Below are positions 1 through 64,000 of a DNA stretch of 64,000 nt, piece by piece. Where the stretch lies: the NCBI RefSeq assembly GCF_031538885.1, contig NZ_JAVKLW010000053.1, positions 25,158-89,157 on the forward strand, in the 5' to 3' direction. The position numbers were made by a program, and so were the translations under genes. Positions within the stretch are counted from its first letter, which is position 1. The number at the start of each line of letters is the position of its first letter. The notes beneath the pieces are model-generated. The model did no database searches. It saw nothing but the letters and a program-made list of their open reading frames with translations, and was not told the origin of the DNA. Origin of the DNA: Limnohabitans sp. (GTDB taxonomy: Bacteria > Pseudomonadota > Gammaproteobacteria > Burkholderiales > Burkholderiaceae_C).

Positions 1-789
1 TTGGAGGCGGAAGACGAGGATGACGATGACGATGACGAGATCGTCGAGCGATCATCAAAACCAAAATCAATTTGGATAGGCGGTGAATTTTCCACGGACA
101 GTGGGAAAAGAGCCGTCAAGGCAGCCGTTAAAAATTTCAGTTTCGATTTCCCAAAATCAGTGGAGCTGATAGGACGTTGCATGCAAATGGCAACTGGGAA
201 GAGTGCCATCGTTCTCGACACTTTCGCTGGCTCAGGCACCACCGCCCACGCCGTCCTCAAACTCAACGCCCAAGACGGTGGCAATCGCCGCTTCATTCTG
301 TGCGAAATGATGGACTACGCCGAAACGATCACCGCCGAGCGGGTGCGCCGCGTGATGAATGGCTATGGCGAAGGCAGCAAGGCCGTGGCAGGCACGGGTG
401 GGGCTTTTGACTACTACACCGTCGGTGCGGCTTTGTTCACGGAAGACAAGAACCTGAATGAAGACGTGGGCGAAGCGGCGATACGGGACTATGTGGCCTA
501 TACCGAAAGCATCCCCACGGCGCAGCAATGTGGGACAGACAGCCCTGTGAGCCAAGTCAGTAAATACGCGCTGGGAGCCAACGACACGGCCCTATGGCTT
601 TTCTACTACGAGCGTGAGCGTGTGACCACGTTGAACTTGGATTTTCTCGCCAGCCTGAACATCAAGGGCCTCACCAAACGCCCCGAACACTTCATTGTCT
701 ATGCCGACAAATGCGCCTTGGACAAAGAGTTTTTGACCCAGCACGGCATCACGTTCAAACGCATCCCGCGTGACATTACACGCTTTTAA
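1..789 (+). CDS. mod: Type III restriction-modification methyltransferase (Mod), 5'-truncated by window edge
   Basis: FPKSVELI..C and SAM-binding IVLDTFAGSGTTAHAV motif, GGNRRFILCE, C-terminal ITFKRIPRDI; upstream of a Res helicase/nuclease. Confidence 0.9.
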   Translation: MEAEDEDDDDDDEIVERSSKPKSIWIGGEFSTDSGKRAVKAAVKNFSFDFPKSVELIGRCMQMATGKSAIVLDTFAGSGTTAHAVLKLNAQDGGNRRFILCEMMDYAETITAERVRRVMNGYGEGSKAVAGTGGAFDYYTVGAALFTEDKNLNEDVGEAAIRDYVAYTESIPTAQQCGTDSPVSQVSKYALGANDTALWLFYYERERVTTLNLDFLASLNIKGLTKRPEHFIVYADKCALDKEFLTQHGITFKRIPRDITRF

Positions 790-803
790 CAAGGAGCAAA
801 CAC

Positions 804-1070
804 ATGCCTATTATTTCGATGTTTTACGGAATCATCATCCGCATTTTTTTGATCGACAACAAACACCACCACCTGCCACACATTCATGCGCAGTACGCGG
901 AATTTAATGCGTCTATCGACATCGCAGACGGCAATGTGTTGTCTGGCAGCCTTCCCCGCAAGCAATTGCGCTTGGTGCAGGCATGGATAGAGTTGCATAA
1001 CGACGAATTAATGGCCGACTGGACGCTGGCCGTTTCGGGCGAATTGCCCTACAAGATTGAACCCTTATAA
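804..1070 (+). CDS. DUF4160-family protein (putative toxin, DhiT-like)
   Basis: MPIISMFYGIIIRIF..HHLPHIHAQY, QLRLVQAWIELH..ELMADW; RBS AAGGAG upstream. Confidence 0.85.
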   Translation: MPIISMFYGIIIRIFLIDNKHHHLPHIHAQYAEFNASIDIADGNVLSGSLPRKQLRLVQAWIELHNDELMADWTLAVSGELPYKIEPL

Positions 1071-1079
1071 GGAGGCAAC

Positions 1080-1331
1080 ATGTACTGGGACGTAACCAAG
1101 GTAAGCGCCGTGTCTGAACGGTGCATTTTCGTTGAACTCAAAAACGGGAAAAGTGGCTTCTTTGATGTTGCACCTTATTGGGATAAGGGCGTACTTAGAG
1201 AACTTCAAAATCTGCAGTATTTCAAGCAAGTCACGATTTCGCATGGCTATGTTTCATGGCCGCACGGTCAGGATATCGCGCCAGAAACTTTGCTTGAAAA
1301 CTTACAGCCGACACTGGCACCAGCCCATTAA
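1080..1331 (+). CDS. DUF2442-family protein (putative antitoxin)
   Basis: IFVELKNGKSGFFDV..YFKQVTISHGYVSWPHGQDIAPETL; RBS GGAGG; usual partner of DUF4160. Confidence 0.85.
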   Translation: MYWDVTKVSAVSERCIFVELKNGKSGFFDVAPYWDKGVLRELQNLQYFKQVTISHGYVSWPHGQDIAPETLLENLQPTLAPAH

Positions 1332-4045
1332 TGGAACTCAAAGACTACCAAGCCGACGTGCTCAGCGACCTGAGCACGTACCTGCAAACCCTGCTGGATT
1401 GCAAAGGCCATTTAGGCAAAGCCTTCACCACCTACTGGCAAAACCGTGGTGTGCTGAACCAAGTCTATAAGAACAACGTTCAGGAGGTGCCCCATGTTTG
1501 CGTGAAGGTGCCCACGGCAGGTGGCAAAACCTTCATTGCCGTCAACGCCTTGGAGCGAGTATTTACCGCCTTTGCCGAGTACAACCCCAGCCGCCCGAAG
1601 TTTGTGGTGTGGCTGGTGCCGTCGCTCACTATTCTTGAGCAAACGGTGAAGAACCTTGCCAACATCGACCACCCTTATCGTCAGCGGCTGAACGACTTGT
1701 TTCAAGGCCGTGTACAGGTGTACGAAAAAACCGACGTGTTGCAAGGCGCAGGGTTCAACGCCGACACGGTGCGCGAACAGTTGTCCGTGGTTGTGATGTC
1801 GTTTGATTCACTCAAAGCCAGCAACAAAGAAAACCGCAAGGCCTATCAAGAGAACGGCTACTTGGCTTCGTTTTTGAACGACAGCACCCACGATGCGGTG
1901 TTGCTGCCAGAGTTCGACAAGTCTTCTTTGATCAATGTGATCCGCACCTTGAACCCCGTGGTGGTGGTGGACGAGAGCCACAACGCTGAGAGCACTTTGT
2001 CGGTGGACATGCTGCGCAATCTGAATCCGAGTTTCATTTTTGACCTGACGGCCACGCCGCGTGAGAACAGCAACATCATTAGCTACGTAGACGCATTGCG
2101 CCTGAAAAAGCAAGACATGGTGAAGCTGCCTGTAATTGTGGCCAATCAGCACAGCCAAGAAGAGGTGATCATGGCCGCGCTGAATATGCGCCGCCAGTTA
2201 GAGGTGTTGGCCGTCCAGGCTGAGGCCAACGGTGGTGGCTACATCCGCCCGATTGTGTTGTTCCAGGCCGAACCGAAGAGCCGCGACGACAACACCACGT
2301 TTGAAAAAGTCAAACAAGTGTTGCTTGATCTGAATATTCCGCCCGAGCACATTGCCATCAAGACGGCCAACGTCAACGAGTTGAAAGGCGTGGACTTATT
2401 GGATCGCCATTGCCAGATTCGCTACATCATTACCGTCAACGCCTTGAAAGAAGGCTGGGACTGCCCGTTTGCCTACGTGCTGGCAACGCTGGCAAACAAA
2501 TCCTCCGTGGTGGACGTGACGCAGATTTTGGGGCGCGTGTTGCGTATGCCTTACACCGCCAAGCACAGCGCCGAATTATTGAATCTGAGTTATGTGTTCA
2601 CGGCATCCAACCAGTTTCAGAGCACTTTGGGCAAGGTGGTGGCGGGCTTGAACAAGGCGGGTTTTTCCAAGCGTGATTATCGCGAGGTGGATATGTCTGC
2701 CATGCCTGTGGCAATGGATACGGGCAAAACAGGTGCCCAGCAGGGCGACTTGTTGGCCCCAGCAAATCAAGAGCCAGTAGCGCCAAGCGCAGGCGAGGTG
2801 GCGGTAGACCCCTCCAAACTCAATCCGAACTGGGAAGCCGAAGCGGTACAGCACGCCGAGAACTCAGGCGACGGTGCCGCCACAGAAGCCGCCCCCGCAG
2901 ATGCCACAGGCGTGGAAAGCATCAAGGCGCAGGCTATTGCCCAAGCGCAGGCGTTTGAAGCAGAGGCCGCTCAGGCTGAGGGAGACAGTTGCCCAGATGA
3001 ATTGAAGGCGGACATGAACGAACACAAAATGAAGCCGATGTTTGAAGCATCCGCGCAGGCCATTGAGTTGCCGCAGTTTTTTCTGAAACTTCCCAAAGAA
3101 GGCGGCTTCTTTGAATCCAGCGACTTCAATGGCGATGAGTGGCACAAACTTGCCAAAGAAAATTTGTTGACCGATTTTGTTCTTGCCAATCTGGATGCCA
3201 CGGTCAACTTTTCAGCCATTGATGCGGACGTGTATTCCGTCGATGCGGAAGTTGTCGGCGAGGGCGAAAGCGCCCCAGCGTTCAAGGCGGTGAAGAAGGC
3301 CGAGAAGGAAAAACTCAATCACATCATCAAAAGCCAGCTACCGTCAGGGCAGGTGATGTCCATCGTGGCGCGGTTGTTCAGCCTAATCGGCAAGAACACC
3401 TTCTACCCCATCGAAGACAACGACATCAAGAAGTACCTCACGCGCATCGTGGAGGTGATGAGTGCCGAGCAACGTGCCGACTGCCTTGAGCGCGACTATG
3501 CCTATGTGAAGGCCATTAAAGACAAGATTCAGAGTTTGGCAAACGAGTTCGCCGCCAAAGAGTTCAACAACTGGCTGACCACGCAGAAGGTGAAATTGCA
3601 GCCGAGCTTTGTGTTGCCCGCAAGCATTACGCCCAGCGACAACGGGCCTGCCATTATCAAAAGCCTGTATCTCACCGAACGCGGTATGAATGGGCTGGAA
3701 GCGCCTGTTATTGGCAAGGTGGCTCAGCTTGAAAACGTGGAGTGGTGGCACTGCAATCTGGAACGAAGCAAGGGCTTTTGCATCAATGGCTTCGTCAACC
3801 ATTACCCCGACTTCATTGTCCTGACCGCCAGCAAAAACATCGTGGTCATTGAAACCAAAGGCGACGACCGCGACAACTCCAATTCAAAAGACAAATTGAA
3901 ACTGGGAAAAATCTGGGAAGCACAGGCCAACCAGATCGCGCACGAAACAGGCTACCGCTACCACTACATGATGGTGTTTGAGAGCAACCCGATTGACGGG
4001 GCTTTGGTGGTGGGGGATGCGTTGAAGTTGGTTGAAAATCTTTAA
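1331..4045 (+). CDS. res: Type III restriction endonuclease Res subunit (SF2 helicase plus PD-(D/E)XK nuclease)
   Basis: Walker A VKVPTAGGKT, Walker B VVVDESH, LKEGWDCP, QILGRVLR, C-terminal YPDF..IETKG. Confidence 0.92.
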   Translation: MELKDYQADVLSDLSTYLQTLLDCKGHLGKAFTTYWQNRGVLNQVYKNNVQEVPHVCVKVPTAGGKTFIAVNALERVFTAFAEYNPSRPKFVVWLVPSLTILEQTVKNLANIDHPYRQRLNDLFQGRVQVYEKTDVLQGAGFNADTVREQLSVVVMSFDSLKASNKENRKAYQENGYLASFLNDSTHDAVLLPEFDKSSLINVIRTLNPVVVVDESHNAESTLSVDMLRNLNPSFIFDLTATPRENSNIISYVDALRLKKQDMVKLPVIVANQHSQEEVIMAALNMRRQLEVLAVQAEANGGGYIRPIVLFQAEPKSRDDNTTFEKVKQVLLDLNIPPEHIAIKTANVNELKGVDLLDRHCQIRYIITVNALKEGWDCPFAYVLATLANKSSVVDVTQILGRVLRMPYTAKHSAELLNLSYVFTASNQFQSTLGKVVAGLNKAGFSKRDYREVDMSAMPVAMDTGKTGAQQGDLLAPANQEPVAPSAGEVAVDPSKLNPNWEAEAVQHAENSGDGAATEAAPADATGVESIKAQAIAQAQAFEAEAAQAEGDSCPDELKADMNEHKMKPMFEASAQAIELPQFFLKLPKEGGFFESSDFNGDEWHKLAKENLLTDFVLANLDATVNFSAIDADVYSVDAEVVGEGESAPAFKAVKKAEKEKLNHIIKSQLPSGQVMSIVARLFSLIGKNTFYPIEDNDIKKYLTRIVEVMSAEQRADCLERDYAYVKAIKDKIQSLANEFAAKEFNNWLTTQKVKLQPSFVLPASITPSDNGPAIIKSLYLTERGMNGLEAPVIGKVAQLENVEWWHCNLERSKGFCINGFVNHYPDFIVLTASKNIVVIETKGDDRDNSNSKDKLKLGKIWEAQANQIAHETGYRYHYMMVFESNPIDGALVVGDALKLVENL

Positions 4046-4053
4046 GCGTTCAC

Positions 4054-5544
4054 ATGCAACAAGACATCCTCATCAACTGGTCACCCCAAGAAACCCGCGT
4101 GGCTGTGGTGGAAACAGGCGCGGTGCAAGAGCTGCATGTGGAGCGCACCTTAGAGCGTGGCTTGGTCGGCAATGTGTACCTGGGCAAAGTGGCGCGTGTG
4201 TTGCCCGGCATGCAATCGGCTTTCATCGACATTGGCTTAGAACGCGCCGCCTTCTTACACGTGGCCGACTTGATGAGCAGCGTCGCCGCCCGTCATACCG
4301 ACGCCGACAAAGGCGAGCCTGTGCCTGTGATGCCGATTGAAAAACAAGTTTTTGAAGGCCAGTCCATCTTGGTGCAAGTCATCAAAGACCCGATTGGCAC
4401 CAAGGGTGCACGTTTGTCGTCGCAAATTAGCATTGCAGGGCGCTTGCTGGTGTTCTTGCCGCAAGACCAACACATCGGTGTGTCGCAAAAAATCCCATTC
4501 GAGCAACGTGAAGCCTTGCGTCAACGCCTGCAAGCCTTGGTAGAAGCGGGAGCACCTCATGGGCAAACGGGCGGCTTTATTTTGCGTACCAATGGCGAAG
4601 AAGCCAACGATGCCGAGTTGGGCGAGGACATCGCCTACTTGTGCAAAACTTGGGCGCGCATCAAAGACGCAGCCACGCGCTTGCCACCCAAATCCTTGCT
4701 GCACCAAGACCTGAGTTTGTTGCAACGTGTGCTGCGCGACTTGGTGAGCGAAACCACGCAAACCATTCGCATTGATTCAGCAGAGCAATTTCAAAAACTC
4801 AAAACCTTTGGCACCGAGTTCACACCCAGCGCGGTAGACAAATTGCAGCTCTACAAAGGCGAGCGCCCCATCTTTGACCTCTTCAACATCGACGAAGAGG
4901 TAGGCAAGGCGCTAGGCCGACGTGTGGACTTGAAGTCTGGCGGCTACCTGATCGTGGATCAAACAGAAGCCCTCACGACGGTGGATGTGAACACGGGGGG
5001 GTTTGTGGGTGCACGCAACTTTGACGAAACCATTTTCAAGACCAATCTCGAAGCGGCAGGCGCCATTGCGCGTCACCTGCGCTTGCGCAATTTGGGCGGC
5101 ATTGTCATTGCCGACTTCATTGATATGACGCGTGAAGATCACCGTGAAGCGGTGTTGGTCGAGTTCCGCAAACAACTCGCCCGTGACCGTGTGAAGACGA
5201 TGGTGAGCGGCTATTCGGCCTTGGGGTTGGTGGAGATGACGCGCAAGCGTACCCGCGAATCACTGGCCCACATGCTGTGCGAGCCTTGTCCCGTGTGTGA
5301 TGGCCAAGGTAGCGTGAAAACCGCCCGCACGGTGACCTATGACATCTTGCGTGAAATCTTGCGTGAAGCCCGTCAGTTCAACCCACGCGAGTTCCGTGTG
5401 ATTGCATCACCCGATGTGATCGATGCGTTGCTCGATGAAGAAAGCCAGCACTTGGCTGGCTTGAGTAACTTCATTGGCAAGCCCATCTCCTTACAAGCTG
5501 AAGGTGCGATGACGCAAGAGCAGTACGACATTGTTTTGCTTTAA
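4054..5544 (+). CDS. rng: Ribonuclease G (Rne/Rng family)
   Basis: S1 domain GNVYLGKVARVLPGMQSAFIDIG, DVNTG, LRLRNLGGIVIADFIDM. Confidence 0.95.
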   Translation: MQQDILINWSPQETRVAVVETGAVQELHVERTLERGLVGNVYLGKVARVLPGMQSAFIDIGLERAAFLHVADLMSSVAARHTDADKGEPVPVMPIEKQVFEGQSILVQVIKDPIGTKGARLSSQISIAGRLLVFLPQDQHIGVSQKIPFEQREALRQRLQALVEAGAPHGQTGGFILRTNGEEANDAELGEDIAYLCKTWARIKDAATRLPPKSLLHQDLSLLQRVLRDLVSETTQTIRIDSAEQFQKLKTFGTEFTPSAVDKLQLYKGERPIFDLFNIDEEVGKALGRRVDLKSGGYLIVDQTEALTTVDVNTGGFVGARNFDETIFKTNLEAAGAIARHLRLRNLGGIVIADFIDMTREDHREAVLVEFRKQLARDRVKTMVSGYSALGLVEMTRKRTRESLAHMLCEPCPVCDGQGSVKTARTVTYDILREILREARQFNPREFRVIASPDVIDALLDEESQHLAGLSNFIGKPISLQAEGAMTQEQYDIVLL

Positions 5545-6413
5545 GCGACGAGCTTGAAGTGCTTGCGACTGAAATCCAAACCAAACGCTTTCTCTAGCTT
5601 CATCAACCAGCGATGCCGCTTTTCACGTTTTGTGAGTTCGTAGTTCGGGTCAATCGTGAAGCTTTTTTCTGCCGAGCTTTCCAGCCAAGGCTTGACCAGT
5701 TCTGGGTGTGTGCCTGTGAAGGCTTGCAATACCTGCGCATCGAACTGGTTGTAGCGAATGGTGGGCGCACCATGCGACCAAAACTTACTCACTTGGTCAA
5801 GCTTTTTTTGCATCGCTTCGTTGCTGCGCACCCAGCCGTAGTGGTAGATGTGCGCGTTGGCCAACGCGGCTTGTGGGTTGCGGCCTTTTTTGTGATCGGA
5901 CGTGATCAACCAATACTGGCCGTCCGGCGCGTACGAGCGGATGGTGTTGCGAATCAGGCGACACTCACGGCGGTACCATGCGGGGCTGTTGGCGACAAAC
6001 TCGGGCGTACCGTAAAAGTGAAAGTAGTCAAACACCAAGGCTTCTACCGCGGGGTTGCTGTGGTGCTTGTCCACGCTGGCGCGGATGTTGGCCAACTCAG
6101 CTTCGTGCACCACCTCGTCACCCTCCAAATAAAATGCCCAGTCCCCCGTGCAGGCGTATTGCGCGATCATTTTTTGTTGGGCGTAGACAAAGCCGCGGTC
6201 GGCCATGCGTTCGTTCCAGATGGTTTCAATCACGCGAATCTTGGGCGAGCCGATCGCGTGGATACGCGCGAGCGTGTCGTCGTTGCCTTTGCCGACCGCC
6301 ACCACAAACTCATCCACCAAAAGCAGCATTGAGCGAATGGAGGCTTCGAACGGAAAGCCTAATTCGACGCCGTTGCGAATGAAGGTGAAACCGCTGATGG
6401 ATGCTTGGCTCAT
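5541..6413 (-). CDS. Glycosyltransferase family 2 (probably LPS-related)
   Basis: ISGFTFIRNG, SDD-like GNDDT, WAFYLEGDEVVHE, HIYHYGWVR; downstream of msbA. Confidence 0.8.
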   Translation of the reverse strand: MSQASISGFTFIRNGVELGFPFEASIRSMLLLVDEFVVAVGKGNDDTLARIHAIGSPKIRVIETIWNERMADRGFVYAQQKMIAQYACTGDWAFYLEGDEVVHEAELANIRASVDKHHSNPAVEALVFDYFHFYGTPEFVANSPAWYRRECRLIRNTIRSYAPDGQYWLITSDHKKGRNPQAALANAHIYHYGWVRSNEAMQKKLDQVSKFWSHGAPTIRYNQFDAQVLQAFTGTHPELVKPWLESSAEKSFTIDPNYELTKREKRHRWLMKLEKAFGLDFSRKHFKLVA

Positions 6414-6434
6414 AAAGTACTCAGATGAAGGTGC

Positions 6435-8231
6435 TCAGATGCTGGGTGAGTCAGAAAAATGGTTGTCGGCGCTTTGTGCCGCCACTTGGTACAGGGCCGC
6501 ATACGCGCCGCCTTGTGCCATGAGTTGTGTGTGCGTGCCCGTCTCGACGATGCTGCCTGCTTGCATGACCACAATCAGATCGGCGTGTTCGATGGTGGAT
6601 AGGCGGTGTGCAATGACCAGCGAGGTGCGGCCTTGCATCAGCACTTGAAGCGCGCCCTTGACGGCTTGTTCGGAGGTGGTGTCTAAGGCCGAGGTGGCTT
6701 CGTCCAAGATGAGGATGGGCGCATCTTTGTAGATGGCGCGAGCAATCGCCAAACGTTGTCGTTGACCACCGGAGAGTTGGGTGGCGTTGTGGCCGACCCA
6801 GGTGTTTTCTTGTTGCGGCAGGCTGCGCACAAAGTCGCCTAAATTGGCGGCTTCTAGGGCGCTCCACACGCGCGCTGTGTCGATGCTTTCGCCCAAGGCG
6901 ATGTTTTGTGCCACTGAGTCGTTGAACATGACCACATCTTGGCTCACATACGCCACTTGGCTGCGTAGGCTGGCGAGGGACCAGTCTTTCAGGGGCACAC
7001 CGTCTAAGCAGACTTGGCCCGATGTGGGGTCCAAGAAACGCGGCAGCAGGTTGGCCAAGGTGGTTTTGCCCGAACCCGAGGGGCCGACCAGCGCCACGGT
7101 TTGGCCGGGTTGGATGGTCAGACTCACGTCATTCAGTGCAGGCTGTGTGGCTGAAGGGTATTGCAGATGGATCTGCTCAAAACAAATCTCACCTTTCGCA
7201 TGGGCACTGGTGTGCGTGCCTTGGGGTTCGTCAGGCGCGAGGTACAACAAGTTCAGGCCGCGCTCCAGCGAGGTGACGCCGCGTGTCAGCGTGCCCGCTA
7301 CTTCGGACAGGTGCTTGATGGGCGAGATCAACATCAACATGCCGGTGATGAACGCGGCAAAGCTGCCCACTGTCACCCCTTGGGTGTCGCCGTCACCCGT
7401 ACTTTGGTACAGCGCCACCATGATGACGGTCGACAAGGCCAAGGCCGCAAACATTTGAATGAGTGGCGTCATCACCGAGTTGGCCACAACGGCTTTGAGC
7501 GCCAACTGGCGCAGCTTTTGGTTGGATATGCCGAACTTGTGGGCTTGGCTGTTTTGCGCGTTGTGCAAGCGCACCATGCGGTAGGCCAGCACGTTTTCCT
7601 CCACCACATAGGCCAGTTCGTCCGTAGCGTCTTGACTGGCCCGTGTCACGTTGTCCAAGCGACGTGACAGGTTTTTCACCACCCACGCAATGGGCGGGAA
7701 GATGGCAAACACGATGAGGGTGAGCTTCCAGTTCAGCACCAACAAGTAGCCGAGTAGGGCGAGCAGGGTGACCAAGTCTTTGGCAAATGCCAGCATGGTG
7801 GTCACCAGCAAGTTAGCCCCGTTATTGACTTCGTAAACCATGGTGTTGGTCAAGCCACTGGTGTGCTGGGTGGCAAACAGCTGTGGGTCTGCGCGTAAGA
7901 GCTTTTCAAACAAACGCTGGCGCAGCCGCTCCATCGAGTAATTGGTCACACGGGCCAAGCAATACGCAGCCACAAAGCCGGCAAAACCACGGATACCAAA
8001 CAGCAGCAGCAAGACCACAGGAATCTTCCACAGCGCCAAAGTGCCTCGGTCAAAGCCACTGTCGAGCAAGGGCTTCATCAATGCAGGAATAGCGGGTTCT
8101 GTGGCAGCACCTACAAAAATACTCACAATCCCCAACACCAAGGCACCGGGGTGGCCAGAGAACCAAGGTGCGACACGTTTGAGTCTTCGATACAAAGAGT
8201 CCGACGGTGTGGGTTCGACGAGGGTGGTCAT
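6435..8231 (-). CDS. msbA: Lipid A export ABC transporter MsbA
   Basis: N-terminal TM domain; GPSGSGKT, LSGGQRQR, ILDEATSALD. Confidence 0.9.
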   Translation of the reverse strand: MTTLVEPTPSDSLYRRLKRVAPWFSGHPGALVLGIVSIFVGAATEPAIPALMKPLLDSGFDRGTLALWKIPVVLLLLFGIRGFAGFVAAYCLARVTNYSMERLRQRLFEKLLRADPQLFATQHTSGLTNTMVYEVNNGANLLVTTMLAFAKDLVTLLALLGYLLVLNWKLTLIVFAIFPPIAWVVKNLSRRLDNVTRASQDATDELAYVVEENVLAYRMVRLHNAQNSQAHKFGISNQKLRQLALKAVVANSVMTPLIQMFAALALSTVIMVALYQSTGDGDTQGVTVGSFAAFITGMLMLISPIKHLSEVAGTLTRGVTSLERGLNLLYLAPDEPQGTHTSAHAKGEICFEQIHLQYPSATQPALNDVSLTIQPGQTVALVGPSGSGKTTLANLLPRFLDPTSGQVCLDGVPLKDWSLASLRSQVAYVSQDVVMFNDSVAQNIALGESIDTARVWSALEAANLGDFVRSLPQQENTWVGHNATQLSGGQRQRLAIARAIYKDAPILILDEATSALDTTSEQAVKGALQVLMQGRTSLVIAHRLSTIEHADLIVVMQAGSIVETGTHTQLMAQGGAYAALYQVAAQSADNHFSDSPSI

Positions 8232-8435
8232 AAATTCTCAGAGTGGCAACAAACGCAATGCAGAACATTATCGCCAGTTGAAGACCAAACCAGTGCCTCG
8301 GATATAATGAGAGGCTTTCCCGCATCAACCTGTACGCCACAGCTCAAACTTAGGCAAATTCCTCGAGCAAAGCAGCCAAAGAGACACGTTCTCTTGTGAG
8401 CGTTGAGGCGTACCCGAACTATTCCGGAGAACCCA

Positions 8436-9602
8436 GTGCTTTTGTCTCTTCAGGGAGCCTTCCCGCCCGCCATTTTGGCGCTTGCAGACGGCACGGTCTT
8501 TATCGGCAACTCGATTGGATCCACAGGCTCTACGGTCGGCGAAGTGGTGTTCAACACCTCACTCACCGGCTACCAAGAAATCCTCACCGACCCCAGCTAC
8601 TGCCAGCAGATCGTTACCTTGACGTACCCGCACATTGGCAACTATGGCGTCAACGTGGAAGACATCGAAGCTGACAAAGTCCACGCCGCTGGTTTGATCA
8701 TCAAAGACTTGCCTTTGGTTGCAGGCAACTTCCGCTCTCACCAAACCTTGTCGGCCTATTTGGCTGAAGCAGGCACTGTGGCGATTGCCAACATCGACAC
8801 GCGTCAACTCACTCGCATCTTGCGCACCAAGGGTGCTCAAAACGGCGCCATCGTGGGTTTGGCCAAAGGCCAAGAAATCACACAAGCTTTGGTTGACCAT
8901 GCCGTGACCGCTACTAAGGGCGCGCCCCACATGGCGGGCCTCGATTTGGCACAAAAAATCACGGTGTCCAAAGCCTATGAGTGGACACAAACTGAGTGGA
9001 AACTTGGCGAAGGTTACGGCAACCTTACTGCGCCGAAGTTTCATGTCGTTGCTTACGACTTTGGCGTGAAGAAAAACATCTTGCGTATGTTGGCCCAGCG
9101 CGGTTGCAAAGTCACGGTGGTGCCTGCCAAGACGCCAGCCGCTGAAGTGCTCAAGCACAAGCCGGACGGCATCTTTTTGTCCAACGGCCCTGGCGATCCA
9201 GAACCTTGCGATTACGCGATTGCCGCAGCGGCTGAGTTGATCGATACCGGCATTCCCACTTTTGGTATTTGTTTGGGTCACCAAATCATGGCCTTGGCCA
9301 GCGGTGCGAAAACGTTCAAGATGAAGTTTGGTCACCACGGTGCCAACCATCCCGTGAAAGACCTCGACTCAGGCCGTGTGTCCATCACCAGCCAAAACCA
9401 CGGTTTTGCAGTGGACGAAAAATCATTGCCCGCCAACTTGCGTGCCACGCACGTGTCTTTGTTTGACGGTACTTTGCAGGGCTTGGCCCGCACCGACAAG
9501 CCCGCGTTTTGCTTTCAAGGTCATCCTGAAGCATCGCCCGGCCCGCACGACATTGCTTACCTTTTTGACCGCTTCATCAAACTGATGGAGACGAAGTTAT
9601 GA
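8436..9602 (+). CDS. carA: Carbamoyl-phosphate synthase small subunit
   Basis: [35 protein letters not shown]; start moved to GTG 8436 behind a GGAGA RBS. Confidence 0.97.
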
Positions 9603-9682
9603 GCCCCCACGTTCACGGCTCCGCCGTTTCTCTGCCCCCCGAGGGGGCCATTGCTCCCTTGGAGCTGTCCTGCGGGAGCAAA
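9602..9682. repeat. Degenerate palindromic (REP-like) element in the carA-carB spacer
   Basis: GCCCCCCGAGGGGGC hairpin followed by TTGCTCCC..GGGAGCAA inverted repeat; recalled as resembling a dispersed Comamonadaceae repeat. Confidence 0.6.
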
Positions 9683-9683
9683 C

Positions 9684-12600
9684 ATGCCTAAGCGCACCGA
9701 CCTAAAAAGCATTCTCATCATTGGCGCAGGCCCGATCATCATTGGTCAGGCCTGCGAATTTGATTACTCTGGCGTGCAAGCTTGCAAAGCTTTGCGTGAA
9801 GAGGGCTACAAGGTCATCTTGATCAACAGCAACCCAGCCACGATCATGACCGACCCTGCCACGGCCGACGTCACCTACATCGAGCCCATCACGTGGCAAA
9901 CGGTGGAGAGGATCATTGCCAAAGAGCGTCCCGACGCCATCTTGCCTACGATGGGCGGCCAAACTGCGCTCAATTGTGCGTTGGACTTGTGGCACCACGG
10001 CGTGCTGGCCAAGTACAAGGTGGAGCTGATTGGCGCCACGCCTGAGGCCATCGACAAAGCCGAAGACCGCTTGAAGTTCAAAGACGCCATGACCAAGATT
10101 GGTTTGGGTTCTGCGCGTTCAGGCATTGCGCACAGCATGGGTGAGGCTTGGGATGTGCAAAAAAGTTTGGGCTTCCCCACCGTCATTCGCCCCAGCTTCA
10201 CGCTGGGTGGCACGGGTGGCGGCATTGCCTACAACCCCGAAGAGTTTGAAATCATCTGCAAGCGCGGTTTGGAAGCTTCGCCCACCAACGAGTTGTTGAT
10301 TGAAGAATCTTTGCTCGGCTGGAAAGAGTACGAGATGGAAGTGGTGCGCGACAAGGCGGACAACTGCATCATCGTTTGCTCGATCGAAAACTTGGACCCG
10401 ATGGGCGTGCACACGGGCGACTCCATCACCGTGGCTCCTGCGCAAACCTTGACTGACAAGGAGTACCAAATCTTGCGTAACGCCTCATTGGCGGTGTTGC
10501 GCGAAATCGGTGTGGACACAGGCGGCTCAAACGTGCAGTTCTCCATCAACCCCAAAGATGGCCGCATGGTGGTCATTGAGATGAATCCACGCGTGTCGCG
10601 CTCATCTGCGTTGGCTTCCAAAGCCACGGGTTTCCCGATTGCCAAAGTCGCCGCCAAGTTGGCGGTGGGTTACACCCTCGACGAGCTGCGCAACGACATC
10701 ACGGGCGGTGCAACGCCTGCGTCGTTCGAACCCTCGATTGACTACGTCGTCACCAAGATTCCACGTTTCGCGTTTGAAAAATTCCCAACGGCTGACAGCC
10801 GCTTGACCACCCAAATGAAATCGGTGGGCGAGGTGATGGCCATGGGCCGCACTTTCCAAGAGTCCTTCCAAAAAGCTTTGCGCGGTTTGGAAGTGGGCGT
10901 GGACGGCATGAACGAAAAAACCCAAGACCGCGAAGTGCTGGAAAAAGAACTGGGTGAGCCTGGTCCCGAGCGCATTTGGTACGTGGGCGATGCCTTCGCC
11001 ATGGGCCTGAGTGTGGACGAGGTGTGTGCGCTGACCAAGATCGACCCTTGGTTCTTGGTGCAAATCGAAGAGATCGTGAAGATTGAGCTGGAACTCGAAA
11101 CCACCTCACTCGACGTCATCGCTGCCCATGAGTTGCGTGCTTTGAAAAAGAAGGGCTTCTCCGACCGCCGTTTGGCCAAGTTGCTCAAGACCACCGAGCA
11201 TGTGGTGCGCGCACGTCGCCATGAACTCAACATTCGCCCCGTCTACAAGCGCGTGGACACCTGTGCGGCCGAGTTCTCGACCGATACCGCTTACATGTAC
11301 TCCTGCTACGAAGGCAACGGCGATGCTTTCGGCATGGGCAACGGCGAATGTGAGGCCGACCCCACGAACAACAAAAAAATCATGGTGCTCGGCGGCGGTC
11401 CTAATCGCATTGGCCAAGGCATTGAGTTTGACTACTGCTGCGTTCACGCCGCACTCGCCATGCGCGAAGACGGCTATGAAACCATCATGGTCAACTGCAA
11501 CCCAGAGACCGTGTCCACCGACTACGACACCTCGGACCGTTTGTACTTTGAGCCTTTGACGCTCGAAGACGTGCTCGAGATCGTCGCCAAAGAAAAGCCC
11601 ACGGGCGTGATCGTGCAATACGGCGGTCAAACGCCTTTGAAGTTGGCGCTCGGCTTGGAGGCGGCGGGCGTGCCCATTATCGGCACCAGCCCAGACATGA
11701 TTGATGCAGCCGAAGACCGTGAGCGTTTCCAAAAGTTGTTGCAAAACCTCGGCCTGCGTCAACCGCCGAACGCCACGGCCCGTACCGAACCAGAAGCTTT
11801 GGAAAAAGCAGCCGCCTTGGGCTATCCCCTCGTGGTGCGTCCCAGCTATGTGTTGGGTGGCCGCGCCATGGAAATCGTGCACGAACAACGCGACTTAGAG
11901 CGCTACATGCGCGAAGCGGTCAAGGTGTCGCACGACTCGCCTGTGTTGCTCGACCGTTTCTTGAACGATGCGATTGAGTGTGATGTGGATTGCCTGCGTG
12001 ACCCCGAAGGCAAGACCTTCATTGGTGGCGTGATGGAGCACATCGAACAAGCCGGCGTGCACAGCGGTGACTCGGCTTGCTCATTGCCGCCTTACTCTTT
12101 GTCCGCTGAAACAGTGGCTGAACTCAAGCGTCAATCTGCCGCGATGGCCGGTGCGTTGAACGTGGTCGGTTTGATGAATGTGCAGTTCGCGATTCAACAC
12201 GTGGACGGCAAAGACGTCATCTATGTGCTGGAAGTCAACCCACGCGCCTCACGCACTGTTCCTTACGTGTCTAAAGCCACGGGCATTCAATTGGCCAAGG
12301 TTGCTGCACGTTGTATGGCGGGTCAAACCCTCGCCTCACAAGGCATCACCCAAGAAGTCACGCCACCTTATTTCAGTGTGAAAGAAGCGGTGTTCCCCTT
12401 CGTGAAGTTCCCTGGCGTGGACACCATCCTTGGCCCAGAGATGAAGTCCACTGGCGAAGTCATGGGTGTGGGCAAAACATTTGGCGAAGCCTTTGTGAAG
12501 AGCCAATTGGGCGCAGGCACCAAATTGCCTCGTCCACGTGATGCCGATGGTCGATCCACCGGCAAAGTGTTCATTTCGGTGAAGAACAACGACAAGCCAC

Positions 12601-12965
12601 GCGCCATTGAAGTGGCGCGTCAGTTGGCCGTCATGGGCTTTGAATTGATTGCCACCAAAGGCACCGCGTCAGCGATTCAAGAGGCCTGTGTGTCTTGTGA
12701 TGTGGTGAACAAAGTGACAGAAGGCCGTCCCCACATCGTAGATGCCATCAAAAACAACGAAGTGGTGTTGGTCATCAACACCGTGGAAGAGCGTCGCAAC
12801 GCGATTGCCGATTCCCGCCACATTCGCACCTCGGCATTGCTCAACCGTGTGACCACCTTCACCACCATCGCAGGCGCAGAAGCGGCTGTGGAAGGCATGA
12901 AGTACATGGACAAATTGGATGTCATTTCCGTGCAGGAAATGCACGCTCAGTTGACGGCTAACTAA
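9684..12965 (+). CDS. carB: Carbamoyl-phosphate synthase large subunit
   Basis: [30 protein letters not shown], duplicated ATP-grasp domains, C-terminal MGS domain. Confidence 0.98.
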
Positions 12966-12981
12966 GAAGGCTGAAGGACAC

Positions 12982-13461
12982 ATGATGAGTACAGTTCCCA
13001 TCACCAAGCGTGGCGCAGAGAAGCTCAAGGATGAGTTGCATAAACTCAAAACCATCGAGCGTCCCTCCGTCATTGCTGCGATTGCCGAAGCCCGTGCCCA
13101 AGGCGACTTGAGTGAAAACGCTGAATACGATGCAGCCAAAGACCGTCAGGGTTTCATTGAAGGCCGCATTCAAGAAATTGAAGGTAAGTTGTCGGTGGCC
13201 CAAGTCATTGACCCTACATCGCTCGATGCAGGTGGTCGTGTGGTGTTTGGCGCGACCGTGGCATTGGAAGACGAAGACTCGGGTGACAAAGTGACTTACC
13301 AAATCGTGGGCGAAGACGAAGCCGATTTGAAGCTCGGCCTCATCAACATCAGCAGCCCGATTGCCCGTGCCTTGATTGGCAAGGAAGAGGGCGATGTCGC
13401 TGAAGTGCAAGCCCCAGGTGGTGTGAAGCACTACGAAGTGGTCAAAGTCTCTTACCTCTAA
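12982..13461 (+). CDS. greA: Transcription elongation factor GreA
   Basis: [29 protein letters not shown]. Confidence 0.97.
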
Positions 13462-13469
13462 AGCCATAC

Positions 13470-13904
13470 ATGGCGCGGCTACAAGTCTTTTTAGCGGCGC
13501 TGTGGTGGGGGAGCCTGTGTTGCGTTGGGTTCATGGTGGTGCCCCTGTTGTTTGTGCACCTTGAAACCCCTGCTATTGCGGGACAAATGGCGGCTAAGTT
13601 GTTCACCGCGCAGTCTTGGTTGTCGCTGGTCTGTGGTTTGCTGCTTTTGTTGGCGGCCCAGCGTCAAAGCCGAGACACAACCAACACCCCCTCACCTTGG
13701 GTGATTGGCGGCATGTTGTGTGCGTTGTTGATTGAAATGGTGGTGAAGCCCCACATCGTGGCCCGTGACAACATGGCGTTGTGGCACAACTTCGGGTCTG
13801 CGTTGTATGTGGCACAGTGGCTGTGCGCTACGAAGGTGCTTTGGGCCTTGTGCCCCGTCAAGTTCGAACCTGCTGAGTCAGCAGACTCAGCGCAAAACGA
13901 TTAA
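13470..13904 (+). CDS. DUF4149 membrane protein
   Basis: Four hydrophobic segments, VVPLLF, AGQMAAKLF; conserved position after greA. Confidence 0.75.
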   Translation: MARLQVFLAALWWGSLCCVGFMVVPLLFVHLETPAIAGQMAAKLFTAQSWLSLVCGLLLLLAAQRQSRDTTNTPSPWVIGGMLCALLIEMVVKPHIVARDNMALWHNFGSALYVAQWLCATKVLWALCPVKFEPAESADSAQND

Positions 13905-14374
13905 CCCAAAGTACGTTTTTTGACCGAAATCTTTTTCGGTTTGGCGCGTTTGACCTGACCACCCGATGTGAGGCGTTGGTTGCCCAAGACGCGCAAAGTT
14001 TTGACCTCTGGGCGTTGACCGCCACGGCTGCTGTACTTGAGCACCTTCACATCGCGAGGACCAGCCATGCGGTCTTCGTCGGCAGTGCGTTCTTTCTCAG
14101 CGCGTGGACGCCACAGCACAAACAGCTTGCCAATGTGTTGAATGGGCGCGGCGTTGAGTTGATCGGCCAAAGCCACAAACATGGCTTCGCGTGCTTGGCG
14201 GTCGTCGCCTAGCACGCGGATTTTGATGAGGCCGTGTGCGTTGAGCGCCATCTCGGCTTCTTTGAGGACGGCGGGGGTTAAACCATCGTTACCGATCATG
14301 ACCACAGGGTCTAAATGGTGCGCTTCGGCGCGGTGAATTTTGCGTTGAGCAGGTGTGAGTTGTATTGCAGACAT
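13901..14374 (-). CDS. yhbY: YhbY/CRM-domain RNA-binding protein
   Basis: AHHLDPVVMIGNDGLT, HGLIKIRV, QHIGKLFVLWR; start set at ATG 14374. Confidence 0.92.
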   Translation of the reverse strand: MSAIQLTPAQRKIHRAEAHHLDPVVMIGNDGLTPAVLKEAEMALNAHGLIKIRVLGDDRQAREAMFVALADQLNAAPIQHIGKLFVLWRPRAEKERTADEDRMAGPRDVKVLKYSSRGGQRPEVKTLRVLGNQRLTSGGQVKRAKPKKISVKKRTLG

Positions 14375-14420
14375 ACAGGTATTATCCCCGCTCGCTGCGG
14401 TGGACGTATAAAGGGTTGAA

Positions 14421-15095
14421 TTGAAAGCTAAAACTAAAAGCAAAAAGGTGAATAAAACATGGTTGAACGACCATGTGAACGACACCTACGTCAAGCTGGC
14501 ACAGCGAGAGGGCTATCGCGCACGTGCAGCCTACAAGCTCAAAGAAATTGACGAGCAGCTCAACCTCATCAAGCCCGGCAACGTGGTGGTGGATTTGGGG
14601 TGTGCGCCGGGTGCGTGGTGTCAGTACTTGCGTCGCCGCATGTCGCCCACAGGGGCGGCATCGGGTACGTTGAACGGCACCATCATCGGCTTGGACATTT
14701 TGCCCATGATGCCTGTGGAGGATGTCACCTTCATCCAGGGCGACTTTCGTGAGGAGGCTGTCTTGGCGCAACTCGAAGCCGCCTTGCAAGGCCGTGTTGT
14801 CGATGTGGTGGTGTCTGACATGGCCCCCAACTTGTCTGGCATTGGCTCAACCGATGCCACGCGCATTGCGCATTTGATTGAGTTGGCAGTGGACTTTGCG
14901 CAAAAGCATTTGAAAGACGATGGCACTTTGGTGGTCAAGCTGTTTCATGGCAGTGGCTACAGCGACTTGGTGAATCTTTTCAAAACGACATTCCGCGTGG
15001 TCAAACCCATCAAGCCAAAGGCGAGCCGCGACAAATCAAGTGAAACCTTTTTGGTTGGCATGGGCGTGAAAAGTCGCGTTTCGGTAAATCCTTGA
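14421..15095 (+). CDS. rlmE: 23S rRNA Um2552 methyltransferase RlmE (FtsJ)
   Basis: [42 protein letters not shown]. Confidence 0.96.
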
Positions 15096-15201
15096 GATTC
15101 ATAAGGCCGCTGCCCAAGAATAAAGCGGCACAGGTACTTGAAACGCCTAAAATCAAGCCCATCTCAGTACATCTCGTACTCTTTTTATTTCGGAGCCCAC
15201 A

Positions 15202-17115
15202 TTGAACAATCAATGGTTCTCAAAAGTCGCTGTTTGGTTGGTCATCGCTTTGGTGATGTTTACCGTGTTCAAACAGTTTGAAACACGCCCAGGCGCAGGC
15301 TCTGGTTATTTGGGCTATTCGGACTTTCTTGAAGAAGTTCGTGCCAAACGCATCAAAACGGCGACCATTCAAGAAGGTCAAGGCGGCACAGAAATCACGG
15401 CGGTCACCAACGATGAACGCAAAATTCGCACAACGGCCACTTACCTTGACCGTGGTTTGGTGGGCGACCTCATTGCCAATGGTGTGAAGTTTGACGTCAA
15501 GCCTCGCGAAGAGGGATCACTTCTCATGACCTTGCTGATCAGCTGGGGCCCCATGTTGCTCTTGATTGGTGTGTGGGTGTACTTCATGCGCCAGATGCAA
15601 GGCGGTGGCAAAGGCGGTGCTTTCAGCTTTGGCAAGAGCAAAGCGCGCATGTTGGATGAGAACAACAACCAAGTCACTTTTGCGGACGTGGCTGGTTGCG
15701 ATGAAGCAAAAGAAGAAGTCAAAGAAGTCGTGGACTTCTTGAAAGACCCTCAGCGATTCCAAAAACTGGGGGGGCGTATCCCTCGCGGCTTGTTGTTGGT
15801 CGGCCCTCCTGGTACTGGTAAAACATTGCTGGCCAAGGGTATTGCCGGCGAAGCCAAAGTGCCGTTCTTCAGCATTTCTGGTTCTGACTTTGTGGAGATG
15901 TTTGTCGGCGTGGGGGCAGCCCGCGTGCGCGACATGTTTGAAAACGCCAAGAAGAACGCTCCATGCATTGTTTTCATTGACGAGATTGATGCCGTGGGTC
16001 GCCAGCGTGGTGCCGGTGTGGGCGGCGGCAACGACGAACGTGAACAAACCTTGAACCAAATGTTGGTCGAGATGGATGGCTTCGAAACCAACCTCGGTGT
16101 GATCGTGGTGGCTGCGACCAACCGCCCCGATATTTTGGATGCGGCGCTGTTGCGTCCTGGGCGCTTTGACCGTCAAGTGTATGTGACCTTGCCTGACATC
16201 CGTGGCCGTGAACAAATTTTGAATGTGCACATGCGCAAAGTGCCGATTGGGCAAGACGTTAATCCCAGCGTGATTGCACGCGGTACACCTGGCATGAGTG
16301 GTGCGGACTTGGCTAACTTGTGCAACGAGGCGGCTTTGATGGCCGCACGTCGCAACGCCCGCGTGGTGGAGATGGTCGATTTCGAAAAAGCCAAAGACAA
16401 AATTTTGATGGGCCCCGAGCGCAAGAGCATGGTGATGCCTGAAGAGGAGCGTCGCAACACGGCGTACCACGAGTCTGGCCACGCGCTGATTGGCAAGCTT
16501 TTGCCCAAGTGTGACCCTGTTCATAAGGTCACCATCATTCCGCGTGGTCGCGCCCTTGGCGTGACCATGAGCTTGCCTGAGAAAGACCGCTACAGCTACG
16601 ACCGCGACTACATGCTCAACCAAATCAGCATGTTGTTTGGCGGCCGTATTGCTGAAGAAGTGTTCATGCACCAAATGACTACGGGTGCCAGCAACGACTT
16701 TGAGCGTGCGACTTCCATCGCCCGTGACATGGTGACGCGTTACGGAATGACCGAAGCCTTAGGCCCTATGGTGTACGCTGAAAACGAAGGTGAAGTGTTC
16801 TTGGGCCGCTCGGTCACAAAGACCACCAGCATGTCGGAAGCCACCATGCAAAAAGTGGATGTAGAAGTGCGTCGCATCATCGACATGCAATACGACTTGG
16901 CCCGTCGCTTGATTGAAGACAACGCCGACAAGATGCACACCATGGCCAAAGCTTTGCTCGAATGGGAAACCATCGACAAAGAACAAATCGACGACATCAT
17001 GGAAGGCCGTCAACCACGTTCTCCCAAAGATTGGACACCACGCACCCCTTCTGGCGGTGACAGCGGTGGAGGCACCCCTGCGGTGCAACCAGACCCTTCC
17101 CCCTCAGCCGCTTAA
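15202..17115 (+). CDS. ftsH: ATP-dependent zinc metalloprotease FtsH
   Basis: [22 protein letters not shown] zinc motif, TGASND. Confidence 0.98.
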
Positions 17116-17139
17116 TAAAGTGGCTGGCTAAAACCGAAG

Positions 17140-17162
17140 ACGGGGCGCAAGCCCCGTTTTTC
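17140..17162 (+). terminator. Intrinsic terminator after ftsH
   Basis: ACGGGGC-GCAA-GCCCCGT followed by a T run. Confidence 0.8.
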
Positions 17163-17173
17163 ATGGAGCATTT

Positions 17174-17998
17174 ATGTTTTGGCAAACCTCACGCTTTCGC
17201 ATGGACCTGTCGCAACCACAGGTCATGGGCATCGTCAATGTCACGCCAGACTCCTTCTCGGATGGTGGGCAACATGCCACGACGCGTGCAGCTTTGGCGC
17301 ACTGCGAACAGTTGCTCAAAGATGGCGCGCAGATCTTGGACATCGGGGGGGAGTCCACTCGCCCTGGTGCGCCTGCGGTGTCGCTCGAAGACGAATTGGC
17401 CCGCGTCTTACCCGTGGTGCGCGAGGCGGTGCGCTTGAATGTGCCGATCTCGATTGACACTTACAAACCTGCGCTCATGCAAGCGGTGTTGGATGCAGGA
17501 GCGGACATCATCAACGACGTGTGGGCACTCCGCCAAGCAGGTGCGCAGCAAGTGGTGGCGGCACATGCCCGTTGCGGTGTGTGCTTGATGCACATGCATG
17601 GCGAACCTCAAACCATGCAAACTTTGCCGATGGATGGCACAGCCATTCAACCTGTGCTTGCCTTCTTGAAGCACCAGGCACAAGCTTTGCAAGCCTTGGG
17701 TGTGGCGCATGAGCGCATCGCACTCGATCCTGGTGTTGGTTTTGGAAAAACTGTGGCGCAAAACTTCGAGTTGTTGACGCATCAAGAATCATTGCTCGCT
17801 TTGGGCTATCCCTTGCTGGTGGGGTGGTCGCGTAAATCGTCTCTCGGCGCGGTGACTGGTTGTGAGGTTGCTGACCGCATGGTGCCCAGCGTGGCAGCTG
17901 CGCTGCTGGCGGTGGAGCGCGGCGCACACTTGGTGCGTGTGCACGATGTAGCGCAGACGGTGCAAGCGCTGAAAGTTTGGCAGGCTGCACGAGTTTGA
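17174..17998 (+). CDS. folP: Dihydropteroate synthase
   Basis: MGIVNVTPDSFSDGG, DIGGESTRPG, DPGVGFGK, SRKS, VRVHDV. Confidence 0.97.
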   Translation: MFWQTSRFRMDLSQPQVMGIVNVTPDSFSDGGQHATTRAALAHCEQLLKDGAQILDIGGESTRPGAPAVSLEDELARVLPVVREAVRLNVPISIDTYKPALMQAVLDAGADIINDVWALRQAGAQQVVAAHARCGVCLMHMHGEPQTMQTLPMDGTAIQPVLAFLKHQAQALQALGVAHERIALDPGVGFGKTVAQNFELLTHQESLLALGYPLLVGWSRKSSLGAVTGCEVADRMVPSVAAALLAVERGAHLVRVHDVAQTVQALKVWQAARV

Positions 17999-18055
17999 GA
18001 CAATGTATGCACAGCGATAGACAATCAAAAAAATAACACCAAGGCAAAACAGACA

Positions 18056-19387
18056 ATGACGCGCAAATATTTTGGAACAGACGGCATTCGTGGCACGGTG
18101 GGCCAAGCGCCCATCACGCCAGATTTTGTGTTGCGCTTGGCGCATGCCGTGGGCCGTGTACTCAAAAAAACTGAGGCGCACCCGACCGTGTTGATTGGCA
18201 AGGACACGCGTATTTCAGGCTATATGTTGGAGTCAGCCTTAGAGTCCGGCTTCAACTCAGCGGGTGTGAACGTGGTGTTGCTGGGGCCATTGCCCACACC
18301 GGGGGTGGCCTACCTCACGCGTGCGCAGCGTGCGAGCTTGGGCGTGGTTATCAGCGCTAGTCATAACCCGTTTGCAGACAACGGCATCAAGTTTTTCAGC
18401 GCCCAAGGCAATAAATTGAGTGATGCATGGGAACTGGCGGTGGAAGCTGTCTTGGATGAACAGCCTGTGTGGGTGGACTCTGCGAACCTCGGTAAAACCA
18501 AACGCTTGGACGATGCCGCAGGTCGCTACATTGAGTTTTGCAAAAGTACGTTCTCTAACGACCTCACGCTCAAAGGTTTGAAAATTGTGGTCGATGCTGC
18601 ACACGGTGCGGCGTATCACATCGCGCCCAAAGTGTTTCACGAGTTGGGTGCTGATGTGATTGCCATTGGTTGCAGTCCCGATGGATTGAACATCAACCAT
18701 GAGGTGGGCGCGACCCATCCTGATGCCTTGGTACGTGCCGTCAAAGCCAACCATGCGGACTTTGGCATTGCCTTGGATGGTGATGCGGACCGTTTGCAAA
18801 TGGTCGATGCACAGGGGCGTCTCTACAACGGTGACGAACTGCTTTACTTGATGGCCGACGATCGTTTGGCGAACGACGAAGTCGTGCCAGGCGTGGTGGG
18901 CACCTTGATGACCAACATGGCCGTCGAAGTCGCGTTGAAAAAACGTGGCGTGCAGTTTGTGCGCGCCAGGGTGGGGGACCGCTACGTGCTCGAAGAACTG
19001 GCCAAGCACCAGTGGATTTTGGGCGGTGAGGGCTCCGGCCACTTGCTAGCCTTAGACAAGCACACCACTGGCGATGGTTTGGTGAGTGCCTTGCAGATTT
19101 TGCAAACCTGTGTGCGCAGCGGTCGTGCCATGGCTGACTTGCTCAAAGACGTCACACTGTTTCCGCAAACTCTTATCAACGTGCGCTTACGTCCCGGCCA
19201 AGATTGGCAGTCCAACTTGTGCATGAAAGAAGAAGTGCAAAAAGCTGAAGCCGAATTGGGTGACACAGGCCGTGTGTTGATTCGTGCCAGCGGCACCGAG
19301 CCTTTGGTGCGTGTGATGGTGGAGGCACGCGACGAAGCGCAAGCCAATGCGTGTGCCAAGCGCATCGCAGAGACCTTGTCCACTTAA
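18056..19387 (+). CDS. glmM: Phosphoglucosamine mutase
   Basis: [29 protein letters not shown]. Confidence 0.97.
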
Positions 19388-19416
19388 GATCAGGGGGTGT
19401 GCGCTGGCGGTGACCG

Positions 19417-20322
19417 TCAGCAATCCGCTTCTTTTTGTTGAATCAGCCAGTCTTTGAAATGCCGCCAGATTTCGCGGGGTGGCGCGATGTGCGGTTCTAT
19501 CAAGTAATAAGCCCGCAAGCCAGTTAAAGGGCGGTTGCAGGCCACCACCAAGTCGCCACTAGTGAGTTCATTTGAAATCAACAAAGTGGGAATGAGCGAG
19601 ATGCCTAAGCCACAGCGGGCGGCGGCGACTTGCATGGAAAAAAGCTCATACCGTGGGCCGGTCATAGCGCGGGGGGCATCGACACCTTGTGCCTCAAACC
19701 ACTGTCGCCAAGCTTCGGGACGGGTGGACTGTTGCAACAAGGGCATGTGCAGCAGTTGCGACGGGGTCAGGGGTTGTTTTTTTTTCAGCAGCGCAGGACT
19801 GCAAACGGGAATCACTGTTTCATTAAACAGTTTGGTCGCCAGCGTGCCTGCCCACTGGAGCACTTGAGCGGGCGTGCCAGCATACAAGGCCGCGTCCATC
19901 CCTGAGTCACTGAACATGAAGGGTCGTGTGCGGGTTTCAATGTGAATTTGATTTTGCGGAAAAGCCTGTGTGAAGGACGGCAAGCGAGGGATGAGCCAAC
20001 GCGAGGCCAGCGTGGGTACAGCGGCCAGTGTCAGACTTTCGTTCTGGCCTTGTGCGCCCATGACATCGAGGGTGTCACGCTCCAAGGCATCGAGGCGCTT
20101 ATTCACCTTCCGTGCGTAGTCTTGTCCCGCGGCTGTGAGTTGCATGCCATGTTGCCCACGTTTGAATAAGGTGACGCCCAGCATGTCCTCGAGCGCCGCC
20201 ACTTGGCGCGAGACGGCACCTTGCGTCAAGGCGAGCTCTTGTCCAGCTTTGGTGAAGCTGGTGTGGCGAGCGGCGGCTTCAAAGCAGATGAGGGATTGGG
20301 TGGAGGGGAGCTTGCGTCGCAT
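19417..20322 (-). CDS. LysR-family regulator (GcvA-like), divergent from the fdh genes
   Basis: LPSTQSLICFEAAARHTSFTKAGQELALTQGAVSRQV HTH; start set at ATG 20322. Confidence 0.92.
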   Translation of the reverse strand: MRRKLPSTQSLICFEAAARHTSFTKAGQELALTQGAVSRQVAALEDMLGVTLFKRGQHGMQLTAAGQDYARKVNKRLDALERDTLDVMGAQGQNESLTLAAVPTLASRWLIPRLPSFTQAFPQNQIHIETRTRPFMFSDSGMDAALYAGTPAQVLQWAGTLATKLFNETVIPVCSPALLKKKQPLTPSQLLHMPLLQQSTRPEAWRQWFEAQGVDAPRAMTGPRYELFSMQVAAARCGLGISLIPTLLISNELTSGDLVVACNRPLTGLRAYYLIEPHIAPPREIWRHFKDWLIQQKEADC

Positions 20323-20634
20323 GGAGAAACTTGGATGGGGAATACTCAGATAATACAAAATGCATGACTGGGTGATAAGCAATCGTTTGCGCATTTCATA
20401 CCTAGCGCGTTTGTTTTGCGGTATGACGATGAATCGACGGATCACCCGCGATTCGATGAATGACAGCAAGGAAGAAACTGGAGTCAGCTAACCTTGCAAA
20501 CCTCGGACTTCTGGAGTTTAGATTGGTACGGGAATTGGGGGCAGGTCACGACAGCATGCCGTCGCTGAGGTGCATCATTTGGTGTTCCTTGGATTTTCAG
20601 GGTATCGTATCTGTTGATACTTGTTTTCTGTCCC

Positions 20635-22356
20635 ATGAACCATTCAGCTTCCCGTCCTTTTCCCCCCAGCGTCGTTGTCGCCACGGTCGATCAACTGCGC
20701 GAAACAATTCGTCGTAAAGGTCAGCTCAAAGGCCGACAAGCCGATGATGTGTCATTGCAAAAGGTGCTCGCCTTGATTGGCGAAGCCCCGCATCGCCGTG
20801 ATTTGCTGATTGAGCATTTACACAAACTCAACGATGCCTATCGTTGTTTGCATGACCGTCACTTGGTGGCCTTGGCCAAAGAGATGAAGCTGCCGATGGC
20901 GGAGGTGTTTGAAGTGGCCACGTTCTATCATCACTTCGAAGTCGTGCGTGGCGATGAAGCCGCACCCGGTTTGACCGTGCGTGTGTGCGATGGTTTGAGC
21001 TGTGAGCTGTCAGGTGCCAAACAATTGATAGAGAAGTTGCCCGCCTTGCTAGGCAATGCCGATGTGCGTGTGATTTCTGCGCCCTGCGTGGGCCGTTGCG
21101 AGCAAGCGCCTGTGGCCGTGGTGCATCAAAACCCTGTGCCACATGCCACACCAGAGTTGGTGGTGGCTGCAGTGAATGCCAAGCAAACCCATCAAGCCAT
21201 GACCGAGCATGTGGACTTGGATGCGTATGTGGCCGACGGCGGCTACCGCTTGCTTGCAGATTTGCACGCAGGCAAAGTAGAGACGGAGCAAGTGCTCAAG
21301 GCCATGGAAGACTCTGGCTTGCGCGGCTTGGGTGGCGCAGGTTTTCCGGCAGGGCGCAAATGGCGCATCGTGCGCGAACAACCCGCGCCACGTTTGATGG
21401 CCGTCAACATTGACGAAGGCGAACCCGGCACCTTCAAAGACCGCACTTACCTCGAGCGTGACCCACACCGTTTTTTAGAAGGCATGCTGGTGGCCGCGCA
21501 GGTGGTGGGCATCGACGCCATTTACATTTATTTGCGTGACGAGTACCACGGCTGCCGTGACTTGCTCACGCAAGCGTTGGCTCACTTACAAGCCAACCCA
21601 CCTTGCCCGTTGCCACACATCGAGTTGCGACGCGGTGCAGGTGCCTACATCTGCGGTGAAGAGTCCGCGATGATTGAAAGCATCGAAGGCAAACGCGGTG
21701 AGCCACGCATGCGCCCGCCCTACATTGCCCAAGTGGGTTTGTTTGGCAGGCCTACCTTGGAACATAACTTTGAAACCCTCTATTGGGTACGCGACATTGT
21801 GCAAAAAGGCGCAGATTGGTTTAGCGGTTTTGGCCGACACGGACGCAAAGGTTTGCGCAGTTTCAGTGTGAGTGGTCGCGTCAAACAACCCGGGGTCAAA
21901 CTGGCTCCTGCGGGCATCACCATCCAAGAGTTGATTGACGAGTATTGCGGTGGCATGCGTGACGGTCATGAGCTCTATGCCTATTTGCCCGGCGGAGCCT
22001 CGGGCGGCATCTTGCCCGCGCGCATGAACGACATTCCTTTGGACTTTGACACCTTGCAACCCTATGGCTGCTTCATTGGTTCAGCCGCTGTGATTGTGTT
22101 GAGCCAGCACGATTCAGCGCGCGATGCGGCCGTCAACATGATGAATTTTTTTGCGCACGAGAGCTGTGGCCAATGCACCCCGTGTCGTGTGGGCACTGCG
22201 AAAGCTGCACAACTGATGCAGGCCAAGGTGTGGGACAACACGACGTTGGAAGACTTGAATCAAGTGATGATCGACGCCTCCATTTGTGGTTTGGGTCAAG
22301 CTGCACCCAACCCTGTGCGTTGTGTGCAAAAGTACTTCCCAGAGGAGGTCGTTTAA
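20635..22356 (+). CDS. NAD-dependent formate dehydrogenase beta subunit (NuoE+NuoF-like fusion)
   Basis: 2Fe-2S motifs VCDGLSC and PCVGRC; GLRGLGGAGFP, DEGEPG, GAGAYICGEE, ESCGQCTPCR. Confidence 0.9.
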   Translation: MNHSASRPFPPSVVVATVDQLRETIRRKGQLKGRQADDVSLQKVLALIGEAPHRRDLLIEHLHKLNDAYRCLHDRHLVALAKEMKLPMAEVFEVATFYHHFEVVRGDEAAPGLTVRVCDGLSCELSGAKQLIEKLPALLGNADVRVISAPCVGRCEQAPVAVVHQNPVPHATPELVVAAVNAKQTHQAMTEHVDLDAYVADGGYRLLADLHAGKVETEQVLKAMEDSGLRGLGGAGFPAGRKWRIVREQPAPRLMAVNIDEGEPGTFKDRTYLERDPHRFLEGMLVAAQVVGIDAIYIYLRDEYHGCRDLLTQALAHLQANPPCPLPHIELRRGAGAYICGEESAMIESIEGKRGEPRMRPPYIAQVGLFGRPTLEHNFETLYWVRDIVQKGADWFSGFGRHGRKGLRSFSVSGRVKQPGVKLAPAGITIQELIDEYCGGMRDGHELYAYLPGGASGGILPARMNDIPLDFDTLQPYGCFIGSAAVIVLSQHDSARDAAVNMMNFFAHESCGQCTPCRVGTAKAAQLMQAKVWDNTTLEDLNQVMIDASICGLGQAAPNPVRCVQKYFPEEVV

Positions 22357-25300
22357 GTGAACGCCTCGACCCAACCCACAAACTTGATACCGCCAACCGT
22401 CGCGTTCACGCTTGACCAACAAACCATCCATGCCTATGAGGGCGAAACTATTTTGAAGGCGGCTCAGCGTCACGGTGTGGACATTCCCCACCTTTGTTAC
22501 AAAGATGGTTTGCGCCCAGACGGCAACTGTCGCGCGTGTGTGGTGGAAATCAAAGGCGAACGCACCTTGGCACCGAGCTGCTGCCGCACGGCGACAGCGG
22601 GTCTTGAAGTGTTGGTGAGCGAGCGTGCGGTGAAGAGCCAGAAGATGGTGTTGGAGATGTTGCTCTCCGACATGCCTGATGTGGGCTACAAGTGGAATGA
22701 CGCTGCTCCCTCTCTCGCTGCTGCGACGGGGGATACGCTAGGCGCCTCATGCGGCGAGCCAAAATCGTTGCCCGGCGCATCCCCCATCGCAGCGGGTGTG
22801 GGCGAGCATGGCGAGCTGAGTGATTGGGCTTCGCGTTTGAATGTGTCGGTGCGTCCAGAGCTGCGTGCGTTGCGACGCGAACAACCCGCATGCGATGTAT
22901 CACACCCTGCCATGGCGGTGAATTTGGATGCATGTATTCAGTGCAACCGTTGTGTGCGAGCCTGCCGTGAAGAGCAAGTCAACGATGTGATTGGCTACGC
23001 CAACCGTGGTGCGCACAGCCAAATCGTGTTTGACTTAGATGATGAGATGGGCCACAGCTCGTGCGTGGCGTGCGGTGAATGTGTGCAAGCGTGCCCCACG
23101 GGCGCGTTGATGCCCAAGACACAGATTGGTTCACAAGTGGTGGACAAAAAAGTGGACTCCGTCTGTCCGTTCTGCGGCGTGGGTTGTTTGCTAACCTACC
23201 ACGTGAAGGACAACACCATTGTCAGCGTGGAGGGCCGCGACGGCCCCGCCAACCACAGCCGCTTGTGTGTGAAAGGTCGTTTTGGCTTCGACTACATCCA
23301 CAACCCCCAGCGTTTGACCGTGCCTTTGATTCGCAAGCCCGGTGTGCCCAAAGACCCAGAGGTTATCGGGCGGCTCAACCGCGATGCCGCAGATTGGTCA
23401 GAGGTCTTCCGTGAAGCGACATGGGAAGAAGCCTTGGCGCTCGGTGCTGGCAAGCTCAAAGACTTGCGCGACATCCATGGCACCAAAGCCTTGGCGGGTT
23501 TGGGTTCAGCCAAAGGCAGCAACGAAGAAGCCTACTTGTTCCAAAAACTGGTGCGCACAGGCTTTGGCTCTAACAACGTGGACCACTGCACGCGTCTGTG
23601 CCACGCCTCTAGCGTGGCCGCACTGCTCGAAGGCGTAGGCTCGGCGGCGGTGAGTAACCAAGTCAACGACGTGGCATATGCGAACTTGATTTTCGTCATC
23701 GGCTCTAACCCGACCGCCAACCACCCTGTGGCCGCCACATGGATGAAGAACGCCGCCAAACGCGGTGCCAAGATTGTGCTGGCCGACCCGCGCATCACCG
23801 ACATTGGCAAGCATGCGTGGCGCACTTTGCAGTTCAAGCCTGACACCGATGTGGCCATGCTCAATGCACTCATTCACACCGTGATTGAAGAAGGCTTGGC
23901 GTATGAAGACTTCATCCGTCATCGTGCCAACAACTACGAGGCCTTGAAAGCAAACGTTCAAGGCTACAGCCCCGAGGCAATGGCTCCGATTTGTGGTGTC
24001 CCTGCTGAGACCCTGCGTGAAGTGGCGCGTGAGTTCGCTAAATCCAAGGGGGCGATGGTGTTGTGGGGCATGGGCGTGAGCCAACACATCCACGGCACTG
24101 ACAACGCCCGTTGTTTGATTGCGTTGGTGACGGTGACAGGGCAAATCGGCAAGCCCGGTTCTGGCTTGCACCCACTGCGCGGACAAAACAATGTGCAGGG
24201 CGCCAGCGATGCAGGCCTCATTCCCATGATGTACCCCAACTACCAACGCGTCACTAACAAGGCCGCACACGATTGGTTTGAAAAGTTCTGGGACATGCCG
24301 TTGGACGACAAGCCTGGCTACACCGTGGTCGAGATCATGCACAAAGCTTTGGCCGATGACAGCGACCCGCACAAAGTGCGCGGCATGTACATCATGGGTG
24401 AGAACCCCGCTATGAGCGACCCTGATTTGAACCATGCGCGTCATGCCTTGGCCTCGTTAGAGCATTTGGTGGTGCAAGACATCTTCATGACCGAAACCGC
24501 TTGGCTCGCCGACGTGGTGCTGCCTGCCACCGCATGGCCTGAAAAAACAGGCACGGTCAGCAATACTGACCGCATGGTGCAGCTGGGCCAACAAGCGATC
24601 GACCCACCCGGTCAAGCCAAGTCCGATTTGTGGATCATTCAGAAAATTGCCCAAAGAATTGGCCCTCATGCACCACCGCTGCATGGCTTGTCGCCTGCGC
24701 AGGGGCAGCCGGGTGGCGGGCGTGCCCTCGCGTTTGGCTACCAAGGTGAACACTGTGGCGTGGCCGAGGTCTACGAAGAAATGCGCCTAGCCATGCATGC
24801 GGTCATCAGTGGCATCACATGGGCGCGTTTGCAGCGCGAATCCAGCGTGACCTACCCTTGCTTGAGTGAGGTGGATCCAGGTTCTCCCACCGTCTTCACA
24901 TCACACTTTGACACCGACGATGGTCGTGTGCATTTGGTACCCGCAGACATCATTCCCGCAGACGAGCGTCCTGACCGCGACTATCCCTTTGTGCTCATCA
25001 CAGGTCGTCAACTTGAGCACTGGCACACAGGCAGCATGACGCGCCGTGCCACGGTGCTCGATGCGATTGAGCCGATGGCAACGGCCTCTATGTGTGGTGC
25101 GGACATGCAGCGCTTGAAGGTGGGGGCAGGGGATGTCATCACCATCGCCTCGCGTCGTGGTCATGTGACCTTGCATGTGCGTCGCGACGACGGAACGCCC
25201 CAGGGCGCAGTGTTCGTCCCGTTTGCGTACTACGAAGCTGCCGCCAATTTGATGACCAATGCAGCGCTTGATCCGTTCGGGAAAATCCCCGAGTTCAAGT

Positions 25301-25368
25301 ACTGTGCGGTGGCTATTCAGGCAGGTGGTGATTTGCCGCTGCATGCGGGTTTTGGCGTGAATGCTTGA
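22357..25368 (+). CDS. Formate dehydrogenase alpha subunit (molybdo/tungsto-bis-PGD, Cys ligand)
   Basis: CRACVV, CIQCNRCVRAC, CVACGECVQACP, CPFCGVGC, DHCTRLCH, LRGQNNVQG. Confidence 0.93.
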   Translation: MNASTQPTNLIPPTVAFTLDQQTIHAYEGETILKAAQRHGVDIPHLCYKDGLRPDGNCRACVVEIKGERTLAPSCCRTATAGLEVLVSERAVKSQKMVLEMLLSDMPDVGYKWNDAAPSLAAATGDTLGASCGEPKSLPGASPIAAGVGEHGELSDWASRLNVSVRPELRALRREQPACDVSHPAMAVNLDACIQCNRCVRACREEQVNDVIGYANRGAHSQIVFDLDDEMGHSSCVACGECVQACPTGALMPKTQIGSQVVDKKVDSVCPFCGVGCLLTYHVKDNTIVSVEGRDGPANHSRLCVKGRFGFDYIHNPQRLTVPLIRKPGVPKDPEVIGRLNRDAADWSEVFREATWEEALALGAGKLKDLRDIHGTKALAGLGSAKGSNEEAYLFQKLVRTGFGSNNVDHCTRLCHASSVAALLEGVGSAAVSNQVNDVAYANLIFVIGSNPTANHPVAATWMKNAAKRGAKIVLADPRITDIGKHAWRTLQFKPDTDVAMLNALIHTVIEEGLAYEDFIRHRANNYEALKANVQGYSPEAMAPICGVPAETLREVAREFAKSKGAMVLWGMGVSQHIHGTDNARCLIALVTVTGQIGKPGSGLHPLRGQNNVQGASDAGLIPMMYPNYQRVTNKAAHDWFEKFWDMPLDDKPGYTVVEIMHKALADDSDPHKVRGMYIMGENPAMSDPDLNHARHALASLEHLVVQDIFMTETAWLADVVLPATAWPEKTGTVSNTDRMVQLGQQAIDPPGQAKSDLWIIQKIAQRIGPHAPPLHGLSPAQGQPGGGRALAFGYQGEHCGVAEVYEEMRLAMHAVISGITWARLQRESSVTYPCLSEVDPGSPTVFTSHFDTDDGRVHLVPADIIPADERPDRDYPFVLITGRQLEHWHTGSMTRRATVLDAIEPMATASMCGADMQRLKVGAGDVITIASRRGHVTLHVRRDDGTPQGAVFVPFAYYEAAANLMTNAALDPFGKIPEFKYCAVAIQAGGDLPLHAGFGVNA

Positions 25369-25371
25369 GGC

Positions 25372-25634
25372 TCAACAACTCGTCGGCAGATTTGGCATAG
25401 CTGAACGTGGCGGTACGCACACCTAGACCCACCGCCACATCACGGATGCGTTCACGGTTCATGGTCAGGTTGGCAGCGCGGCTTCGTTCAACATGCTGAA
25501 CACGCTGCATTCATCAGCCACTTGCATGGCGGGTGCACCTGCATAGCTTTCGCAGGACACGACGTAGCAGCCCAAGCGCTTCGCGCTGATGACGAATTCT
25601 TTGCCAAGCTCACCAGAGCCCAAGAGAAGGTTTT
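25372..25634 (-). pseudogene. purT: purT remnant (formate-dependent GAR transformylase)
   Basis: [22 protein letters not shown] in one frame, then [20 protein letters not shown] in another; no start codon, internal deletion, 3' part missing. Confidence 0.8.
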
Positions 25635-26645
25635 TTATAAAGCGTGGTAGCTCGTCACACGGGCTACTTCGTTCTTCGAGCCTAAGATGACGCTCACACG
25701 TTGGTGAAGTTCGGTGGGTTGAATGTCCAAGATGCGCTGCTGTCCGTTGGTGGATGCGCCACCGGCTTGCTCGATCAACCAGCTCATGGGGTTGGCCTCG
25801 TACATCAGGCGCAGCTTGCCAGCTTTGCCGGGTTCGCGCTTGTCCCAGGGGTACATGAACACGCCACCGCGTGTGAGGATGCGGTGTACATCGGCCACCA
25901 TCGAAGCAATCCAACGCATGTTGAAGTTTTTGCCACGTGGTCCTTCAACACCTTGCAAACACTCGTCGATATAGCGCTTCACAGGCTCGTCCCAATGGCG
26001 CATGTTGCTCATGTTGATGGCGAACTCTTGGGTATCGGCAGGCACTTTGACGTTTTCATGCGTCAGCACGAAAGAGCCTTGCTCGCGGTCCAAGGTGAAC
26101 ATGGCCACGCCGTCCCCCACGGTCAACACCAAAGTGGTTTGTGGACCATACACGCAATAGCCTGCGGCCACTTGCTGGGTGCCAGGTTGCAAGAAGTCTT
26201 CCTCGCTCACGCCTTTGCTGGGGTCTACTTTTTTGAGCACGCTGAAGATGGTGCCAATGCTGACGTTGACTTCGATGTTGCTAGAGCCATCGAGGGGGTC
26301 AAACATCAACAGGTATTCGCCTTGGGGGTAGCGGTTGGGCACGACGTGGATGCTGTCCATTTCTTCGGACGCCATGGCAGCCAAGTGACCGCCCCATTCG
26401 TTGGCTTCAATCAACACATCGTTGGCGATGATGTCGAGTTTCTTTTGCACTTCGCCTTGCACGTTTTCGCTGCTAGCCGAGCCCATGACGTCGCCGAGTT
26501 CGCTGCCCAAAGCGCCTTTGTTGACGGCATGGCTGATGCTTTTGCAAGCACGTGCCACGACTTCGAGCAACAAACGCAGCTCAGAGGGGATGAGGCCTTT
26601 GGCACGTTGTTGTTCGACCAGATAGCGGGTGAGGGAAACAGGCAT
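25635..26645 (-). CDS. fbp: Fructose-1,6-bisphosphatase class 1
   Basis: [41 protein letters not shown]. Confidence 0.97.
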
Positions 26646-26654
26646 GGCAAGTCC

Positions 26655-29372
26655 TTAGTTGGCGAGCGCGCGCGAGACCACTTCGCGCACATCGTTGCTT
26701 AAATCGGTTTTGGCGGCGATGCGTTGGATGGCTTCGTGCGCAGCGCTGCGGTAGGGCTCGGCCAGTTTGCGCCAACGGTCTAAGGCGCGTGCCAAACGGG
26801 CGGCGACTTGGGGGTTGATGGCATCGAGCTCCAACACGCGTTCGCTCCAAAACACATAGCCTGCGGCATCGGTGCGGTGGAAGGCGCCGGGGTTGGCACT
26901 ACAAAAGCTGAAGATCAAGCTGCGTGCGCGGTTGGGATTCTTGAGGTTGAAGTCAGGGTGCTGCATGAGGTGGCGCACCAAGGGCAATACGTTGCCACCA
27001 CGGTCGGTGCTGCCTGCTTGCAGGGCAAACCATTTGTCCATCACCAAGGCTTCGCGTGAGAACAAGTTGTAAAAGCGTTGCAGCGCGTCGCTCGCCAAGG
27101 TGTGCCCAGCTTGAACCAGTGCGCTCAAGGCATTGAAGCGGTCGGTCATGTTGTGGGCATCTTGGAAGCACTGGTAGGTGCGCTCAGGCCACACCACGTC
27201 ACCGGTGGTGCGTGCGTCCAAGCACAACATGGCGAGGGCCATGCCGCTCAAGGCGCGGCGACCACTTGACACGGGGTCGGGGCTGAAAGCGCCGTTCTCA
27301 CTATGCGCTTCAAAAGCCCAAGCCCAGTCGTCGTGCAACTCGCGGGCGAGCTGCGCGCGCATGGTTTCGCGCACGGCGTGGATGCGTTGTGGGTCGACCA
27401 CATCGAGTTGTTCGGCGATGTAGGTTTCAGAGGGCAGTGTGAGTACCAAGTCTTTGAACGCGGCGTCTAAAGCTGGGTTGCGCAGCACGGTGCGCAGGGC
27501 TTGCATCAACGCGGCATCCAACACGTGGGTAGGTCCCTCGCTGGCAGCCACAGCAGTGAGTGCTGCGTTCAGACACAGGCGTTGTACCGCTTCCCATTGG
27601 TTGAATGGGTCGGTGTCGTGCGCGAGGAGCGTGAGCAGTTGCGTGGGCGTGAAGTCTTTCTCCAGCATCACCGGTGCGCTGAAACCACGCAAGATGGACG
27701 GCACGGGTTCTTCACCCGCTTGCAACGACAAGTCTTTGAACTCAAAGCTTTGAGTGGCTTCGGTAAGTACGAGCAGTTGGCTGGGCAAGACCTCACGGCC
27801 ATCAGCACCCAGCAAGCCAAATTGCACGGGAATGACAAAAGGCTCTTTGTGGTCTTGGCCGGGACCGGGTGGGCAGCTTTGGCTCAGGTTCAGTGTGTAG
27901 CTGCGTGTGTCGGCGTTGTAACTGCCAGCGGCTTGCACACGGGGTGTGCCCGCCTGTGCGTACCAGCGCTTGAACTGTGTCAAGTGCGTGGCGAGCGCAG
28001 AGCCGGGGTTGGCATCGGCAATCGCTTGGGCAAAGTCGTCGCACGTCACGGCTTGACCATCGTGGCGCTCGAAGTACAGCGACATGCCTTTGGCGAAGCC
28101 TTCACGAGACGTCAAGGTTTGCATCATGCGCACTACCTCAGCGCCTTTTTCGTAAATCGTGACGGTGTAGAAGTTGTTGATCTCGACATAGCTGTCAGGA
28201 CGCACGGGGTGAGCCATGGGGCCTGCGTCTTCTGGGAACTGCGCGGTGCGCAGCAAGCGCACGTCTTCGATGCGTTTGACGGCTTTGGCTGAGGCCGCAA
28301 CAAAGTCATTGTGCGCGGTGTTGCCATGTGAATTGGCTTTCAATGCTTCGGCGGCCAAGTCTTGACTGAACTCTTGGTCGCGGAAAACGGTGAGGCCTTC
28401 TTTGAGCGAAAGCTGGAACCAGTCGCGGCAAGTCACGCGGTTGCCAGTCCAGTTGTGGAAGTACTCGTGGCCGACCACGCTTTCGATGTTGGCGTAGTCC
28501 ATGTCGGTGGCGGTGGCCGAGTTGGCCAGCACAAACTTGGTGTTGAAGATGTTGAGGCCCTTGTTCTCCATCGCGCCCATGTTGAAGTCGCTGGTGGCGA
28601 CGATCATGAAGCGCTCGAGGTCGAGGCTCAAGTTAAAGCGCTGTTCGTCCCACTTGATGCTGGCCATGAGCGAGTTCATGGCGTGTTCGGTTTTGTCCAA
28701 ATCGCCCGAACGCACAAACACTTGCAGCACATGTTCTTTGCCCGATGGCGCTTTGACACGCTGTTCGCGGCAGACAAACTGGCCTGCGACCAAGGCAAAC
28801 AAGTAGCAAGGCTTTTTGTGAGGATCGACCCAGCGGGCGAAGTGGCGGCCGTCTTCGAGCAAACCTTCGTCCATCAAGTTGCCGTTGCTCAGCAGCACGG
28901 GGAAGGCTTTTTTGTCAGCCCGCAGGGTGACGCTGTAGTGAGACATCACATCGGGGCGGTCCAAGAAATACGTGATGCGTCGAAAGCCCTCGGCCTCACA
29001 CTGAGTGAAGAACGAGTCGTTGCTGACGTACAAGCCCGAGAGCATGGTGTTCTTGGCAGGCAAGCAGGTGGTGAAGATTTCCAGCGTGAAAGGCGCGTGG
29101 CCTTCGGGCAAGTTTTCCAGCACCAACTGGCTGCCGTCCATCTTGAACGAGGTGCCTTGGCCGTTGACCAAGACGCGTGCCAAGTTGAGTTCGTCGCCAT
29201 CCAAGCGCAGAGGCTGAGCCGCCACGTCGGGGTTGCGGCGCACACGCATGTGGTTGAGCACGCGGGTCTTGGCGGGGTCTAAATCAAACGTCAGATCGAC
29301 GGTGTCAATCCAAAACGCGGGCGCTGTGTAGTCTGCGCGTTGAATCAATGGGGCTGTGCCTTCACGGTGCAT
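26655..29372 (-). CDS. pepN: Aminopeptidase N
   Basis: TQCEAEGFRRITY, GAMENKGLN, HEYFHNWTGNRVTCRDWFQLSLKEG. Confidence 0.97.
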   Translation of the reverse strand: MHREGTAPLIQRADYTAPAFWIDTVDLTFDLDPAKTRVLNHMRVRRNPDVAAQPLRLDGDELNLARVLVNGQGTSFKMDGSQLVLENLPEGHAPFTLEIFTTCLPAKNTMLSGLYVSNDSFFTQCEAEGFRRITYFLDRPDVMSHYSVTLRADKKAFPVLLSNGNLMDEGLLEDGRHFARWVDPHKKPCYLFALVAGQFVCREQRVKAPSGKEHVLQVFVRSGDLDKTEHAMNSLMASIKWDEQRFNLSLDLERFMIVATSDFNMGAMENKGLNIFNTKFVLANSATATDMDYANIESVVGHEYFHNWTGNRVTCRDWFQLSLKEGLTVFRDQEFSQDLAAEALKANSHGNTAHNDFVAASAKAVKRIEDVRLLRTAQFPEDAGPMAHPVRPDSYVEINNFYTVTIYEKGAEVVRMMQTLTSREGFAKGMSLYFERHDGQAVTCDDFAQAIADANPGSALATHLTQFKRWYAQAGTPRVQAAGSYNADTRSYTLNLSQSCPPGPGQDHKEPFVIPVQFGLLGADGREVLPSQLLVLTEATQSFEFKDLSLQAGEEPVPSILRGFSAPVMLEKDFTPTQLLTLLAHDTDPFNQWEAVQRLCLNAALTAVAASEGPTHVLDAALMQALRTVLRNPALDAAFKDLVLTLPSETYIAEQLDVVDPQRIHAVRETMRAQLARELHDDWAWAFEAHSENGAFSPDPVSSGRRALSGMALAMLCLDARTTGDVVWPERTYQCFQDAHNMTDRFNALSALVQAGHTLASDALQRFYNLFSREALVMDKWFALQAGSTDRGGNVLPLVRHLMQHPDFNLKNPNRARSLIFSFCSANPGAFHRTDAAGYVFWSERVLELDAINPQVAARLARALDRWRKLAEPYRSAAHEAIQRIAAKTDLSNDVREVVSRALAN

Positions 29373-29380
29373 AAATAACC

Positions 29381-30485
29381 TCAAATTCCTTGCTTGAGTG
29401 ACGCTTCGATGAACGCATCGAGGTCGCCATCCAAGACTTTTTGTGTGGCCGAGACTTCAACGTTGGTGCGCAAGTCTTTGATGCGGCTGTTGTCCAGCAC
29501 GTAGCTGCGAATTTGGTGACCCCAGCCCACATCGGTCTTGGTGTCTTCGAGTTTTTGTTGCTCTTCTTGGCGCTTGCGCATCTCGAAGTCATACAAGCGT
29601 GAGCGCAGGCGCTTCCACGCCACGTCGCGGTTGCTGTGTTGGCTGCGGCCGTCTTGACACTGCACCACGATGCCTGTGGGGAGGTGGGTCAAACGCACGG
29701 CCGAGTCGGTCTTGTTGATGTGTTGCCCCCCCGCGCCCGAGGCACGGTAGGTGTCGGTGCGCACATCCGATGGGTTGATGTCAATCTCGATGGAGTCATC
29801 AATTTCGGGGTACACAAACACCGAGGCAAACGAGGTGTGGCGACCGCCCGAGCTGTCAAAAGGCGACTTGCGCACCAAACGGTGCACGCCGGTTTCGGTG
29901 CGCAGCAAACCAAACGCGTATTCGCCTTCGATCTTGATGGTGGCGCCCTTGATGCCTGCCACGTCGCCAGGTGACTCGTCTTCCACCGTGGTTTTGAAGC
30001 CTTTGCGTTCGGCGTATTTCAGGTATTGGCGCAGCAACATGCTGGCCCAGTCGCAGGCCTCTGTGCCGCCTGCGCCAGCTTGGATGTCCAAAAAACAATT
30101 CAGTGGGTCGGCCTCGTTGCTGAACATGCGGCGGAATTCGAGCTCTTCGATGGTTTTGACCAAGCCTTGGGTGTCGGCTTCGATGGTCAGCAAGCCGTCT
30201 TCGTCGTTGTCGGCTTTGCTCATTTCAAACAACTCGGCGTTGTCTTCCAGCTCTTGGGTCAGGCGGGTGAGGGTGACGACCACGCCGTCGAGGGCTTTTT
30301 TCTCACGACCCAGCTCTTGTGCTTTTTTGGGGTCGTTCCAAATGGTGGGGTCTTCTAGAGACGCATTAACGGTGCGAAGGCGTTCAGCTTTGGCATCGTA
30401 GTCAAAGATACCTCCGCAGATCTACCGTGCGCACGCTCAGGTCGGCGAGGGTAGATCCAATGAGGTTGATGCGTTCTGCTTCCAT
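29381..30485 (-). CDS. prfB: Peptide chain release factor 2 with programmed +1 frameshift
   Basis: ATG 30485, [12 protein letters not shown], then CTT TGA C at 30407-30401 behind an internal SD-like GGAGG; SPF and GGQ motifs in the new frame. Confidence 0.97.
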
Positions 30486-30546
30486 GATGCGGTCTTCTTT
30501 ATGTGTCTAGAGGAAACCGCAGATTTTCTCACGTTCAGACCCGTTC

Positions 30547-31098
30547 TCAGAAGTTGCGTGCGTAGGCGAACAAAAGCCCAGCATTGCCGAGCAAAAAGAC
30601 CTGTGCCGAGTCGTTGGGGGTGATGGTGTAACCCAGCGACGGAATGATGGCAGGTGCAATGCCCATTTGGTTGAATGGAATCTTGTCTTTGTATTCGCCG
30701 CGATAGCCGTACAAAAGACCCGCAGACACTTTGGTGAAGAGTTTTGGGTTACCCCAAATGCCATCCCACTGTTGGCCGACATAGACGTAGGTCGAGCCTT
30801 GACCGAATGAGTTGGTGAACAAGGCCATGCCACAGAAACGACCGCCGCTGACATGGCTGTCCAAAGCGCCCAACATGACTTGCTTGTGTTCCGGGCTGTA
30901 ATGCCAGTGGTGGGTGTAGGGGGAGAGGGTGAGGTCCCACTTTTTGGCGGGTTGCGCACCGCCTTCAACCGCCAAGCTGTCTGGGCAAGGCTGCAGGTCG
31001 TAAAGGTTGCTGTCAGCCGCTTGTACCGATGTTGCCCCCCAAACGCCAGCAAACATAAGAGACAGTAGCAGCGTACGCAGTTTGTGTTGGAAAAACAT
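30547..31098 (-). CDS. Exported protein, probable small outer-membrane beta-barrel
   Basis: Signal peptide (..ATSVQA), alternating strand pattern, NSFGQ motif, C-terminal F. Confidence 0.6.
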   Translation of the reverse strand: MFFQHKLRTLLLSLMFAGVWGATSVQAADSNLYDLQPCPDSLAVEGGAQPAKKWDLTLSPYTHHWHYSPEHKQVMLGALDSHVSGGRFCGMALFTNSFGQGSTYVYVGQQWDGIWGNPKLFTKVSAGLLYGYRGEYKDKIPFNQMGIAPAIIPSLGYTITPNDSAQVFLLGNAGLLFAYARNF

Positions 31099-31147
31099 CG
31101 GTTGAATTTAGTTTCTAAGAACAGAATCGTATCTGCTTTCGTTCGTC

Positions 31148-32053
31148 TCATGCCTTGAGAAAACGCTCCACCCAACGTGCCAATGCTTCTGGCTGGTCGT
31201 GGTGCAGCATGTGGCCTGCGTCGTCTATGACGGCGTGGGTGAGGTGGGGGATGGCGGCAATGCGCTGCATGAACTCGGCCTGTGTGTAGCTGTCTTTCCA
31301 CCATGACTGCATGCTGTCGCTGCTAGCCACCACGCACAGCGTGGGGGCGGTGATGCGTTCGTAAATGGCTTGGGTTTCATCGGTTTTGAACAGTTGGGCA
31401 TTCACCACTTTGTGTGCCGCATGGCCCAAGATGCGCCATTCGCCTTGGTCGTTGGCGCGCGCCCAGTGTTGCGCTAGCCAATGGGCTTTGTCCGTGCCCA
31501 AGCGGGGGTTGGTTTTGATGAGGCGTTGTGCGACGGCCTCTAGGCTGACATAGGGCTTGAGGTACATCTCACCACGTGTCTGTGCTTTGACTTCGTCCAT
31601 CCATTTGGCCAAGCGTGTGGGGGCTTGGCTGGGTCTGGTGGCGGGCATACCAAAGCCTTCGAGGTTGATGAGTTTCTTCACTCGCTCAGGCCGCACGCCT
31701 GCATAGAGGGTGGCCACATGGCCACCCATGCTGTGGCCCAGCAGGTGGACAGGGCGCGCACCCACGTAGTGGTCCAGCAGTTGGTCTAAGTCGGCCAGAT
31801 AGTCTGGGAACCAGAAGTTGTCGGTGTGGGGTGTCTCTGTCAGCCCAAAGCCGCGCCAATCAGGGGCGATCACCCAATGGTTGTTTTGCAGTGCATCCAC
31901 CACGAACTGGAACGAGGCCGCCACATCCATCCAGCCATGGACCATGACCAGTGGTGTTGTGTCGGGAGAGAGCGTGCCCCATTGACGGACGTGGTAACGC
32001 AGGTGACGGATAGGGATAAATTCGCTGTGTGAATGCTTTTGAATTGAGTACAT
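31148..32053 (-). CDS. Alpha/beta hydrolase
   Basis: HGWMD, APDWRGFG, GHSMGG nucleophile elbow, AGHMLHHDQP. Confidence 0.9.
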   Translation of the reverse strand: MYSIQKHSHSEFIPIRHLRYHVRQWGTLSPDTTPLVMVHGWMDVAASFQFVVDALQNNHWVIAPDWRGFGLTETPHTDNFWFPDYLADLDQLLDHYVGARPVHLLGHSMGGHVATLYAGVRPERVKKLINLEGFGMPATRPSQAPTRLAKWMDEVKAQTRGEMYLKPYVSLEAVAQRLIKTNPRLGTDKAHWLAQHWARANDQGEWRILGHAAHKVVNAQLFKTDETQAIYERITAPTLCVVASSDSMQSWWKDSYTQAEFMQRIAAIPHLTHAVIDDAGHMLHHDQPEALARWVERFLKA

Positions 32054-32078
32054 TGAACGCATCATAAGGACACGAGAC

Positions 32079-33965
32079 ATGGCCCACGCTTTTACGCATC
32101 GCACCGCTCATTCAACGCCGCATGCCGTGCGGCCTTCACAGTCGCATGATTTTTATCACGCCATGCAGCGTGACTTTGGTTGGTCTGTGCCCGAGTACTT
32201 CAACATGGCCGAGGTGTGTAGCCGCCGTTGGGCCGTGCAAGCCAACGCACACCAGCGGCTGGCCATCGTCGAGCACCAAGCCGCCGATGCACAAGGGCAG
32301 CCCATGCCCCCACACGGCTATAGCTATGCGCAGTTGCAAACAGACGCCGATGCACTGAGCCATGTCTTGACAGGTTTGGGTGTGCAGCGTGGCGACCGCG
32401 TGGCCATTGTGTTGCCGCAACGCTTGGAGACTGCCGTGGCCTACATTGCCGTCATGCAAATGGGGGCGGTAGCCATGCCTTTGTCGCAGTTGTTTGGCCC
32501 CGAGGCCTTGGAGTACCGCTTGCAAGACAGCGAGGCCGTGGTGGCGATTGTGGATGCCTCGTCTGCCCGTCATGTGTTGGCCGTGCGCCCGCAGTGCCCT
32601 GCGTTGCGGGCGGTGGTGGGCGTTGATGTGCGCGATGCCGCTGACATGCGGCAAGTGGATGTTGATTACGCCAGCGCCATCGCTGCACAGCACCGCAGCT
32701 TTGTGGCTGTGCAAACCAAGGCGCAAGAGGGCGCGGTGCTGATTTACACCAGTGGCACCACCGGCCCACCCAAAGGTGCCTTGATCCCACACCGTGCCTT
32801 GATGGGCAACTTGACCGGCTTTGTGTGCAGTCAAAATTGGTTTGGCTTTGCAACCGTGGGGGATGGCGCGAACCGTGCCAGCGCAACCCAGCCCTCGCAG
32901 CTACCGACAGGTAGCTCAGCCGTGTTTTGGTCCCCCGCTGATTGGGCGTGGACGGGCGGCTTGATGGACGCCTTGCTGCCCACGCTGTACTTTGGGCGCC
33001 CCATCGTGGCGTGGAATGGGCGCTTCAGCCCTGAATTGGCGTTCACCTTGATGCAGCAACACGGTGTGACACACACCTTTTTGTTCCCCACCGCCTTGAA
33101 GGCCATGATGAAGGCCTACCCCCAACCCAGCCGTCAATTCAAGCTCAAGCTGCAAGCCATCATGAGTGCGGGCGAGGCCGTGGGTGATGCAGTGTTTGGC
33201 TATTGCCAAGCGCAGCTCGGTGTGACGGTCAATGAAATGTTTGGTCAAACGGAGATCAACTACATCGTCGGCAACTGCGCGATGGAATGGGCCTCGCAGG
33301 CAACACCCAGCGACGTATCACAGCCCCGCACCCGTTTGACGGCACACCGCGTGAATGTCGGTTGGCCTGCCAAACCTGGCAGCATGGGCAAGGGCTATCC
33401 CGGCCACCGTGTGGCGGTGATTGATGAAGACGGCCACGAGTGTCCCGTGGGCGTGCTGGGCGATGTGGCGCTCAACCGCTTCAACCAACACGGCGAGCCA
33501 GACCCGATTTTCTTTTTGGGTTATTGGAAAAACGACAGGTCTACCCAAGGCAAATTCACGGGTGACTGGTGCCGCACCGGAGACATGGCCGTGCGCGATG
33601 AAGACGGCTACCTTTGGTACCAAGGCCGTGCTGACGATGTGTTCAAAGCGGCGGGTTACCGCATCGGGCCGAGTGAGATTGAAAACTGCTTGGTCAAACA
33701 CCCTGCGGTAGCCAATGCGGCTGTGGTGCCCAAGCCTGATGCCGAGCGCGGCGCGTTGGTGAAGGCCTATGTGGTGTTAGCCCCAGGCTTTGAAGCCAGC
33801 AATGCCTTGGTGGCTGAGCTGCAAGCGCATGTGCGTGGCAAGCTCGCCCCTTACGAATACCCCAAAGAAATTGAATTCACCCCTGAGTTGCCCATGACCA
33901 CCACAGGCAAGGTGCAACGCCGTGTGCTGCGCTTGCAAGAAGAGGAACGCGCCAAAATCAAATGA
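32079..33965 (+). CDS. Acyl-CoA synthetase (AMP-binding)
   Basis: YTSGTTGPPKG, FGQTE, TGD, GRADD..GYRIGP, TTTGKVQR. Confidence 0.92.
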   Translation: MAHAFTHRTAHSTPHAVRPSQSHDFYHAMQRDFGWSVPEYFNMAEVCSRRWAVQANAHQRLAIVEHQAADAQGQPMPPHGYSYAQLQTDADALSHVLTGLGVQRGDRVAIVLPQRLETAVAYIAVMQMGAVAMPLSQLFGPEALEYRLQDSEAVVAIVDASSARHVLAVRPQCPALRAVVGVDVRDAADMRQVDVDYASAIAAQHRSFVAVQTKAQEGAVLIYTSGTTGPPKGALIPHRALMGNLTGFVCSQNWFGFATVGDGANRASATQPSQLPTGSSAVFWSPADWAWTGGLMDALLPTLYFGRPIVAWNGRFSPELAFTLMQQHGVTHTFLFPTALKAMMKAYPQPSRQFKLKLQAIMSAGEAVGDAVFGYCQAQLGVTVNEMFGQTEINYIVGNCAMEWASQATPSDVSQPRTRLTAHRVNVGWPAKPGSMGKGYPGHRVAVIDEDGHECPVGVLGDVALNRFNQHGEPDPIFFLGYWKNDRSTQGKFTGDWCRTGDMAVRDEDGYLWYQGRADDVFKAAGYRIGPSEIENCLVKHPAVANAAVVPKPDAERGALVKAYVVLAPGFEASNALVAELQAHVRGKLAPYEYPKEIEFTPELPMTTTGKVQRRVLRLQEEERAKIK

Positions 33966-34037
33966 AAAAATCAAATCAAGGTGGGGCAGGCTTTAGACTT
34001 GTCGGGTTTTATCAGCCTTCCATCCGTGAGTAGACAC

Positions 34038-35105
34038 ATGACATTTCCTCTTGTTCAGCTGGGTACCAGCGATTTGCACGTCACGCCAATTTGCTTAGGC
34101 ACCATGACCTTTGGCGAGCAAGTCAACGAAACCGACGCACACGCCATCCTCGATCACTCGCTGGCGCGTGGTGTGAACTTCATCGACACCGCCGAGATGT
34201 ATTCGGTACCGCCCAAGGCCGAGACGTGTGGTCACACCGAGACCATCCTTGGCAACTGGTTTGCCAAAAACCCCAGTGCCCGTCAAAAGTTGGTGTTGGC
34301 CACCAAAGTGGCTGGGCCCTCGCGTGGCATGCCTTGGATTCGTGACAGCCAAGGTCTTTCGGCGCAAGACATCCTCACGTCGTGTGAAGGTAGTTTGCGT
34401 CGCTTGCAAACCGATGTGATTGATCTCTACCAAATTCACTGGCCCGAACGCCATGTCCCTGCATTCGGCGCTGTGTATTACGACCCTGAAAAAGAAAGTT
34501 CCAAAACCAATATCCATGCGCAGTTGGACGCGTTGGCAACGTTGGTCAAAGCGGGCAAGGTACGCCACATCGGGCTGTCCAATGAAACGCCTTATGGGGT
34601 GCATGAGTTTGTGCGCTTGGCCGAACAACACGGTCTGCCGCGCGTGGTATCTGTGCAAAACCCGTATTGCCTGATTAACCGCACCTATGAAAACGGGTTG
34701 GACGAAACTTGCCACCGTTTGAATGTCGCTCTCTTGGCCTATTCGCCTTTGGGTTTTGGCTTGCTGACAGGCAAGTACGACGACTGCGGTTTATTGGGCG
34801 AAGGGGCCCCGAAAGATGGTCGCATGACGAAGTACGAGACCATGCGCAAGCAACGCTGGGGCCGTCCTGAATCTTTGGCCGCTGCACGCCGCTATAACGC
34901 GTTGGCGTTGGAAAACGGCATGACTCCGCCGCAAATGGCGTTGGCGTTTTGCTACACCAAGTGGCAAGTGACCAGCACCATCATTGGCGTGACCTCGCTG
35001 GCGCAACTCGATGCTGATTTGGATGCGTGGGGAACTACCTTGTCGCCAGAGCTCTTGGCCGCCATCGATGCCATTCGTTGGGACCTGCGCGATCCTGCTC
35101 AGTAA
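34038..35105 (+). CDS. Aldo/keto reductase (Tas-like)
   Basis: LGTMTFGEQ, FIDTAEMY, DLYQIHWP, IGLSNET, YSPLGFG. Confidence 0.92.
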   Translation: MTFPLVQLGTSDLHVTPICLGTMTFGEQVNETDAHAILDHSLARGVNFIDTAEMYSVPPKAETCGHTETILGNWFAKNPSARQKLVLATKVAGPSRGMPWIRDSQGLSAQDILTSCEGSLRRLQTDVIDLYQIHWPERHVPAFGAVYYDPEKESSKTNIHAQLDALATLVKAGKVRHIGLSNETPYGVHEFVRLAEQHGLPRVVSVQNPYCLINRTYENGLDETCHRLNVALLAYSPLGFGLLTGKYDDCGLLGEGAPKDGRMTKYETMRKQRWGRPESLAAARRYNALALENGMTPPQMALAFCYTKWQVTSTIIGVTSLAQLDADLDAWGTTLSPELLAAIDAIRWDLRDPAQ

Positions 35106-35119
35106 AAAGGAAAAAATAA

Positions 35120-35761
35120 ATGTTTGCTGATTCTTCGATAGTTGTGGCGCTCACTTTGGGCGCGTATGTGGTGGGCTCTTTGTCTTTCGCGGTCATCGTG
35201 AGTCGTTTGATGGGCTTGGACGATCCACGCACCTACGGCAGTCAAAACCCAGGGGCCACCAATGTGCTGCGCTCGGGCAGCAAGGCAGCTGCGGCGGCCA
35301 CCTTGTTGTTGGATGCACTCAAAGGCTACTTCCCAGTGTTACTGGTCAAGGTGTTTGGCCCCGCGGTTGGCTTGGATGACCGTGCGGTGGGCTTGGTGGC
35401 CATCGCGGCCTTCATGGGACATTTGTGGCCTGTGTTCTTTGGCTTCAAAGGCGGCAAAGGTGTGGCCACTGCGGCAGGCATTTTGTTCGGGGTCGAGCCT
35501 TTGTTGGGCGTAGCGACCATCGGCACTTGGTTGATCGTGGCGTTCTTCTTTCGCTATTCCTCACTGGCGGCCTTGGCTGCCTCGGTGTTTGCACCGGCTT
35601 ACTATGTCTTTGGCGACAAGCTGGCATGGCAAACCAGTGAGGCCGAGTTGCTGGCTGTGACGGTGATGAGTGCCTTGCTGCTGATGCGCCACAAAGACAA
35701 CATCGTGCGGCTGGTGTCTGGGCAAGAGTCGAAGATTGGCGGGAAGAAAGACGCCAGTTAA
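35120..35761 (+). CDS. plsY: Glycerol-3-phosphate acyltransferase PlsY
   Basis: [39 protein letters not shown]. Confidence 0.96.
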
Positions 35762-36243
35762 TCGCGGAAGTTGCTGAACGACAAAGGTAAGTCGGTCATG
35801 TCTTTGCGAATCAAAGCCATGGCCGCTTGCAAGTCGTCGCGCTTGGTGCCGCTGACGCGCACCGCATCGCCTTGGATGGCGGCTTGCACTTTGATCTTGC
35901 TGTCTTTGAGCAGGCGTTGAATCTTTTTGGACACTTCGGTTTCAATGCCGTTGCGGATTTTGATGACTTGCTTGACCTTGTCGCCGCCAACTTTTTGCAC
36001 ATCGCCTTTGTCGAGGAAGCGCACATCGACTTCGCGCTTGGCCAGCTTGTTGCGCAGCACGTCTTCGACTTGCACCAACTGAAAGTCGGCATCGCCAAAC
36101 ATGGTGATCTCTTTGTCTTTGAGTTCAACGGCGGCAGAGGTGCCTTTGAAGTCAAAGCGGGTGGCGATTTCTTTAGCCGTGTTTTCCACAGCATTTTTCA
36201 CTTCGACCAAATTGGGTTCGAGGACGGTGTCAAAAGAAGGCAT
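35758..36243 (-). CDS. yajQ: YajQ family protein
   Basis: [32 protein letters not shown]. Confidence 0.95.
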
Positions 36244-36282
36244 GGCAGGCCGCTTTCAAAATCAGAATGAGACAATCGCCCT

Positions 36283-37335
36283 ATGTTAGTGGAACCCAAC
36301 ACCCCTCTTCAAGCGCACAACAGTTTTGGCATTTCGGCCAAAGCGCTGCAACTGGTGCGCATCCACACCGAGGCCGATGTGCAGGCTGTGTTGGCCGATG
36401 CAGCCTTGCGCGAAGCACCGAAGTTTGTGCTGGGTGGTGGCAGCAACATTGTGTTGACGGGCGACGTGAAGCCTTTGGTGCTCAAGGTGGAAATCAAAGG
36501 CATGCGCTTGGTGGAGGAAACCGACAAGGCCTGGGTGGTCGAGGCCGCTGCGGGTGAAAACTGGCACGAGTTGGTGCGCTGGACGTTGGACAAGGGCTGG
36601 CCCGGCTTGGAGAACATGGCGCTGATTCCGGGCAGCGTGGGTGCCTCGCCCGTGCAAAACATTGGTGCCTATGGCGTGGAGTTGCAAGACCGCTTTCACT
36701 CGCTGGACGCGATGGATCTGACCACGGGCCAAGCCTTCAGCCTAGATGCCGCGCAATGCGCCTTTGGCTACCGCGACTCGGTGTTCAAGCACGAGAGCAG
36801 TGGCCCAAATGGTTTGGGCTTGGCGGGTAAAGCGCTCATTACCCATGTGCGATTTTTGCTGCGCAAAGACTGGCAGCCCGTGCTGGGCTACCTCGACCTC
36901 GAACGCAAAATGGCCGAGACAGGCATCAGCCAACCCACGGCTCAGCAAATTTTTGAATGGGTGTGCGCGATTCGCCGCGCCAAACTGCCAGACCCTGCCG
37001 TCATTGGCAACGCAGGCAGCTTTTTTAAAAACCCCACCGTCACCCAAGACCAGTGTGACGACATCATCGCGCGTGAGCCCAAAGTCGTGCACTACCTCTT
37101 GGACGATGGCCGCATCAAACTCGCAGCAGGCTGGCTGATTGACGCCTGCGGCTGGAAAGGTAAAACCGTGGGCAATGCCGGCGTGTACGACAAGCAAGCC
37201 TTGGTGTTGGTCAACGTGGGCGGCAAAGAACACCCTTGCACGGGCGGCGAGGTGATGACGCTGGCCAAAGCCATTCAGACCAGTGTGTATGCGCGGTTTG
37301 GGATTCGGTTGGAGCCGGAGCCTGTGGTGGTTTAA
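36283..37335 (+). CDS. murB: UDP-N-acetylmuramate dehydrogenase
   Basis: LGGGSNI, IPGSVGASPVQNIGAYG, GNAGSFFKNP, LEPEP. Confidence 0.97.
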   Translation: MLVEPNTPLQAHNSFGISAKALQLVRIHTEADVQAVLADAALREAPKFVLGGGSNIVLTGDVKPLVLKVEIKGMRLVEETDKAWVVEAAAGENWHELVRWTLDKGWPGLENMALIPGSVGASPVQNIGAYGVELQDRFHSLDAMDLTTGQAFSLDAAQCAFGYRDSVFKHESSGPNGLGLAGKALITHVRFLLRKDWQPVLGYLDLERKMAETGISQPTAQQIFEWVCAIRRAKLPDPAVIGNAGSFFKNPTVTQDQCDDIIAREPKVVHYLLDDGRIKLAAGWLIDACGWKGKTVGNAGVYDKQALVLVNVGGKEHPCTGGEVMTLAKAIQTSVYARFGIRLEPEPVVV

Positions 37336-37377
37336 GTCACCCAACAAACACACCGAAGGCACGTGGCTAAGAAGTGT

Positions 37378-38739
<1,362 letters not shown>

Positions 38740-39066
38740 TTAACCGAAGTGGCAGATGTAGTGGTAGGGCTCGCTTCCTTCGGGAATCCGAATCTCGAAC
38801 TTCGAGTTGCCGGGTACGTTGAACTTTTCGCCAGCGCTGGACTTGACCCAGTCGTGGCTGCCGTCGAGCTTGTATTCACAAAAACCAGCCACGCACTCCA
38901 TCACTTCGGGGGCGGCGGTGTTGAAGGTGAGGGTGGCGGGCAAGATGACGCCGACCGACAGTTTGGTGCCATTGGCTGTGGTGATGGCGTGGCTGATGCA
39001 CTTGCCGTCAAAAAACACATTGGCTTGGGTGGTGATGCTGACGCTGTCGATTTTTTCTGTGGTCAT
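38740..39066 (-). CDS. ppnP: Pyrimidine/purine nucleoside phosphorylase
   Basis: ANVFFDGKCISH, SVGVILP, FNTAAPEVME, YICHF. Confidence 0.92.
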   Translation of the reverse strand: MTTEKIDSVSITTQANVFFDGKCISHAITTANGTKLSVGVILPATLTFNTAAPEVMECVAGFCEYKLDGSHDWVKSSAGEKFNVPGNSKFEIRIPEGSEPYHYICHFG

Positions 39067-39120
39067 GGTGTGCGCTCGGTATGAATTGCAAAACCATAGA
39101 TTTTAGGTGACCCAAAACGA

Positions 39121-39145
39121 CAAAAGCCGCTTAATGCGGCTTTTG
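39121..39145. terminator. Intrinsic terminator (possibly bidirectional)
   Basis: CAAAAGCCGC-TTAAT-GCGGCTTTTG perfect 10-bp stem. Confidence 0.75.
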
Positions 39146-39185
39146 CTTGTGATCAACGCTCCCAGCGTGGGGCGAAGATGAGAAT

Positions 39186-39725
39186 TTAGTAGCGAGGGGC
39201 AGAGCCAGCAGGTGGCACGCCGTAGCCAGCGTTGGCTGGGGCTGGTGCCATGGGCGTGATTTGCAGACGCACGGTAGGGCCTGGGTCTTGTGGCATTTGC
39301 ACGGTGTATTGCTTGCCCGCGTATTCGTACACCACGTTGTAAGCCATGGTGCGGTTCTCATAGAACATTTGTTGGCTGCAATTTTGGACGTGGCGCACTT
39401 CGGGGGCGCTGGGGCCTTCGATCTTGTCGCCCATGATGGCGCCACCAAAGATACCAGCCATGGTGGCCAAGGCCCGGCCTGAACCGTTGCCAATTTGGTT
39501 GCCAATGGCACCACCAGCGATGGCGCCCATCGCAGCGCCAGCCCCAGATTTTTGCCCATCGATGACGACTTGTTGGTTGTTGCACACCTGACGGGGCACA
39601 GCTACTTGTTGAATGATGGGTGTGCTAGAGATGACTTTGCCTACCTCTTGGGCTTGCACTGCAAAGGTGCCCAACACGGCGATCAAACCGACGATGCAGG
39701 TCTTTTGAATGGATGTATTTTTCAT
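39186..39725 (-). CDS. Glycine zipper 2TM exported protein
   Basis: Signal peptide; GAAMGAIAGGAIGNQIG.G.GRALAT..G..GGA. Confidence 0.85.
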   Translation of the reverse strand: MKNTSIQKTCIVGLIAVLGTFAVQAQEVGKVISSTPIIQQVAVPRQVCNNQQVVIDGQKSGAGAAMGAIAGGAIGNQIGNGSGRALATMAGIFGGAIMGDKIEGPSAPEVRHVQNCSQQMFYENRTMAYNVVYEYAGKQYTVQMPQDPGPTVRLQITPMAPAPANAGYGVPPAGSAPRY

Positions 39726-39814
39726 AGTGAATCTCTTTTTTAACTTGGCAGGAGTGTAGTGCTTGGACTACGCAGGGTCTGTAAAGCGCTGGTAAAACTT
39801 GAATGTGCAAACGC

Positions 39815-40174
39815 TCAGCCTACAACGCGAGCCCATGCTTGTGGGTTGACGCCCACGATGACAGTTTGGCCTTGAACGACCACCGGACGTTTGATGACGC
39901 TGGCGTGTGCCAGTATCAAGGCGCACGCTGAGGTGTTATCTGTGGCACCCATTTGCAAGGCTGCATCAAGTTTGCGCCATGTGGTGCCTTTGCGGTTGAC
40001 CAGGGCCTCCCAGCCGACTTGTGTCAGCCACAAGTCCAGTGCTTCGGATGGAATGCCTTGTTTTTTGAAATCGTGGAATACGTAGTCAACGCCATGATCG
40101 GTGAGCCACACACGGGCTTTTTTAACGCTGTCGCAGTTGGGGATGCCGTAAACGGTGATGGTTGTTTTGCTCAT
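39815..40174 (-). CDS. ArsC/Spx family reductase (YffB-like)
   Basis: YGIPNCDSVKKA, FHDFKKQG, NRKGTTWRKL, IKRPV. Confidence 0.9.
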   Translation of the reverse strand: MSKTTITVYGIPNCDSVKKARVWLTDHGVDYVFHDFKKQGIPSEALDLWLTQVGWEALVNRKGTTWRKLDAALQMGATDNTSACALILAHASVIKRPVVVQGQTVIVGVNPQAWARVVG

Positions 40175-40229
40175 GGGGTGAATCATGCCGCAAATGGAGA
40201 AGTCCTTGGGTGTGGGCGACAATCTAAAG

Positions 40230-41528
40230 ATGAATTCACTAGCCAGTTGGCTCGCGCATGGCGAGCGTTTACATCCTCAAAACATTGACATGGGCTTAGA
40301 GCGCGTGCGCACTGTCGCCGTGCGCATGGACCTGAAGTTTGATTGCCCTGTCATCACCGTGGCAGGTACGAACGGCAAGGGCTCGACCTGCGCTATGTTG
40401 GAAGCGTGTTTGCTGGAGGCGGGCTACCGCCCTGGTGTGTATACCTCGCCGCATCTTGTTCATTTTCAAGAGCGTTGTCGCTTGCACGGAGAGATGGTGC
40501 AAGCGGATGATCTGTTACCGCACTTTGTACGCGTTGAGGCGGCTCGTACACAAGGGGGGGAGGTGTCGCTCACTTACTTCGAGTTCACCACCTTGGCTAT
40601 TTTGAGTTTGATGGCTTCGTCGCGTTTGGATGTGGTCATCCTGGAGGTGGGCTTAGGGGGGCGCTTGGATGCGGTCAATGTGATTGAGCCGACGTGCGCC
40701 ATCATCACCAGCGTGGACTTGGACCACATGGATTTTTTAGGCCCAGACCGCGAAACCATTGGCCGCGAGAAGGCGGGCATCATGCGCACCGGCCGTCCTG
40801 TGATCGTGAGCGATCCTGTGCCACCACAAAGCGTGATTGACCACGCGACAGAAATTGGCGCTGACCTGTGGCTGTTTGGCCGTGACTTCAACTTCACCGG
40901 CGACAAGCAGCAGTGGGGTTGGGCAGGGCGGGGCCGTCGCTACAGCGGTTTGGCTTACCCCGCGTTGCGTGGGGCGAATCAGTTGGTCAACGCCAGTGGT
41001 GTGCTGGCAGCGCTTGAAGCCTTGCGCAGCGAGATGCCTGTGACTGCACAAGCCATTCGCAATGGGCTGGCGATGGCGGAGCTGCCAGGGCGCTTCCAAA
41101 TCATTCCGGGTCAGCCTGCTTTGGTGTTGGATGTGGCGCACAACGCGCACGCTGTGGCTGCGTTGACCGAGAACTTAGATGCGATGGGTTTTTATCCCAC
41201 CACCCATGTGGTGTTTGGTGCCATGGCCGACAAGGATGTGGCATCTATGTTGGTGCGCCTCGGGCCTTTGGTGGACCGATGGTATTTTTGCGATTTACCC
41301 ACCGAGCGCGCTGCTAAAGCCTTGAAATTACAAGCGATCTGGCAAGCGGGCAACAGCCGCAAAGATGTGCAGGCAAGTACGCATGCCGACCCACAAGCTG
41401 CACTGGACGCAGCGGTGGCTGCAGCAGACCCCGCTGATAGAATCGTGGTCTTCGGATCGTTTTTCACGGTCGGGGGAATTTTGGCGAATGGCATACCCCG
41501 TCTAGATGCCCCACATTTGAGCTCCTGA
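40230..41528 (+). CDS. folC: Folylpolyglutamate/dihydrofolate synthase
   Basis: VAGTNGKGS, YTSPHL, LEVGLGGRLDAVN, LDVAHN. Confidence 0.96.
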   Translation: MNSLASWLAHGERLHPQNIDMGLERVRTVAVRMDLKFDCPVITVAGTNGKGSTCAMLEACLLEAGYRPGVYTSPHLVHFQERCRLHGEMVQADDLLPHFVRVEAARTQGGEVSLTYFEFTTLAILSLMASSRLDVVILEVGLGGRLDAVNVIEPTCAIITSVDLDHMDFLGPDRETIGREKAGIMRTGRPVIVSDPVPPQSVIDHATEIGADLWLFGRDFNFTGDKQQWGWAGRGRRYSGLAYPALRGANQLVNASGVLAALEALRSEMPVTAQAIRNGLAMAELPGRFQIIPGQPALVLDVAHNAHAVAALTENLDAMGFYPTTHVVFGAMADKDVASMLVRLGPLVDRWYFCDLPTERAAKALKLQAIWQAGNSRKDVQASTHADPQAALDAAVAAADPADRIVVFGSFFTVGGILANGIPRLDAPHLSS

Positions 41529-41540
41529 GGCCCCATTCAC

Positions 41541-42272
41541 ATGGCTTTTTTCAAGTTTCGATTGCCCGGTCAACCGAGTAGTGAGCCGCAAGGCAACCAC
41601 AGCAATAGTCCTGCGCAGAGCGTGGACGTCATGCGTCGCCGCGCGCGTCATCGTTTGATTGGTGCTTCGGTGTTGGTCATTGTGGGCGTGGTTGGTTTTC
41701 CTTTGTTGTTTGATACGCAGCCACGTCCTGTGTCGGTGGACATTGCGGTCGATATTCCTGACCGTGCCACTAGCAAACCGTTGGTCGACACCTCCAAACA
41801 AAAGCCTTTGTCGGCGGCTGCGGGATTGGATGCCAAAGAAGAGGTAGTGACCACTGACAGCAAGCCTGAGGTGAAAGCCGATGTCAAAGTCGACAATAAG
41901 CCAGAAGCAGCTGTTGCTGCGGTATTGCCTAAGCCTGAAGCCAAACCTGAACCCGCCAAGGCTGAGGCCAAATCACCTGCACATGCGGAAGTAAAACCAG
42001 AACCGAAGGCGGTGCTCAAGCCCACGGACAGCAAAGACACGGGTGCGCGTTTTGTTGTGCAAATCGGCGCCTTCAATGACGAAGCGAAAGTGCGTGAGGT
42101 GCGAGCCAAGGTGGAAAAGGAAGGCATCAAAACCTATACCAACGTGGCGCAAACCAAAGAGGGTGCACGTACCCGTGTGCGTGTTGGTCCATTCACTAGT
42201 CGTGATGAAGCCGATAAGGTGGCCCGAAAGATCAAGCAGTTGCAATTGCAACCGCAGGTCTTGACGCTGTAA
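41541..42272 (+). CDS. dedD: SPOR domain cell division protein (DedD-like)
   Basis: RHRLIGA..TM, low-complexity linker, VVQIGAF..RVRVGPF; folC-dedD-cvpA-purF synteny. Confidence 0.85.
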   Translation: MAFFKFRLPGQPSSEPQGNHSNSPAQSVDVMRRRARHRLIGASVLVIVGVVGFPLLFDTQPRPVSVDIAVDIPDRATSKPLVDTSKQKPLSAAAGLDAKEEVVTTDSKPEVKADVKVDNKPEAAVAAVLPKPEAKPEPAKAEAKSPAHAEVKPEPKAVLKPTDSKDTGARFVVQIGAFNDEAKVREVRAKVEKEGIKTYTNVAQTKEGARTRVRVGPFTSRDEADKVARKIKQLQLQPQVLTL

Positions 42273-42281
42273 TTGCCTGAT

Positions 42282-42776
42282 ATGCAGACGTTTTCGGCCA
42301 TAGATTGGATTCTGCTGGCTGTCTTGGGCCTGTCTTTGCTGTTGGGTATGTGGCGCGGCCTCGTGCAAGAGGTGTTGTCACTGGCGGGTTGGGTAGCTGC
42401 GTTTTACGTCTCCCAAATGTTTGCGCCGCAAGCTGCGGCTTGGCTGCCAATGGAGGGCAGTAGCCAGATGCTGCGCTACGCCGCTGGTTTTGTGGTGGTG
42501 TTCATCGCGGTGCTGATGGCTACGGTGTTGGTCAGTTGGATGGTTAAGAAACTGGTGTCAGCAGTTGGCCTAGGACCTTTAGACCGATTGCTGGGTAGTT
42601 TGTTTGGATTGATGCGCGGCCTGGTCATTTTGTTGGCCGTCACGGTGCTGGTGGGCATGACGCCCATGCGCGAAACCGAAGCTTGGAAGCAAGCCCAAGG
42701 CGCGCAATGGTTGCAACAGTTTTTGCATGTGTTGAAGCCGGTGTTACCGGCTGATTTTGGAAAGTACCTCCCCTAA
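42282..42776 (+). CDS. cvpA: CvpA family membrane protein
   Basis: [22 protein letters not shown]. Confidence 0.93.
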
Positions 42777-44290
42777 TGTGTGGCATTGTCGGCGTTGCAA
42801 GCAACGCACCTGTGAACCAGTTGATTTATGACGCCTTGTTGCTCTTGCAGCACCGAGGCCAAGATGCCGCAGGCATCGTCACCCAGCTGGATCGTAAATT
42901 TTTCATGCACAAAGCTAAAGGCATGGTGCGTGATGTGTTTCGCACACGCAATATGCGCGCCTTGCCCGGCAACAACGGCTTGGGCCAAGTGCGTTACCCT
43001 ACAGCAGGCAATGCGTTCAGTGAAGAAGAAGCGCAGCCTTTTTACGTGAACGCACCGTTTGGTCTGGTGTTGGTACACAACGGCAACTTGACCAATGCGC
43101 ATACGTTGAAGGCCGAGCTGTTCTCTGAAGACCACCGCCACATCAACACCGAGAGCGACTCTGAGGTGTTGCTCAACGTGCTGGCCCACGAAATTGACAA
43201 AGCCACGCGCGGCTTACCCCTCAAACCCTCCGATGTGTTTGAGGCCGTGCGCCGTGTGCACCGTCGCATCCAAGGCTCGTATGCGGTGATCTCGATGATT
43301 GCAGGCCACGGGTTGTTGGCGTTCCGTGACCCGTTTGGCATTCGCCCTTTGTGCATTGGCCGTGGCCAAGATGGTACGTACATGGTGGCCAGTGAGTCGG
43401 TGGCTCTGGAAGGCACCGGCCATGCGTTTGAGCGCGACATCGCGCCGGGTGAGGCGGTGTTCATTGACCTGGCAGGCCAAGCGCACGTCATGCAATGCGC
43501 GGATGAGCCGCAGCTCAAGCCTTGTGTTTTTGAATACGTGTACTTGGCCCGTCCTGACTCGACCATGGACGGCATTTCTGTTTACCAAGCGCGTTTGAAT
43601 CTGGGTGAAACCTTGGCCAAACGCGTGGTGTCTACGGTGCCGCCAAGCGATATTGATGTGATCATTCCTATCCCCGAGTCCAGTCGCCCCAGTGCCACGC
43701 AGTTGGCGCACTTGCTGGGTGTGCCGTACCGCGAAGGGTTTGTGAAAAACCGCTATGTGGGCCGTACCTTCATCATGCCTGGTCAAGGTGTGCGCAAAAA
43801 ATCAGTGCGCCAAAAGCTCAACGTGATTGCCAGCGAATTCAAAGGCCGCAATGTGTTGTTGGTGGATGACTCCATCGTGCGCGGTACGACCAGCCGCGAG
43901 ATTGTGCAAATGGCGCGCGACGCTGGTGCGCGCAAGGTCTACATGGCCAGCGCTGCGCCCCCTGTGCGTTTCCCGAACGTGTATGGCATTGATATGCCCA
44001 CGCCCGAAGAGTTGGTGGCGCACAACCGCACCATCGACGAAGTGCGCGAGTTGATCGGTTGTGATGCGTTGATCTACCAAGATGTGGAAGCGATGAAGCA
44101 AGCTGTTCGCGCCGCCACGGCGGGCAATGCGCCGCAGCTCGATGGCTTTGACGCATCCTGCTTTGACGGTGTGTATGTGACGGGCGATGTATCGGCCAGC
44201 GACATCGTTCGGTTGAACGAAAAACGTGTGGGGCAAGAAGAGGGTGCTGAAGATAACTCGCGCCTCGCTTTGCCGAATCAATCGGAGTGA
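42776..44290 (+). CDS. purF: Amidophosphoribosyltransferase
   Basis: [26 protein letters not shown]. Confidence 0.98.
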
Positions 44291-44297
44291 CCAAGGT

Positions 44298-45509
44298 ATG
44301 AGCCAACGCCCATTACCCGACGATTTGCATTTGGAAACACTCGCTGTGCATTTGGCTGCTGAGCGCAGCCAATACGGCGAAAACTCCGAAGCGCTTTACC
44401 TGACCAGCGGGTATGTGCAACCTTCTGCGCAATCCTCGGCACGCCGTTTTTCGGGTGAAGAAGAAGGCTACACCTATGGCCGCTCCGGCAACCCCACGGT
44501 GAGCAGTTTTGAAATGCGCTTGGCTGCCTTGGAAGGCACCGAGGCAGCGTTGGCCACGTCATCTGGCATGTCTGCTGTGATGCTGATGTTGTTCAGCTTG
44601 CTCAAGGCGGGTGACCATGTGGTGTATTCGCAGTCCATGTTTGGCTCGACCCTCAAGCTGATTGGCTCAGAGTTCGCACGCTTTGGCGTGGAATCCACGG
44701 TGGTGTCACAAACCGATTTGGATGCATGGAAAGCAGCGATTCGGCCCAACACCCAAATTTTGTTTGCAGAAACGCCGACCAATCCATTGACCGAGGTGTG
44801 TGACATTGCCGCCTTGGCCGATTTGGCACACAACGCGGGGGCTTTGTTGGCTGTCGATAACTGCTTTGCCACGCCTATCTTGCAGCGCCCCGTTGAGATG
44901 GGCGCAGACATCGTCATGCACTCGGGCACCAAGTATTTGGATGGTCAAGGCCGCGTGATGGCTGGCGCTTTGTGTGCCAGCGAAAAATTCGTCAAGGAAA
45001 AGTTTTTGCCCGTCATGAAAAACGGTGGCATGGTGTTGTCACCTTTCAATGCGTGGGTGGTGCTCAAGGGCTTAGAGACACTCGATATTCGCATGCGTGC
45101 CCAAAGCGCACGTGCGCATGACTTGGCGCTGTGGCTAGAGCAACACCCCGCTGTCGCATGCGTGTACTACCCGGGCTTGCTCAGCCATCTTCAACATGAG
45201 TTGTCGATGAAACAAATGTCTGGCTTGGGTGGTGCTGTGTTGTCGTTTGATGTGAAGGCGGCTGATCCACAGGTGGCACGTACCCGAGCTTTCCATTTGC
45301 TTGACAGCTTGCGCACCTTGTCACTGTGCACCAACTTGGGAGACACCAAAACCTTGCTCACACACCCAGCTAGCACATCGCACGGCAAACTGTCTGAGGA
45401 CCAACGCCAAGCCGCAGGCATTGGCCAAGGTTTGATTCGCGTAGCCGTGGGACTGGAGCATTTAGATGACATGAAGGCCGACTTGTTGCGCGGCCTCGAG
45501 ACCCTTTGA
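44298..45509 (+). CDS. metZ: O-succinylhomoserine sulfhydrylase
   Basis: [23 protein letters not shown]-lysine motif, NLGDTKT. Confidence 0.9.
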
Positions 45510-45522
45510 TTTCAATTTCTGC

Positions 45523-46911
45523 ATGACCAAAATCCGTACGCGCTTTGCACCCTCTCCAACGGGGTTCATCCACTTAGGCAATATTCGCTCTGCTTTGTAT
45601 CCTTGGGCGTTTGCCCGCGCCACCGGTGGTGACTTTATTTTGCGTATTGAAGACACGGACCTCGAGCGTTCGAATCAAGCGGCGGTGGACGTCATCATCG
45701 AAGGTATGAAGTGGTTAGGCCTCGACCACGACGAAGGCCCGTTCTATCAAATGAAACGCATGGATCGCTATAAAGCAGTGTTGGAAGAGTTGAAAGCAGC
45801 GGGCCATGCCTACCCTTGTTACATGAGCATGCAAGAGTTGGACGCTTTGCGCGAACGACAAATGGCCACCAAAGACAAGCCGCGCTATGACGGCACATGG
45901 CGTCCTGAGCTAGGCAAAACATTGCCTCCTATCGCCGAAGGTGTGAAACCCGTCCTGCGCTTTAGGAACCCACAAGGTGGCTCGGTTGTCTGGGAAGACA
46001 AAGTCAAAGGTCGCATCGAAATCAGCAATGACGAGTTGGATGACTTGGTCATCGCGCGTCCTGACGGCACACCCACCTATAACTTCTGCGTGGTGGTGGA
46101 TGACATCGACATGGCCATCACCCACGTCATCCGAGGTGATGACCATGTGAACAACACGCCACGTCAAATCAATATTTTCAAAGCCCTTGGCAAAGAACCC
46201 CCTGTTTACGCCCATTTGCCCACCGTGCTCAATGAGCAAGGCGAGAAGATGAGCAAGCGCAATGGTGCCAAGGCTGTCACCCAATACCGTGATGAAGGTT
46301 ACTTGCCTGACGCGATGGTGAACTACTTGGCGCGCTTGGGCTGGAGCCACGGCGATGACGAGATTTTTAGCCGCGCTCAGTTTTTAGAGTGGTTCAACCT
46401 CGACCACCTTGGTCGCAGTGCTGCGCAGTTTGACGAGGCCAAACTCAAGTGGGTGAACGCCCAGCATTTGAAGGCCATGTCTAATGAGGCGTTGGCATTT
46501 TTGGTGAGTGCTGAGTTGGCCAAGCGTGGCATCACCGCGGATGACCGCTTGCCCGCCATTTGCGGTTTGTTCAAAGATCGCTGCGACACCTTGTTGGTGT
46601 TGGCTGATTGGGCCAGTGCGTTTTACAACGATGTCACGCCACAAGCCGACGATGTGGCTAAACACATCACGCCTGCTGTGTTGCCTGCACTCGATGCATT
46701 GGTTGCCAAGCTGAGTGAAGTGACTGAATGGAACACAGCCAATGTCAGCGTGGCATTCAAGGCGGTGTTGACCGAACAAAGTTTGAAGATGCCGCAACTA
46801 GCTATGCCTGTGCGCGTGTTGGTGATGGGCACACCGCAAACACCTTCAGTGGATGCAGTGCTTTGGTTGTGTGGCAAAGAAAAAGTTTTGGAGCGTTTGA
46901 CGAAACGTTGA
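45523..46911 (+). CDS. gltX: Glutamate--tRNA ligase
   Basis: [12 protein letters not shown] (HIGH), KMSKR. Confidence 0.97.
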
Positions 46912-46926
46912 AAATTTGGCTATACT
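46897..46926 (+). promoter_or_regulatory. Probable sigma70 promoter of the tRNA operon
   Basis: TTGACG-18-TATACT ending 20 nt upstream of tRNA-Ala. Confidence 0.6.
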
Positions 46927-46945
46927 ATTGCTCTTAACACTCAAT

Positions 46946-47021
<76 letters not shown>

Positions 47022-47059
47022 AAGTGTCGAGAAGATTCGAAAGAATCAGTCCAGGTTAT

Positions 47060-47135
47060 GACCCTATCGTCTAGAGGCCTAGGACATCACCCTTTCACGG
47101 TGAGTACCGGGGTTCGAATCCCCGTAGGGTCGCCA
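47060..47135 (+). tRNA. tRNA-Glu(TTC)
   Basis: GACCCTA/TAGGGTC acceptor stem, TCACC-CTTTCAC-GGTGA, GGTTCGAATC, CCA. Confidence 0.98.
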
Positions 47136-47192
47136 AGTTTTGTAGCACTTGGTTGAGTTGCTCAAGCACCTCAGCAAAAGATACAGCTATCA

Positions 47193-47269
47193 GGAGTGGT
47201 AGTTCAGTTGGTTAGAATACCGGCCTGTCACGCCGGGGGTCGCGGGTTCGAGTCCCGTCCACTCCGCCA
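47193..47269 (+). tRNA. tRNA-Asp(GTC), probable prophage attachment site
   Basis: GGAGTGG/CCACTCC acceptor stem, CCGGC-CTGTCAC-GCCGG, GGTTCGAGTC, CCA; integrase ends 70 nt downstream. Confidence 0.98.
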
Positions 47270-47277
47270 GTAAAATC

Positions 47278-47313
47278 AACGGGTTAGCTGTAAAAGGCTA
47301 ACCCGTTTTTCTT
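47278..47313 (+). terminator. Terminator after tRNA-Asp
   Basis: AACGGGTTAGC-TGTAAAAG-GCTAACCCGTT followed by Ts. Confidence 0.8.
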
Positions 47314-47339
47314 TGCATATTCCAAAATTTGGAATATCG

Positions 47340-48437
47340 TCACTGCACGGGTTTGGCTTTTTTGACTGCGTGACGGTCATAAACTTGGCGAATCATGCGC
47401 TCACTTGAGTGCCCTGTCGCGTCTTGGGTGTCGGTCTGACCGCTCGCCAATTTGTCGCTCACCCCCTTCGGGCGGCAGTCTTGCAAGCTAAATGGCTTGA
47501 ACTCAATTTTTCGCTTTTCTGCTTCGCTCACGCACACCGTCATCAAGTCGCTCAACATGGCTTTCCAGCCGCCCTTGGTGTAGCGTTGCCCGCGCATATT
47601 GTCGAACACGTACATCGAACCCGCAACGTGGTTGCGCTTTAGTGCCAAGGCTTCATTCATGGTGGCGCGAAGCTCGTCCGTCCACTCAATCAGCACGGCG
47701 GGCTTGGTCTTGCTCTTGCCGTCCTGCCACAAAATGCCGTCGTCGCGGATTGCATCCCGCGTAATACCGCGCACCTCGACCGAGCGGCGAACACACAGCC
47801 ATGCGGTTTTGAGTGCAAGCGCGACAATGAGCCGCGCACCGCCCTTGCTTCGCCCAACTTCCAGCGCCAGCGACATTTCCACGTCGTTCACATGGCGGCT
47901 TGTTTTTACGGTTTTGTTCTTACGAATTCTGGTCAGTGGGTTGGTGCTGATGCGCCCAATACGCACACCATATTCGAGGATGACTTGCAACAACGCAATT
48001 TCTTTGTTGCCTTTTTCTGGCCGCCCAGCCTGCACACACGCATCAAGGTAGGTATAGCCGTCGGTTTTTGTGATTGCCGCAGGGTCAATATGGCCGAACG
48101 CCAGTTTGAGGTTTTTGGACTCGCGCTTGTTTTCGCGCAGCGTGGAATCGGCGCGGCGGTTTAGGTCGCTTGGAGGCAGTGATTCTTGCCAAGTGAACCA
48201 TGCGTCTATCAGTTCCTCGGTTTGCCCTGACGAGCGCACCCCATGATTGAGCAAAGCCGATTCAGTGATGGCTTTACGGCGCAGCTCGCTCACCTGATTT
48301 TTGTCAGCTATGGGGCATGAATACCGAAACGCCCACTGTCCATTCGACTGTTTGTAGCCGATGCTGTAGGTGCGCGCCCCACGGCGCTCATAGACGCGGT
48401 ATGGCAAGCCATCAGGGGTATCACGAGGACGGTTCAT
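47340..48437 (-). CDS. int: Tyrosine integrase
   Basis: LCVRRSVEV (R), LQDCRPKG (HxxR variant), TGHSS, VYDR. Confidence 0.9.
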   Translation of the reverse strand: MNRPRDTPDGLPYRVYERRGARTYSIGYKQSNGQWAFRYSCPIADKNQVSELRRKAITESALLNHGVRSSGQTEELIDAWFTWQESLPPSDLNRRADSTLRENKRESKNLKLAFGHIDPAAITKTDGYTYLDACVQAGRPEKGNKEIALLQVILEYGVRIGRISTNPLTRIRKNKTVKTSRHVNDVEMSLALEVGRSKGGARLIVALALKTAWLCVRRSVEVRGITRDAIRDDGILWQDGKSKTKPAVLIEWTDELRATMNEALALKRNHVAGSMYVFDNMRGQRYTKGGWKAMLSDLMTVCVSEAEKRKIEFKPFSLQDCRPKGVSDKLASGQTDTQDATGHSSERMIRQVYDRHAVKKAKPVQ

Positions 48438-48688
48438 GCTCTTTTAAGGAATGCGATATTTACAGATGGCTGGGGCTGGCCTCTATCGTTTGAAAACTCC
48501 CCGCGACACACGGCGAGATAGTGCGGGCGCTCTAAAATCACGCGCCCGTCACGCGCTCGGTATGCCCGAACAAACCCGCGCATGTGCAGCACGTTAAGCT
48601 GGCGCAACGGTGCGCTGTAGCCAGTAATTTGTTGTAGTTCTTCTTCGCTCAATCTGGCGCTGTCGATTGTCGCTTCGTTGGTGTTCAT
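48434..48688 (-). CDS. Excisionase-like DUF4224 protein
   Basis: LSEEELQQITGY...Q...L...G; ATGA overlap with int. Confidence 0.75.
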   Translation of the reverse strand: MNTNEATIDSARLSEEELQQITGYSAPLRQLNVLHMRGFVRAYRARDGRVILERPHYLAVCRGEFSNDRGQPQPSVNIAFLKRA

Positions 48689-48996
48689 GTCCCACCTCCA
48701 TATCTAAATTCAATTCGTGTGACTAGGCTATCTGGCGTACAGCCCCGATGCGTCGCGCAAAACATCGCCACGAACTCTTCGGGCGACATTTCGGGGAAGC
48801 CCTCACGTCGGCATTCCTCGCGCCCGTACTCTGGCTCGTCGGTCATGCGCCGCAGTGGTTCGCACCGCGTCGAAACCGTGACGACGGCATCACCAAGGCG
48901 CTCAATCTTTTCCCCAGGGCGAAGCCCCATGCACTTGGCCACCGGCTGGAATGCCTCGCCCACTTTGAGATGCAGCCTCCCCGCCCAAGCCGTCAT
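48685..48996 (-). pseudogene. ASCH-like phage protein, probably N-terminally damaged
   Basis: LHLKVG..QPV.KCMGLRPGEKI, EPLRRM, ECRREGFP.M.PEEFVAMFC; ILSGGK upstream in frame has no start codon. Confidence 0.5.
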
Positions 48997-49699
48997 CGTC
49001 GTTGTGTGCTTGCCACCACTCAGTATTGTTTTCCTCTTGCCATGCTTTCCAGCCCTTGACCCACTCGATGCAAAGAGCGCCAGCCATGATTGGGCAATCG
49101 CTTTGCGGCTTGCCTTCTTGCGCGGCCAGTTGTCCGTCGCCGTAGGCTTCGTCTAACTCGCTTTGAAGGTGCTGGTGTGGAATGGCCTTGACCTCGGCAT
49201 CAACCACTTCACCCGCGCCACTTGCGCCGTCCATGCCTTTGCCGTCGCCGTTCGGGTCGTACTCATGCCCCAAGTCCATAGCGCGTTGGTCTGATTCGCC
49301 CTTGATTTCATCCATGCCGCCCGTGTGCTGGGCAGGGTTGGCAACGACAACCAGCACGGCTTTACCGCTGGCTTCGTAGAGTTCATGCAGATTGGGGGCG
49401 GAGCTACCGAATTTCACAACAGCTTTCACGCCGTCCTTGATTGTGATTTGGTCGAGGTCGCCCGCAACCACAGTGCGGCCTTCGCTGGCTACGAGGTGAA
49501 CCGCCATGCGGACATTGGTTTCTACGCGATTGCGAAGGCGGTCAATCACGTCGTCTTGCTTTGCCTTGGGCAGTTTCACCCACAGGTCGGGCAGCAGCTT
49601 GATTTCCTGGACAAGGGTTTGCAGGATGTCGCGCCCCACGGTGTCCGAAGTCATGGACAGGAGGGTTTTTACGTCGTCGGCTTGGTTATCGGTTGCCAT
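48902..49699 (-). CDS. Phage protein with C-terminal RMF-like domain
   Basis: Conserved-looking N-terminal domain; residues 184-222 match the RMF pattern A-x3-G-x2-A-x3-G-x5-CP-x9-W-x2-GW. Confidence 0.7.
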   Translation of the reverse strand: MATDNQADDVKTLLSMTSDTVGRDILQTLVQEIKLLPDLWVKLPKAKQDDVIDRLRNRVETNVRMAVHLVASEGRTVVAGDLDQITIKDGVKAVVKFGSSAPNLHELYEASGKAVLVVVANPAQHTGGMDEIKGESDQRAMDLGHEYDPNGDGKGMDGASGAGEVVDAEVKAIPHQHLQSELDEAYGDGQLAAQEGKPQSDCPIMAGALCIEWVKGWKAWQEENNTEWWQAHNDDDGLGGEAASQSGRGIPAGGQVHGASPWGKD

Positions 49700-49731
49700 G
49701 GTGTCTGTTCCTTTCAGGTTTCAAAAATGGG

Positions 49732-50760
49732 TTATTCCATGCCGCCAGTCGTGGCGCGTTCACGGCGGGCGCGGGGTTGCTGGGCGGGCTGTTGTCCGTT
49801 TGCCTCGGCAAGTTCACGGGCTTGGATGTCTGCCAGTTCTTCGGCGGTTGGCTCCCACGGTGCGCCCGCGTCGGCTGCTGGTGCGGTGTTGGTGGCCGCT
49901 GGTGCTGCGCCTTTAATCTCGCCCGTTTCCTGATTGACGGTTTCAGCGCGAGCGGCAGGTGCGGCGGCAGGTTGCTCGGTTTGCACAACTTCGGCGGGGC
50001 GCATTTCACGGGGTGCATTACGTAGCGTTTCCGTGGTGACGCTTGCCACCGTGCCGTCTGGGTTCATGTCGATGATGTCGTGGGCTTCTTCCACGGTCTG
50101 CAAACCCATCAGCAATTCAGGTGCGTACAGCTTGCCGAAGAAGCTGGCTGTGCGGTAGCGCAGCATGACTTCTGGCATGGTTTGCCACTTGCTGCCGTTC
50201 TTTCCGTACCAGCCCTCTTTGACAGCCATTTCAAGAGACACCTTGGGGCTGTCAATGCGCGTGCCTGTTTCTTTCTCGACCGCCCACGCGATGCACTCAA
50301 GGTTTTGCACGGTGGCTTTCATTTTTTTATTCACGCGCTGGCGGTCAACCCACTCAGTGACGGTGTATTCAACTTCTTTGCTGCCCAAGTCTTTGAGGTC
50401 AAAGCGCAGCGGCGAGAAGCGTCCGCATCCGTTGATGGCGGCAATAATCCACTGGCTTGACCAGCTTGGGCGACCTTCCACGATGTAGAGGTTTTGACAA
50501 ATCATTAATGGGTCAGCGCCCATGCGCTGCGCCATGTTTAGTGCGACAACGCAGTTTGAAAGTGCGTTTGGGTTATCGCCTTTTTTCTCGTCCCACTTGC
50601 GGTAGGCCGCGGGTACAAGCGTGGAGTTTGACAACAGGTTTGCCGCACGCTGCATCAATTCAAAACCCGCTGAATTGAAGAACCCAAGCGTTGCGTTGGC
50701 TTGAGGTGCTGGGGTTTGTGGGCGTAAATTTGCCAGTGTTTTTTGAGTAACTTCAGACAT
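49732..50760 (-). CDS. RecT-like single-strand annealing protein
   Basis: STLVP..Y, NC.VALNMA.RMGADP, GRPSW, KWQTMPEVMLRYR, APELLMG; RBS AGGAG before ATG 50760. Confidence 0.75.
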   Translation of the reverse strand: MSEVTQKTLANLRPQTPAPQANATLGFFNSAGFELMQRAANLLSNSTLVPAAYRKWDEKKGDNPNALSNCVVALNMAQRMGADPLMICQNLYIVEGRPSWSSQWIIAAINGCGRFSPLRFDLKDLGSKEVEYTVTEWVDRQRVNKKMKATVQNLECIAWAVEKETGTRIDSPKVSLEMAVKEGWYGKNGSKWQTMPEVMLRYRTASFFGKLYAPELLMGLQTVEEAHDIIDMNPDGTVASVTTETLRNAPREMRPAEVVQTEQPAAAPAARAETVNQETGEIKGAAPAATNTAPAADAGAPWEPTAEELADIQARELAEANGQQPAQQPRARRERATTGGME

Positions 50761-51250
50761 TTGATTTCTCCTTGGTTGATGAACGTTTGTTTCGGTTTTG
50801 CTCGGTACGGGTAGCCCATCGGCAGTTGCTTGGTTCGTAGTTGCCGTTGGTGTTGATGCGGTCAATGCTGGTGTCTGGTGGTCGCTCGCCCATGTCGGCA
50901 AGGAAACTCTCGAAGGACTCGCGCCACTGTTTGCATACCGTAATGCCGCGCCCGCCGTAGTCTTTGAAGTTGCGGTGGGTGCTGTCGCTGCACCGCGCCA
51001 ACATCGAACGCCATGAGTTGTAGGTCGGCGATTTGTAGAAACCGTGGGTAGTCTTCTTTTCTCGCATAGCATCGGCGCGGGCACAACCGCACGAGGTGGT
51101 TTCGCCTTTGCGCAGAGATTGAGAACGCACGGTGACTTGCTTGCCGCAGTCGCACCGACAGACAAAGGCGGCAACGATGCCGATGCGCGTTTTCTTGGTG
51201 GCGACAAGCCGCCCGAAGCGTTGACCGATGAGGTTGATGAGGGCGCTCAT
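50753..51250 (-). CDS. HNH homing endonuclease-like protein
   Basis: GQRFGRL, CRCDCG, TTSCGC, YGGRGITVC, SIDRINTNGNYEPSNCRWAT. Confidence 0.88.
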   Translation of the reverse strand: MSALINLIGQRFGRLVATKKTRIGIVAAFVCRCDCGKQVTVRSQSLRKGETTSCGCARADAMREKKTTHGFYKSPTYNSWRSMLARCSDSTHRNFKDYGGRGITVCKQWRESFESFLADMGERPPDTSIDRINTNGNYEPSNCRWATRTEQNRNKRSSTKEKSNV

Positions 51251-51363
51251 ACCGTCACCGCCTTGCTGAACGTGGGCTTCATGCCTGCACGTTTGGCAGG
51301 CTCTGCGCTTGGTGTTCCTGCTTGGTACTCGGCAAGGTATTGGCTGTAGTCGTGCTTAGGCAT
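51247..51363 (-). CDS. 38-aa phage ORF (MPKHDYSQYLAEY...)
   Basis: Start overlaps the exonuclease stop and stop overlaps the HNH start (ATGA); below the ORF-track cutoff. Confidence 0.55.
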   Translation of the reverse strand: MPKHDYSQYLAEYQAGTPSAEPAKRAGMKPTFSKAVTV

Positions 51364-52150
51364 GAGCTTTGCACTCCTTAAAAATTGGGCAGTACCGCTC
51401 ATGACAAAGCATTGACTTTGGATTCGGATAAAACGATCCTGAATGAATTAACCTTGATGCGTGTTCCAAGATGCCAGGCGACTCGCCGTCGCCCAGGAGC
51501 ACAGAACGAGCGTCCGAGATTTCGCCAGTGCCCACGCGCTGCGACGCTGGTGTTTTGGCGGTATTCATGCCGATGATTTGCGCCGCGCCCGTGATTGGCA
51601 CGCCGCTGGCTTGTTCGGCGAGCAGCTCGTACACTCCCATTTGGTAGGCGTGGCCTGCGGTTTTGACGTTGCCGTCTGACCCAACGGCGGCTTTGCCCGT
51701 CTTGAGGTCACAGATAGCCAAGCCGTCGGCGGTTTCACGCACGCGGTCTGTTGTGCCCGTGAGCGCAATGCCGAGGTCGGTGATTTCCAAGCGCTCGCAC
51801 TTGATTTCAACGCCGCGATAGGTTTGCTTCGGGGCGATGATTTGGCAGTACTTGACGTGCAAGGAAAGGGCAATCTTCTCGGCATCCTGCGGCGTGTCGT
51901 CTTCCCAAACCACGTCCTCGTCGGGGCGGTGGATGGTGTCAACGGCTGCGGCTGCGGCCTCGTCGATTGAAATGCCTGTGCCGTCAATGCCCGACTGGTC
52001 GAACACAGCGGTGCTGGCGTGTACGGCTTTGCCAAGCATGGCTTTACCGTTTGACGGAGTGCGTTTCCCGTCTATGTGGGTGGCTGCCCATGCCGCAGGG
52101 CAGTCAAAGAGCCTGCCGAGGCTTGAGGCGCGAATGGTGACAATGTTCAC
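51356..52150 (-). CDS. PD-(D/E)XK exonuclease (RecB/Cas4-like)
   Basis: SSL..LFDCP, GKAVH, GTTDRV, DLKTG, QMGVY, C-terminal CHERYCPIFKEC. Confidence 0.85.
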   Translation of the reverse strand: MNIVTIRASSLGRLFDCPAAWAATHIDGKRTPSNGKAMLGKAVHASTAVFDQSGIDGTGISIDEAAAAAVDTIHRPDEDVVWEDDTPQDAEKIALSLHVKYCQIIAPKQTYRGVEIKCERLEITDLGIALTGTTDRVRETADGLAICDLKTGKAAVGSDGNVKTAGHAYQMGVYELLAEQASGVPITGAAQIIGMNTAKTPASQRVGTGEISDARSVLLGDGESPGILEHASRLIHSGSFYPNPKSMLCHERYCPIFKECKAHA

Positions 52151-52175
52151 TTGGGCTTCTTTTCAGGGTGGTGGT

Positions 52176-52274
52176 TTAGTAGGTGCGGCGCATGGTTCGC
52201 CATGCTTGGGCGATGGAGCGTCTTGGTGTGTGGCCGAAGCGGCGATAGAGGGCGTAGAGGCGGAAGAAGGTCAT
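52176..52274 (-). CDS. 32-aa basic phage ORF (MTFFRLYALYRRFGH...)
   Basis: ATGA overlap with the upstream gene; Arg/aromatic-rich peptide typical of lambdoid left-arm genes. Confidence 0.55.
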   Translation of the reverse strand: MTFFRLYALYRRFGHTPRRSIAQAWRTMRRTY

Positions 52275-52672
52275 GCCGCCATCCGAAGTGCTGATGCGTA
52301 GCTCGCGCCACGGCTGAGGGCGTCAATCACTGCATCTGATCCGCTGGCAAAAATGCCATTCCAAGAGCCGACGTTCGTTCTCACGCGAAAAGTGCGGGGC
52401 TTGTTGTGCTCCACGCACGCATCGAGCAGCCACTTCTCCTCGGCGCGGCTCAGGAGCAGGTGTGTGATTTCTTCCCACTCGGTGTCTGTTGCTGACTTGG
52501 CGAACAGGTGAGGCCAGTAGCCTTCGCGCACCATGTCTCCGTCGTCACGCGGCTCGTAGTCAAACGCGATACACAGGTCACGGTCGCCCACTACTTCGTC
52601 GAGCGAAATAGGCTGGTTGCCACTCGCGTCAAAGTGGTGTTCGTAGTCTTCGGGTTGCAGGTCATTTGCCAT
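52271..52672 (-). CDS. Hypothetical phage protein, first ORF of the pL operon
   Basis: Open frame with GGAG RBS before GTG/ATG. Confidence 0.6.
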   Translation of the reverse strand: MANDLQPEDYEHHFDASGNQPISLDEVVGDRDLCIAFDYEPRDDGDMVREGYWPHLFAKSATDTEWEEITHLLLSRAEEKWLLDACVEHNKPRTFRVRTNVGSWNGIFASGSDAVIDALSRGASYASALRMAA

Positions 52673-52696
52673 CACGCGCTCCATTGGGTAAAACGT

Positions 52697-53055
52697 GCAG
52701 CACTTTGATCTGACCTCATCCCCTCAGACATAGCGGGGCGGTCTATCTGGTCGGTTGAAAAAACGCTCATCCTCGGTGGATGGGGTCAGATCAAAGCACT
52801 GCTCCTTGAGAGTGATTCGGTGGGCGCTACATCCGCGCTTTGCCACCCTTTGCCCCGCCACACGCCATTCGTAAATGTGCGTAACAGTCGCTTGGACTCA
52901 CGCTTCGCGCGGCATAGCGCCCACCGAATCACTCTCTACGCTGCAAACCTTGTGCGTCGCATAGAGAGAGCCAGTCGCGCTGGGTTGCATCTATGCTGGG
53001 TAGGCCATGCCCTTGGCCGCTTACTCTGACTTTGAGCAATCCCTCCGTCAGAACC
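52697..53055 (-). ncRNA. Candidate structured RNA leader of the pL transcript
   Basis: 25-bp and ~30-bp stems plus smaller hairpins; most imperfections are G-U pairs only on the minus strand; no convincing ORF. Confidence 0.6.
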
Positions 53056-53082
53056 GTGTCGCTGTTTTGTTGCGATGGATGT

Positions 53083-53126
53083 AATGTAGCAAAGATAAAC
53101 AATTAAGTCAATAGCAAAAGATAAAT
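53083..53126 (-). promoter_or_regulatory. pL promoter with repressor operators
   Basis: TTGACT(53111-53106)-17-TACATT(53088-53083); TTTATCTTT(T)GCTA present twice. Confidence 0.8.
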
Positions 53127-53183
53127 TATTTGCAAGAATGCGGGTAAACCTCTAGGTCTAGGCGTAAAAAACCGCCTTTCTAC

Positions 53184-53202
53184 TACGCTTAAAGCGTATA
53201 AT
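53184..53202 (+). promoter_or_regulatory. -10 box with overlapping palindromic operator of the DUF4258 operon
   Basis: TACGCTT-A-AAGCGTA overlaps TATAAT (53197-53202), 7 nt before the ATG. Confidence 0.65.
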
Positions 53203-53209
53203 TGATTTC

Positions 53210-53464
53210 ATGCAAGTCACTTACACCCAACACGCACTGACCCGTATGGCCGAGCGTGGCATTAGCAAACAAGAGGTCGAATGCGCATTGGCTCAACCCA
53301 TCCGTACCGTTGCGGCACAAAATGGGCGCACAGAATCGCAAGGCTGGATTGAGCGCTTAGGCAAACGGCAGTTGCTTCGGGTGTTGACTGAGAGCGGTGT
53401 GGTGGTGTTGGTGGTCACCGTGATGGCGACTAGCAAGTTTGAAAAATACGGAGTTCAACCATGA
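53210..53464 (+). CDS. DUF4258 protein (putative RNase toxin)
   Basis: YTQHALTRMAERGIS..EV, LRVL, VVTVM. Confidence 0.85.
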   Translation: MQVTYTQHALTRMAERGISKQEVECALAQPIRTVAAQNGRTESQGWIERLGKRQLLRVLTESGVVVLVVTVMATSKFEKYGVQP

Positions 53465-53661
53465 AAATCGAATATGACCAACAGGCCGATGCTATGTACA
53501 TCCGTCTACGCATGGGCACCGTGGCTGAGAGTGACGAGGTACGCCCAGGCGTGGTGCTTGACTTTGATGCGTTAGGCCGCGTGCTAGGCATTGAAATGCT
53601 TGACGTGAGCCAACGCACCGACAACCCGCGCGAGCTGGCCATGGAGCTGGTCGGTGCCTGA
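53461..53661 (+). CDS. DUF2283 protein (putative antitoxin)
   Basis: MKIEYD..ADAMYIRL, GVVLDFD..GRVLGIEML. Confidence 0.9.
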   Translation: MKIEYDQQADAMYIRLRMGTVAESDEVRPGVVLDFDALGRVLGIEMLDVSQRTDNPRELAMELVGA

Positions 53662-53872
53662 TGCACTACTCACCACCCGCGTGGGGGCGGCTGAACTGAG
53701 AGCATCGAGGGCCATGACAGGCATGTCGCAGGCTGAGTTTGCCAACGCTTGCCGCGTATCTGTGCGTACGCTGCAAGAGTGGGAGCAGGGGCGCAAAGTG
53801 CCAAGCGGTGCAGCACAAAGCCTGCTGAAGCTGGTCAGCCGTCACCCCGAGTTGTTGGCCGAGTTGGCGTAA
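53654..53872 (+). CDS. XRE-family HTH protein (YiaG/MqsA C-terminal-like)
   Basis: MSQAEFA..VSVRTLQEWEQGR..PSGAA..LL; GGAG RBS, 8-nt overlap with DUF2283. Confidence 0.85.
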   Translation: MPDALLTTRVGAAELRASRAMTGMSQAEFANACRVSVRTLQEWEQGRKVPSGAAQSLLKLVSRHPELLAELA

Positions 53873-53917
53873 AAACCGCACTTGGCAGGTTTGTCCTAGT
53901 CTCGCTGCATTGTTAAA

Positions 53918-54120
53918 AACGATAAAGGAGAGTGGAAATGAACATGACTGACGTGATAGCTCCGTGGGCGGCCGTCAATGCGGCCTTGGGTTTGGCTGCC
54001 CCAGTGCGTGACGAAGCCCACCACGCCGAGTTGCTGGCTTTTGTGGCCGACTGTTTCGAGCAGTTTGGGGCAGATTAAGAGCACCCTATTTTTTCTTTGG
54101 TTGGGGTGGTGGCGCGTCGG
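53918..54120 (+). pseudogene. higBA remnant: last higB codons plus truncated higA with a premature stop
   Basis: NDKGEWK* overlapping ATG 53938; MNMTDV..PVRDEAHHAELLAFV..GAD*EHPIFSLVGVVA. Confidence 0.65.
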
Positions 54121-54414
54121 TTTGGGTTGAAGGCTGACAAAAGTCCATTCGGTAGTGCCGTCAATCGGAGCTTGCATAAAGGCACAGGCTGGCTGCGGTA
54201 TGGCAAGCGCAGACATGGCGGTGTAGCCGAACCATTCGTTGAACAAGCCGCGCGGCGCAGATGTAGGAAAGTGCTTGACGTAGCCCCTACAAAGCTCACC
54301 CGTTGGCGACATCAATTGCGCTAGGTGGGTGAAGGCACGAGCGCCACCATGTTGCTGCTGGATTTTTCTAACGTAACAAGTTGAAGGCCAGATTTGCGGC
54401 GCTTTGAGAGGCAT
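54121..54414 (-). pseudogene. HipA-like kinase, N-terminal fragment only
   Basis: THLA..GELCRGYVKHF..RGLFNEWFGY..MSALAIPQP; similarity stops at the junction with the higA remnant. Confidence 0.6.
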
Positions 54415-54420
54415 CTATTT

Positions 54421-54876
54421 TTAAAAAGTGGGGGTGGATTGATCGACTTTGCCAGTCGGCGGCTTGCCCGCGAAGGCTGCTGTCTCGGTGGCTGGGTGGG
54501 CGGGCGTGTTTCCAGCGCTGCCTAGCACCTCTAGGATGTCTTGTTTGGTGGTTTGGCGCAGCCCCACGACGAAGATGGATAGTAGGCTTGCAGCTTCTTT
54601 GCGCTGCTCATGGCCCAGCTTCTCGCAGGCAGTCTCGATCACGTCTAGCGCCCCGGACACCGTAGGTGCAGCCCCCGCACTGCTGACGTTGCCAGATTCG
54701 GGGCGCATGGGGCCAAACCTTATCGCAATGTCTCGTTCAATCTTTGCCCCTATTGGTCTTTTTGCAGCGAGCCACTGATTGACCTGTGATGGAGACTTTC
54801 CAAGCATGAGCGCAAAGCGGGCTTGGCTGCCCTCTGCGTGCTTGTCTATCAGTTTTTTGAGCTGCTCAATTTTCAT
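54421..54876 (-). CDS. CI-like prophage repressor (HTH, no S24 peptidase domain)
   Basis: GSQARFALMLGKSPSQVNQWL HTH; divergent from cro. Confidence 0.85.
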   Translation of the reverse strand: MKIEQLKKLIDKHAEGSQARFALMLGKSPSQVNQWLAAKRPIGAKIERDIAIRFGPMRPESGNVSSAGAAPTVSGALDVIETACEKLGHEQRKEAASLLSIFVVGLRQTTKQDILEVLGSAGNTPAHPATETAAFAGKPPTGKVDQSTPTF

Positions 54877-54883
54877 GATCTTC

Positions 54884-54942
54884 ACTTTAGCAAAAGTTTA
54901 TTTATCTTTGATATTGACTTTTATGTTTACTAATGCTACATT
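54884..54942. promoter_or_regulatory. pR/pRM divergent promoter-operator region
   Basis: pR TTGACT(54914-54919)-17-TACATT(54937-54942); pRM extended -10 TG-C-TAAAGT on the minus strand; operator repeats shared with pL. Confidence 0.8.
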
Positions 54943-54948
54943 CTTGGC

Positions 54949-55200
54949 ATGGAAATTAAAGACTACCTTGATAAGACATCAACTGCGGGACACCAACTAG
55001 CCGCGCTTATTGGGATTGCCCCTTCATACCTCAGCCAGATGATCGCTGGTCACAGGCCGTGGAAGCCTGCGCACTGCACCGCCATCGAACGCATCACTGG
55101 CGGCAAGGTGACCCGCCAAGGCCTCCGCCCCAACGATTACTGGCTGATCTGGCCAGACCTCCAACAACCCGCCGAGGCGAAGGATGTGGCGAATGCTTAG
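54949..55200 (+). CDS. Cro/YdaS-like repressor
   Basis: LAALIGIAPSYLSQM, AIERITGGKVTRQGLRPND..LIWPDL. Confidence 0.88.
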   Translation: MEIKDYLDKTSTAGHQLAALIGIAPSYLSQMIAGHRPWKPAHCTAIERITGGKVTRQGLRPNDYWLIWPDLQQPAEAKDVANA

Positions 55201-55687
55201 ACCATTGATTCCCCTTGAAAAAGAGCTTGCGCGCTGTTTGGTTTTGACTGAATCGAAGACGACTTTAGAGCTGGCGACGCGCATCGCCCATGAGTTACCA
55301 ACTGGTGCAGATGCAGCTATGGGGGCGCAGTCCGCGCTGAAGTTGGTGTACGGACTTTTAAGAGCGTTGCAAGTCACCCCCGAATGTGAAGGGTTCTGTG
55401 ATCGATGTTTTCCGGGATGTCCCCAAGGATCACCGTCACATGCCACGCCAAAAGCTCCTGATGGTTGTCTGGGTTGCGTCGGATTGTGTAGTGAACCGAT
55501 AACACTAAAAAATCCCGAACCTCTCCCCCTAAATGCTCCACCAGTTGATGCCGAACGACTTCGCCAACTCTTGGTATTGGCATTCCTTCCTGAATTGCTA
55601 GGGGAACGTCCGTCAATTTGTACCCAGCGGGTACGGATGCATACGTGTTTTTCGAGCGTGAGTTTTTGCGCTTGCAAAACGAAATGA
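55193..55687 (+). CDS. Hypothetical ORF between cro and cII (may be partly spurious)
   Basis: ATG overlaps the cro stop; 3' half overlaps a more protein-like minus-strand ORF. Confidence 0.3.
   Translation: MLRPLIPLEKELARCLVLTESKTTLELATRIAHELPTGADAAMGAQSALKLVYGLLRALQVTPECEGFCDRCFPGCPQGSPSHATPKAPDGCLGCVGLCSEPITLKNPEPLPLNAPPVDAERLRQLLVLAFLPELLGERPSICTQRVRMHTCFSSVSFCACKTK
55374..55616 (-). CDS. Hypothetical reverse-oriented protein, possibly frameshifted at its 5' end
   Basis: PIPRVGEVV..DFLVLSVHYTI beta-rich pattern. Confidence 0.4.
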   Translation of the reverse strand: MTDVPLAIQEGMPIPRVGEVVRHQLVEHLGGEVRDFLVLSVHYTIRRNPDNHQELLAWHVTVILGDIPENIDHRTLHIRG

Positions 55688-55714
55688 TGGCTGAAGAAGC
55701 TGTGGAGTGAAGTC

Positions 55715-56023
55715 ATGACTGAATCTTCTCACTCAATATCTGAGAGGTCACGCAAGAACGAACGCGCGGTCTTGCATGCGCTTGCAGAGGCTGGCCAATC
55801 TGAAATCGCAAAGCGAATGGATGTGAGCGAATCCACAGTTAGCCGCATGAAGGATGGGCAAATTGCCGCTGTGTCTTCGCTTCTCGCCGCATGCGGCCTG
55901 AAGGTTGTACCAGAGCAATTTAAGTGCATTGACCCAGCAAAGGCGCAGGCAATGGTCACGCTATACGAAGCGGCCATGGCACGTATTGAAAACCCTGTTT
56001 CCTTACTTTGGGGGGATGAATGA
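55715..56023 (+). CDS. CII-like transcriptional activator
   Basis: GQSEIAKRMDVSESTVSRMK, LLAACGLKVVP; position after cro. Confidence 0.85.
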   Translation: MTESSHSISERSRKNERAVLHALAEAGQSEIAKRMDVSESTVSRMKDGQIAAVSSLLAACGLKVVPEQFKCIDPAKAQAMVTLYEAAMARIENPVSLLWGDE

Positions 56024-56454
56024 TGCGGATCGCCCAAAGTGAAACCTCCCTCGATGCCTACCACTCACTACCCGTGGCGGGTTACCTCCAACCCAAAGAA
56101 CAGCAAGTCATGGCGGCATTCAAAGGCCGCGCCGACACTTTCACGCGCCAGCAGTTGGTTGATGTGGTCGGTATGCCGCTCCATTGCGTGTGTGGGCGCA
56201 TCAATTCACTACTGAGCAAACGGGCGCTGCGCGACAGGCTGGATTACGCGGTCGAGCGCGGAGCGACGAAAAGCAGCCTCTACCCAACACCGACGACAAA
56301 CATTACCGAGGGAACACATGGTGGGCAACTGAACCCGACGTGGGTCGAGTGGCTCATGGGGTGGCCGCTCGGGTGGAGCGAATTAAAGCCCTTGGAAATG
56401 GACAAGTTTCGCTCGTGGCGGCAACAGCATGGAGACTTCTCAAAGGACGGCTAG
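56020..56454 (+). CDS. Chimeric ORF: phage winged-helix N-terminus fused to a C5-methyltransferase-associated peptide
   Basis: ETSLDAY..TRQQL..VGMP...VCGRINSLL, then GQLNPTWVEWLMGWP. Confidence 0.6.
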   Translation: MMRIAQSETSLDAYHSLPVAGYLQPKEQQVMAAFKGRADTFTRQQLVDVVGMPLHCVCGRINSLLSKRALRDRLDYAVERGATKSSLYPTPTTNITEGTHGGQLNPTWVEWLMGWPLGWSELKPLEMDKFRSWRQQHGDFSKDG

Positions 56455-56462
56455 ACACATGA
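56222..56462 (+). pseudogene. 3' remnant of a phage C5-cytosine methyltransferase
   Basis: WWATEPDVGRVAHGVAARVERIKALGNGQV (motif X region); stop overlaps the replication gene ATG. Confidence 0.7.
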
Positions 56463-57244
56463 TTAAAACAGACACTTGGATGCCACTTTATGTGTCCGAT
56501 TATTTAGCGGACACAGCCCACCTCAGTACCGAGGAACACGGCGCATATTTCCTGCTGCTCATGCACGCATGGGTCAACGGCGGCGCATTGCCTGATGACG
56601 ATGACCGATTACGACGCATCACACGCATGGAAGCGAAGGCGTGGAAAGCCTCGCGCTCAGAGCTGCGGGCGTTCTTCTACCAGCATGAGGGTGTACTGCG
56701 CCATCACCGCGTGGATACAGAATTGCAGCGGGCGCAGGTACTGGTGAGCCAACGGTCAGAGGCTGGTAAAGCATCGGCAGCGAAGCGAAAGGCAGAACGG
56801 GAAGCCCAACGAAACGGCAACGAGAATTCAACGAGCGTTGCAACAACCGTTGAACGGGAAGCCCAACGAAACGGCAAACCTCCACCTTCACATATACCTA
56901 CTAACACAACTACTGAAGTAGTTGCGTTAACTCAGTCTGGTGAAGATGCCCCGCAAAACGCAACCCGCGTCGGCTTGCTGTGCAAGCGGTTGCGTTCGAT
57001 TGGCATTGACGCAGCGCCTCATTTGCAGGCGTGGACTGAGCTTTTACCGAGATATTCCGACGAGCAAATCATCGCTTGTGCCGAAGCCACGCGAGACGCG
57101 AAGCCAGGAAAGCGCATACACCTCAACTACCTTTTGCCGAAGCTCGCGGACGCTTCGATACCGAAAGCAAGCGCTCGAAATTCTCGACAACCGAAGGCTG
57201 AAAACTTCGACTCCATCGACTACGGAAACGGGGGTAAGTTATGA
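56459..57244 (+). CDS. Replication initiator (YdaU/DUF1376 family, lambda O analogue)
   Basis: WMPLYVSDYLADT.HLS.EEHGAY..LL; internal repeats. Confidence 0.88.
   Translation: MIKTDTWMPLYVSDYLADTAHLSTEEHGAYFLLLMHAWVNGGALPDDDDRLRRITRMEAKAWKASRSELRAFFYQHEGVLRHHRVDTELQRAQVLVSQRSEAGKASAAKRKAEREAQRNGNENSTSVATTVEREAQRNGKPPPSHIPTNTTTEVVALTQSGEDAPQNATRVGLLCKRLRSIGIDAAPHLQAWTELLPRYSDEQIIACAEATRDAKPGKRIHLNYLLPKLADASIPKASARNSRQPKAENFDSIDYGNGGKL
56795..56877. repeat. Iteron-like repeats, probable phage origin
   Basis: 26-bp direct repeat GAACGGGAAGCCCAACGAAACGGCAA at 56795 and 56852, with extra CAACGA units between. Confidence 0.7.
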
Positions 57245-58068
57245 ACCCCATAGCCGACACGCTCAAAGGCGGTGGAATTCACTCCGAAGCCAAGACGCGC
57301 ACAGACACTTGCGACACGCACGGCGAGTACGAAGCCAAATGCTTCATCGGTCAAATCTGGTCAAAGTGTCCAGCGTGCAATGCAGAAAATCAAGCGCAAG
57401 AAAAAGCCGATGCCGAAGTAAAAAGCCGTGAAGCCAAATTGCAGGCGTGGCATCGAAAAATTGGCGACGCTGGCATTCCAGAACGCTTCCAAAACCGCAG
57501 CTTGAAATCGTTTGTCGCTGAAAGCGACTCTCAAAAACGGGCATTGGCCTTTGCAAAAACTTACGCAGACGAGTTCGATAAGGTTTTGAAAACTGGGCGC
57601 TCGGCTGTTTTTGTTGGGAAGCCAGGGACGGGAAAAACCCATCTGTCAGCAGGCATTGGTCTTCGCATCATGCACCGCGACAACCGCACGGTGTTGTTTT
57701 CGTCTGTGCTTCGGGCAGTCCGTCGCGTCAAAGAATCGTGGCGCAGGGATAGCGCAGAAACGGAAAGTCAAGCTATAGCCGCACTGGTGTTCCCTGACCT
57801 TTTGATTCTTGACGAAGTTGGGCAGCAATTTGGCAGTGATACCGAGAAGCTGATTTTGTTTGACGTGCTCAATGAGCGTTACGAAAAACGCAAGCCAACA
57901 CTGCTGCTTGCCAATGTGCCGTTGGACGACTACCTAAAAAATCCAAGCGACAAAGAAAAAAGCCCTGGACTTAAGTCGTTTTTGGGTGAGCGAATCATTG
58001 ACCGCTTGCGCGAGGATGGCGGCGAAATAGTCCCCTTCGATTGGGAAAGCATGAGGGGGAAGCTCTGA
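57241..58068 (+). CDS. DnaC/IstB-like helicase loader
   Basis: N-terminal C..H/C..C zinc motif, [16 protein letters not shown]. Confidence 0.9.
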   Translation: MNPIADTLKGGGIHSEAKTRTDTCDTHGEYEAKCFIGQIWSKCPACNAENQAQEKADAEVKSREAKLQAWHRKIGDAGIPERFQNRSLKSFVAESDSQKRALAFAKTYADEFDKVLKTGRSAVFVGKPGTGKTHLSAGIGLRIMHRDNRTVLFSSVLRAVRRVKESWRRDSAETESQAIAALVFPDLLILDEVGQQFGSDTEKLILFDVLNERYEKRKPTLLLANVPLDDYLKNPSDKEKSPGLKSFLGERIIDRLREDGGEIVPFDWESMRGKL

Positions 58069-58078
58069 TGCGATTTCC

Positions 58079-58369
58079 TCAATCCGCTTTGAAGTATCCA
58101 GCCGCCGTGAAGTCTGGCTCTGCCATGAGTGCAAGCCATTCATCGCATTGTTTTGGTTTTTCACGAAACAAATCCACAAGGCTAGGTGACCATCGCGTGC
58201 CGCCAAGACGCTCCTGCACAGCATCGGCAAATAGCTTTAACGCGTTCCAAAGAGCCTCCCCTCCCAACTCGTGCCGTACATCGTCTGCCAAATCTGGCTT
58301 GGCAAGCGTTCGGCAAATTGCTTGCACAACGAACTCGGATTTTTCTTCGCGCCAGTCTGCTGTCGGCAT
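58079..58369 (-). CDS. Hypothetical moron protein (reverse orientation)
   Basis: AAGGAG RBS 7 nt upstream; TAAAAT -10 candidate. Confidence 0.7.
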   Translation of the reverse strand: MPTADWREEKSEFVVQAICRTLAKPDLADDVRHELGGEALWNALKLFADAVQERLGGTRWSPSLVDLFREKPKQCDEWLALMAEPDFTAAGYFKAD

Positions 58370-58434
58370 GGTTGTTCTCCTTGAATCAAAGGCTCAATTT
58401 TACCTGCCGACCTTGAAATTTGGAATCAATACGA

Positions 58435-58680
58435 ATGACAACAAAGGAGTGTGAGCAATGCAAAAAAGCACAAACGAACAAGTGGCGTGGTGGTTATCAG
58501 ATGCAGTGCGTCCAGTGCTGCGCCCGACTGGTTGCGTCAGCCAGACCGTCACGCCCGCATCAGGAGGCAATGCTGGCGGCAATAGCCAGATTCCCGAACG
58601 CACCCACACGCGAGGCGGTTTTGGACTGTCTGCAACGGAACTTTACGGGACACCACTCAACGCCGCCGAGCTTGCTTTGA
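58435..58680 (+). CDS. Small Cys-rich phage protein
   Basis: CEQC...GGY.MQCVQCCARL. Confidence 0.6.
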   Translation: MTTKECEQCKKAQTNKWRGGYQMQCVQCCARLVASARPSRPHQEAMLAAIARFPNAPTREAVLDCLQRNFTGHHSTPPSLL

Positions 58681-58735
58681 GCTATCCGCACGAGTTTGGC
58701 GAGATGGCTTGATTTGATTATTTTGGACATAAAAG

Positions 58736-59089
58736 ATGGCAACAAACCCTAAAAAATTCTTCGCTCTGGGACGCTTGAAGACAGGTGAGCGCAACAAAAC
58801 CGAATCAGCCTACGAGGATTTTCTCAAAGTGCTGCAAGCGACTGGTGACGTGCTTTGGTTTCGCTTTGAGGGCGTGAAGCTGCGCCTTGCTGACAACACG
58901 TTCTACACCCCTGACTTTGCTGTGATGCGTCGTAACGGGCAGATTGAGTTACACGAGGTAAAGGGCTTCTGGCAGGACGACGCAAGGGTAAAAATCAAAG
59001 TTGCCGCCGACTCCTACCCGTTTAAGTTCATTGCCGTGCGACCCAAGCCGAAAAAGGATGGCGGCGGTTGGCAGGTTGAGGAGTTCTGA
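58736..59089 (+). CDS. DUF1064-like PD-(D/E)XK endonuclease (putative resolvase)
   Basis: NKTESAY, FYTPDF, HEVKGFW.DDARVKIKVAA. Confidence 0.85.
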   Translation: MATNPKKFFALGRLKTGERNKTESAYEDFLKVLQATGDVLWFRFEGVKLRLADNTFYTPDFAVMRRNGQIELHEVKGFWQDDARVKIKVAADSYPFKFIAVRPKPKKDGGGWQVEEF

Positions 59090-59565
59090 TGGTGGCGCTT
59101 GATTCGTGGATGTACGGCGACCCTGAGAAGGTGGCGATTCACAAGCAGGAACAACAACTTAAAAAGAAAGATTCATTCATGCGCTACACGCCAAAGCAAC
59201 TACCTCGTGACCTCGAAGATGCTGATCGGTTGCTGACAAAGTTTGGACTGTGGGCGCAAGACCGGTACAAGAAGCGGACGTGCGCCAGTGCCGAAGGCAA
59301 GTACAAGATTCCTGACCCGCCTGACTTCATCCCTCCAAGCGCCTTGATGGCCGACTTCCGGGCGATGGACGTGCACCGAACCTTGCTGCTGGTGCCGCTC
59401 GCCTATCGTTGCGTGGTGCAAGCCCATTACATCCCCAAGCGTGAGCCAGAACACGCGCAGCGCAGCGCAATGCGGGTACCGCGCAAGACATGGGATGACA
59501 CGCTCGTCGCGGGCGTGCGGATGTTTTGGAACAACTGGCGATTGAAAAGTCACGCCATCGATTGA
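59089..59565 (+). CDS. Putative Q-like late regulator/antiterminator
   Basis: L..FG.WA, SAEGKY; last gene before a promoter-terminator unit and the terminase genes. Confidence 0.5.
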   Translation: MVALDSWMYGDPEKVAIHKQEQQLKKKDSFMRYTPKQLPRDLEDADRLLTKFGLWAQDRYKKRTCASAEGKYKIPDPPDFIPPSALMADFRAMDVHRTLLLVPLAYRCVVQAHYIPKREPEHAQRSAMRVPRKTWDDTLVAGVRMFWNNWRLKSHAID

Positions 59566-59674
59566 AAATCTGTGTTACACTTTCACCATCACACGACGTA
59601 TACGTCCAGAGTAGTTTTGAACTTTTCAAAATTAGGGTTGCCTTGCGGCAGCCTTAACTCGCTCTAAAAATATC

Positions 59675-59707
59675 AACCCGCCCAAGGCAACTTCGGCGGG
59701 TTTTTTC
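59675..59707 (+). terminator. tR'-like terminator before the late genes
   Basis: AACCCGCC-12 nt-GGCGGGTT followed by Ts. Confidence 0.75.
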
Positions 59708-59727
59708 ATTCCTGAAGGATTTGCACC

Positions 59728-60156
59728 ATGCCCGGAGCCAAAGGGCGCTCCGGCGGTGCGCGCAAAGGCGCTGGACGCGCAACATTCAAACCAACAAGCG
59801 AGCAACGCGCACTCGTTGAAAAGCTTTCAGCGTTCGGCATTCGACTTGATGAAATGCCCGTGTTTGTCATGGGCGCGACGGGCAAGCCAATCAGCGAGCC
59901 AACGCTCAAAAAGTACTTCAAGAAGGAAATCGAGCATGGCAGGCTGAAAGCCAATTTCAAGGTGGCGAATGCGCTCTACAAAAACGCGGTCGAGGAAGGA
60001 AATACGACCGCGCAAATTTTCTGGTTAAAAACCCAAGGCGGCTGGAGAGAGCCACAGCGCGTTGAACTGACGGGCAAAGACGGTGCGCCGCTAATCCCCA
60101 CCAAACTAGACGACATGACTGATGAGCAACTCGCAGCGATTGCAGCAGGCGGCTAG
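59728..60156 (+). CDS. terS: Terminase small subunit
   Basis: GGARKGAGR, TLKKYF..E, TAQIFWLK..GGW, ELTGKDG. Confidence 0.85.
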   Translation: MPGAKGRSGGARKGAGRATFKPTSEQRALVEKLSAFGIRLDEMPVFVMGATGKPISEPTLKKYFKKEIEHGRLKANFKVANALYKNAVEEGNTTAQIFWLKTQGGWREPQRVELTGKDGAPLIPTKLDDMTDEQLAAIAAGG

Positions 60157-61588
60157 GCTTCTGCTGGCGCGTAGGGCATCGCGTAAAGACCCCATTGCTT
60201 TTGCCGAGTTCGTCGATGTGCCTGGCAGGCCTGTAGGCCATGACGAAGATTGCGAGGATTTCCGCAAAGCTGAATCGAAGCTTGCCACGCATCACAAGCT
60301 GATCTTGGATGCGATGGAGCGCACCAGCCGCACGCCGCATGGACGCTTGATGATCTTTGCGCCGCCTGGCAGCGCAAAGTCGAGCTATGCGAGCGTGGTG
60401 TTTCCCGCTCACTACCTCGGGCGCGAGGCAAACCGCCGCGTAATTCTCGCGAGCTACGGTGACACACTGAGCCGTAAGATGGGGAGGCGTACTCGGGCCA
60501 TCATCAAGCAAAAGCGATACGGGCAGGTGTTCAACACCGGCCTGTCTGCTGAATCTTCGGCGGCTCACGAGTTTGGGCTGACCAACGGCAGCGAGTACAT
60601 GGCGGGCGGCATTCTGTCCGGCATCACCGGCAACCGCGCCCATGGCATCGTGATCGATGACCCCGTGAAAGGGCGCGAGGATGCAAACAGCGAGGCGGTC
60701 AGTCAAAAGACTTGGGACGCCTACAACGATGATTTAAAAACCCGCTTAGTGCCTGGCGGCTGGATCGTGTTGATCCAAACGCGGTGGAGCCAAAAGGACT
60801 TGGCTGGCCGCATCTTGCCCGACGAATGGAAGGGCGAGAGCGGGCCTATCAAATGCAAGGACGGGCAGACATGGGAAGTCCTGTGCCTGCAAGCCAAGTG
60901 CGAAACAGACAGTGATCCGCTGGGCCGCAAGCGCGGCGAGTATCTTTGGAAAGAATGGTTCGACGCCAAACACTGGGCGCAGTTTGAAAACCTGCCCATG
61001 ACGTGGGCGAGCCTGTATCAGCAGATACCAAGCCCAGCCGAAGGCAGCTTGTTCGAGGTGGGCAACATCTTGACGGTGGACGCGATACCCGCTGGCTCGA
61101 TCAAGCTGGCGCGTGGCTGGGACTTTGCATCAAGCAAGGACAAGGGCGACTACACGGTAGGCGTGAAGCTGGGCCGGTTGGCCGACGGCCGCTTTGTGAT
61201 TGGCGATGTGGTGCGCGGGCAGTGGGAGACGGACAAGCGCGATAGGTATTTGGTCAACACCGCCGCAAGCGACGGGAGGCCAGTGCTGCAAAGCATCCCT
61301 CAAGACCCCGGCTCCGCTGGCAAGTCGTTGATCTTGTATTTGACAAGGCGGCTTGCAGGGCACCGCGTTACATCCAGCCCCGAAACGGGCAAAAAAAAGA
61401 CACGCGCCGAACCAGTGGCTGCACAGGTCAGCGCCGGCAATGTGTTGATGCTGCGTGGGCCTTGGAATACGGCACTGCTTGACGAGATGCGGTTATTCCC
61501 AAACGGCAGAAACGACGATCAAGTGGACGCACTTTCCCGGGCCTTCGCCGAGCTACTGCAAACGAAAAACACTTTTTTGGGGTTCTGA
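60122..61588 (+). CDS. terL: Terminase large subunit
   Basis: APPGSAKS, IVIDDPVK, RGWDFAS, NDDQVDA. Confidence 0.93.
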   Translation: MSNSQRLQQAARLLLARRASRKDPIAFAEFVDVPGRPVGHDEDCEDFRKAESKLATHHKLILDAMERTSRTPHGRLMIFAPPGSAKSSYASVVFPAHYLGREANRRVILASYGDTLSRKMGRRTRAIIKQKRYGQVFNTGLSAESSAAHEFGLTNGSEYMAGGILSGITGNRAHGIVIDDPVKGREDANSEAVSQKTWDAYNDDLKTRLVPGGWIVLIQTRWSQKDLAGRILPDEWKGESGPIKCKDGQTWEVLCLQAKCETDSDPLGRKRGEYLWKEWFDAKHWAQFENLPMTWASLYQQIPSPAEGSLFEVGNILTVDAIPAGSIKLARGWDFASSKDKGDYTVGVKLGRLADGRFVIGDVVRGQWETDKRDRYLVNTAASDGRPVLQSIPQDPGSAGKSLILYLTRRLAGHRVTSSPETGKKKTRAEPVAAQVSAGNVLMLRGPWNTALLDEMRLFPNGRNDDQVDALSRAFAELLQTKNTFLGF

Positions 61589-63222
61589 TGTTCGACTTTT
61601 TCAATCGCTTCAAGCGTCCCGAGACGAGGGCTGATGCAACGCCCAAGAAGGGGCGCGCGGGGCTTTTGACGGCAGTAGACGGGAACGTGCACCCTGACAA
61701 GCCCGAGGCTGTGATTCGGATTGCGTTTGACCGCGCCTTCCAGCGTCCGGCACTGTTTGCCGAGCCGCGTACCACGGCAGCGATGGACGGCAAAGATGCG
61801 CCCGCCAACGCCACCGACGCAAGCGACACGGGCATCATGGAAAACAAGGTGCAGCAGTCGCTCACCGGAAACCCTCAGCAAATGGCGTGGTTTTCTCAAG
61901 CGTCATTCATCGGTTACCAAGCGTGCGCGCTGCTGGCGCAGCACTGGCTGATCGAGAAAGCGTGCTCACAGCCAGCGGTTGACGCGGCGCGCAACGGCTA
62001 CGACATCACCATCAACGACGGAGAGAGTGGCCTAGACGATGTGGAGCGCCTTCGCGCCAATTCGCAAAAGTTGAAGGTCGCTGAATCGCTGGTCGAGTTC
62101 GGCACCAAGGCCCGCGTGTTCGGCGTGCGTATTGCCATGTGCGACTTTGGTCTTCGCGGCGCAGACCTAGAAGCCCCGTTCAATATCGACGGGGTGACGG
62201 CCGGCAGCTACAAAGGCATCAAGCAGTTCGACCCGTACTGGATCACGCCTGAGCTAACGCAAGACTCCATCGACCCGCTGTCGCTGGACTTCTATGAGCC
62301 GACTTACTGGCGCGTGGGCTCGCAGCGCATCCATAAATCGCACCTCGTTGTCGTGCGTAACGGTCATGTGCCCGATATTTTGAAACCGACGTACTTTTAC
62401 GGCGGCATCCCCATCCCGCAGCTCATTCGGGACCGCGTGTACTCATCAGAGCAAATGGCAAACGAAGCGCCCAAGCTGGCAATGTCCAAGCGGTTGAACG
62501 TGCTCAAGTGCGACATGGAATCCGCCATGCTCAACCAAGCGGCGCTGGTCGAAAAACTCGAATTGTTCGGGCAAATCAGAGACAACCACGGAATCAAATT
62601 GGTGGGGCACGATGACGAGGTGTCGCAGATCGACACCTCACTTGCTGATCTTGATGAAGTGGTGATGACGCAATACCAGCTCGTCGCCGCCGCCGCTCGT
62701 GTACCAGCCACGAAACTGCTGGGCACCACGCCCAAGGGCTTCAACAGTTCCGGCGACTACGAGCAAAGCAGCTACCACGAAGAGTTGGAGAGCATCCAAG
62801 AGACGTTTTTCACGCCGCTACTCAATCGCCACTTTGAAGTTCTTTGCCGCTCTGAGCGCATCAGCGCCGATGTAAAGATCGAGTGGAAGCCATGCGACAG
62901 CCCGTCGGCCAAAGACCTCGCTGAGTTGCTCAAAAACCGTGCCGATATGGACGCGGCCTACGTAAACATGGGCGCACTGCTACCCGAGCAGGTGCACAAC
63001 CGCTTGGTGAACGACCCCACCAGCGGCTACTCGGCGCTAGAAGGCGAACCCTATGAAGAAGTTAACCCTAACCCAAGCGAAGGCGCGGTGGGGAGCCAAG
63101 GCTCGCCCGAAGGTGGTGGAGGGGCTGCCCCTGCACCGTCCAGTGCAAGTGGAGCAACGCTACGCGGAAAGCCTGCAACGGCTGACCCTGCAACTCCAAC
63201 AGGAAACGCGCAGGGCGGTTGA
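61588..63222 (+). CDS. Portal protein (DUF1073 family)
   Basis: Follows terL; YEPTYW, IHKSHL, IPATKLLG-like VPATKLLGTTPKGFN. Confidence 0.85.
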   Translation: MFDFFNRFKRPETRADATPKKGRAGLLTAVDGNVHPDKPEAVIRIAFDRAFQRPALFAEPRTTAAMDGKDAPANATDASDTGIMENKVQQSLTGNPQQMAWFSQASFIGYQACALLAQHWLIEKACSQPAVDAARNGYDITINDGESGLDDVERLRANSQKLKVAESLVEFGTKARVFGVRIAMCDFGLRGADLEAPFNIDGVTAGSYKGIKQFDPYWITPELTQDSIDPLSLDFYEPTYWRVGSQRIHKSHLVVVRNGHVPDILKPTYFYGGIPIPQLIRDRVYSSEQMANEAPKLAMSKRLNVLKCDMESAMLNQAALVEKLELFGQIRDNHGIKLVGHDDEVSQIDTSLADLDEVVMTQYQLVAAAARVPATKLLGTTPKGFNSSGDYEQSSYHEELESIQETFFTPLLNRHFEVLCRSERISADVKIEWKPCDSPSAKDLAELLKNRADMDAAYVNMGALLPEQVHNRLVNDPTSGYSALEGEPYEEVNPNPSEGAVGSQGSPEGGGGAAPAPSSASGATLRGKPATADPATPTGNAQGG

Positions 63223-63919
63223 GCGCCTCTACAACGGCGACACAGCACAAGAGTTTTTTGCCGAAGACGCATCCATCGCGGCAGCGGTAAAAAAGGTCTT
63301 CAGCAAGCTGGCGGCTCGGTTCGACGAGTTGTTTTCGCTGAACGCCCCCAAGATGGCCGAAACCATGCTGAACGGCGTGGACAAGCAGTCCACCACCGCG
63401 TTGCATTCAAGCCTCTCGAAACTCACGGGCGGCATGAGCCTGAAAACCTCAGTGGTGTCGGGCGACATGAAACAGGTGATCGCAGCCAGCGTGTCCAACA
63501 ACGTTGATCTCATCAAGACCATCGCCAGCGAATATCTCGACGGCGTGAAGCAGGCGGTGAATCGCTCCATCGTCACAGGCAATGGATTGGCTGATCTTGT
63601 GCCTTTCCTCGACGCCTACGACAACAAAACACGCAACTATGCCAAAAATCTCGCGCTCGACCAGACGCGCAAGGCCTACACAGGCCTAAACAAAGGCCGC
63701 ATGAAAAAGCTAGGCGTGAAGCAATTCACCTGGCTGCATTCGGCTGGTGGTCAGCACCCGCGTAAAGAGCACCAAGCCTTGAGCGGCCAAGTGTTTGACC
63801 TAGACGACCCGCCCGTCATCGGTGTGATGTACGGCGAGGAGGTGCGCGGGCTGCCGGGGCATCTGCCCAACTGCAAATGCACCATGAAACCCGTCATTAA
63901 ATTTGGAGATGAAGAGTGA
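63053..63919 (+). CDS. Head morphogenesis protein (SPP1 gp7/MuF family)
   Basis: ALDQTRKAY, FTWLHS...HPRKEH, PGHLPNCKC. Confidence 0.88.
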   Translation: MKKLTLTQAKARWGAKARPKVVEGLPLHRPVQVEQRYAESLQRLTLQLQQETRRAVERLYNGDTAQEFFAEDASIAAAVKKVFSKLAARFDELFSLNAPKMAETMLNGVDKQSTTALHSSLSKLTGGMSLKTSVVSGDMKQVIAASVSNNVDLIKTIASEYLDGVKQAVNRSIVTGNGLADLVPFLDAYDNKTRNYAKNLALDQTRKAYTGLNKGRMKKLGVKQFTWLHSAGGQHPRKEHQALSGQVFDLDDPPVIGVMYGEEVRGLPGHLPNCKCTMKPVIKFGDEE

Positions 63920-64000
63920 ATCAGATAGGACAGACCATTACTGCTTCAATGGATGGCGGGTTCAATGAGTCTGACCATCCGCGAGGCGAGGGAGGTAAGT
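63916..64000 (+). CDS. Partial ORF after MuF carrying an FNESDHPR..GK motif
   Basis: GTGA overlap with the MuF stop; VNQIGQTITASMDGGFNESDHPRGEGGK, cut by the window edge. Confidence 0.6.
   Translation, partial: MNQIGQTITASMDGGFNESDHPRGEGGK

Follow-up and report, generated by a model that had tools for sequence, protein, structure and literature searches.

The window, by which we mean the whole stretch of 64,000 nucleotides that was analysed, opens inside a Type III restriction-modification (RM) operon, all of whose genes lie on the forward strand. Positions 1–789 carry the 3′ part of the modification gene mod (N6_N4_Mtase; PADLOC MTase_III, 577 bits). The full gene encodes 580 amino acids (L002:9047-10789), with a start 953 nt ahead of the window, and the DPPY and FAGSGTT motifs present in its translation are those of a Type III Mod. 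The restriction gene res (1331–4045, 904 aa; ResIII; PADLOC REase_III, 235 bits) follows 3′ of mod on the same strand and encodes both helicase and nuclease signatures, namely a Walker A motif (PTAGGKT), DESH and PD...ExK. In these respects the operon resembles systems of the EcoP15I/EcoP1I type, in which mod stands 5′ of res and is translationally coupled to it, Mod bears DPPY and FxGxG motifs, and Res joins an SF2 helicase to a PD-(D/E)XK nuclease. It departs from the canonical Type III layout in having two extra genes at the mod–res junction, and in that the whole operon is nested within the maf-rng housekeeping operon, with the right edge of the island at 4046–4053 and rng (RNase G) beginning at 4054.

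The extra genes encode a DhiT-like toxin with a DUF4160 domain (804–1070, forward strand, 88 aa; PF13711) and a DhiA-like antitoxin consisting of DUF2442 only (1080–1331, forward strand, 83 aa; PF10387). Flanked on both sides by Type III genes in the same orientation, this DhiTA pair occupies the entire gap between the end of mod at 789 and the start of res at 1331. Between the mod stop and the toxin gene are 14 nt (790–803) that include AGGAG, 7 nt upstream of the start codon, and the 9 nt between toxin and antitoxin genes (1071–1079) include GGAGG, 5 nt upstream of the antitoxin gene, whereas res lacks a Shine-Dalgarno-like sequence. Instead, the TAA stop of the antitoxin gene (1329–1331) shares bases with the ATG of res (1331–1333), giving the overlap TAATG at 1329–1333. 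In all these points, the filled gap, the ribosome-binding site of each gene of the pair and the stop/start overlap, the earlier note on this DNA had described the junction correctly; its further remark that the cassette is AT-richer than its flanks holds to a modest degree (the GC fraction of 790–1328 is 0.481, that of mod 0.516, that of res 0.536 and that of the whole window 0.560).

The same note had seen no space for a promoter or terminator between the genes, and this agrees with the gaps of 14 and 9 nt and with counts of promoter-like (3, with 3.5 ± 2.1 expected) and terminator-like sites (10, with 9.4 expected) in the region that do not exceed chance. One promoter-like site (786–814) straddles the toxin start and, with only 14 nt between the mod stop and the toxin gene, a promoter within the mod coding sequence is possible. 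Because the junction leaves no space between its genes for a promoter and the antitoxin has no DNA-binding domain, the pair is probably transcribed together with mod and res. Translation of Res, whose gene lacks a ribosome-binding site, probably proceeds by termination-reinitiation that is passed on through the antitoxin ORF. Matches to the locus in the search of sequencing runs came from lake metagenome contigs only, and from no RNA run.

Family assignment of the toxin and antitoxin

[quoted passage not shown] The toxin matches PF13711 with 81.5 bits (cut-off 23; E 4.9e-23) and reaches 94.4 bits against the NCBIfam model toxin_DhiT (NF048015), below the equivalog cut-off of 100, which makes it a close relative of DhiT and not an equivalog by that threshold. 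Encoded directly downstream, the antitoxin matches PF10387 with 48.7 bits (cut-off 23.9; E 8.7e-13) and gives no match to the 160-position DhiA model NF048016, about half of whose length it has, being reduced to the DUF2442 core. Among DUF2442 structures, its confident AF2 model matches 3K8R and the N-terminal domain of 2AUW. The AF2 model of the toxin has a pLDDT of 93.5; fold and sequence searches of the toxin against the PDB returned no match, so that no catalytic mechanism can be assigned, and the motif H22/P25/H26/H28, nearly invariant among relatives and retained here, is at most a hint of a site for metal or nucleic acid. Synonymous to nonsynonymous differences between the toxin and its relatives range from 18:1 to 41:10, a bias that indicates purifying selection. 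Neither small protein was matched by the PADLOC models, and a search of viral contigs for relatives gave a single distant match of 47% identity.

The DhiTA family, with 4401 clusters at 50% identity, is very large and barely studied. In Dickeya and in E. coli, DhiA neutralises the toxicity of DhiT (PMC8198452), and no T. thermophilus HB27 transformants were obtained once the second ORF of a Thermus plasmid pair had been deleted (PMC12724237). The earlier note was therefore right to treat DUF4160 and DUF2442 as TA partners, and too cautious in calling them predicted ones, the family having been validated by experiment in these two studies. The pair in the window shares with dhiTA of Dickeya dadantii 3937 and with the Thermus thermophilus plasmid pair the two domains, the toxin-first gene order, the few nucleotides between the genes and the small size of both proteins. 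It differs from them in residing within an RM operon and, where dhiTA possesses an autoregulated promoter within 100 bp, it lacks a separate upstream region.

Cargo at the mod–res junction and its relatives elsewhere

We compared 73 related Type III operons, the window included. The Mod C-terminus (...ITFKRIPRDITRF*) is kept in all 73, and the junction behind it holds cargo in 33 and none in 40. Where cargo is absent, res begins within 5 nt of the mod stop in 25 of the 39 junctions without spare sequence, and two further cargo-free junctions have gaps of 129 and 222 nt with no ORF; judged from these arrangements, the coupling of mod to res is ancestral to the slot. Among the 72 operons other than that of the window, 29 hold cargo unrelated to DhiTA, which includes RhuM, YhcG/DUF1016, Fic, 23S-IVP, Uma2, Bro-N, PDDEXK_3 and PIN/VapBC, as well as the pairs AAA_21+DUF4276 (ABC-ATPase pairs) and OLD-type ATPase+UvrD (Gabija-like). 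With most of these occupants res is chained to the upstream ORF, as it is in the window, and some stop 40–157 nt short of res. The junction acts as a general cargo slot of this RM family, receiving its guests ORF-to-ORF and in the orientation of the operon. Since the same slot carries unrelated cargo in 29 of 72 other operons, the tight coupling to res comes with the slot and not with the pair. This bears on the claim of the earlier note that the pair is embedded in the operon and coupled to res: a TA pair is indeed placed for co-expression within an intact Type III operon, while the coupling itself belongs to the slot.

A DhiTA pair occupies the slot in four of the 73 operons (the window, L011, L015 and L018), representing three cassette lineages. 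The arrangement is consequently not unique to this genome, the very point on which the earlier note had proposed a survey. The res start is overlapped in all four, by TAATG in L011 as in the window and by 10 nt in L015 and L018. L011 is the closest relative of the window operon, with Res 91% identical at the amino acid level, and it carries a non-homologous DhiTA cassette, its toxin and antitoxin being 46% and 32% identical to those of the window. Blastn between the two operons aligns 223–789 (83%) and 1329–4045 (87%) and finds no homology between these blocks. The breakpoints delimit an exchange unit on the forward strand at 790–1328 and show, at the level of the alignment, that the cassette was replaced precisely from mod stop to res start between sister operons. 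On the Res tree, the distribution of DhiTA requires at least 3 changes of state, and that of cargo as opposed to its absence at least 19. With DUF4160 present at about 0.7 per genome in the same order, and assuming some 3000 junctions per genome, we roughly estimate that DhiTA at 4 of 73 junctions lies far above the rate for random junctions. In L020, res is followed about 600 nt downstream by a pair of the L011 type.

Relatives of the toxin also occur in other settings. The scan covered the 83 closest loci (88 entries, some of them redundant), and neither Mod nor Res flanks the toxin gene at any of them, so that DhiTA both recurs in the slot of separate operons (L011, L015 and L018) and exists outside the RM system. 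The cassette lineage of the window, with toxins 89–99% identical, was found outside RM operons in housekeeping-gene contexts, and comparison of these loci shows the lineage to be independent of RM. Several of the nearest free cassettes, in unrelated contexts, retain short relics of mod (roughly 30–76 nt) and of res (about 28 nt); the res relic was detected in L172 and the lake-metagenome type but not in L003 or L004. The mod relic (~45 nt) 5′ of the escaped cassettes was considered as a sigma-70 promoter and rejected, as alignment A2 contains no conserved -35/-10 pair. Most free cassettes have 100–400 nt upstream, and by crude ORF calls only 4 of 55 overlap the downstream ORF, which rules out tight operon embedding as a general habit of DhiTA. 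The difference between four of four slot-borne cassettes overlapping the next ORF and 4 of 55 free ones shows that some adaptation specific to the slot exists, and this could mean more than passive hitch-hiking.

The island itself, comprising RM and TA genes, is absent from 24 genomes of the same genus, and an empty maf-rng site with a 13-nt spacer only was found in one of them (G001). Vertical inheritance by way of a shared maf-rng site was rejected, none of the other RM loci being located there. By this distribution, the island is a recent, horizontal acquisition.

Interpretation of the embedded pair

The account that we regard as probable is that an autonomous DhiT/DhiA type II TA cassette was captured as passenger cargo in the mod–res junction of an acquired Type III operon. 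The cassette would be expressed through the RM operon and transferred together with the RM system. The pair would most likely act as an addiction module that hinders loss of the island. Like other TA systems, it may also abort infection when a shut-off of host or operon expression is followed by decay of the antitoxin.

The earlier note had further proposed a guard in the manner of PrrC, in which DhiT is held silent by or with Mod/Res and is released by a phage anti-restriction protein, aborting the infection. The precedent it cited is real: the literature documents PrrC as a back-up toxin in the EcoprrI Type I RM locus, and the two cases are alike in that a gene for a toxic effector lies within an RM operon. 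DUF4160 also serves as an effector domain in Menshen NsnC proteins (PMC12065111), DhiTA has entered the slot in three lineages, and the pair downstream of res in L020 would likewise suit a guard. PrrC, however, has no separate antitoxin, is silenced by the RM enzyme and is almost exclusively RM-embedded, whereas the window pair brings its own antitoxin and its closest relatives reside outside RM loci, near-identical cassettes occurring in unrelated contexts and none of the 83 closest toxin loci adjoining Mod or Res. DhiTA moreover works alone in Dickeya, E. coli and Thermus, and the slot that would have to hold the guard holds unrelated cargo in 29 other operons. Nothing ties the pair specifically to the function of Mod/Res, and the link that the note had drawn is unsupported; we consider such a guard unlikely, and the addiction or stabilisation reading, the other half of the note's suggestion, fits better.

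Two readings that assign no role to the pair as a TA system were also weighed. ORFs between mod and res might serve to delay or attenuate Res relative to Mod and so aid establishment of the RM system, the TA identity of the cargo being incidental. The chaining of a res without its own ribosome-binding site to an upstream ORF, here and in most slot occupants, and the many kinds of cargo tolerated are in keeping with such a spacer, but 40 of 73 operons do without cargo, some cargo ends 40–157 nt before res, and the guests, far from being arbitrary, belong to conserved families of defence or toxin genes and evolve under purifying selection. We regard this regulatory role as quite improbable. That the insertion is a decaying TA remnant with no present function is very improbable indeed: TA cassettes are often degraded, but here neither ORF is truncated, each has a good ribosome-binding site, the nearly invariant residues of the toxin are retained, substitutions are strongly biased to synonymous ones and both AF2 models are confident.

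A more far-reaching proposal, which we put forward tentatively and hold to be rather doubtful as a whole, is that the junction in this widespread Type III RM family is a dedicated exchange slot. TA and defence cassettes would be swapped by recombination between the nucleotide-conserved 3′ end of mod and 5′ end of res, and the guests would owe their expression from the operon to relayed translational coupling. Cassettes of the window's DhiTA lineage would travel with, or outlive, these mod and res arms, which would explain the relics of both genes at unrelated loci. In the boldest form of the proposal, the operon-coupled supply of antitoxin would act as a tripwire, shut-off of the RM operon by a phage freeing the toxin.

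The captured-cassette account has a close parallel in the 'guilt-by-embedding' of Payne et al. (bioRxiv 10.1101/2024.01.29.577857), in which defence genes are embedded in other defence systems. There, as here, the guests share a strand with the genes of one modification-based defence system, which flank them on both sides; they are of many kinds, undergo turnover and occur outside the host system too. That study covers Hma, BREX, DISARM and Type I RM, not Type III, and does not mention DUF4160; in contrast to its cases, the Type III slot is a single junction, 1–5 nt long in most empty operons, with cargo inserted ORF-to-ORF. For this genome alone, the locus is ordinary, an RM island of recent acquisition that carries a TA pair as passenger; it adds one more instance of a habit already known and is no new machine. 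Nevertheless, it extends the idea of defence-gene nesting to Type III RM, at one sharply defined junction that is occupied in almost half of the sampled operons, and it flags DhiTA as candidate phage-defence cargo. The mod–res slot offers a practical hunting ground for defence and toxin genes, and a test bed for the expression and exchange of such guests.

The mod-dhiT-dhiA-res operon

On the forward strand, the 3' part of a Type III mod gene (N6_N4_Mtase in Pfam; PADLOC Type III methyltransferase, 577 bits) runs to position 789 and is followed by a 14-nt spacer containing AGGAG, a toxin ORF of 88 codons (804-1070; PF13711, DUF4160, 81.5 bits), a 9-nt spacer containing GGAGG, an antitoxin ORF of 83 codons (1080-1331; PF10387, DUF2442, 48.7 bits) and res (1331-4045; ResIII in Pfam; PADLOC Type III restriction enzyme, 235 bits), with the antitoxin stop TAA overlapping the res ATG as TAATG (1329-1333). 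The earlier note had described a mod-res gap filled by this pair, with a ribosome-binding site for each small gene, no room for a promoter or terminator and a DUF2442 stop overlapping the res start, and all of this was borne out, promoter-like and terminator-like sites around the cassette being at the level of shuffled sequence. Upstream of res, a Shine-Dalgarno-like sequence is absent. The cassette is modestly AT-richer than its flanks, as had also been noted (GC 0.481 vs. 0.516 for mod, 0.536 for res and 0.560 for the whole window). Both RM genes look intact: full-length Mod has 580 aa and carries the motifs DPPY and FAGSGTT, and the Res translation carries PTAGGKT, DESH and PD...ExK. Positions 1-45 of the window encode an acidic run of Mod, EAEDEDDDDDDE, in GAC/GAT/GAG triplets; the repeat draws many unrelated contigs in metagenome comparison and is in frame, and therefore is no frameshift switch. 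Elsewhere in the window's genome there is a second Res-like helicase ORF (G000:C68:4984-5763; 38% identity over Res residues 196-438, open frame of 1026 aa).

The two small genes form an intact toxin-antitoxin (TA) pair of an experimentally validated family. The DUF4160/DUF2442 pair of Dickeya dadantii 3937 is dhiTA, an autoregulated operon whose toxin DhiT inhibits growth of Dickeya and E. coli, an effect relieved by co-expression of DhiA (PMC8198452). With a Thermus thermophilus plasmid pair, T. thermophilus HB27 yielded no transformants when the second ORF was deleted, and did yield them when the first was deleted (PMC12724237). The TA pairing put forward previously thus stands, but the wording "predicted TA partners" falls short of a validated system (PMC8198452, PMC12724237). 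DUF4160 has further been predicted to act as an effector domain in Menshen NsnC proteins (PMC12065111).

On the NCBI DhiT equivalog model, the toxin of the window reaches 94.4 bits, narrowly missing the cut-off of 100; its antitoxin had no match to the 160-position DhiA model, and neither protein matched the PADLOC models. The predicted toxin structure (pLDDT 93.5) comprises five strands followed by two helices and found no fold match in the PDB, in agreement with a statement in the Menshen paper (PMC12065111). Its residues H22, P25, H26 and H28 show almost no variation in the DUF4160 family, which numbers 4401 clusters at 50% identity and is present in 37 of 101 genomes from the window's order. 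Synonymous:nonsynonymous codon differences from close relatives range from 18:1 to 41:10; the toxin is under strong purifying selection, and by the same comparison the antitoxin evolves faster. The antitoxin model (pLDDT 87) matches two DUF2442 structural-genomics entries, 3K8R and the N-terminal domain of 2AUW, the latter titled "putative DNA binding protein"; its 83 residues cover only part of the 151-residue 2AUW chain. The portion that is absent is presumably the DNA-binding part.

The maf-rng island and its relatives

The four genes occupy an island bounded by the maf stop and the rng start, at L002:9026-14050 of the longer stretch around this locus (window -974 to 4050), within the co-directional housekeeping array rsfS-rlmH-maf-[island]-rng. 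In the closest same-genus genome, G001, maf stop and rng start lie 13 nt apart vs. 5,028 nt in the window's genome, and the window's Res was absent from all 24 same-genus genomes searched, showing that the Type III RM operon was recently acquired. Neither an integrase nor flanking repeats were seen. Because it is packed ORF-to-ORF at maf-rng (21 nt from maf stop to mod start, 8 nt from res stop to rng start), the nesting has two levels, RM in a housekeeping operon and TA in an RM operon. At none of 80 related RM loci do maf, rlmH or rng adjoin the RM genes, and the RM unit is therefore mobile.

These 80 loci came from a Res-based scan of species-representative genomes, and mod end and res start could both be located in 72. 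Seen from Res, the arrangement recurs: three of the 72 (L011, L015 and L018) carry a DUF4160/DUF2442 pair in the mod-res slot, with the antitoxin ORF overlapping the res start by TAATG in L011 and by 10 nt in L015 and L018. On a Res tree of 73 operons, L011 is the sister of the window (support 100; Res 91% identical). The cassettes of the two share 46% identity between toxins and 32% between antitoxins, and their DNA homology continues up to the mod stop codon (789), is lost, and returns from 1329; the target-recognition region of mod is likewise replaced. The difference at this one junction is either a cassette swapped precisely or the product of two independent insertions. A second cassette type is common to L015 and L018 (toxins 91% identical), and the junctions of their close relatives L016 and L017 are empty. 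In all, the DhiTA state changes at least three times on the tree. With a DUF4160 density of about 0.7 genes per genome in the window's order, the presence of DhiTA at 4 of 73 junctions is, by a rough estimate, far above the rate for random intergenic junctions. In L020, an L011-type pair (L020:3469-4053) follows a related res at a distance of about 600 nt, with a 129-aa ORF between them, and so adjoins the RM operon outside the slot.

Cargo and relics of the mod-res junction

The junction holds cargo of some kind in 33 of the 73 operons, with at least 19 changes between cargo and no cargo on the Res tree. Besides DhiTA, we found RhuM family proteins (10 loci), YhcG/DUF1016 PD-(D/E)XK nucleases, Fic/DOC proteins, 23S-rRNA-IVP four-helix proteins, AAA_21 ATPase plus DUF4276 pairs, a Gabija-like OLD-type ATPase plus UvrD helicase (L087:889-4649), Uma2, Bro-N and PDDEXK_3 proteins, and a VapBC-like pair of a small ORF and a PIN gene (L019:3929-4611). 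All cargo genes with a family assignment are co-oriented with the operon, and most end a few nucleotides from res. Small slot ORFs outside any family occur in L026, L044, L019:4663-4944 and L089:4800-4988. Empty junctions measure at most 5 nt from mod stop to res start in 25 operons and 9-46 nt in 14; given such short gaps, the chaining of res to the preceding ORF is ancestral and not specific to TA pairs.

The Mod C-terminus, ...FK[KR]IPRDITRF, is kept in all 73 operons. In an ungapped alignment anchored on the junction, the best-conserved nucleotides near it were the final ~90 nt of mod and the opening ~30 nt of res, with a mean pairwise identity of ~56-78% vs. ~30-55% further in, as would fit a role of the two ends as recombination arms. 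Besides protein constraint, a nucleic-acid signal at the junction may contribute to the strong conservation of the Mod tail. In the window, the invariant RDITR is encoded by a near-palindrome (770-783, CGTGACATTACACG); in L171 its codons read CGTGATATCACG, a perfect 12-nt palindrome.

Outside RM operons, we scanned the 83 closest toxin loci (74-95% identical; 80 metagenomic and 3 distinct places via exact look-ups). None had a Mod or Res homologue adjoining the toxin, from which it follows that the cassette lineage is independent of RM; the neighbours are ordinary genes, and most loci have 100-400 nt of their own upstream. The nearest relatives in unrelated contexts nevertheless keep ~30-76 nt from the 3' end of mod, ...ITFKRIPRDITRF and its stop. 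In L004 (toxin 89% identical), 13 codons reading ITFKRIPCAVARF plus stop lie just upstream of the cassette, between yceD and rpmF (L004:4985-5028; local alignment score 55 vs. a maximum of 21 for shuffled sequence). The relic ITFKRIPRDITRF is intact in L174 (92%), after an EamA gene (L174:1164-1205). In L173 (97%; L173:~525-554), a SoxZ-like ORF reads into it and stops at the old mod stop codon, and L003 (95%; L003:~97-145) has a degraded copy. L172 (98%) retains 24 mod codons with an otherwise invariant proline substituted (L172:270-345), together with the first 17 nt of res (L172:886-902), where the contig ends. Four lake metagenomes contain a ~95% identical cassette spanning window positions 802-1359, which takes in the pair and 28 nt of res, with the same mod relic on the left and unrelated sequence past both ends.

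Because every member of the RM family has this Mod C-terminus, the relic-bearing cassettes clearly left, or outlived, a mod-TA-res operon. Either an undeletable TA pair persisted while the RM genes around it decayed, or cassette and arms move as one; the relics span a narrow interval of lengths, about 30-76 nt, which would suit movement with arms better than random deletion.

Working and meaning of the embedded pair

We propose that dhiT and dhiA would be co-transcribed with mod and res, that translational coupling would be relayed to res through the antitoxin ORF, and that the pair would act as an addiction module for the RM island; shut-off of operon expression would end the antitoxin supply and could possibly lead to abortive infection. 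Position is the one support for the specific coupling proposed earlier, and tight chaining is ancestral to the junction. An alternative is a PrrC-like guard, in which the pair senses inhibition of Mod/Res. However, the pair already has its own antitoxin, members of the DhiTA family act alone, the nearest relatives of the cassette lie outside RM and the slot accepts unrelated cargo, so that we regard a guard role as improbable.

Published cases of defence genes nested in modification-based systems come from Hma, BREX, DISARM and Type I RM, with 96.7% of embedded genes co-oriented (bioRxiv 10.1101/2024.01.29.577857), and PrrC is the classic functional example (bioRxiv 10.1101/2024.01.29.577857; PMC3710099). 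The window's case is embedded cargo of this known habit, here DhiTA in a Type III mod-res slot, whereas that survey did not include Type III systems; our literature search, of incomplete coverage, found no paper describing cargo between Type III mod and res. The arrangement is real, recurrent and explained in outline. The Type III mod-res slot is a useful, apparently undescribed hunting ground, and its mod and res relics are an unusually clear record of cassette traffic.

Follow-up and report, generated by a model that had tools for sequence, protein, structure and literature searches.

The minus-strand gene at positions 48902-49699 of the 64,000-nucleotide stretch of Limnohabitans sp. DNA analyzed here (the window) encodes a protein that we consider, with a probability of about 0.5, to be a modular accessory of a prophage Exo/RecT recombination or DNA-end module, and not a ribosome hibernation factor. 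According to this reading, an N-terminal domain of ~145 aa (N-domain), with a fold that has no match among solved structures, would be the conserved working part; in most relatives its coding sequence immediately precedes that of an SbcC/Rad50-like ATPase, with which the domain probably acts. A flexible acidic linker would carry a variable C-terminal module for targeting or binding, which may be an FtsK-gamma winged helix, the C-terminal domain of H-NS, another winged helix or, as in the present protein, an RMF/CrpP fold. This last module appears to have kept the RMF core (G..A..G, the CP turn and W..GW) and lost the basic surface of RMF, and its acidic form would most likely bind not 16S rRNA but a protein or some other basic partner.

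The ORF list gives the gene 265 codons plus a stop codon. Its ATG lies 32 nt past the stop of the RecT-like gene and has a ribosome-binding site of its own (AAAGGAA, a good match) 8 nt upstream, so that the two genes are tightly packed. The peptide on which the original prediction was based corresponds to aa 184-217 of this ORF, and the interval 49034-49150 to aa 184-222. The ~140-aa N-terminal domain and the acidic linker that had been described from the sequence were both recovered: the N-domain (aa 1-145; 49265-49699, minus strand) matches the PHROG family phrog_6576, of unknown function, over aa 8-160 (E=1.1e-51, 177 bits), and is followed by a Gly/Asp-rich linker (aa 146-178; 49166-49264, minus strand) with a net charge of -5 that is predicted to be disordered (pLDDT <50). 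Next come the RMF/CrpP-fold domain (aa 179-225; 49025-49165, minus strand), which is acidic and consists of two helices according to profiles, AlphaFold2 and Foldseek, and an aligned C-terminus that is conserved in the family (aa 226-243, TEWWQAHNDDDGLGGEAA; 48971-49024, minus strand). The protein as a whole is strongly acidic, with a net charge of -20 and a pI of 4.66.

Its last 22 residues (aa 244-265, with a new stop; 48902-48970, minus strand) are not conserved. Comparison with the closest relative, from an Accumulibacter metagenome-assembled genome (84% identity), revealed an 82-nt deletion (relative, L005:6722-6804) with its junction at 48970-48978, between the imperfect 8-nt repeats GGCAGCAT and GGCTGCAT. 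In relatives the protein ends directly after the sequence LGGEAA; the TGA that follows shares bases with the start codon of the next gene (ATGA), and the cluster mates of the protein at 90% identity have 243 aa. The deletion removed this TGA and also 26 codons from the start of the downstream gene, and the protein therefore runs on for 22 residues in an alternative frame of that gene; both conserved domains are untouched. The downstream ORF (48685-48996, minus strand) is consequently 5'-truncated, with 103 aa as listed, and overlaps the gene by 95 nt. It matches no family, and an ASCH-like domain considered for it was rejected, as there was no Pfam match even when the N-terminus of the relative was supplied. 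A pseudogene or frameshift reading of the 95-nt overlap was also rejected, since the overlap is caused by the 82-nt deletion and concerns the extreme C-terminus only.

The RMF-like motif that had been noticed in the peptide is present, and the likeness exceeds chance by profile methods, though pairwise identity is low (9 of 34 positions in an ungapped comparison with the E. coli RMF stretch). The best HMM match overall was the NCBIfam model Rmf_CrpP_fam (NF041886; E=3.6e-6, 26.5 bits, cut-off 28). The Pfam RMF model PF04957 matched aa 180-219 with E=1.5e-4 and 22.2 bits, below its curated cut-off of 27.9, and the RMF equivalog NF011162 with E=7e-5 and 22.6 bits, below its cut-off of 40; weak matches were obtained with the specific CrpP (NF033696; E=0.02) and phage Rmf-like (NF041887; E=0.11) models. 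The search against RMF/CrpP profiles that had been proposed as a check thus yielded significant E-values but scores below the curated cut-offs, just under in the case of the best model. Many close homologs carry a precomputed PF04957 match. When a profile of 16 family sequences was compared with the PDB, the top three matches were RMF chains (2jrm, E=4e-4; 6h4n, E=8e-3; 4v8g, E=9e-3).

Structure prediction, the second check proposed, led to the same fold. AlphaFold2 modeled aa 179-230 with a pLDDT of 89-94 and with helices at 179-194 and 207-223. In a Foldseek search of the PDB, the best four matches were all RMF, with probabilities of 0.89-0.99, target TM scores of 0.63-0.78 and, for 2jrm, an rmsd of 2.0 A over 46 columns; the corresponding E-values were weak (0.4-1.0) because the domain is short. 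In the 83-sequence AlphaFold2 alignment, which is shallow (all sequences at least 59% identical; N-domain pLDDT about 50 there), G189, A193, P203, L209 and W213 are invariant, and A192, G196, C202, G216 and W217 are kept in at least 90% of the sequences. These conserved residues correspond to the structural core of RMF. Comparison with relatives gave dN/dS values of 0.06-0.22 for the domain, which is therefore maintained by selection. On the basis of profiles and models, the C-terminal domain is predicted to have the RMF/CrpP fold, and we count it as a probable divergent member of the Rmf/CrpP superfamily at the level of the fold.

RMF is a free basic protein of about 55 aa that binds the 30S subunit and drives 100S formation, and the rRNA region that it targets is universal. 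The original prediction transferred this function to the phage protein: its RMF-like domain would bind the host 30S subunit as RMF does, allowing the phage to silence, hibernate or redirect ribosomes early, in a host without an RMF of its own. We consider this very unlikely. The homology of the fold, with its conserved core motif, is real and the domain is under purifying selection, but its charge is reversed: the net charge is -5 (pI 4.25), compared with +4 (pI 10.3) for the matching stretch of E. coli RMF, and amounts to -3 when the same 34 residues are taken. Acidity is common to the family, with a mean net charge of -6 (range -10 to +1) among 144 homologs, and in the HMM alignment the Lys and Arg positions of RMF are mostly opposite Glu, Asp or neutral residues of the family consensus. 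The scores below the RMF cut-offs also speak against a ribosome function, as does the architecture: all 120 close homologs are fusions and none is a stand-alone protein of ~55 aa. Unlike free RMF, the domain is tethered to 180 N-terminal residues and, in relatives, also to a C-terminal domain that binds DNA. Finally, the gene is surrounded by DNA recombination genes, and both architecture and synteny point to DNA transactions.

That the host group lacks a canonical rmf gene, as had been stated, was borne out, and this, together with the universal rRNA target region, also speaks for the ribosome reading. The host genome (2.28 Mb in 141 contigs, 96% complete), whose FtsH groups with sequences from Burkholderiaceae, contained no other RMF-like match over the cut-off, the one match on another contig being weak (E=0.15); the gene under study is thus the only RMF-like match in this genome that nears significance, and it is under the cut-off as well. 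Among 151 genomes of the host order, 8 had any RMF match and 3 had one over the cut-off, all of them inside ORFs of 102-343 aa. Ribosomal proteins could still give an acidic RMF fold access to the ribosome, which counts against the recombination-accessory reading. If the fold engaged the translation machinery in this manner, for example via basic ribosomal proteins in or around the RMF site, the family would couple phage recombination to ribosome control in bacteria without RMF; we regard this as highly improbable. The original prediction had also allowed for use of the fold on a different nucleic-acid target. A non-ribosomal target broadly fits the evidence, but given the acidic charge a nucleic acid is no likelier than a protein.

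The N-domain is shared by a large family. There were 695 homologs of the protein at E<=1e-3 in a database clustered at 90% identity, and the N-domain family comprises at least 1336 clusters at 50% identity (E<=1e-3). An AlphaFold2 model based on a diverse alignment of 142 sequences (pLDDT 88, pTM 0.71) predicts a long helical hairpin (aa 4-72) together with short helices and a beta hairpin, and the domain contains a conserved GGMDxxxGExDQR segment. Its dN/dS values of 0.04-0.16 indicate purifying selection, so that both domains of the protein are under constraint. Searches for relatives of the N-domain gave no family in Pfam and NCBIfam even at E<=1, no matching PADLOC model and no match to PDB sequences; its model had no Foldseek match in the PDB at E<=1e-3, and the matches in BFVD were uncharacterized phage proteins only. 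The lack of a detectable relative of known function weakens the case for a recombination accessory. Full-text literature searches returned no paper on the family or on the fusion of the N-domain to an RMF-like domain, and no experimental study.

The C-termini of the family are variable. Among 150 representatives at 50% identity, 96 consist of the N-domain alone or with an unclassified extension, 30 carry FtsK-gamma only, 21 an RMF-like domain only, and 3 combine an RMF-like domain with FtsK-gamma. FtsK-gamma is the commonest C-terminal module (31-33 of ~150 relatives). In addition, Pfam searches with the 141 representatives of at least 135 aa identified the H-NS C-terminal domain in three and winged helices of the MarR, TrmB and S25 types in one each. 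The RMF-like module alternates or combines with these DNA-binding C-termini and therefore fills a slot that is held elsewhere by dsDNA-binding domains, sometimes preceding one. Such domains in the family favor a DNA-related role, and the conserved acidity of the RMF-like module agrees with its use as something other than an rRNA binder.

Many homologs are automatically annotated as "cell division protein FtsK", "DNA translocase FtsK" or "ribosome modulation factor". Labels that contain FtsK mislead, because no homolog has the FtsK motor domain: in Pfam searches, an FtsK/SpoIIIE motor domain was absent from the protein and from the 141 representatives. For the protein itself an FtsK identity was rejected, as Pfam finds neither the motor nor the gamma domain in it.

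The gene belongs to a lambdoid-type prophage located beside a tRNA-Ala/Glu/Asp cluster, the tRNA-Asp gene (47193-47269) marking the prophage end. A perfect hairpin with a 12-bp stem (47278-47307) directly follows tRNA-Asp, at the prophage/host junction and before the integrase gene; it could be the terminator of the tRNA operon or part of the attachment site. The leftward arm, all on the minus strand, contains the genes for the integrase (47340-48437) and an excisionase-like DUF4224 protein (48434-48688), both assigned by Pfam/PHROG matches, followed by the truncated ORF and the gene under study. Directly upstream of the latter is the gene for a RecT-like single-strand annealing protein (49732-50757; phrog_561, E=3e-79, and tblastn against phage RecT), and the first gene of the recombination module encodes a PD-(D/E)XK exonuclease (51356-52150; PF12705, E=2.5e-18, and phrog_69). 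Between the two lies a gene for an HNH endonuclease (50753-51250, minus strand; phrog_374, E=4e-63). In the relatives examined, the exonuclease gene directly adjoins that for RecT, with no HNH gene at this place, so that the gene looks like the insertion of a homing endonuclease. This insertion also appears to be the reason for the excessive length of the listed RecT ORF (491 aa), as similarity to relatives starts near 50757.

Genes for CII-like, DUF1376 and DnaC/IstB-like replication proteins, terminase and portal follow on the plus strand from ~55.7 kb. A 230-aa ORF without a Pfam match (55024-55716, minus strand) is located at the divergence point of the prophage arms, where a CI-type repressor is expected, and a YdaS-like HTH protein is encoded next to it (54421-54885, minus strand). 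Gene content and order, from the integrase at tRNA-Asp and the excisionase-like gene through the RecT-like, exonuclease, CII-like and replication genes to terminase and portal, confirm the phage context that had been assumed, and it is therefore fair to call the product a protein of the phage early left operon. Expression from pL, as originally predicted, holds in so far as the gene is part of a leftward operon that includes int, xis, RecT and exo; the pL promoter itself is deduced from orientation and spacing only. Scans for promoter and terminator consensus sequences returned sites that were no commoner than in shuffled sequence. No RNA runs containing the stretch were found, the only data sets that did so being freshwater and fish-gut DNA metagenomes, at a low share.

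An argument for a role in recombination comes from the gene order in relatives. In Burkholderia phage vB_E192a and the Pseudomonas phages PP9W and phi297, the genes for a PD-(D/E)XK nuclease, RecT, in some cases a small ORF, the homolog and an ATPase of ~585 aa succeed each other. This ATPase (for example L003:6870-8636, L004:6751-8496 and L074:5416-7161) matches AAA_23/SMC_N and the PHROG "SbcC-like subunit" phrog_77, and the annotators of phi297 noted ABC_Rad50 for it. We surveyed the neighborhoods of homologs at 69 genome loci, mostly from Burkholderiales, Nitrosomonadales, Rhodocyclales and Neisseriales, with few Xanthomonadales. An RMF-like domain was encoded at 60 of them. The ATPase gene started on the same strand and no more than 1.6 kb downstream at 38 of the 58 loci that could be scored, whereas a RecT-like gene was located upstream at 30 and an exonuclease gene at 33 of 61 loci. 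This synteny, the tight packing of the gene after RecT and the constraint on both domains lead us to infer a role in DNA transactions and, where the ATPase is encoded, a partnership with it.

The pattern has exceptions, which count against a recombination accessory. No SbcC-like ATPase gene is present in the window, and the prophage analyzed here shares this feature with its closest relative from Accumulibacter: in both, the next gene is the small ORF, followed by xis and int, which means that the ATPase is not an obligatory partner. The RecT/exonuclease synteny is limited to about half of the loci. Moreover, distant homologs of the N-domain that carry FtsK-gamma are encoded just upstream of the terminase genes in Mor-encoding phages, in Stenotrophomonas phage vB_SmaS_QH16 (L075:4198-4956) and, at the genome starts, in phages Suso and HXX_Dennis. 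As these homologs adjoin terminase genes, the recombination-module context is not universal, and the family may act in more than one process involving DNA. The SbcC/Rad50-like ATPase gene that follows homologs has no adjacent gene for an Mre11/SbcD-type nuclease, and the two genes may form an uncharacterized two-gene unit. A narrower reading, which we put forward tentatively and consider somewhat unlikely, is that the N-domain family is an unrecognized non-nuclease partner of phage SbcC/Rad50-like ATPases, with the RMF fold as a targeting module interchangeable with FtsK-gamma.

The position of the gene also admits other functions. The gene order of lambda Red is gam-bet-exo, to which the place of the present gene as the third after exo and RecT is parallel, and the protein could accordingly be an analogue of lambda Gam, i.e., an inhibitor of host nucleases or an anti-defense protein that shields linear phage DNA or recombination intermediates by blocking host nucleases such as RecBCD, SbcCD or restriction enzymes or by mimicking their substrate. 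The pronounced acidity of the whole protein and the long helical hairpin predicted for the N-domain would suit such a function, but no similarity in sequence or fold to Gam, Abc2, Ocr or ArdA was detected, and the frequent fusion of the N-domain to true dsDNA-binding domains (FtsK-gamma, H-NS) is more in keeping with DNA binding than with DNA mimicry. The search of PADLOC, whose models represent defense and not anti-defense systems, yielded no match either. Taken together, these data make a Gam-like function unlikely.

The stretch between the recombination genes and int is, furthermore, a common site of host-takeover and defense cargo, and the gene is situated near the int end, at which accessory cargo builds up. 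The protein might therefore be directed at the nucleoid or chromosome for takeover or exclusion, with the SbcC-like ATPase where it is present, and be unrelated to recombination; its C-terminal module would select the target, for example segregation, Xer/dif or a competing element. The FtsK-gamma domain binds KOPS DNA and XerD, so its rank as the commonest C-terminal module fits this idea, and the N-terminus of the ATPase is weakly similar to the defense ATPases LmuB, PtuA and GajA in PADLOC. This similarity is, however, limited to a generic P-loop/coiled-coil region (E about 1e-9), Burkholderia, Pseudomonas and many betaproteobacterial prophages share the arrangement with exo and RecT, and the copy in the window has neither an FtsK-gamma domain nor an ATPase. 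We thus judge cargo of this type to be distinctly unlikely and retain a recombination accessory as the preferred reading.

The bare observation of an RMF domain is not new, because public annotation already shows the domain match. The novel points are that the reversal of its charge is conserved, that it is interchangeable with FtsK-gamma and H-NS modules, and that the Exo-RecT-X-SbcC-like gene order is conserved as well. An RMF/CrpP fold with reversed charge is thus maintained by purifying selection inside a large uncharacterized phage family, and the module to which it belongs spans prophages of Burkholderiales, Nitrosomonadales, Rhodocyclales, Neisseriales and Xanthomonadales as well as Pseudomonas phages. 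Should its role as a recombination accessory be borne out, the protein might be relevant to recombineering in these bacteria, and a gene that is widely mislabeled as "FtsK" or "ribosome modulation factor" would be explained. The case also cautions that an RMF match in Pfam alone does not imply a ribosome function.

Among known proteins, those of vB_E192a (XRX03570.1), phi297 (gp12, AEX55814.1) and PP9W (UAW06798.1) share the N-domain (phrog_6576, E=1e-51 to 1e-122) and the position after exo and RecT, and XRX03570.1 also has the RMF-like domain. They are annotated as "DNA translocase FtsK" or "cell division protein", and have FtsK-gamma or other C-termini followed by the SbcC/Rad50-like ATPase gene, whereas the present protein ends past its RMF-like domain and is encoded without the ATPase. 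Lambda Gam, the third component of the Red system and, like the present protein, small, acidic and largely helical, occupies a comparable place in an operon with an exonuclease and an annealase; as there is no detectable similarity in sequence or structure, the analogy is one of position only. Known carriers of the RMF/CrpP fold are a ribosome hibernation factor and small proteins of mobile elements whose function is disputed. With RMF (PF04957; NF011162; 2jrm, 4v8g, 6h4n) the domain has in common the two-helix fold and the core spacing G-Y-x-A-x-x-G ... C-P ... W-x-x-G-W, but RMF is basic, free and ~55 aa long, and is the product of a stationary-phase gene of gammaproteobacteria, whereas the domain studied here is acidic and part of a phage protein of 243-265 aa encoded in the prophage recombination module of a betaproteobacterium. 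The Rmf/CrpP proteins of mobile elements (NF041886), including the ICE-associated CrpP (NF033696) and the phage Rmf-like proteins (NF041887), resemble it in being carried by mobile elements; they are small and stand alone, whereas in the present family the fold is the C-terminal or middle module of a larger protein.

Follow-up and report, generated by a model that had tools for sequence, protein, structure and literature searches.

The window, the whole 64,000-nt stretch of Limnohabitans sp. DNA analyzed, carries a lambdoid prophage integrated beside a tRNA cluster. Two long inverted repeats, here called stems A and B, lie between the leftward promoter of this prophage and the first leftward gene. 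The features of the region are the following.

Minus strand: leftward genes, encoding an integrase, an excisionase-like protein, a RecT-like protein, a PD-(D/E)XK exonuclease and a 133-137-aa acidic protein of no known family.
52271..52684, minus strand: first leftward gene, coding for the acidic product of 133-137 aa; likely start ATG at 52672, SD sequence GGAG at 52679-52682.
52697..52802, minus strand: stem B, a 25-bp hairpin whose base lies 14 nt before the SD of the first gene.
52727..52771, minus strand: apical part of stem B that is conserved, GATGAGCGTTTTTTCAACCGACCAGATAGAC..CCCCGCTATGTC; mostly unpaired in the fold.
52808..52936, minus strand: stem A, with RNA 5' arm 52936-52915 and 3' arm 52829-52808; the insert is not conserved.
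52937..53080, minus strand: divergent 5' leader module, retaining CCATCGCAACAAAACAGCGA as its first 20 nt and GCACAAGGTTTGCAGCGTAG as the 3' strand of its closing helix.
52959..52968, minus strand: possible alternative hairpin partner, CUCUCUAUGC, which can pair with the base of the stem A 5' arm at 52932-52941.
53083..53111, minus strand: pL-type promoter found by promoter scan, TTGACT-17-TACATT with an extended -10 TG.
53091-53104 and 53117-53130: repeated operator-like words flanking pL, in direct repeat.
To the right of the minus-strand genes, in order: the stems; an A+T-rich promoter region; a DUF4258/DUF2283/HTH module on the plus strand.
Further right: a cI-like repressor gene, a cro-like gene, a cII-like gene and replication genes.
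54914-54942, plus strand: pR, located before cro and found by promoter scan, with hexamers identical to those of pL and the TG too.

Alignment of the pL and pR regions revealed operator-like words common to both, flanking the hexamers, and the two promoters would fit a pair controlled by a single repressor. Transcription from pL probably starts near 53076, giving an untranslated leader of about 400 nt up to the ATG at 52672. The placement of the stems in a leader of this size downstream of a pL-type promoter, made in an initial annotation from the letters of the DNA, is thus borne out by promoter scan and pL/pR alignment, as is its statement that no N-like gene is evident, none being found in the window by Pfam and PHROGs. 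The product of the first gene (P0001, 133 aa) matches no Pfam or PHROGs family, and no relative was detected in the genome_contigs search; among 5.8 billion proteins searched its sole relative is P0002, 80% identical and encoded on two Logan contigs. The lambda nut/N arrangement (boxA plus a boxB hairpin, and an arginine-rich N-like first gene) was not found: the window leader has no boxA-like word at up to 3 mismatches, and the first gene product is acidic. Terminator-like sites in the leftward operon of the window are not above chance. The small ORFs of 45-57 aa that overlap the stems match no PHROG and are not retained in relatives.

Two neighboring features were recorded. The DUF4258, DUF2283 and MqsA-like HTH genes (53184-53872) are oriented against pL, and the message starting from ATG 53210 may be leaderless, because TATAAT is found only 7 nt before this ATG. 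At 47278-47307, directly past the integrase gene and tRNA-Asp, a 12-bp hairpin occupies what we take to be the position of sib in lambda, or is perhaps a two-way terminator.

Inverted-repeat search and RNA folding confirmed both hairpins in the form in which they had been annotated. The arms of stem A (52808-52829 and 52915-52936) form an inverted repeat that is perfect over 22 nt, with a spacer of 85 nt; the leftward RNA folds into 24 pairs, the last two G-U, a bulged A and 6 further pairs, about 30 bp in all around 68 nt. The arms of stem B (52692-52721 and 52778-52807) measure 30 nt, are 83% complementary, and are separated by 56 nt; the folded core, 25 bp with one mismatch, consists of 19 bp, the C-A mismatch and 5 bp, and an inner hairpin lies inside the 56 nt. 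The 271-nt stretch reaches -138 kcal/mol on the leftward strand (z = -10.05) and -120.6 kcal/mol on the opposite strand (z = -8.08), 0 of 200 shuffles being as low in either case. No second copy of the arms of either stem was found in the window or in the 2.28-Mb genome, the whole of which contains just 8 perfect inverted repeats whose arms reach at least 18 nt with spacers of 20-200 nt, stem A among them. A DNA search of 60 relatives and 50,697 phage records with a 611-nt stretch returned nothing real, and neither the arm of stem A nor the loop or arms of stem B had an exact-word match in viral, genome and metagenome collections. Both stems are real and non-random, far above chance.

The leader in which the stems reside has relatives. 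Immediately downstream of promoters, contigs from IMG/VR, metagenomes and genomes, a Pantoea isolate included, carry the same 20 nt following the -10, CCATCGCA[A/G]CAAAACAGCGA, and a second leader word, CCCRACAGGATGCARAGGG, added twelve viral contigs. Words characteristic of these leaders are CCCRACAGGATGCARAGGG and GTAAG..CCCAGCANAGATGCA; scans for TTGCAGYGTAGAGAGTG and for AGAGTGATT..AATCACTCT gave almost exclusively chance matches. The family comprises about 20 distinct leaders, each made up of a 5' module of about 117 nt directly after the -10, a variable hairpin denoted P3, and a conserved ribosome-binding region, (A)UCAACC..GGAGUGAAC(G)AUG, located ahead of quite different first genes.

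A covariance model of the module, R1 (117 positions, 22 pairs, helices P0, P1a, P1b and P2), scores 56-129 bits in 18 loci, and 34 bits (E 1.7e-8) on the cultured Acidovorax phage AP1. In the underlying alignment, which is model-fitted and leans towards structure, 82% of cells are paired vs. 68% in shuffles, none of 500 shuffles attains the observed score, and the paired share is 31-53% when partners are slid. Changes on both sides were observed at 16 of the 22 pairs, and at every pair in three of the four helices. Many G-U pairs are used in these helices. All 13 records examined have one module per phage, among them genomes with an estimated completeness of 98-100%. Rfam 15 gave nothing relevant at E up to 1 in window positions 51500-54500 or in the leaders of relatives, and the leader family, not listed by Rfam, appears to be undescribed. 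The initial annotation had raised the possibility of an undescribed phage ncRNA family; this holds for the leaders, their conserved element being the 5' module upstream of the stems, which that annotation had not seen.

Further features were observed in single members or subgroups. In L024, L026, L028, L031 and L034 the module loop word CCAACAGG is complementary to CCUGU(U/C)GG, running into the first-gene SD GGAG; this pairing, found in a single closely related subgroup, could mask the SD at long range. A further subfamily of promoter-proximal leaders, carrying ..GUAAGAACCCAGCAGAGAUGCAAAAAGGGUUG.. (L057, L062, L064 and L071), is missed by R1, and its core word resembles the variant found in the window. 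In L025 a tRNA (6355-6427, 67.6 bits, CCA anticodon by eye) sits at the P3 place, between the module and the ribosome-binding site of the first gene. L029 (9127-9199) and L030 (6018-6091) have the Rfam motif Burkholderiales-2 (84-87 bits) about 50 nt downstream of the module; its strand and role may need re-examination, because the Rfam model matches the strand opposite to the leader. The phage contig L010 also hosts, at 10004-10195, an Rfam RT-15 RNA (141.9 bits), a reverse-transcriptase-associated motif. Phage AP1 (L055, OM049504) features in 2480-3360 a promoter, the 5' module, a boxA-like GGUCUUUAACAA, a stem-A-type stalk and about 450 nt of unannotated leader, with an intrinsic terminator (3303-3342) directly before AAGGAGTGAGCATG. 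The AP1 GGUCUUUAACAA has one mismatch to rrn boxA, and boxA-like words are limited to long-leader relatives; an intrinsic terminator between leader and first gene is found in AP1, L030 and L032.

The module present in the window starts as in other members, CCATCGCAACAAAACAGCGA beginning 5 nt after the -10 as found in L006, L008, L010, L012, L016 and L020. Its core is a variant with the motif GTAAGC..CCCAGCATAGATGCA (53024-52986), found once in the genome. R1 scores 10.4 bits (E 0.097) on it, with just the P0 closing-helix strands aligned, vs. 34-129 bits in members. The GCCC/GGGC pairing cannot form, and the fold of the module (150 nt) is not unusually stable (z = -0.78). This copy of the module is divergent and probably degenerate, and the leader may be partly decayed. 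The notion that the insert of stem A is a second copy of the module core, based on two shared words (12 nt with L006, 11 nt with L010), was rejected: R1 scores 7.3 bits (E 0.77) on the window insert, and no such copy is found in L010, L027 or L033.

Stem A begins right past the 3' strand of the closing helix, at the place of P3 in the other leaders. Its base, GAGAG/CUCUC, and its 3' flank, AAGG(AG), are matched in four relatives, whose hairpins have bases GAGAG(U/C)GAU... and a 3' flank AAGG or AAGU, like the window. The related hairpins are as follows.

L010, 3334-3358 with 3444-3468: stem-A-type hairpin.
AP1 (L055), 2675-2694 with 2827-2846: stem-A-type hairpin of 20 nt, with a 132-nt insert.
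L027 and L033: stem-A-type hairpins at the P3 place.

Short P3 hairpins are found at the same place in L024, L026, L028, L031 and L012. In most family members P3 is short (about 10 bp) or absent, and long stalks would therefore be dispensable for the role of the leader family.

The first 20 pairs of the five long hairpins were aligned from the base. Pairing is found in 93 of 99 cells (93.9%), and 13 of the 20 positions have changed on both sides; with the partner slid by 1-2 positions, 38-51% of the cells are paired. Stem A and the related hairpins are homologous, rather than independent inventions, because the related 5' arms are identical to that of the window at 9-15 of 20 positions. All stem-A-type versions keep about two helical turns; the stalk of L033, broken by internal loops into 9+2+10 pairs, would be a poorer RNase III substrate. 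The apical inserts of the five hairpins (80-132 nt) show no mutual likeness above shuffled controls. As the inserts are unrelated, what is kept is the duplex itself, about two turns long and at a fixed place, the insert being free to vary. The anatomy of the stems, the homology and the selection for pairing are established here. Judged from place and sequence, stem A is a P3 lengthened to a duplex of at least 20-30 bp. Because compensating mutations have preserved its pairing in at least five phages, stem A probably functions as a double-stranded RNA element, and most likely as an RNase III cutting site. Covariation in homologues, on which the initial annotation had made its RNA reading depend, is thus found for stem A; stem B has two sequences.

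A homologue of stem B is found in L006 (488-514 with 569-595; 27 nt, 96%), the nearest relative, and also in L007. In L006 the promoter is followed by a homologous leader in which stem B is present and stem A absent. At the junction, GTAGAGAGTG runs directly into CAGCGCTTTGATC in L006; in the window, 128 nt (52929-52802) separate GTAGAGAGTG from CAGTGCTTTGATC. GTAGAGAGTG corresponds to the first 10 nt of the stem A/P3 arm, and nothing more of the arm is retained in L006. As these 10 nt are still there, the simplest history would be that L006 lost the stem A hairpin, and not that the window gained a mobile element.

The arms of stem B in the window and L006 are identical at 18 of 19 positions each. 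At two positions a G-C pair of L006 corresponds to G-U in the window, L006 has a further G-C pair through an addition to both arms, and two more differences each break a pair, in one phage or the other. The apex is identical at 43 of 45 bases, in blocks of 31 nt and 12 nt, although the first gene is 79.8% identical to its L006 copy overall, and 66% at third codon positions; hence the sequence of the apex, as far as two copies tell, appears to be under constraint. The base of stem B is 14 nt from the SD in both known copies. Stem B seems, in these two sequences, to travel with the downstream gene and to belong to its 5' untranslated region. The AUG found in the stem B apex (52729-52731) opens a frame of 19 codons, the UGA of which overlaps the ATG at 52672 (UGAUG). 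In L006 the apex AUG shares the reading frame of the gene; the 19-codon frame has no SD, and its peptide is not conserved. L006 additionally features, at 234-365, a 49-nt inverted repeat (94%) covering the divergent promoters that separate the cro-like gene from the leader, with mirrored promoter/operator halves.

The initial annotation had assigned the stems to RNA of the leftward strand on the basis of G-U pairs. Four such pairs are indeed found on this strand in the window (two in the stem A extension, two in stem B) vs. one C-A mismatch, which on the other strand would be a G-U pair; over all family hairpins the ratio of G-U to A-C is 8 to 4, which is not significant. The L006 fold is better on the opposite strand (-71.0 vs. 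-64.2 kcal/mol). The RNA reading rests on context, not on the G-U count: the stalks lie between the promoter and the first gene, on the same strand; they are found downstream of a module with many G-U pairs in its helices; and other members place a tRNA (L025) or a structured RNA region (L029, L030) there. Contigs of RNA runs hold leaders of relatives, weak evidence being provided by contigs of this kind; one soil metatranscriptome covers the module at a depth of 55-84 and the sequence past it at 27, with no coverage ahead of the promoter. No sequencing run holding the locus or the stems of the window was found by run searches. RNA-run searches with L033 and L010 recovered the shared module core and nothing else. 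Contigs of RNA runs branch exactly at the module ends, and these ends are therefore mosaic joints.

The reading favored here, held tentatively, is that both stems are processing stalks of the RNase III type, located in a cis-acting leader of the pL transcript. The length at which RNase III acts (about 20 bp or more, two turns) is reached both by stem A, with 24+6 bp, and by stem B, with 19+5 bp and one mismatch, and the host has an RNase III gene (PF14622, 125 bits, G000:C25:9556-9921). The view of the stems as RNase III substrates, advanced in the initial annotation, survives in this conditional form. Host RNase III would cut each stem; this would detach the 5' module from the message, release the apical pieces, and create a new 5' end ahead of the ribosome-binding site of the first gene. 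In this way the early-left message would have its translation and lifetime set, as at the RNase III site of the lambda N leader. We infer that the leader is transcribed from pL and that RNase III cuts it, and the same goes for the direction of the effect; cleavage could either raise or lower expression, which the sequence does not tell.

The cleavage step is common to the main rival explanation, according to which the stalks deliver their apices. RNase III would here free phage-specific small RNAs acting in trans, and the slot past the 5' module would be an expression site for stable RNAs. In L025 the P3 slot is filled by the tRNA (67.6 bits), in L029 and L030 by the Burkholderiales-2 region, and stalks with variable inserts recall the RNase III stalks from which rRNA is released. 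Conservation of the stem B apex far exceeds that of the neighbor gene, and this apex is largely single-stranded and seed-like. Yet the five stem-A-type inserts have nothing in common, the window insert resembles the module core at the word level alone, and in the early transcript of either phage no complement of the stem B loop beats shuffled loops. The apical cargo proposed in the initial annotation is favored for stem B, the one stem whose apex is conserved in sequence, and disfavored for stem A, whose insert is not conserved at all and gives no sign of a conserved small RNA. The release of small RNAs as the function of the stalks is considered unlikely.

Less probable again is that the inserts are tolerated rather than used, extra leader sequence surviving only when folded away, where it avoids Rho loading and nuclease entry, with template-switching palindrome correction keeping the arms perfect. 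The absence of constraint on stem A-type inserts fits this view, as do the restriction of long stalks to a minority of members, the perfection of the stem A arms over 22 bp, and the degenerate look of the window module. Compensation at 13 of 20 positions in five diverged phages, at a fixed place and on a conserved base, is hard to attribute to tolerance, as regeneration by chance is unlikely, and the apical sequence of stem B is conserved.

It is very improbable that the repeats act as DNA, whether by forming a cruciform, by belonging to a miniature transposable element or by serving as a recombination site where mosaic segments join. In favor of this view, the window has stem A where L006 lacks it, with sharp edges, RNA-run contigs branch at the mosaic joints, exactly at the module ends, and the G-U count is compatible with DNA. 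The many copies and target-site duplication by which miniature transposable elements are recognized were not found: the genome has a single copy, none was detected in 60 relatives or three public collections, and the flanks, CTCCTT and TACGCT, differ. In addition, the first 10 nt of the arm kept by L006 argue for loss, and the arms compensate at one fixed site downstream of a strand-specific RNA module.

Hardly credible is the proposal of the initial annotation that the stems are a protein-independent antiterminator like HK022 put: an N-like gene was not found, the leader begins right at the promoter, like putL (PMC9378689), and the terminators of AP1 and L030/L032 suggest that some read-through device may exist, more likely the 5' module than the stems, but the stems, 25-30 bp long with large inserts (56-85-nt apices) and starting about 140 nt into the transcript, differ from put in size and form and are absent from most relatives, the family element is single per phage even in 98-100% complete genomes, R1 finds nothing in the HK022 immunity region, and terminator-like sites in the leftward operon of the window are no more than expected by chance.

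The tandem device that had been proposed is not upheld by the distribution of the stems, as L006 has stem B alone, AP1, L010, L027 and L033 a stem-A-type hairpin alone, and most members neither. The feature is partly explained: the long stems are lineage-specific elaborations inside an uncatalogued phage leader RNA family. Should a read-through device exist in this family, the candidate for it would be the 5' module, rather than the stems. A wider proposal, possible but doubtful, is that the leaders represent an undescribed phage RNA system, in which a multi-helix RNA of about 117 nt, made first from the early leftward promoter and once per phage (hosts including Paracidovorax and Pantoea), would act on the transcribing or translating machinery, for example by reading through terminators in AP1 and L030. 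This RNA would be coupled to a P3 'slot' loaded with RNase III-bounded passengers, such as long stalks with private inserts, a tRNA or the Burkholderiales-2 motif.

To our knowledge, early-operon control in temperate phages outside the enterobacterial models is largely unknown, and many of these phages are without N. Starting from this locus, we arrive at a conserved structured RNA, not present in Rfam, with which the early-left transcript of about 20 phages opens, and, after the module, at a variable hairpin in which a long duplex has been kept by compensatory change in five phages. AP1 is cultured, and the role of the leader RNA is therefore directly testable. Should the stalks be RNase III sites, they would provide a new example of the control of phage early genes by a host nuclease; should the slot deliver passenger RNAs, it would be a new way for phages to carry small RNAs.

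Several known systems can be compared with the stems. Stem A, a piece of about 130 bp with 22-nt perfect terminal inverted repeats that would be an RNase III substrate if transcribed, recalls miniature inverted-repeat elements of the Correia type found in Betaproteobacteria. Unlike these elements, stem A is single copy, has no target duplication, is found at a fixed homologous site in five phages, and has arms that compensate. DicF of Qin and the P4 CI and P1 C4 RNAs are small RNAs cut by host nucleases from the transcript of an early or immunity operon. They differ from the apical pieces described here, as no Rfam match to C4 or DicF and no target complementarity were found, and stem A inserts are not conserved. 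The put RNA of about 70 nt folds into two short irregular stem-loops from the 5' end of the transcript, and is made after both PL and PR (PMC9378689). Like the leader of the window, HK022 put is a cis-acting structured RNA starting at the pL start in a lambdoid phage without N; unlike it, put is V-shaped, about 70 nt long and present in two copies (putL and putR), and the long stems of the window have no counterpart in put.

Closer to the stems are stalks cut by RNase III. In rRNA operons, RNase III stalks release rRNA, and both these and the R sites of the phage T7 early region share with the stems a duplex of about two turns that is formed by the sequences on either side of an insert, is kept by compensation, and encloses RNAs which differ. 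In contrast, the inserts found here are short (50-130 nt) and unrelated between phages, and the stalk is located in a leader, not in an intergenic region. In the lambda N leader, an RNase III site is found between nutL and the N ribosome-binding site, and cleavage parts the upstream regulatory RNA element from the message and alters translation. The window has neither N nor nut, its stems are longer and more perfect, one with an 85-nt insert, there is no sequence likeness, and cleavage is here a predicted step; yet both phages have a long hairpin in the untranslated leader of pL, shortly before the first-gene SD.

What the first reader, a model, noticed from the sequence alone, without database searches (positions are those of the whole stretch)
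53184..53872. Intact three-gene DUF4258-DUF2283-HTH module at the rexAB position
Seen: three overlapping genes (ATGA and 8-nt overlaps), oriented against pL, with their own TATAAT covered by a 15-bp palindrome. Established: DUF4258 with DUF2283 is a predicted TA pair; three-component TAs with a separate regulator exist (paaR-paaA-parE, omega-epsilon-zeta); the cI-pL interval is a hot spot for exclusion genes. Inference: DUF2283 lacks an obvious DNA-binding domain, so the separate HTH supplies autoregulation. This may be an uncharacterised tripartite TA or abortive-infection system expressed in the lysogen, and it has survived while its neighbours decayed.
Basis: partly seen in the sequence, partly recalled or inferred. 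Interest (0 to 1): 0.72.

Follow-up and report, generated by a model that had tools for sequence, protein, structure and literature searches.

The report
Prophage toxin-antitoxin pair with borrowed repressor
A prophage carries a three-gene cassette in which an uncharacterised toxin-antitoxin pair has replaced the toxin of a HigBA2-type operon but kept that operon's promoter, operator and DNA-binding domain as a separate small repressor gene; this is a rare but recurring variant of a known kind of system.

Summary
Three intact, overlapping + strand genes lie at 53210-53872: DUF4258 (84 aa), DUF2283 (66 aa) and an HTH (72 aa). They sit between a pL-like promoter and the cI-like repressor of a lambdoid prophage, behind the palindrome TACGCTTAAAGCGTA, which abuts a TATAAT.

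The HTH is the C-terminal DNA-binding domain of a HigA2-type antitoxin (PDB 5JAA, E=5e-13) and lacks the toxin-neutralising N-terminus. The palindrome has the same half-sites as the footprinted V. cholerae HigA2 operator (TGTACGC-N5-GCGTACA). It precedes 49 of 64 operons that encode relatives of this HTH.

DNA homology to full-length higBA2-like operons covers only the operator/-10/ATG block and the HTH domain. The DUF4258-DUF2283 pair replaces what lies between.

The triplet recurs. One copy is in another phage's immunity region, and others carry a different DUF4258/DUF2283 subtype. Nine close relatives have an HTH_37 regulator instead, each type with its own upstream motif. It is rare overall: 1 of about 83 pairs in even genome samples.

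The short HTH is under purifying selection. Toxicity, neutralisation, repression and phage defence are all untested. I rate it a new variant of a known kind, of moderate interest.

The parts
53083..53111 (-). pL-like promoter (TTGACT-17-TACATT), diverging from the module; context only
   Evidence: It has the same hexamers and similar flanking blocks as the site before cro at 54914-54942.
53161..53177 (.). Short hairpin GGCGTAAAAAACCGCC just upstream of the operator, at the position where a -35 would be
   Evidence: Read. The same element precedes the operator in the orthologous triplet L187. Function unknown.
53184..53198 (.). HigA2-type operator: inverted repeat TACGC-N5-GCGTA
   Evidence: Identical 15-mers stand before higBA2-like operons L108 and L161. 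49 of 64 HTH-homologue loci have TACG-N7-CGTA upstream, against 4 hits in 389 kb of other loci. The V. cholerae HigA2 footprint is TGTACGC-N5-GCGTACA.
53197..53202 (+). -10 hexamer TATAAT, 7 nt before the ATG (leaderless layout)
   Evidence: All related loci have a -10-like hexamer 6-8 nt before the first ATG. The transcription start was not measured.
53210..53464 (+). DUF4258 (PF14076) putative BECR/RelE-fold toxin, 84 aa
   Evidence: Pfam. More than 200 homologues at 65-85% identity with conserved H8, R12, E15, R16, R40, E42, R49, R57, K76, Y80. AF2 model pLDDT 85 with helix-helix-four strands; weak top Foldseek hit is the MqsR toxin.
53461..53661 (+). DUF2283 (PF10049, COG5428/YuzE family) putative antitoxin, 66 aa
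   Evidence: Pfam. It follows the toxin with an ATGA overlap in all 29 related genome loci. dN/dS is about 0.05. AF2 model pLDDT 91, five strands plus a C-terminal helix.
53654..53872 (+). Stand-alone HigA2-type HTH domain (72 aa, GTG start), putative repressor of the operon
   Evidence: PDB HigA-2 at E=5e-13, aligned to residues 41-101 of 103. It is 81-83% identical to the C-terminal 59 residues of 127-aa antitoxins in L107 and L108. dN/dS is 0.05-0.16 among short copies.
53896..54414 (-). 172-aa ORF downstream of cI, probably a truncated phage gene; context only
   Evidence: It matches only positions 6-80 of 302 of phrog_11186. Metatranscriptome contigs cover 54123-54406.
54421..54885 (-). 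cI-like repressor; context only
   Evidence: phrog_35, phrog_5736.

Best explanation
This is a three-gene, translationally coupled operon carried as cargo in the immunity region of a lambdoid prophage.

Genes 1 and 2 are a self-sufficient type II toxin-antitoxin pair: a DUF4258 protein with a predicted RelE/BECR-type RNase fold, and a DUF2283 neutraliser without a DNA-binding fold.

Gene 3 and the promoter region come from a different system, a higBA2-type operon. Only the operator, the -10 and the start codon on one side, and the antitoxin's C-terminal dimeric HTH domain on the other, were kept. The resident toxin and the antitoxin's neutralising N-terminal region were replaced by the DUF4258-DUF2283 pair.

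I propose that the stand-alone HTH dimer binds TACGC-N5-GCGTA, which overlaps the -10. This would give simple negative feedback on a leaderless transcript. Neutralisation (DUF2283) and DNA binding (HTH) are then split between two proteins.

In the lysogen the cassette most likely stabilises the prophage or aborts infection by other phages.

Shown: domain identities, gene order and coupling, recurrence, the chimeric DNA homology, co-occurrence of operator and HTH type, and purifying selection.

Inferred: toxicity, neutralisation, repression by the truncated HTH, leaderless expression, and any role in defence.
For: - Domains.
- The pair is the conserved core. All 29 related genome loci have DUF2283 directly after the toxin. 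About 45 of 70 DUF2283 loci in an order-wide sample, and 38 of 67 in a phylum-wide sample, have the same ATGA-coupled pair.
- Chimera: DNA homology to L107 and L108 is limited to 53184-53212 and about 53693-53872. Those loci encode a PF06296 RelE toxin plus a 127-aa antitoxin behind the same palindrome.
- Operator: 49 of 64 loci against a background of 4 hits in 389 kb. The V. cholerae HigA2 globular domain specifies TGTACGC-N5-GCGTACA overlapping the -10.
- The upstream motif changes with the type of third gene. HigA2-type triplets carry the TACG-N7-CGTA motif. All nine HTH_37-type triplets share AAGTAGTTA(T/A)ATA(A/G)T. Pair-only loci have unrelated promoters.
- Recurrence: L187 is an orthologous triplet in a viral contig (68% nt identity over the module, unrelated flanks) at the same place next to cI-like and cro-like genes. 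L030, L031 and L036 have the same HTH and operator with a different DUF4258/DUF2283 subtype.
- Selection: dN/dS of the short HTH is 0.05-0.16.
- The DUF2283 model shows no DNA-binding fold.
Against: - In V. cholerae, HigA2 without its disordered N-terminus binds the operator 15-fold more weakly (400 nM against 25 nM) and did not repress a reporter. The natural short form here may therefore be a poor repressor.
- Two of the four base-contacting residues differ from VcHigA2 (E71 to Q, N72 to E, read).
- The window's promoter has no recognisable -35.
- Most pairs do without any third gene: 1 of about 83 in the even samples.
- Fold matches for toxin and antitoxin are weak (E=0.06 and 0.26).
- No RNA data cover the module.
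- There are no hits in the PADLOC defence library for genes 1 and 2.
- dS is saturated in many of the comparisons.
Confidence: 0.62

Rival explanations
1. The functional unit is only the DUF4258-DUF2283 pair. In this reading the HTH gene and the palindrome are leftovers of a displaced higBA2 operon with little or no present function, and the promoter runs constitutively.
For: - Pairs without a third gene are the rule.
- VcHigA2 without its N-terminus does not repress in vivo.
- Decayed third genes exist (L004, L026).
- Decayed higBA2-like modules exist (L032-L035).
Against: - The short HTH is intact and under purifying selection: dN/dS 0.05-0.16, including a pair with unsaturated dS of 0.41.
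- The operator is kept in every HigA2-type triplet, across two DUF4258/DUF2283 subtypes and 68% nt divergence.
- The start codon stays coupled to the DUF2283 stop.
Confidence: 0.2
2. The HTH is an active partner of the protein complex and not an independent repressor. Its short N-terminal tail or its dimer surface would contact DUF2283 or the toxin, so that DNA binding depends on the toxin:antitoxin ratio, as in HipBST or conditional cooperativity. It might also contribute to neutralisation.
For: - A weak isolated domain would gain affinity if held by a complex.
- The genes are tightly translationally coupled.
- The same architecture arose with two HTH families, both truncated at the N-terminus.
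Against: - The residues before the HTH domain are short (11-20) and not conserved between triplets.
- The same HTH subtype serves two very different DUF4258/DUF2283 subtypes.
- No complex prediction or binding data could be obtained here.
Confidence: 0.12
3. The cassette is not a toxin-antitoxin system. DUF4258 and DUF2283 would then have a non-toxic role, for example in phage regulation, and the palindrome would be a hairpin or terminator and not an operator.
For: - No member of either family has been tested.
- The consensus scan lists the palindrome as terminator-like.
- Toxin-less DUF2283-like genes next to argG exist.
- Structural matches are not significant.
Against: - Pfam places DUF4258 among the BECR-fold toxins.
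- Conserved His, Arg, Lys and Tyr residues are present.
- The pair shows typical TA coupling and patchy distribution.
- It sits in TA chassis and beside other TA pairs.
- The palindrome matches a footprinted operator.
Confidence: 0.06

Closest known systems
Vibrio cholerae higBA2 (HigB2 toxin, HigA2 antitoxin; PDB 5JAA, 5J9I, 8A0W; PMC11006873, PMC5416850)
   Same: - Gene 3 is homologous to the HigA2 globular HTH domain (E=5e-13).
- The operator has the same TACGC-N5-GCGTA half-sites and overlaps the -10.
- The toxin-first gene order and the single operator are the same.
- Full-length relatives (L107, L108) share the 15-mer and 81-83% of the domain.
   Different: - There is no HigB2/RelE (PF06296) toxin.
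- There is no intrinsically disordered neutralising N-terminus on the HTH protein.
- A DUF4258-DUF2283 pair takes their place.
- Two of the four base-contact residues differ.
DUF4258 (PF14076) BECR-fold toxin family, as surveyed in PMC11980606
   Same: Gene 1 passes the Pfam cut-off. The survey also found DUF4258 linked to MqsA-type HTH antitoxins (17 DUF4258-MqsA fusions).
   Different: That survey calls the family undescribed. It does not mention DUF2283 as a partner, nor a three-gene form. It lists the gene order as antitoxin then toxin, whereas here the toxin comes first.
Three-component type II TA systems with a separate regulator: paaR2-paaA2-parE2 of E. coli O157 prophages, and omega-epsilon-zeta of pSM19035 (from general knowledge)
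   Same: - Neutralisation and DNA binding are on separate proteins.
- The repressor acts on the operon's own promoter.
- paaR2-paaA2-parE2 is also carried by a prophage.
   Different: - There is no sequence relationship.
- The regulator is the first gene in those systems and the last here.
- Here the regulator is demonstrably a truncated antitoxin from another TA family, together with that family's operator.
HipBST (from general knowledge)
   Same: It is a tripartite system in which the HTH protein (HipB) is not the main neutraliser and a small separate protein (HipS) is the antitoxin.
   Different: The toxin is a kinase, there is no homology, and HipB does bind the complex.
Lambda rexAB
   Same: It is cargo in the interval between cI and pL of a lambdoid prophage, a position where genes expressed in the lysogen sit.
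   Different: - The module is on the opposite strand to cI and has its own promoter.
- It is not adjacent to cI.
- There is no similarity to RexA or RexB.

Membership tests
DUF4258 (PF14076) BECR/RelE-fold toxins | Sequence match to the family model above the curated cut-off | tested here: met
   29.3 bits against a cut-off of 25, E=1.1e-6. The match covers profile positions 1-52 of 71. Relatives L030 and L187 match the full length.
DUF4258 (PF14076) BECR/RelE-fold toxins | BECR fold (N-terminal helices packed on an antiparallel sheet) | tested here: inconclusive
   The AF2 model has pLDDT 85 with helix-helix-four strands. The best Foldseek hits are MqsR (3hi2_D, E=0.058, TM 0.43) and a CdiA-CT (7m5f_C). 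No hit reaches E<=0.001.
DUF4258 (PF14076) BECR/RelE-fold toxins | Growth inhibition or RNase activity | not testable with these tools
   No member has been characterised according to PMC11980606.
Type II toxin-antitoxin pair | Small adjacent, co-oriented, translationally coupled partner gene that is conserved with the toxin | tested here: met
   There is an ATGA overlap. The partner is present in 29 of 29 related loci. The same coupling is seen in about 45 of 70 and 38 of 67 sampled DUF2283 loci.
DUF2283 (PF10049, COG5428/YuzE) | Sequence match above the cut-off | tested here: met
   67.2 bits against a cut-off of 23, E=1.5e-18, full profile 1-49.
HigA2-type antitoxin (V. cholerae HigA2) | Homologous C-terminal globular HTH / dimerisation domain | tested here: met
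   phmmer E=5e-13 to 5JAA, 5J9I and 9TV9. Query residues 12-72 align to chain residues 41-101.
HigA2-type antitoxin (V. cholerae HigA2) | N-terminal intrinsically disordered region of about 36 or more residues that neutralises the toxin | tested here: not met
   Only 11-13 residues precede the domain. A stop codon lies just upstream of the GTG in this frame. Full-length relatives have about 68 residues there.
HigA2-type antitoxin (V. cholerae HigA2) | HigB2/RelE-family toxin gene immediately upstream | tested here: not met
   The upstream genes are DUF4258 and DUF2283. Relatives L107 and L108 have a PF06296 RelE toxin.
HigA2-type antitoxin (V. cholerae HigA2) | Single inverted-repeat operator TACGC-N5-GCGTA overlapping the -10 | tested here: met
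   Present at 53184-53198. The published operator is TGTACGC-N5-GCGTACA. The family-wide association is shown. Binding itself was not tested.
Three-component TA with separate regulator (paaR2-paaA2-parE2, omega-epsilon-zeta) | Toxin, an antitoxin without DNA binding, and a separate DNA-binding repressor in one operon | tested here: inconclusive
   The architecture fits by sequence and by model. The roles have not been tested, and there is no homology to those systems.
Lambda RexAB exclusion system | Co-transcribed with cI from pRM; RexA/RexB homology | tested here: not met
   The module is on the opposite strand to cI and has its own -10. No Rex family appears in the Pfam, PHROG or PADLOC results.

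The most novel reading that the evidence does not exclude
DUF4258-DUF2283 cassettes spread by taking over the regulatory chassis of resident toxin-first TA operons. They keep the host operon's operator and only the DNA-binding half of its antitoxin. This has happened independently at least twice, in a HigA2-type and an HTH_37-type chassis. The result is a natural 'split antitoxin', with the neutraliser and the repressor as separate genes. The window's gene 3 would then be a naturally selected HigA2 without its disordered region that still works as a repressor, unlike the engineered V. cholerae truncation.
Probability: 0.45. Interest if true: 0.55.

Novelty: new variant of a known kind. Interest (0 to 1): 0.46.

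Why it matters
DUF4258 is one of the last BECR-fold toxin families with no experimental description, and this cassette offers a compact, testable example with a defined promoter, operator and regulator.

The chimera shows in one locus how TA systems are rebuilt from parts: a toxin-plus-neutraliser cassette is exchanged while the operator and the DNA-binding domain are retained. That helps explain the mix-and-match pattern of TA families.

It also gives a natural test of a published result, that HigA2 needs its disordered tail to repress.

Its recurrence at the same place in the immunity regions of at least two phages with no detectable DNA similarity outside the module suggests a lysogen-expressed function. 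That could be exclusion or prophage maintenance, and it could be tested in laboratory strains.

Tried and rejected
- Sequence searches of solved structures with the toxin profile and with DUF2283 (single sequence and profile) gave nothing significant.
- PADLOC has no model matching genes 1 or 2.
- RNA evidence: one freshwater metatranscriptome holds only 54123-54406 and nothing on the module. Expression and the leaderless start remain inferred.
- Exact scans of viral contigs for TACGC-N5-GCGTATAAT and for AAGTAGTTATATAAT returned mostly chance matches. Only 5 of 113 operator hits have a related HTH downstream. These scans were not used as evidence.
- A search for DUF2283-HTH fusion proteins as 'Rosetta stone' support found only tandem DUF2283 repeats among the best 120 hits.
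- A paper that calls the ICE activator FseA 'DUF2283' would have implied a DNA-binding role. The later paper shows that the domain is DUF2285, so I dropped this lead.
- RHH-type third genes after DUF4258-DUF2283 (L474, L476, L477) turned out to be the antitoxins of an adjacent RelE/ParE pair, not regulators of a triplet.
- Flank comparison: the genes next to the triplets in L030, L036 and L187 are not detectably similar to the window's flanks. The cassette moves independently of its phage background.
- The own genome has no full-length HigA2 paralogue that could cross-regulate.

Full report
**Observation.** The three + strand ORFs are as described: 53210-53464 (84 aa), 53461-53661 (66 aa) and 53654-53872 (72 aa, GTG start). 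The first junction is an ATGA overlap and the second an 8-nt overlap. A GGAG lies 7 nt before the second start and another 7 nt before the third.

Pfam gives DUF4258 (E=1.1e-6, above the cut-off), DUF2283 (E=1.5e-18) and, for the third protein, HTH_31, the C-terminal part of MqsA, and HTH_3. NCBIfam shows only sub-threshold matches to MqsA-, YbaQ- and NadS-type HTH proteins, all to their C-terminal two thirds.

The palindrome TACGCTTAAAGCGTA (53184-53198) overlaps the first two bases of TATAAT (53197-53202). The ATG follows 7 nt later, which implies a leaderless transcript. There is no convincing -35, and the consensus scan lists the palindrome only as a weak terminator-like hairpin. A palindrome of this size is not unusual in 64 kb: 22 observed against about 16 in shuffles. 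Its meaning has to come from comparison with other loci.

**Context.** A - strand promoter-like site at 53111..53083 has the same two hexamers (TTGACT, TACATT) and similar flanking blocks as the + strand site just before the cro-like gene at 54914..54942. These are the pL and pR of a lambdoid prophage. Its integrase, exonuclease, cI-like, cro-like and CII-like genes are recognised by PHROGs.

The module lies between pL and cI and diverges from pL. A 172-aa - strand ORF sits between it and cI. That ORF matches only positions 6-80 of a 302-position phage family, so it is probably truncated.

**The pair is the conserved core.** The toxin has more than 200 homologues at 65-85% identity, nearly all 84 aa long. 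In 29 genome loci from freshwater Burkholderiales, every toxin gene is followed directly by a DUF2283 gene at 77-92% identity, which is more conserved than the toxin at 54-82%.

In an even sample of 301 genomes of the order, 67 have DUF2283. About 45 of 70 loci examined have a DUF4258-like gene coupled by ATGA. In a 401-genome sample of the phylum, 38 of 67 loci do.

**The third gene is facultative and varies.** None of the 29 close loci has a homologue of the window's HTH. Nine of the 26 with enough downstream sequence have a different third gene, a 77-79-aa HTH_37 protein (Pfam E=6e-18) that starts at a GTG with the same 8-nt overlap. Two more have decayed remains of it.

In the two even samples, only the window's own genome has an XRE-type third gene, which is 1 of about 83 pairs. 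Three apparent RHH third genes are the antitoxins of an adjacent RelE/ParE pair.

**What the HTH is.** It aligns to residues 41-101 of the 103-residue V. cholerae antitoxin HigA-2 (5JAA, 5J9I; E=5e-13). That region is the globular DNA-binding and dimerisation domain. Only 11-13 residues precede it, so the disordered region that neutralises HigB2 is absent.

Its closest full-length relatives are 127-aa antitoxins, 81-83% identical over the last 59 residues. They follow a roughly 105-aa PF06296 RelE-type toxin.

**The operator.** TACG-N7-CGTA stands just upstream of the first gene in 49 of 64 loci that encode a relative of this HTH and have enough upstream sequence. The modal distance to the HTH domain is about 544 nt. 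In 389 kb of loci without this HTH there are 4 hits, the chance level.

L108 and L161 carry the identical 15-mer, followed by TATGAT or TATAAT and an ATG about 7 nt later. The V. cholerae HigA2 operator was mapped by footprinting and crystallography as TGTACGC-N5-GCGTACA. It lies after the -35 and extends over the -10, and the globular domain provides the specificity.

**A chimera.** In an alignment of the window with L107 and L108, similarity is confined to two blocks: the operator/-10/ATG block (53184-53212) and the HTH domain (about 53693-53872, 77-81% nt identity). The sequence between them is unrelated. The DUF4258-DUF2283 pair therefore occupies the place of the RelE-type toxin and of the antitoxin's N-terminal half.

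**Co-variation.** The upstream motif follows the type of third gene, not the type of toxin pair.

| Locus group | Third gene | Upstream motif |
|---|---|---|
| Window, L187, L030/L031, L036 | HigA2-type HTH | TACG-N7-CGTA motif; L030-L036 carry a quite different DUF4258/DUF2283 subtype |
| The nine HTH_37 triplets | HTH_37 | All share AAGTAGTTA(T/A)ATA(A/G)T |
| Pair-only loci | none | Unrelated promoters |

All groups keep a -10-like hexamer 6-8 nt before the ATG.

**Recurrence and selection.** L187, an IMG/VR viral contig, has the whole module at 68% nt identity, with all three ORFs open. Amino-acid identity is 51% for the toxin, 83% for DUF2283 and about 60% for the HTH. The same 8-nt GTG junction is available.

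Its flanks are unrelated to the window, yet it sits in the same place: left-operon genes, the module, a - strand cargo gene, a cI-like gene and a cro-like gene. L030 and L031 are also followed by - strand phage-family genes and a + strand cro-like regulator.

dN/dS of the short HTH is 0.05 (window against L036), 0.13 (window against L030) and 0.16 (L036 against L030, dS 0.41). For DUF2283 it is about 0.05 and for the toxin 0.11-0.26. Many comparisons have saturated dS.

**Structure.** The toxin model (pLDDT 85) has two helices followed by a four-stranded sheet. Its best, non-significant matches are MqsR and a CdiA-CT toxin. The DUF2283 model (pLDDT 91) has five strands and a C-terminal helix. 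Its best match, also non-significant, is a chain of an EF-Tu/CdiA/CdiI complex, and nothing resembles a DNA-binding fold.

**Mechanism proposed.** The toxin and DUF2283 act as a normal type II pair. The HTH dimer represses the operon at the inherited operator. This gives negative feedback that does not depend on the toxin:antitoxin ratio unless the HTH also contacts the complex.

The main caveat is experimental. VcHigA2 lacking its disordered region binds with KD 400 nM instead of 25 nM and failed to repress a reporter. Two of the four base-contacting residues also differ here. Purifying selection and retention of the operator argue that the short form still works, but this needs a binding and reporter test.

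[quoted passage not shown] Other papers only list it in TA surveys, with various partners. I found no description of DUF2283 as its partner or of the three-gene form. Earlier notes of this scan mention DUF4258/DUF2283/XRE cassettes in a Dehalococcoidia genome. I did not re-examine those.

**Verdict.** It is sharpened in one respect: the regulator and operator are borrowed from a higBA2-type operon. It is limited in another: the triplet is a rare, lineage-restricted variant of a common two-gene module. This is a new variant of a known kind, of moderate interest.

Noticed in passing
window 53083-53130 and 54886-54942: pL-like and pR-like promoters share the same hexamers (TTGACT, TACATT) and repeated TTATCTTTG(C/A)TATTGACT-type blocks. 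These are probably the cI/cro operators of this prophage.
   Followed up: partly
window 53896-54414 (-): The 172-aa ORF after cI matches only positions 6-80 of 302 of phrog_11186, so it is probably a truncated gene. Two 151-nt contigs of a freshwater metatranscriptome cover exactly 54123-54406 at 96-98% identity. L036 has a full-length 288-aa member of the same PHROG two genes after its triplet.
   Followed up: partly
L086-L088, L090, L091, L094-L096, L098, L101, L102: A toxin-less DUF2283-like gene (about 75 aa) lies directly upstream of argG (argininosuccinate synthase) in 11 genomes of the order. This is a conserved, non-TA context for the family.
   Followed up: no
L032-L035 (about 2215-2737 in L032): A higBA2-like pair with in-frame internal deletions in both genes. 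The 77-aa toxin lacks the RKVRW...GKSGG block and the 78-aa antitoxin lacks its middle. The operator TACGTCCAAAGCGTA is kept, so this looks like a disarmed module found on several contigs.
   Followed up: partly
L474 1226-2172 (reverse strand of the locus); L476, L477: DUF4258-DUF2283 is followed directly by an RHH antitoxin (4-nt overlap in L474) and a RelE/ParE toxin. Two TA pairs are strung into one coupled gene string.
   Followed up: partly
L007, L008, L018, L025 (for example L007 3965-4195): An orphan BrnA/CopG-type antitoxin gene follows the HTH_37 third gene, with no BrnT toxin nearby.
   Followed up: no
window 53210-53661 and relatives: The putative antitoxin is more conserved than the putative toxin (dN/dS about 0.05 against 0.11-0.26; 77-92% against 54-82% identity). 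This is the reverse of the usual TA pattern.
   Followed up: partly
P0241-P0248: Proteins of 114-123 aa made of two DUF2283 repeats were the top hits of the DUF2283 profile search.
   Followed up: no
window 53161-53177; L187 about 3925-3945: A GGCGTAAAAAA(A)CCGCC hairpin immediately upstream of the operator is shared by the two orthologous triplets. In L187 it is part of a stronger terminator-like structure.
   Followed up: no
window 53932-54078 (+): A 48-aa ORF with a good RBS lies antisense to the tail of the 172-aa ORF. It was flagged by another first-reader note as a HigA-like remnant, but it has no Pfam or NCBIfam hit at E<0.1.
   Followed up: partly
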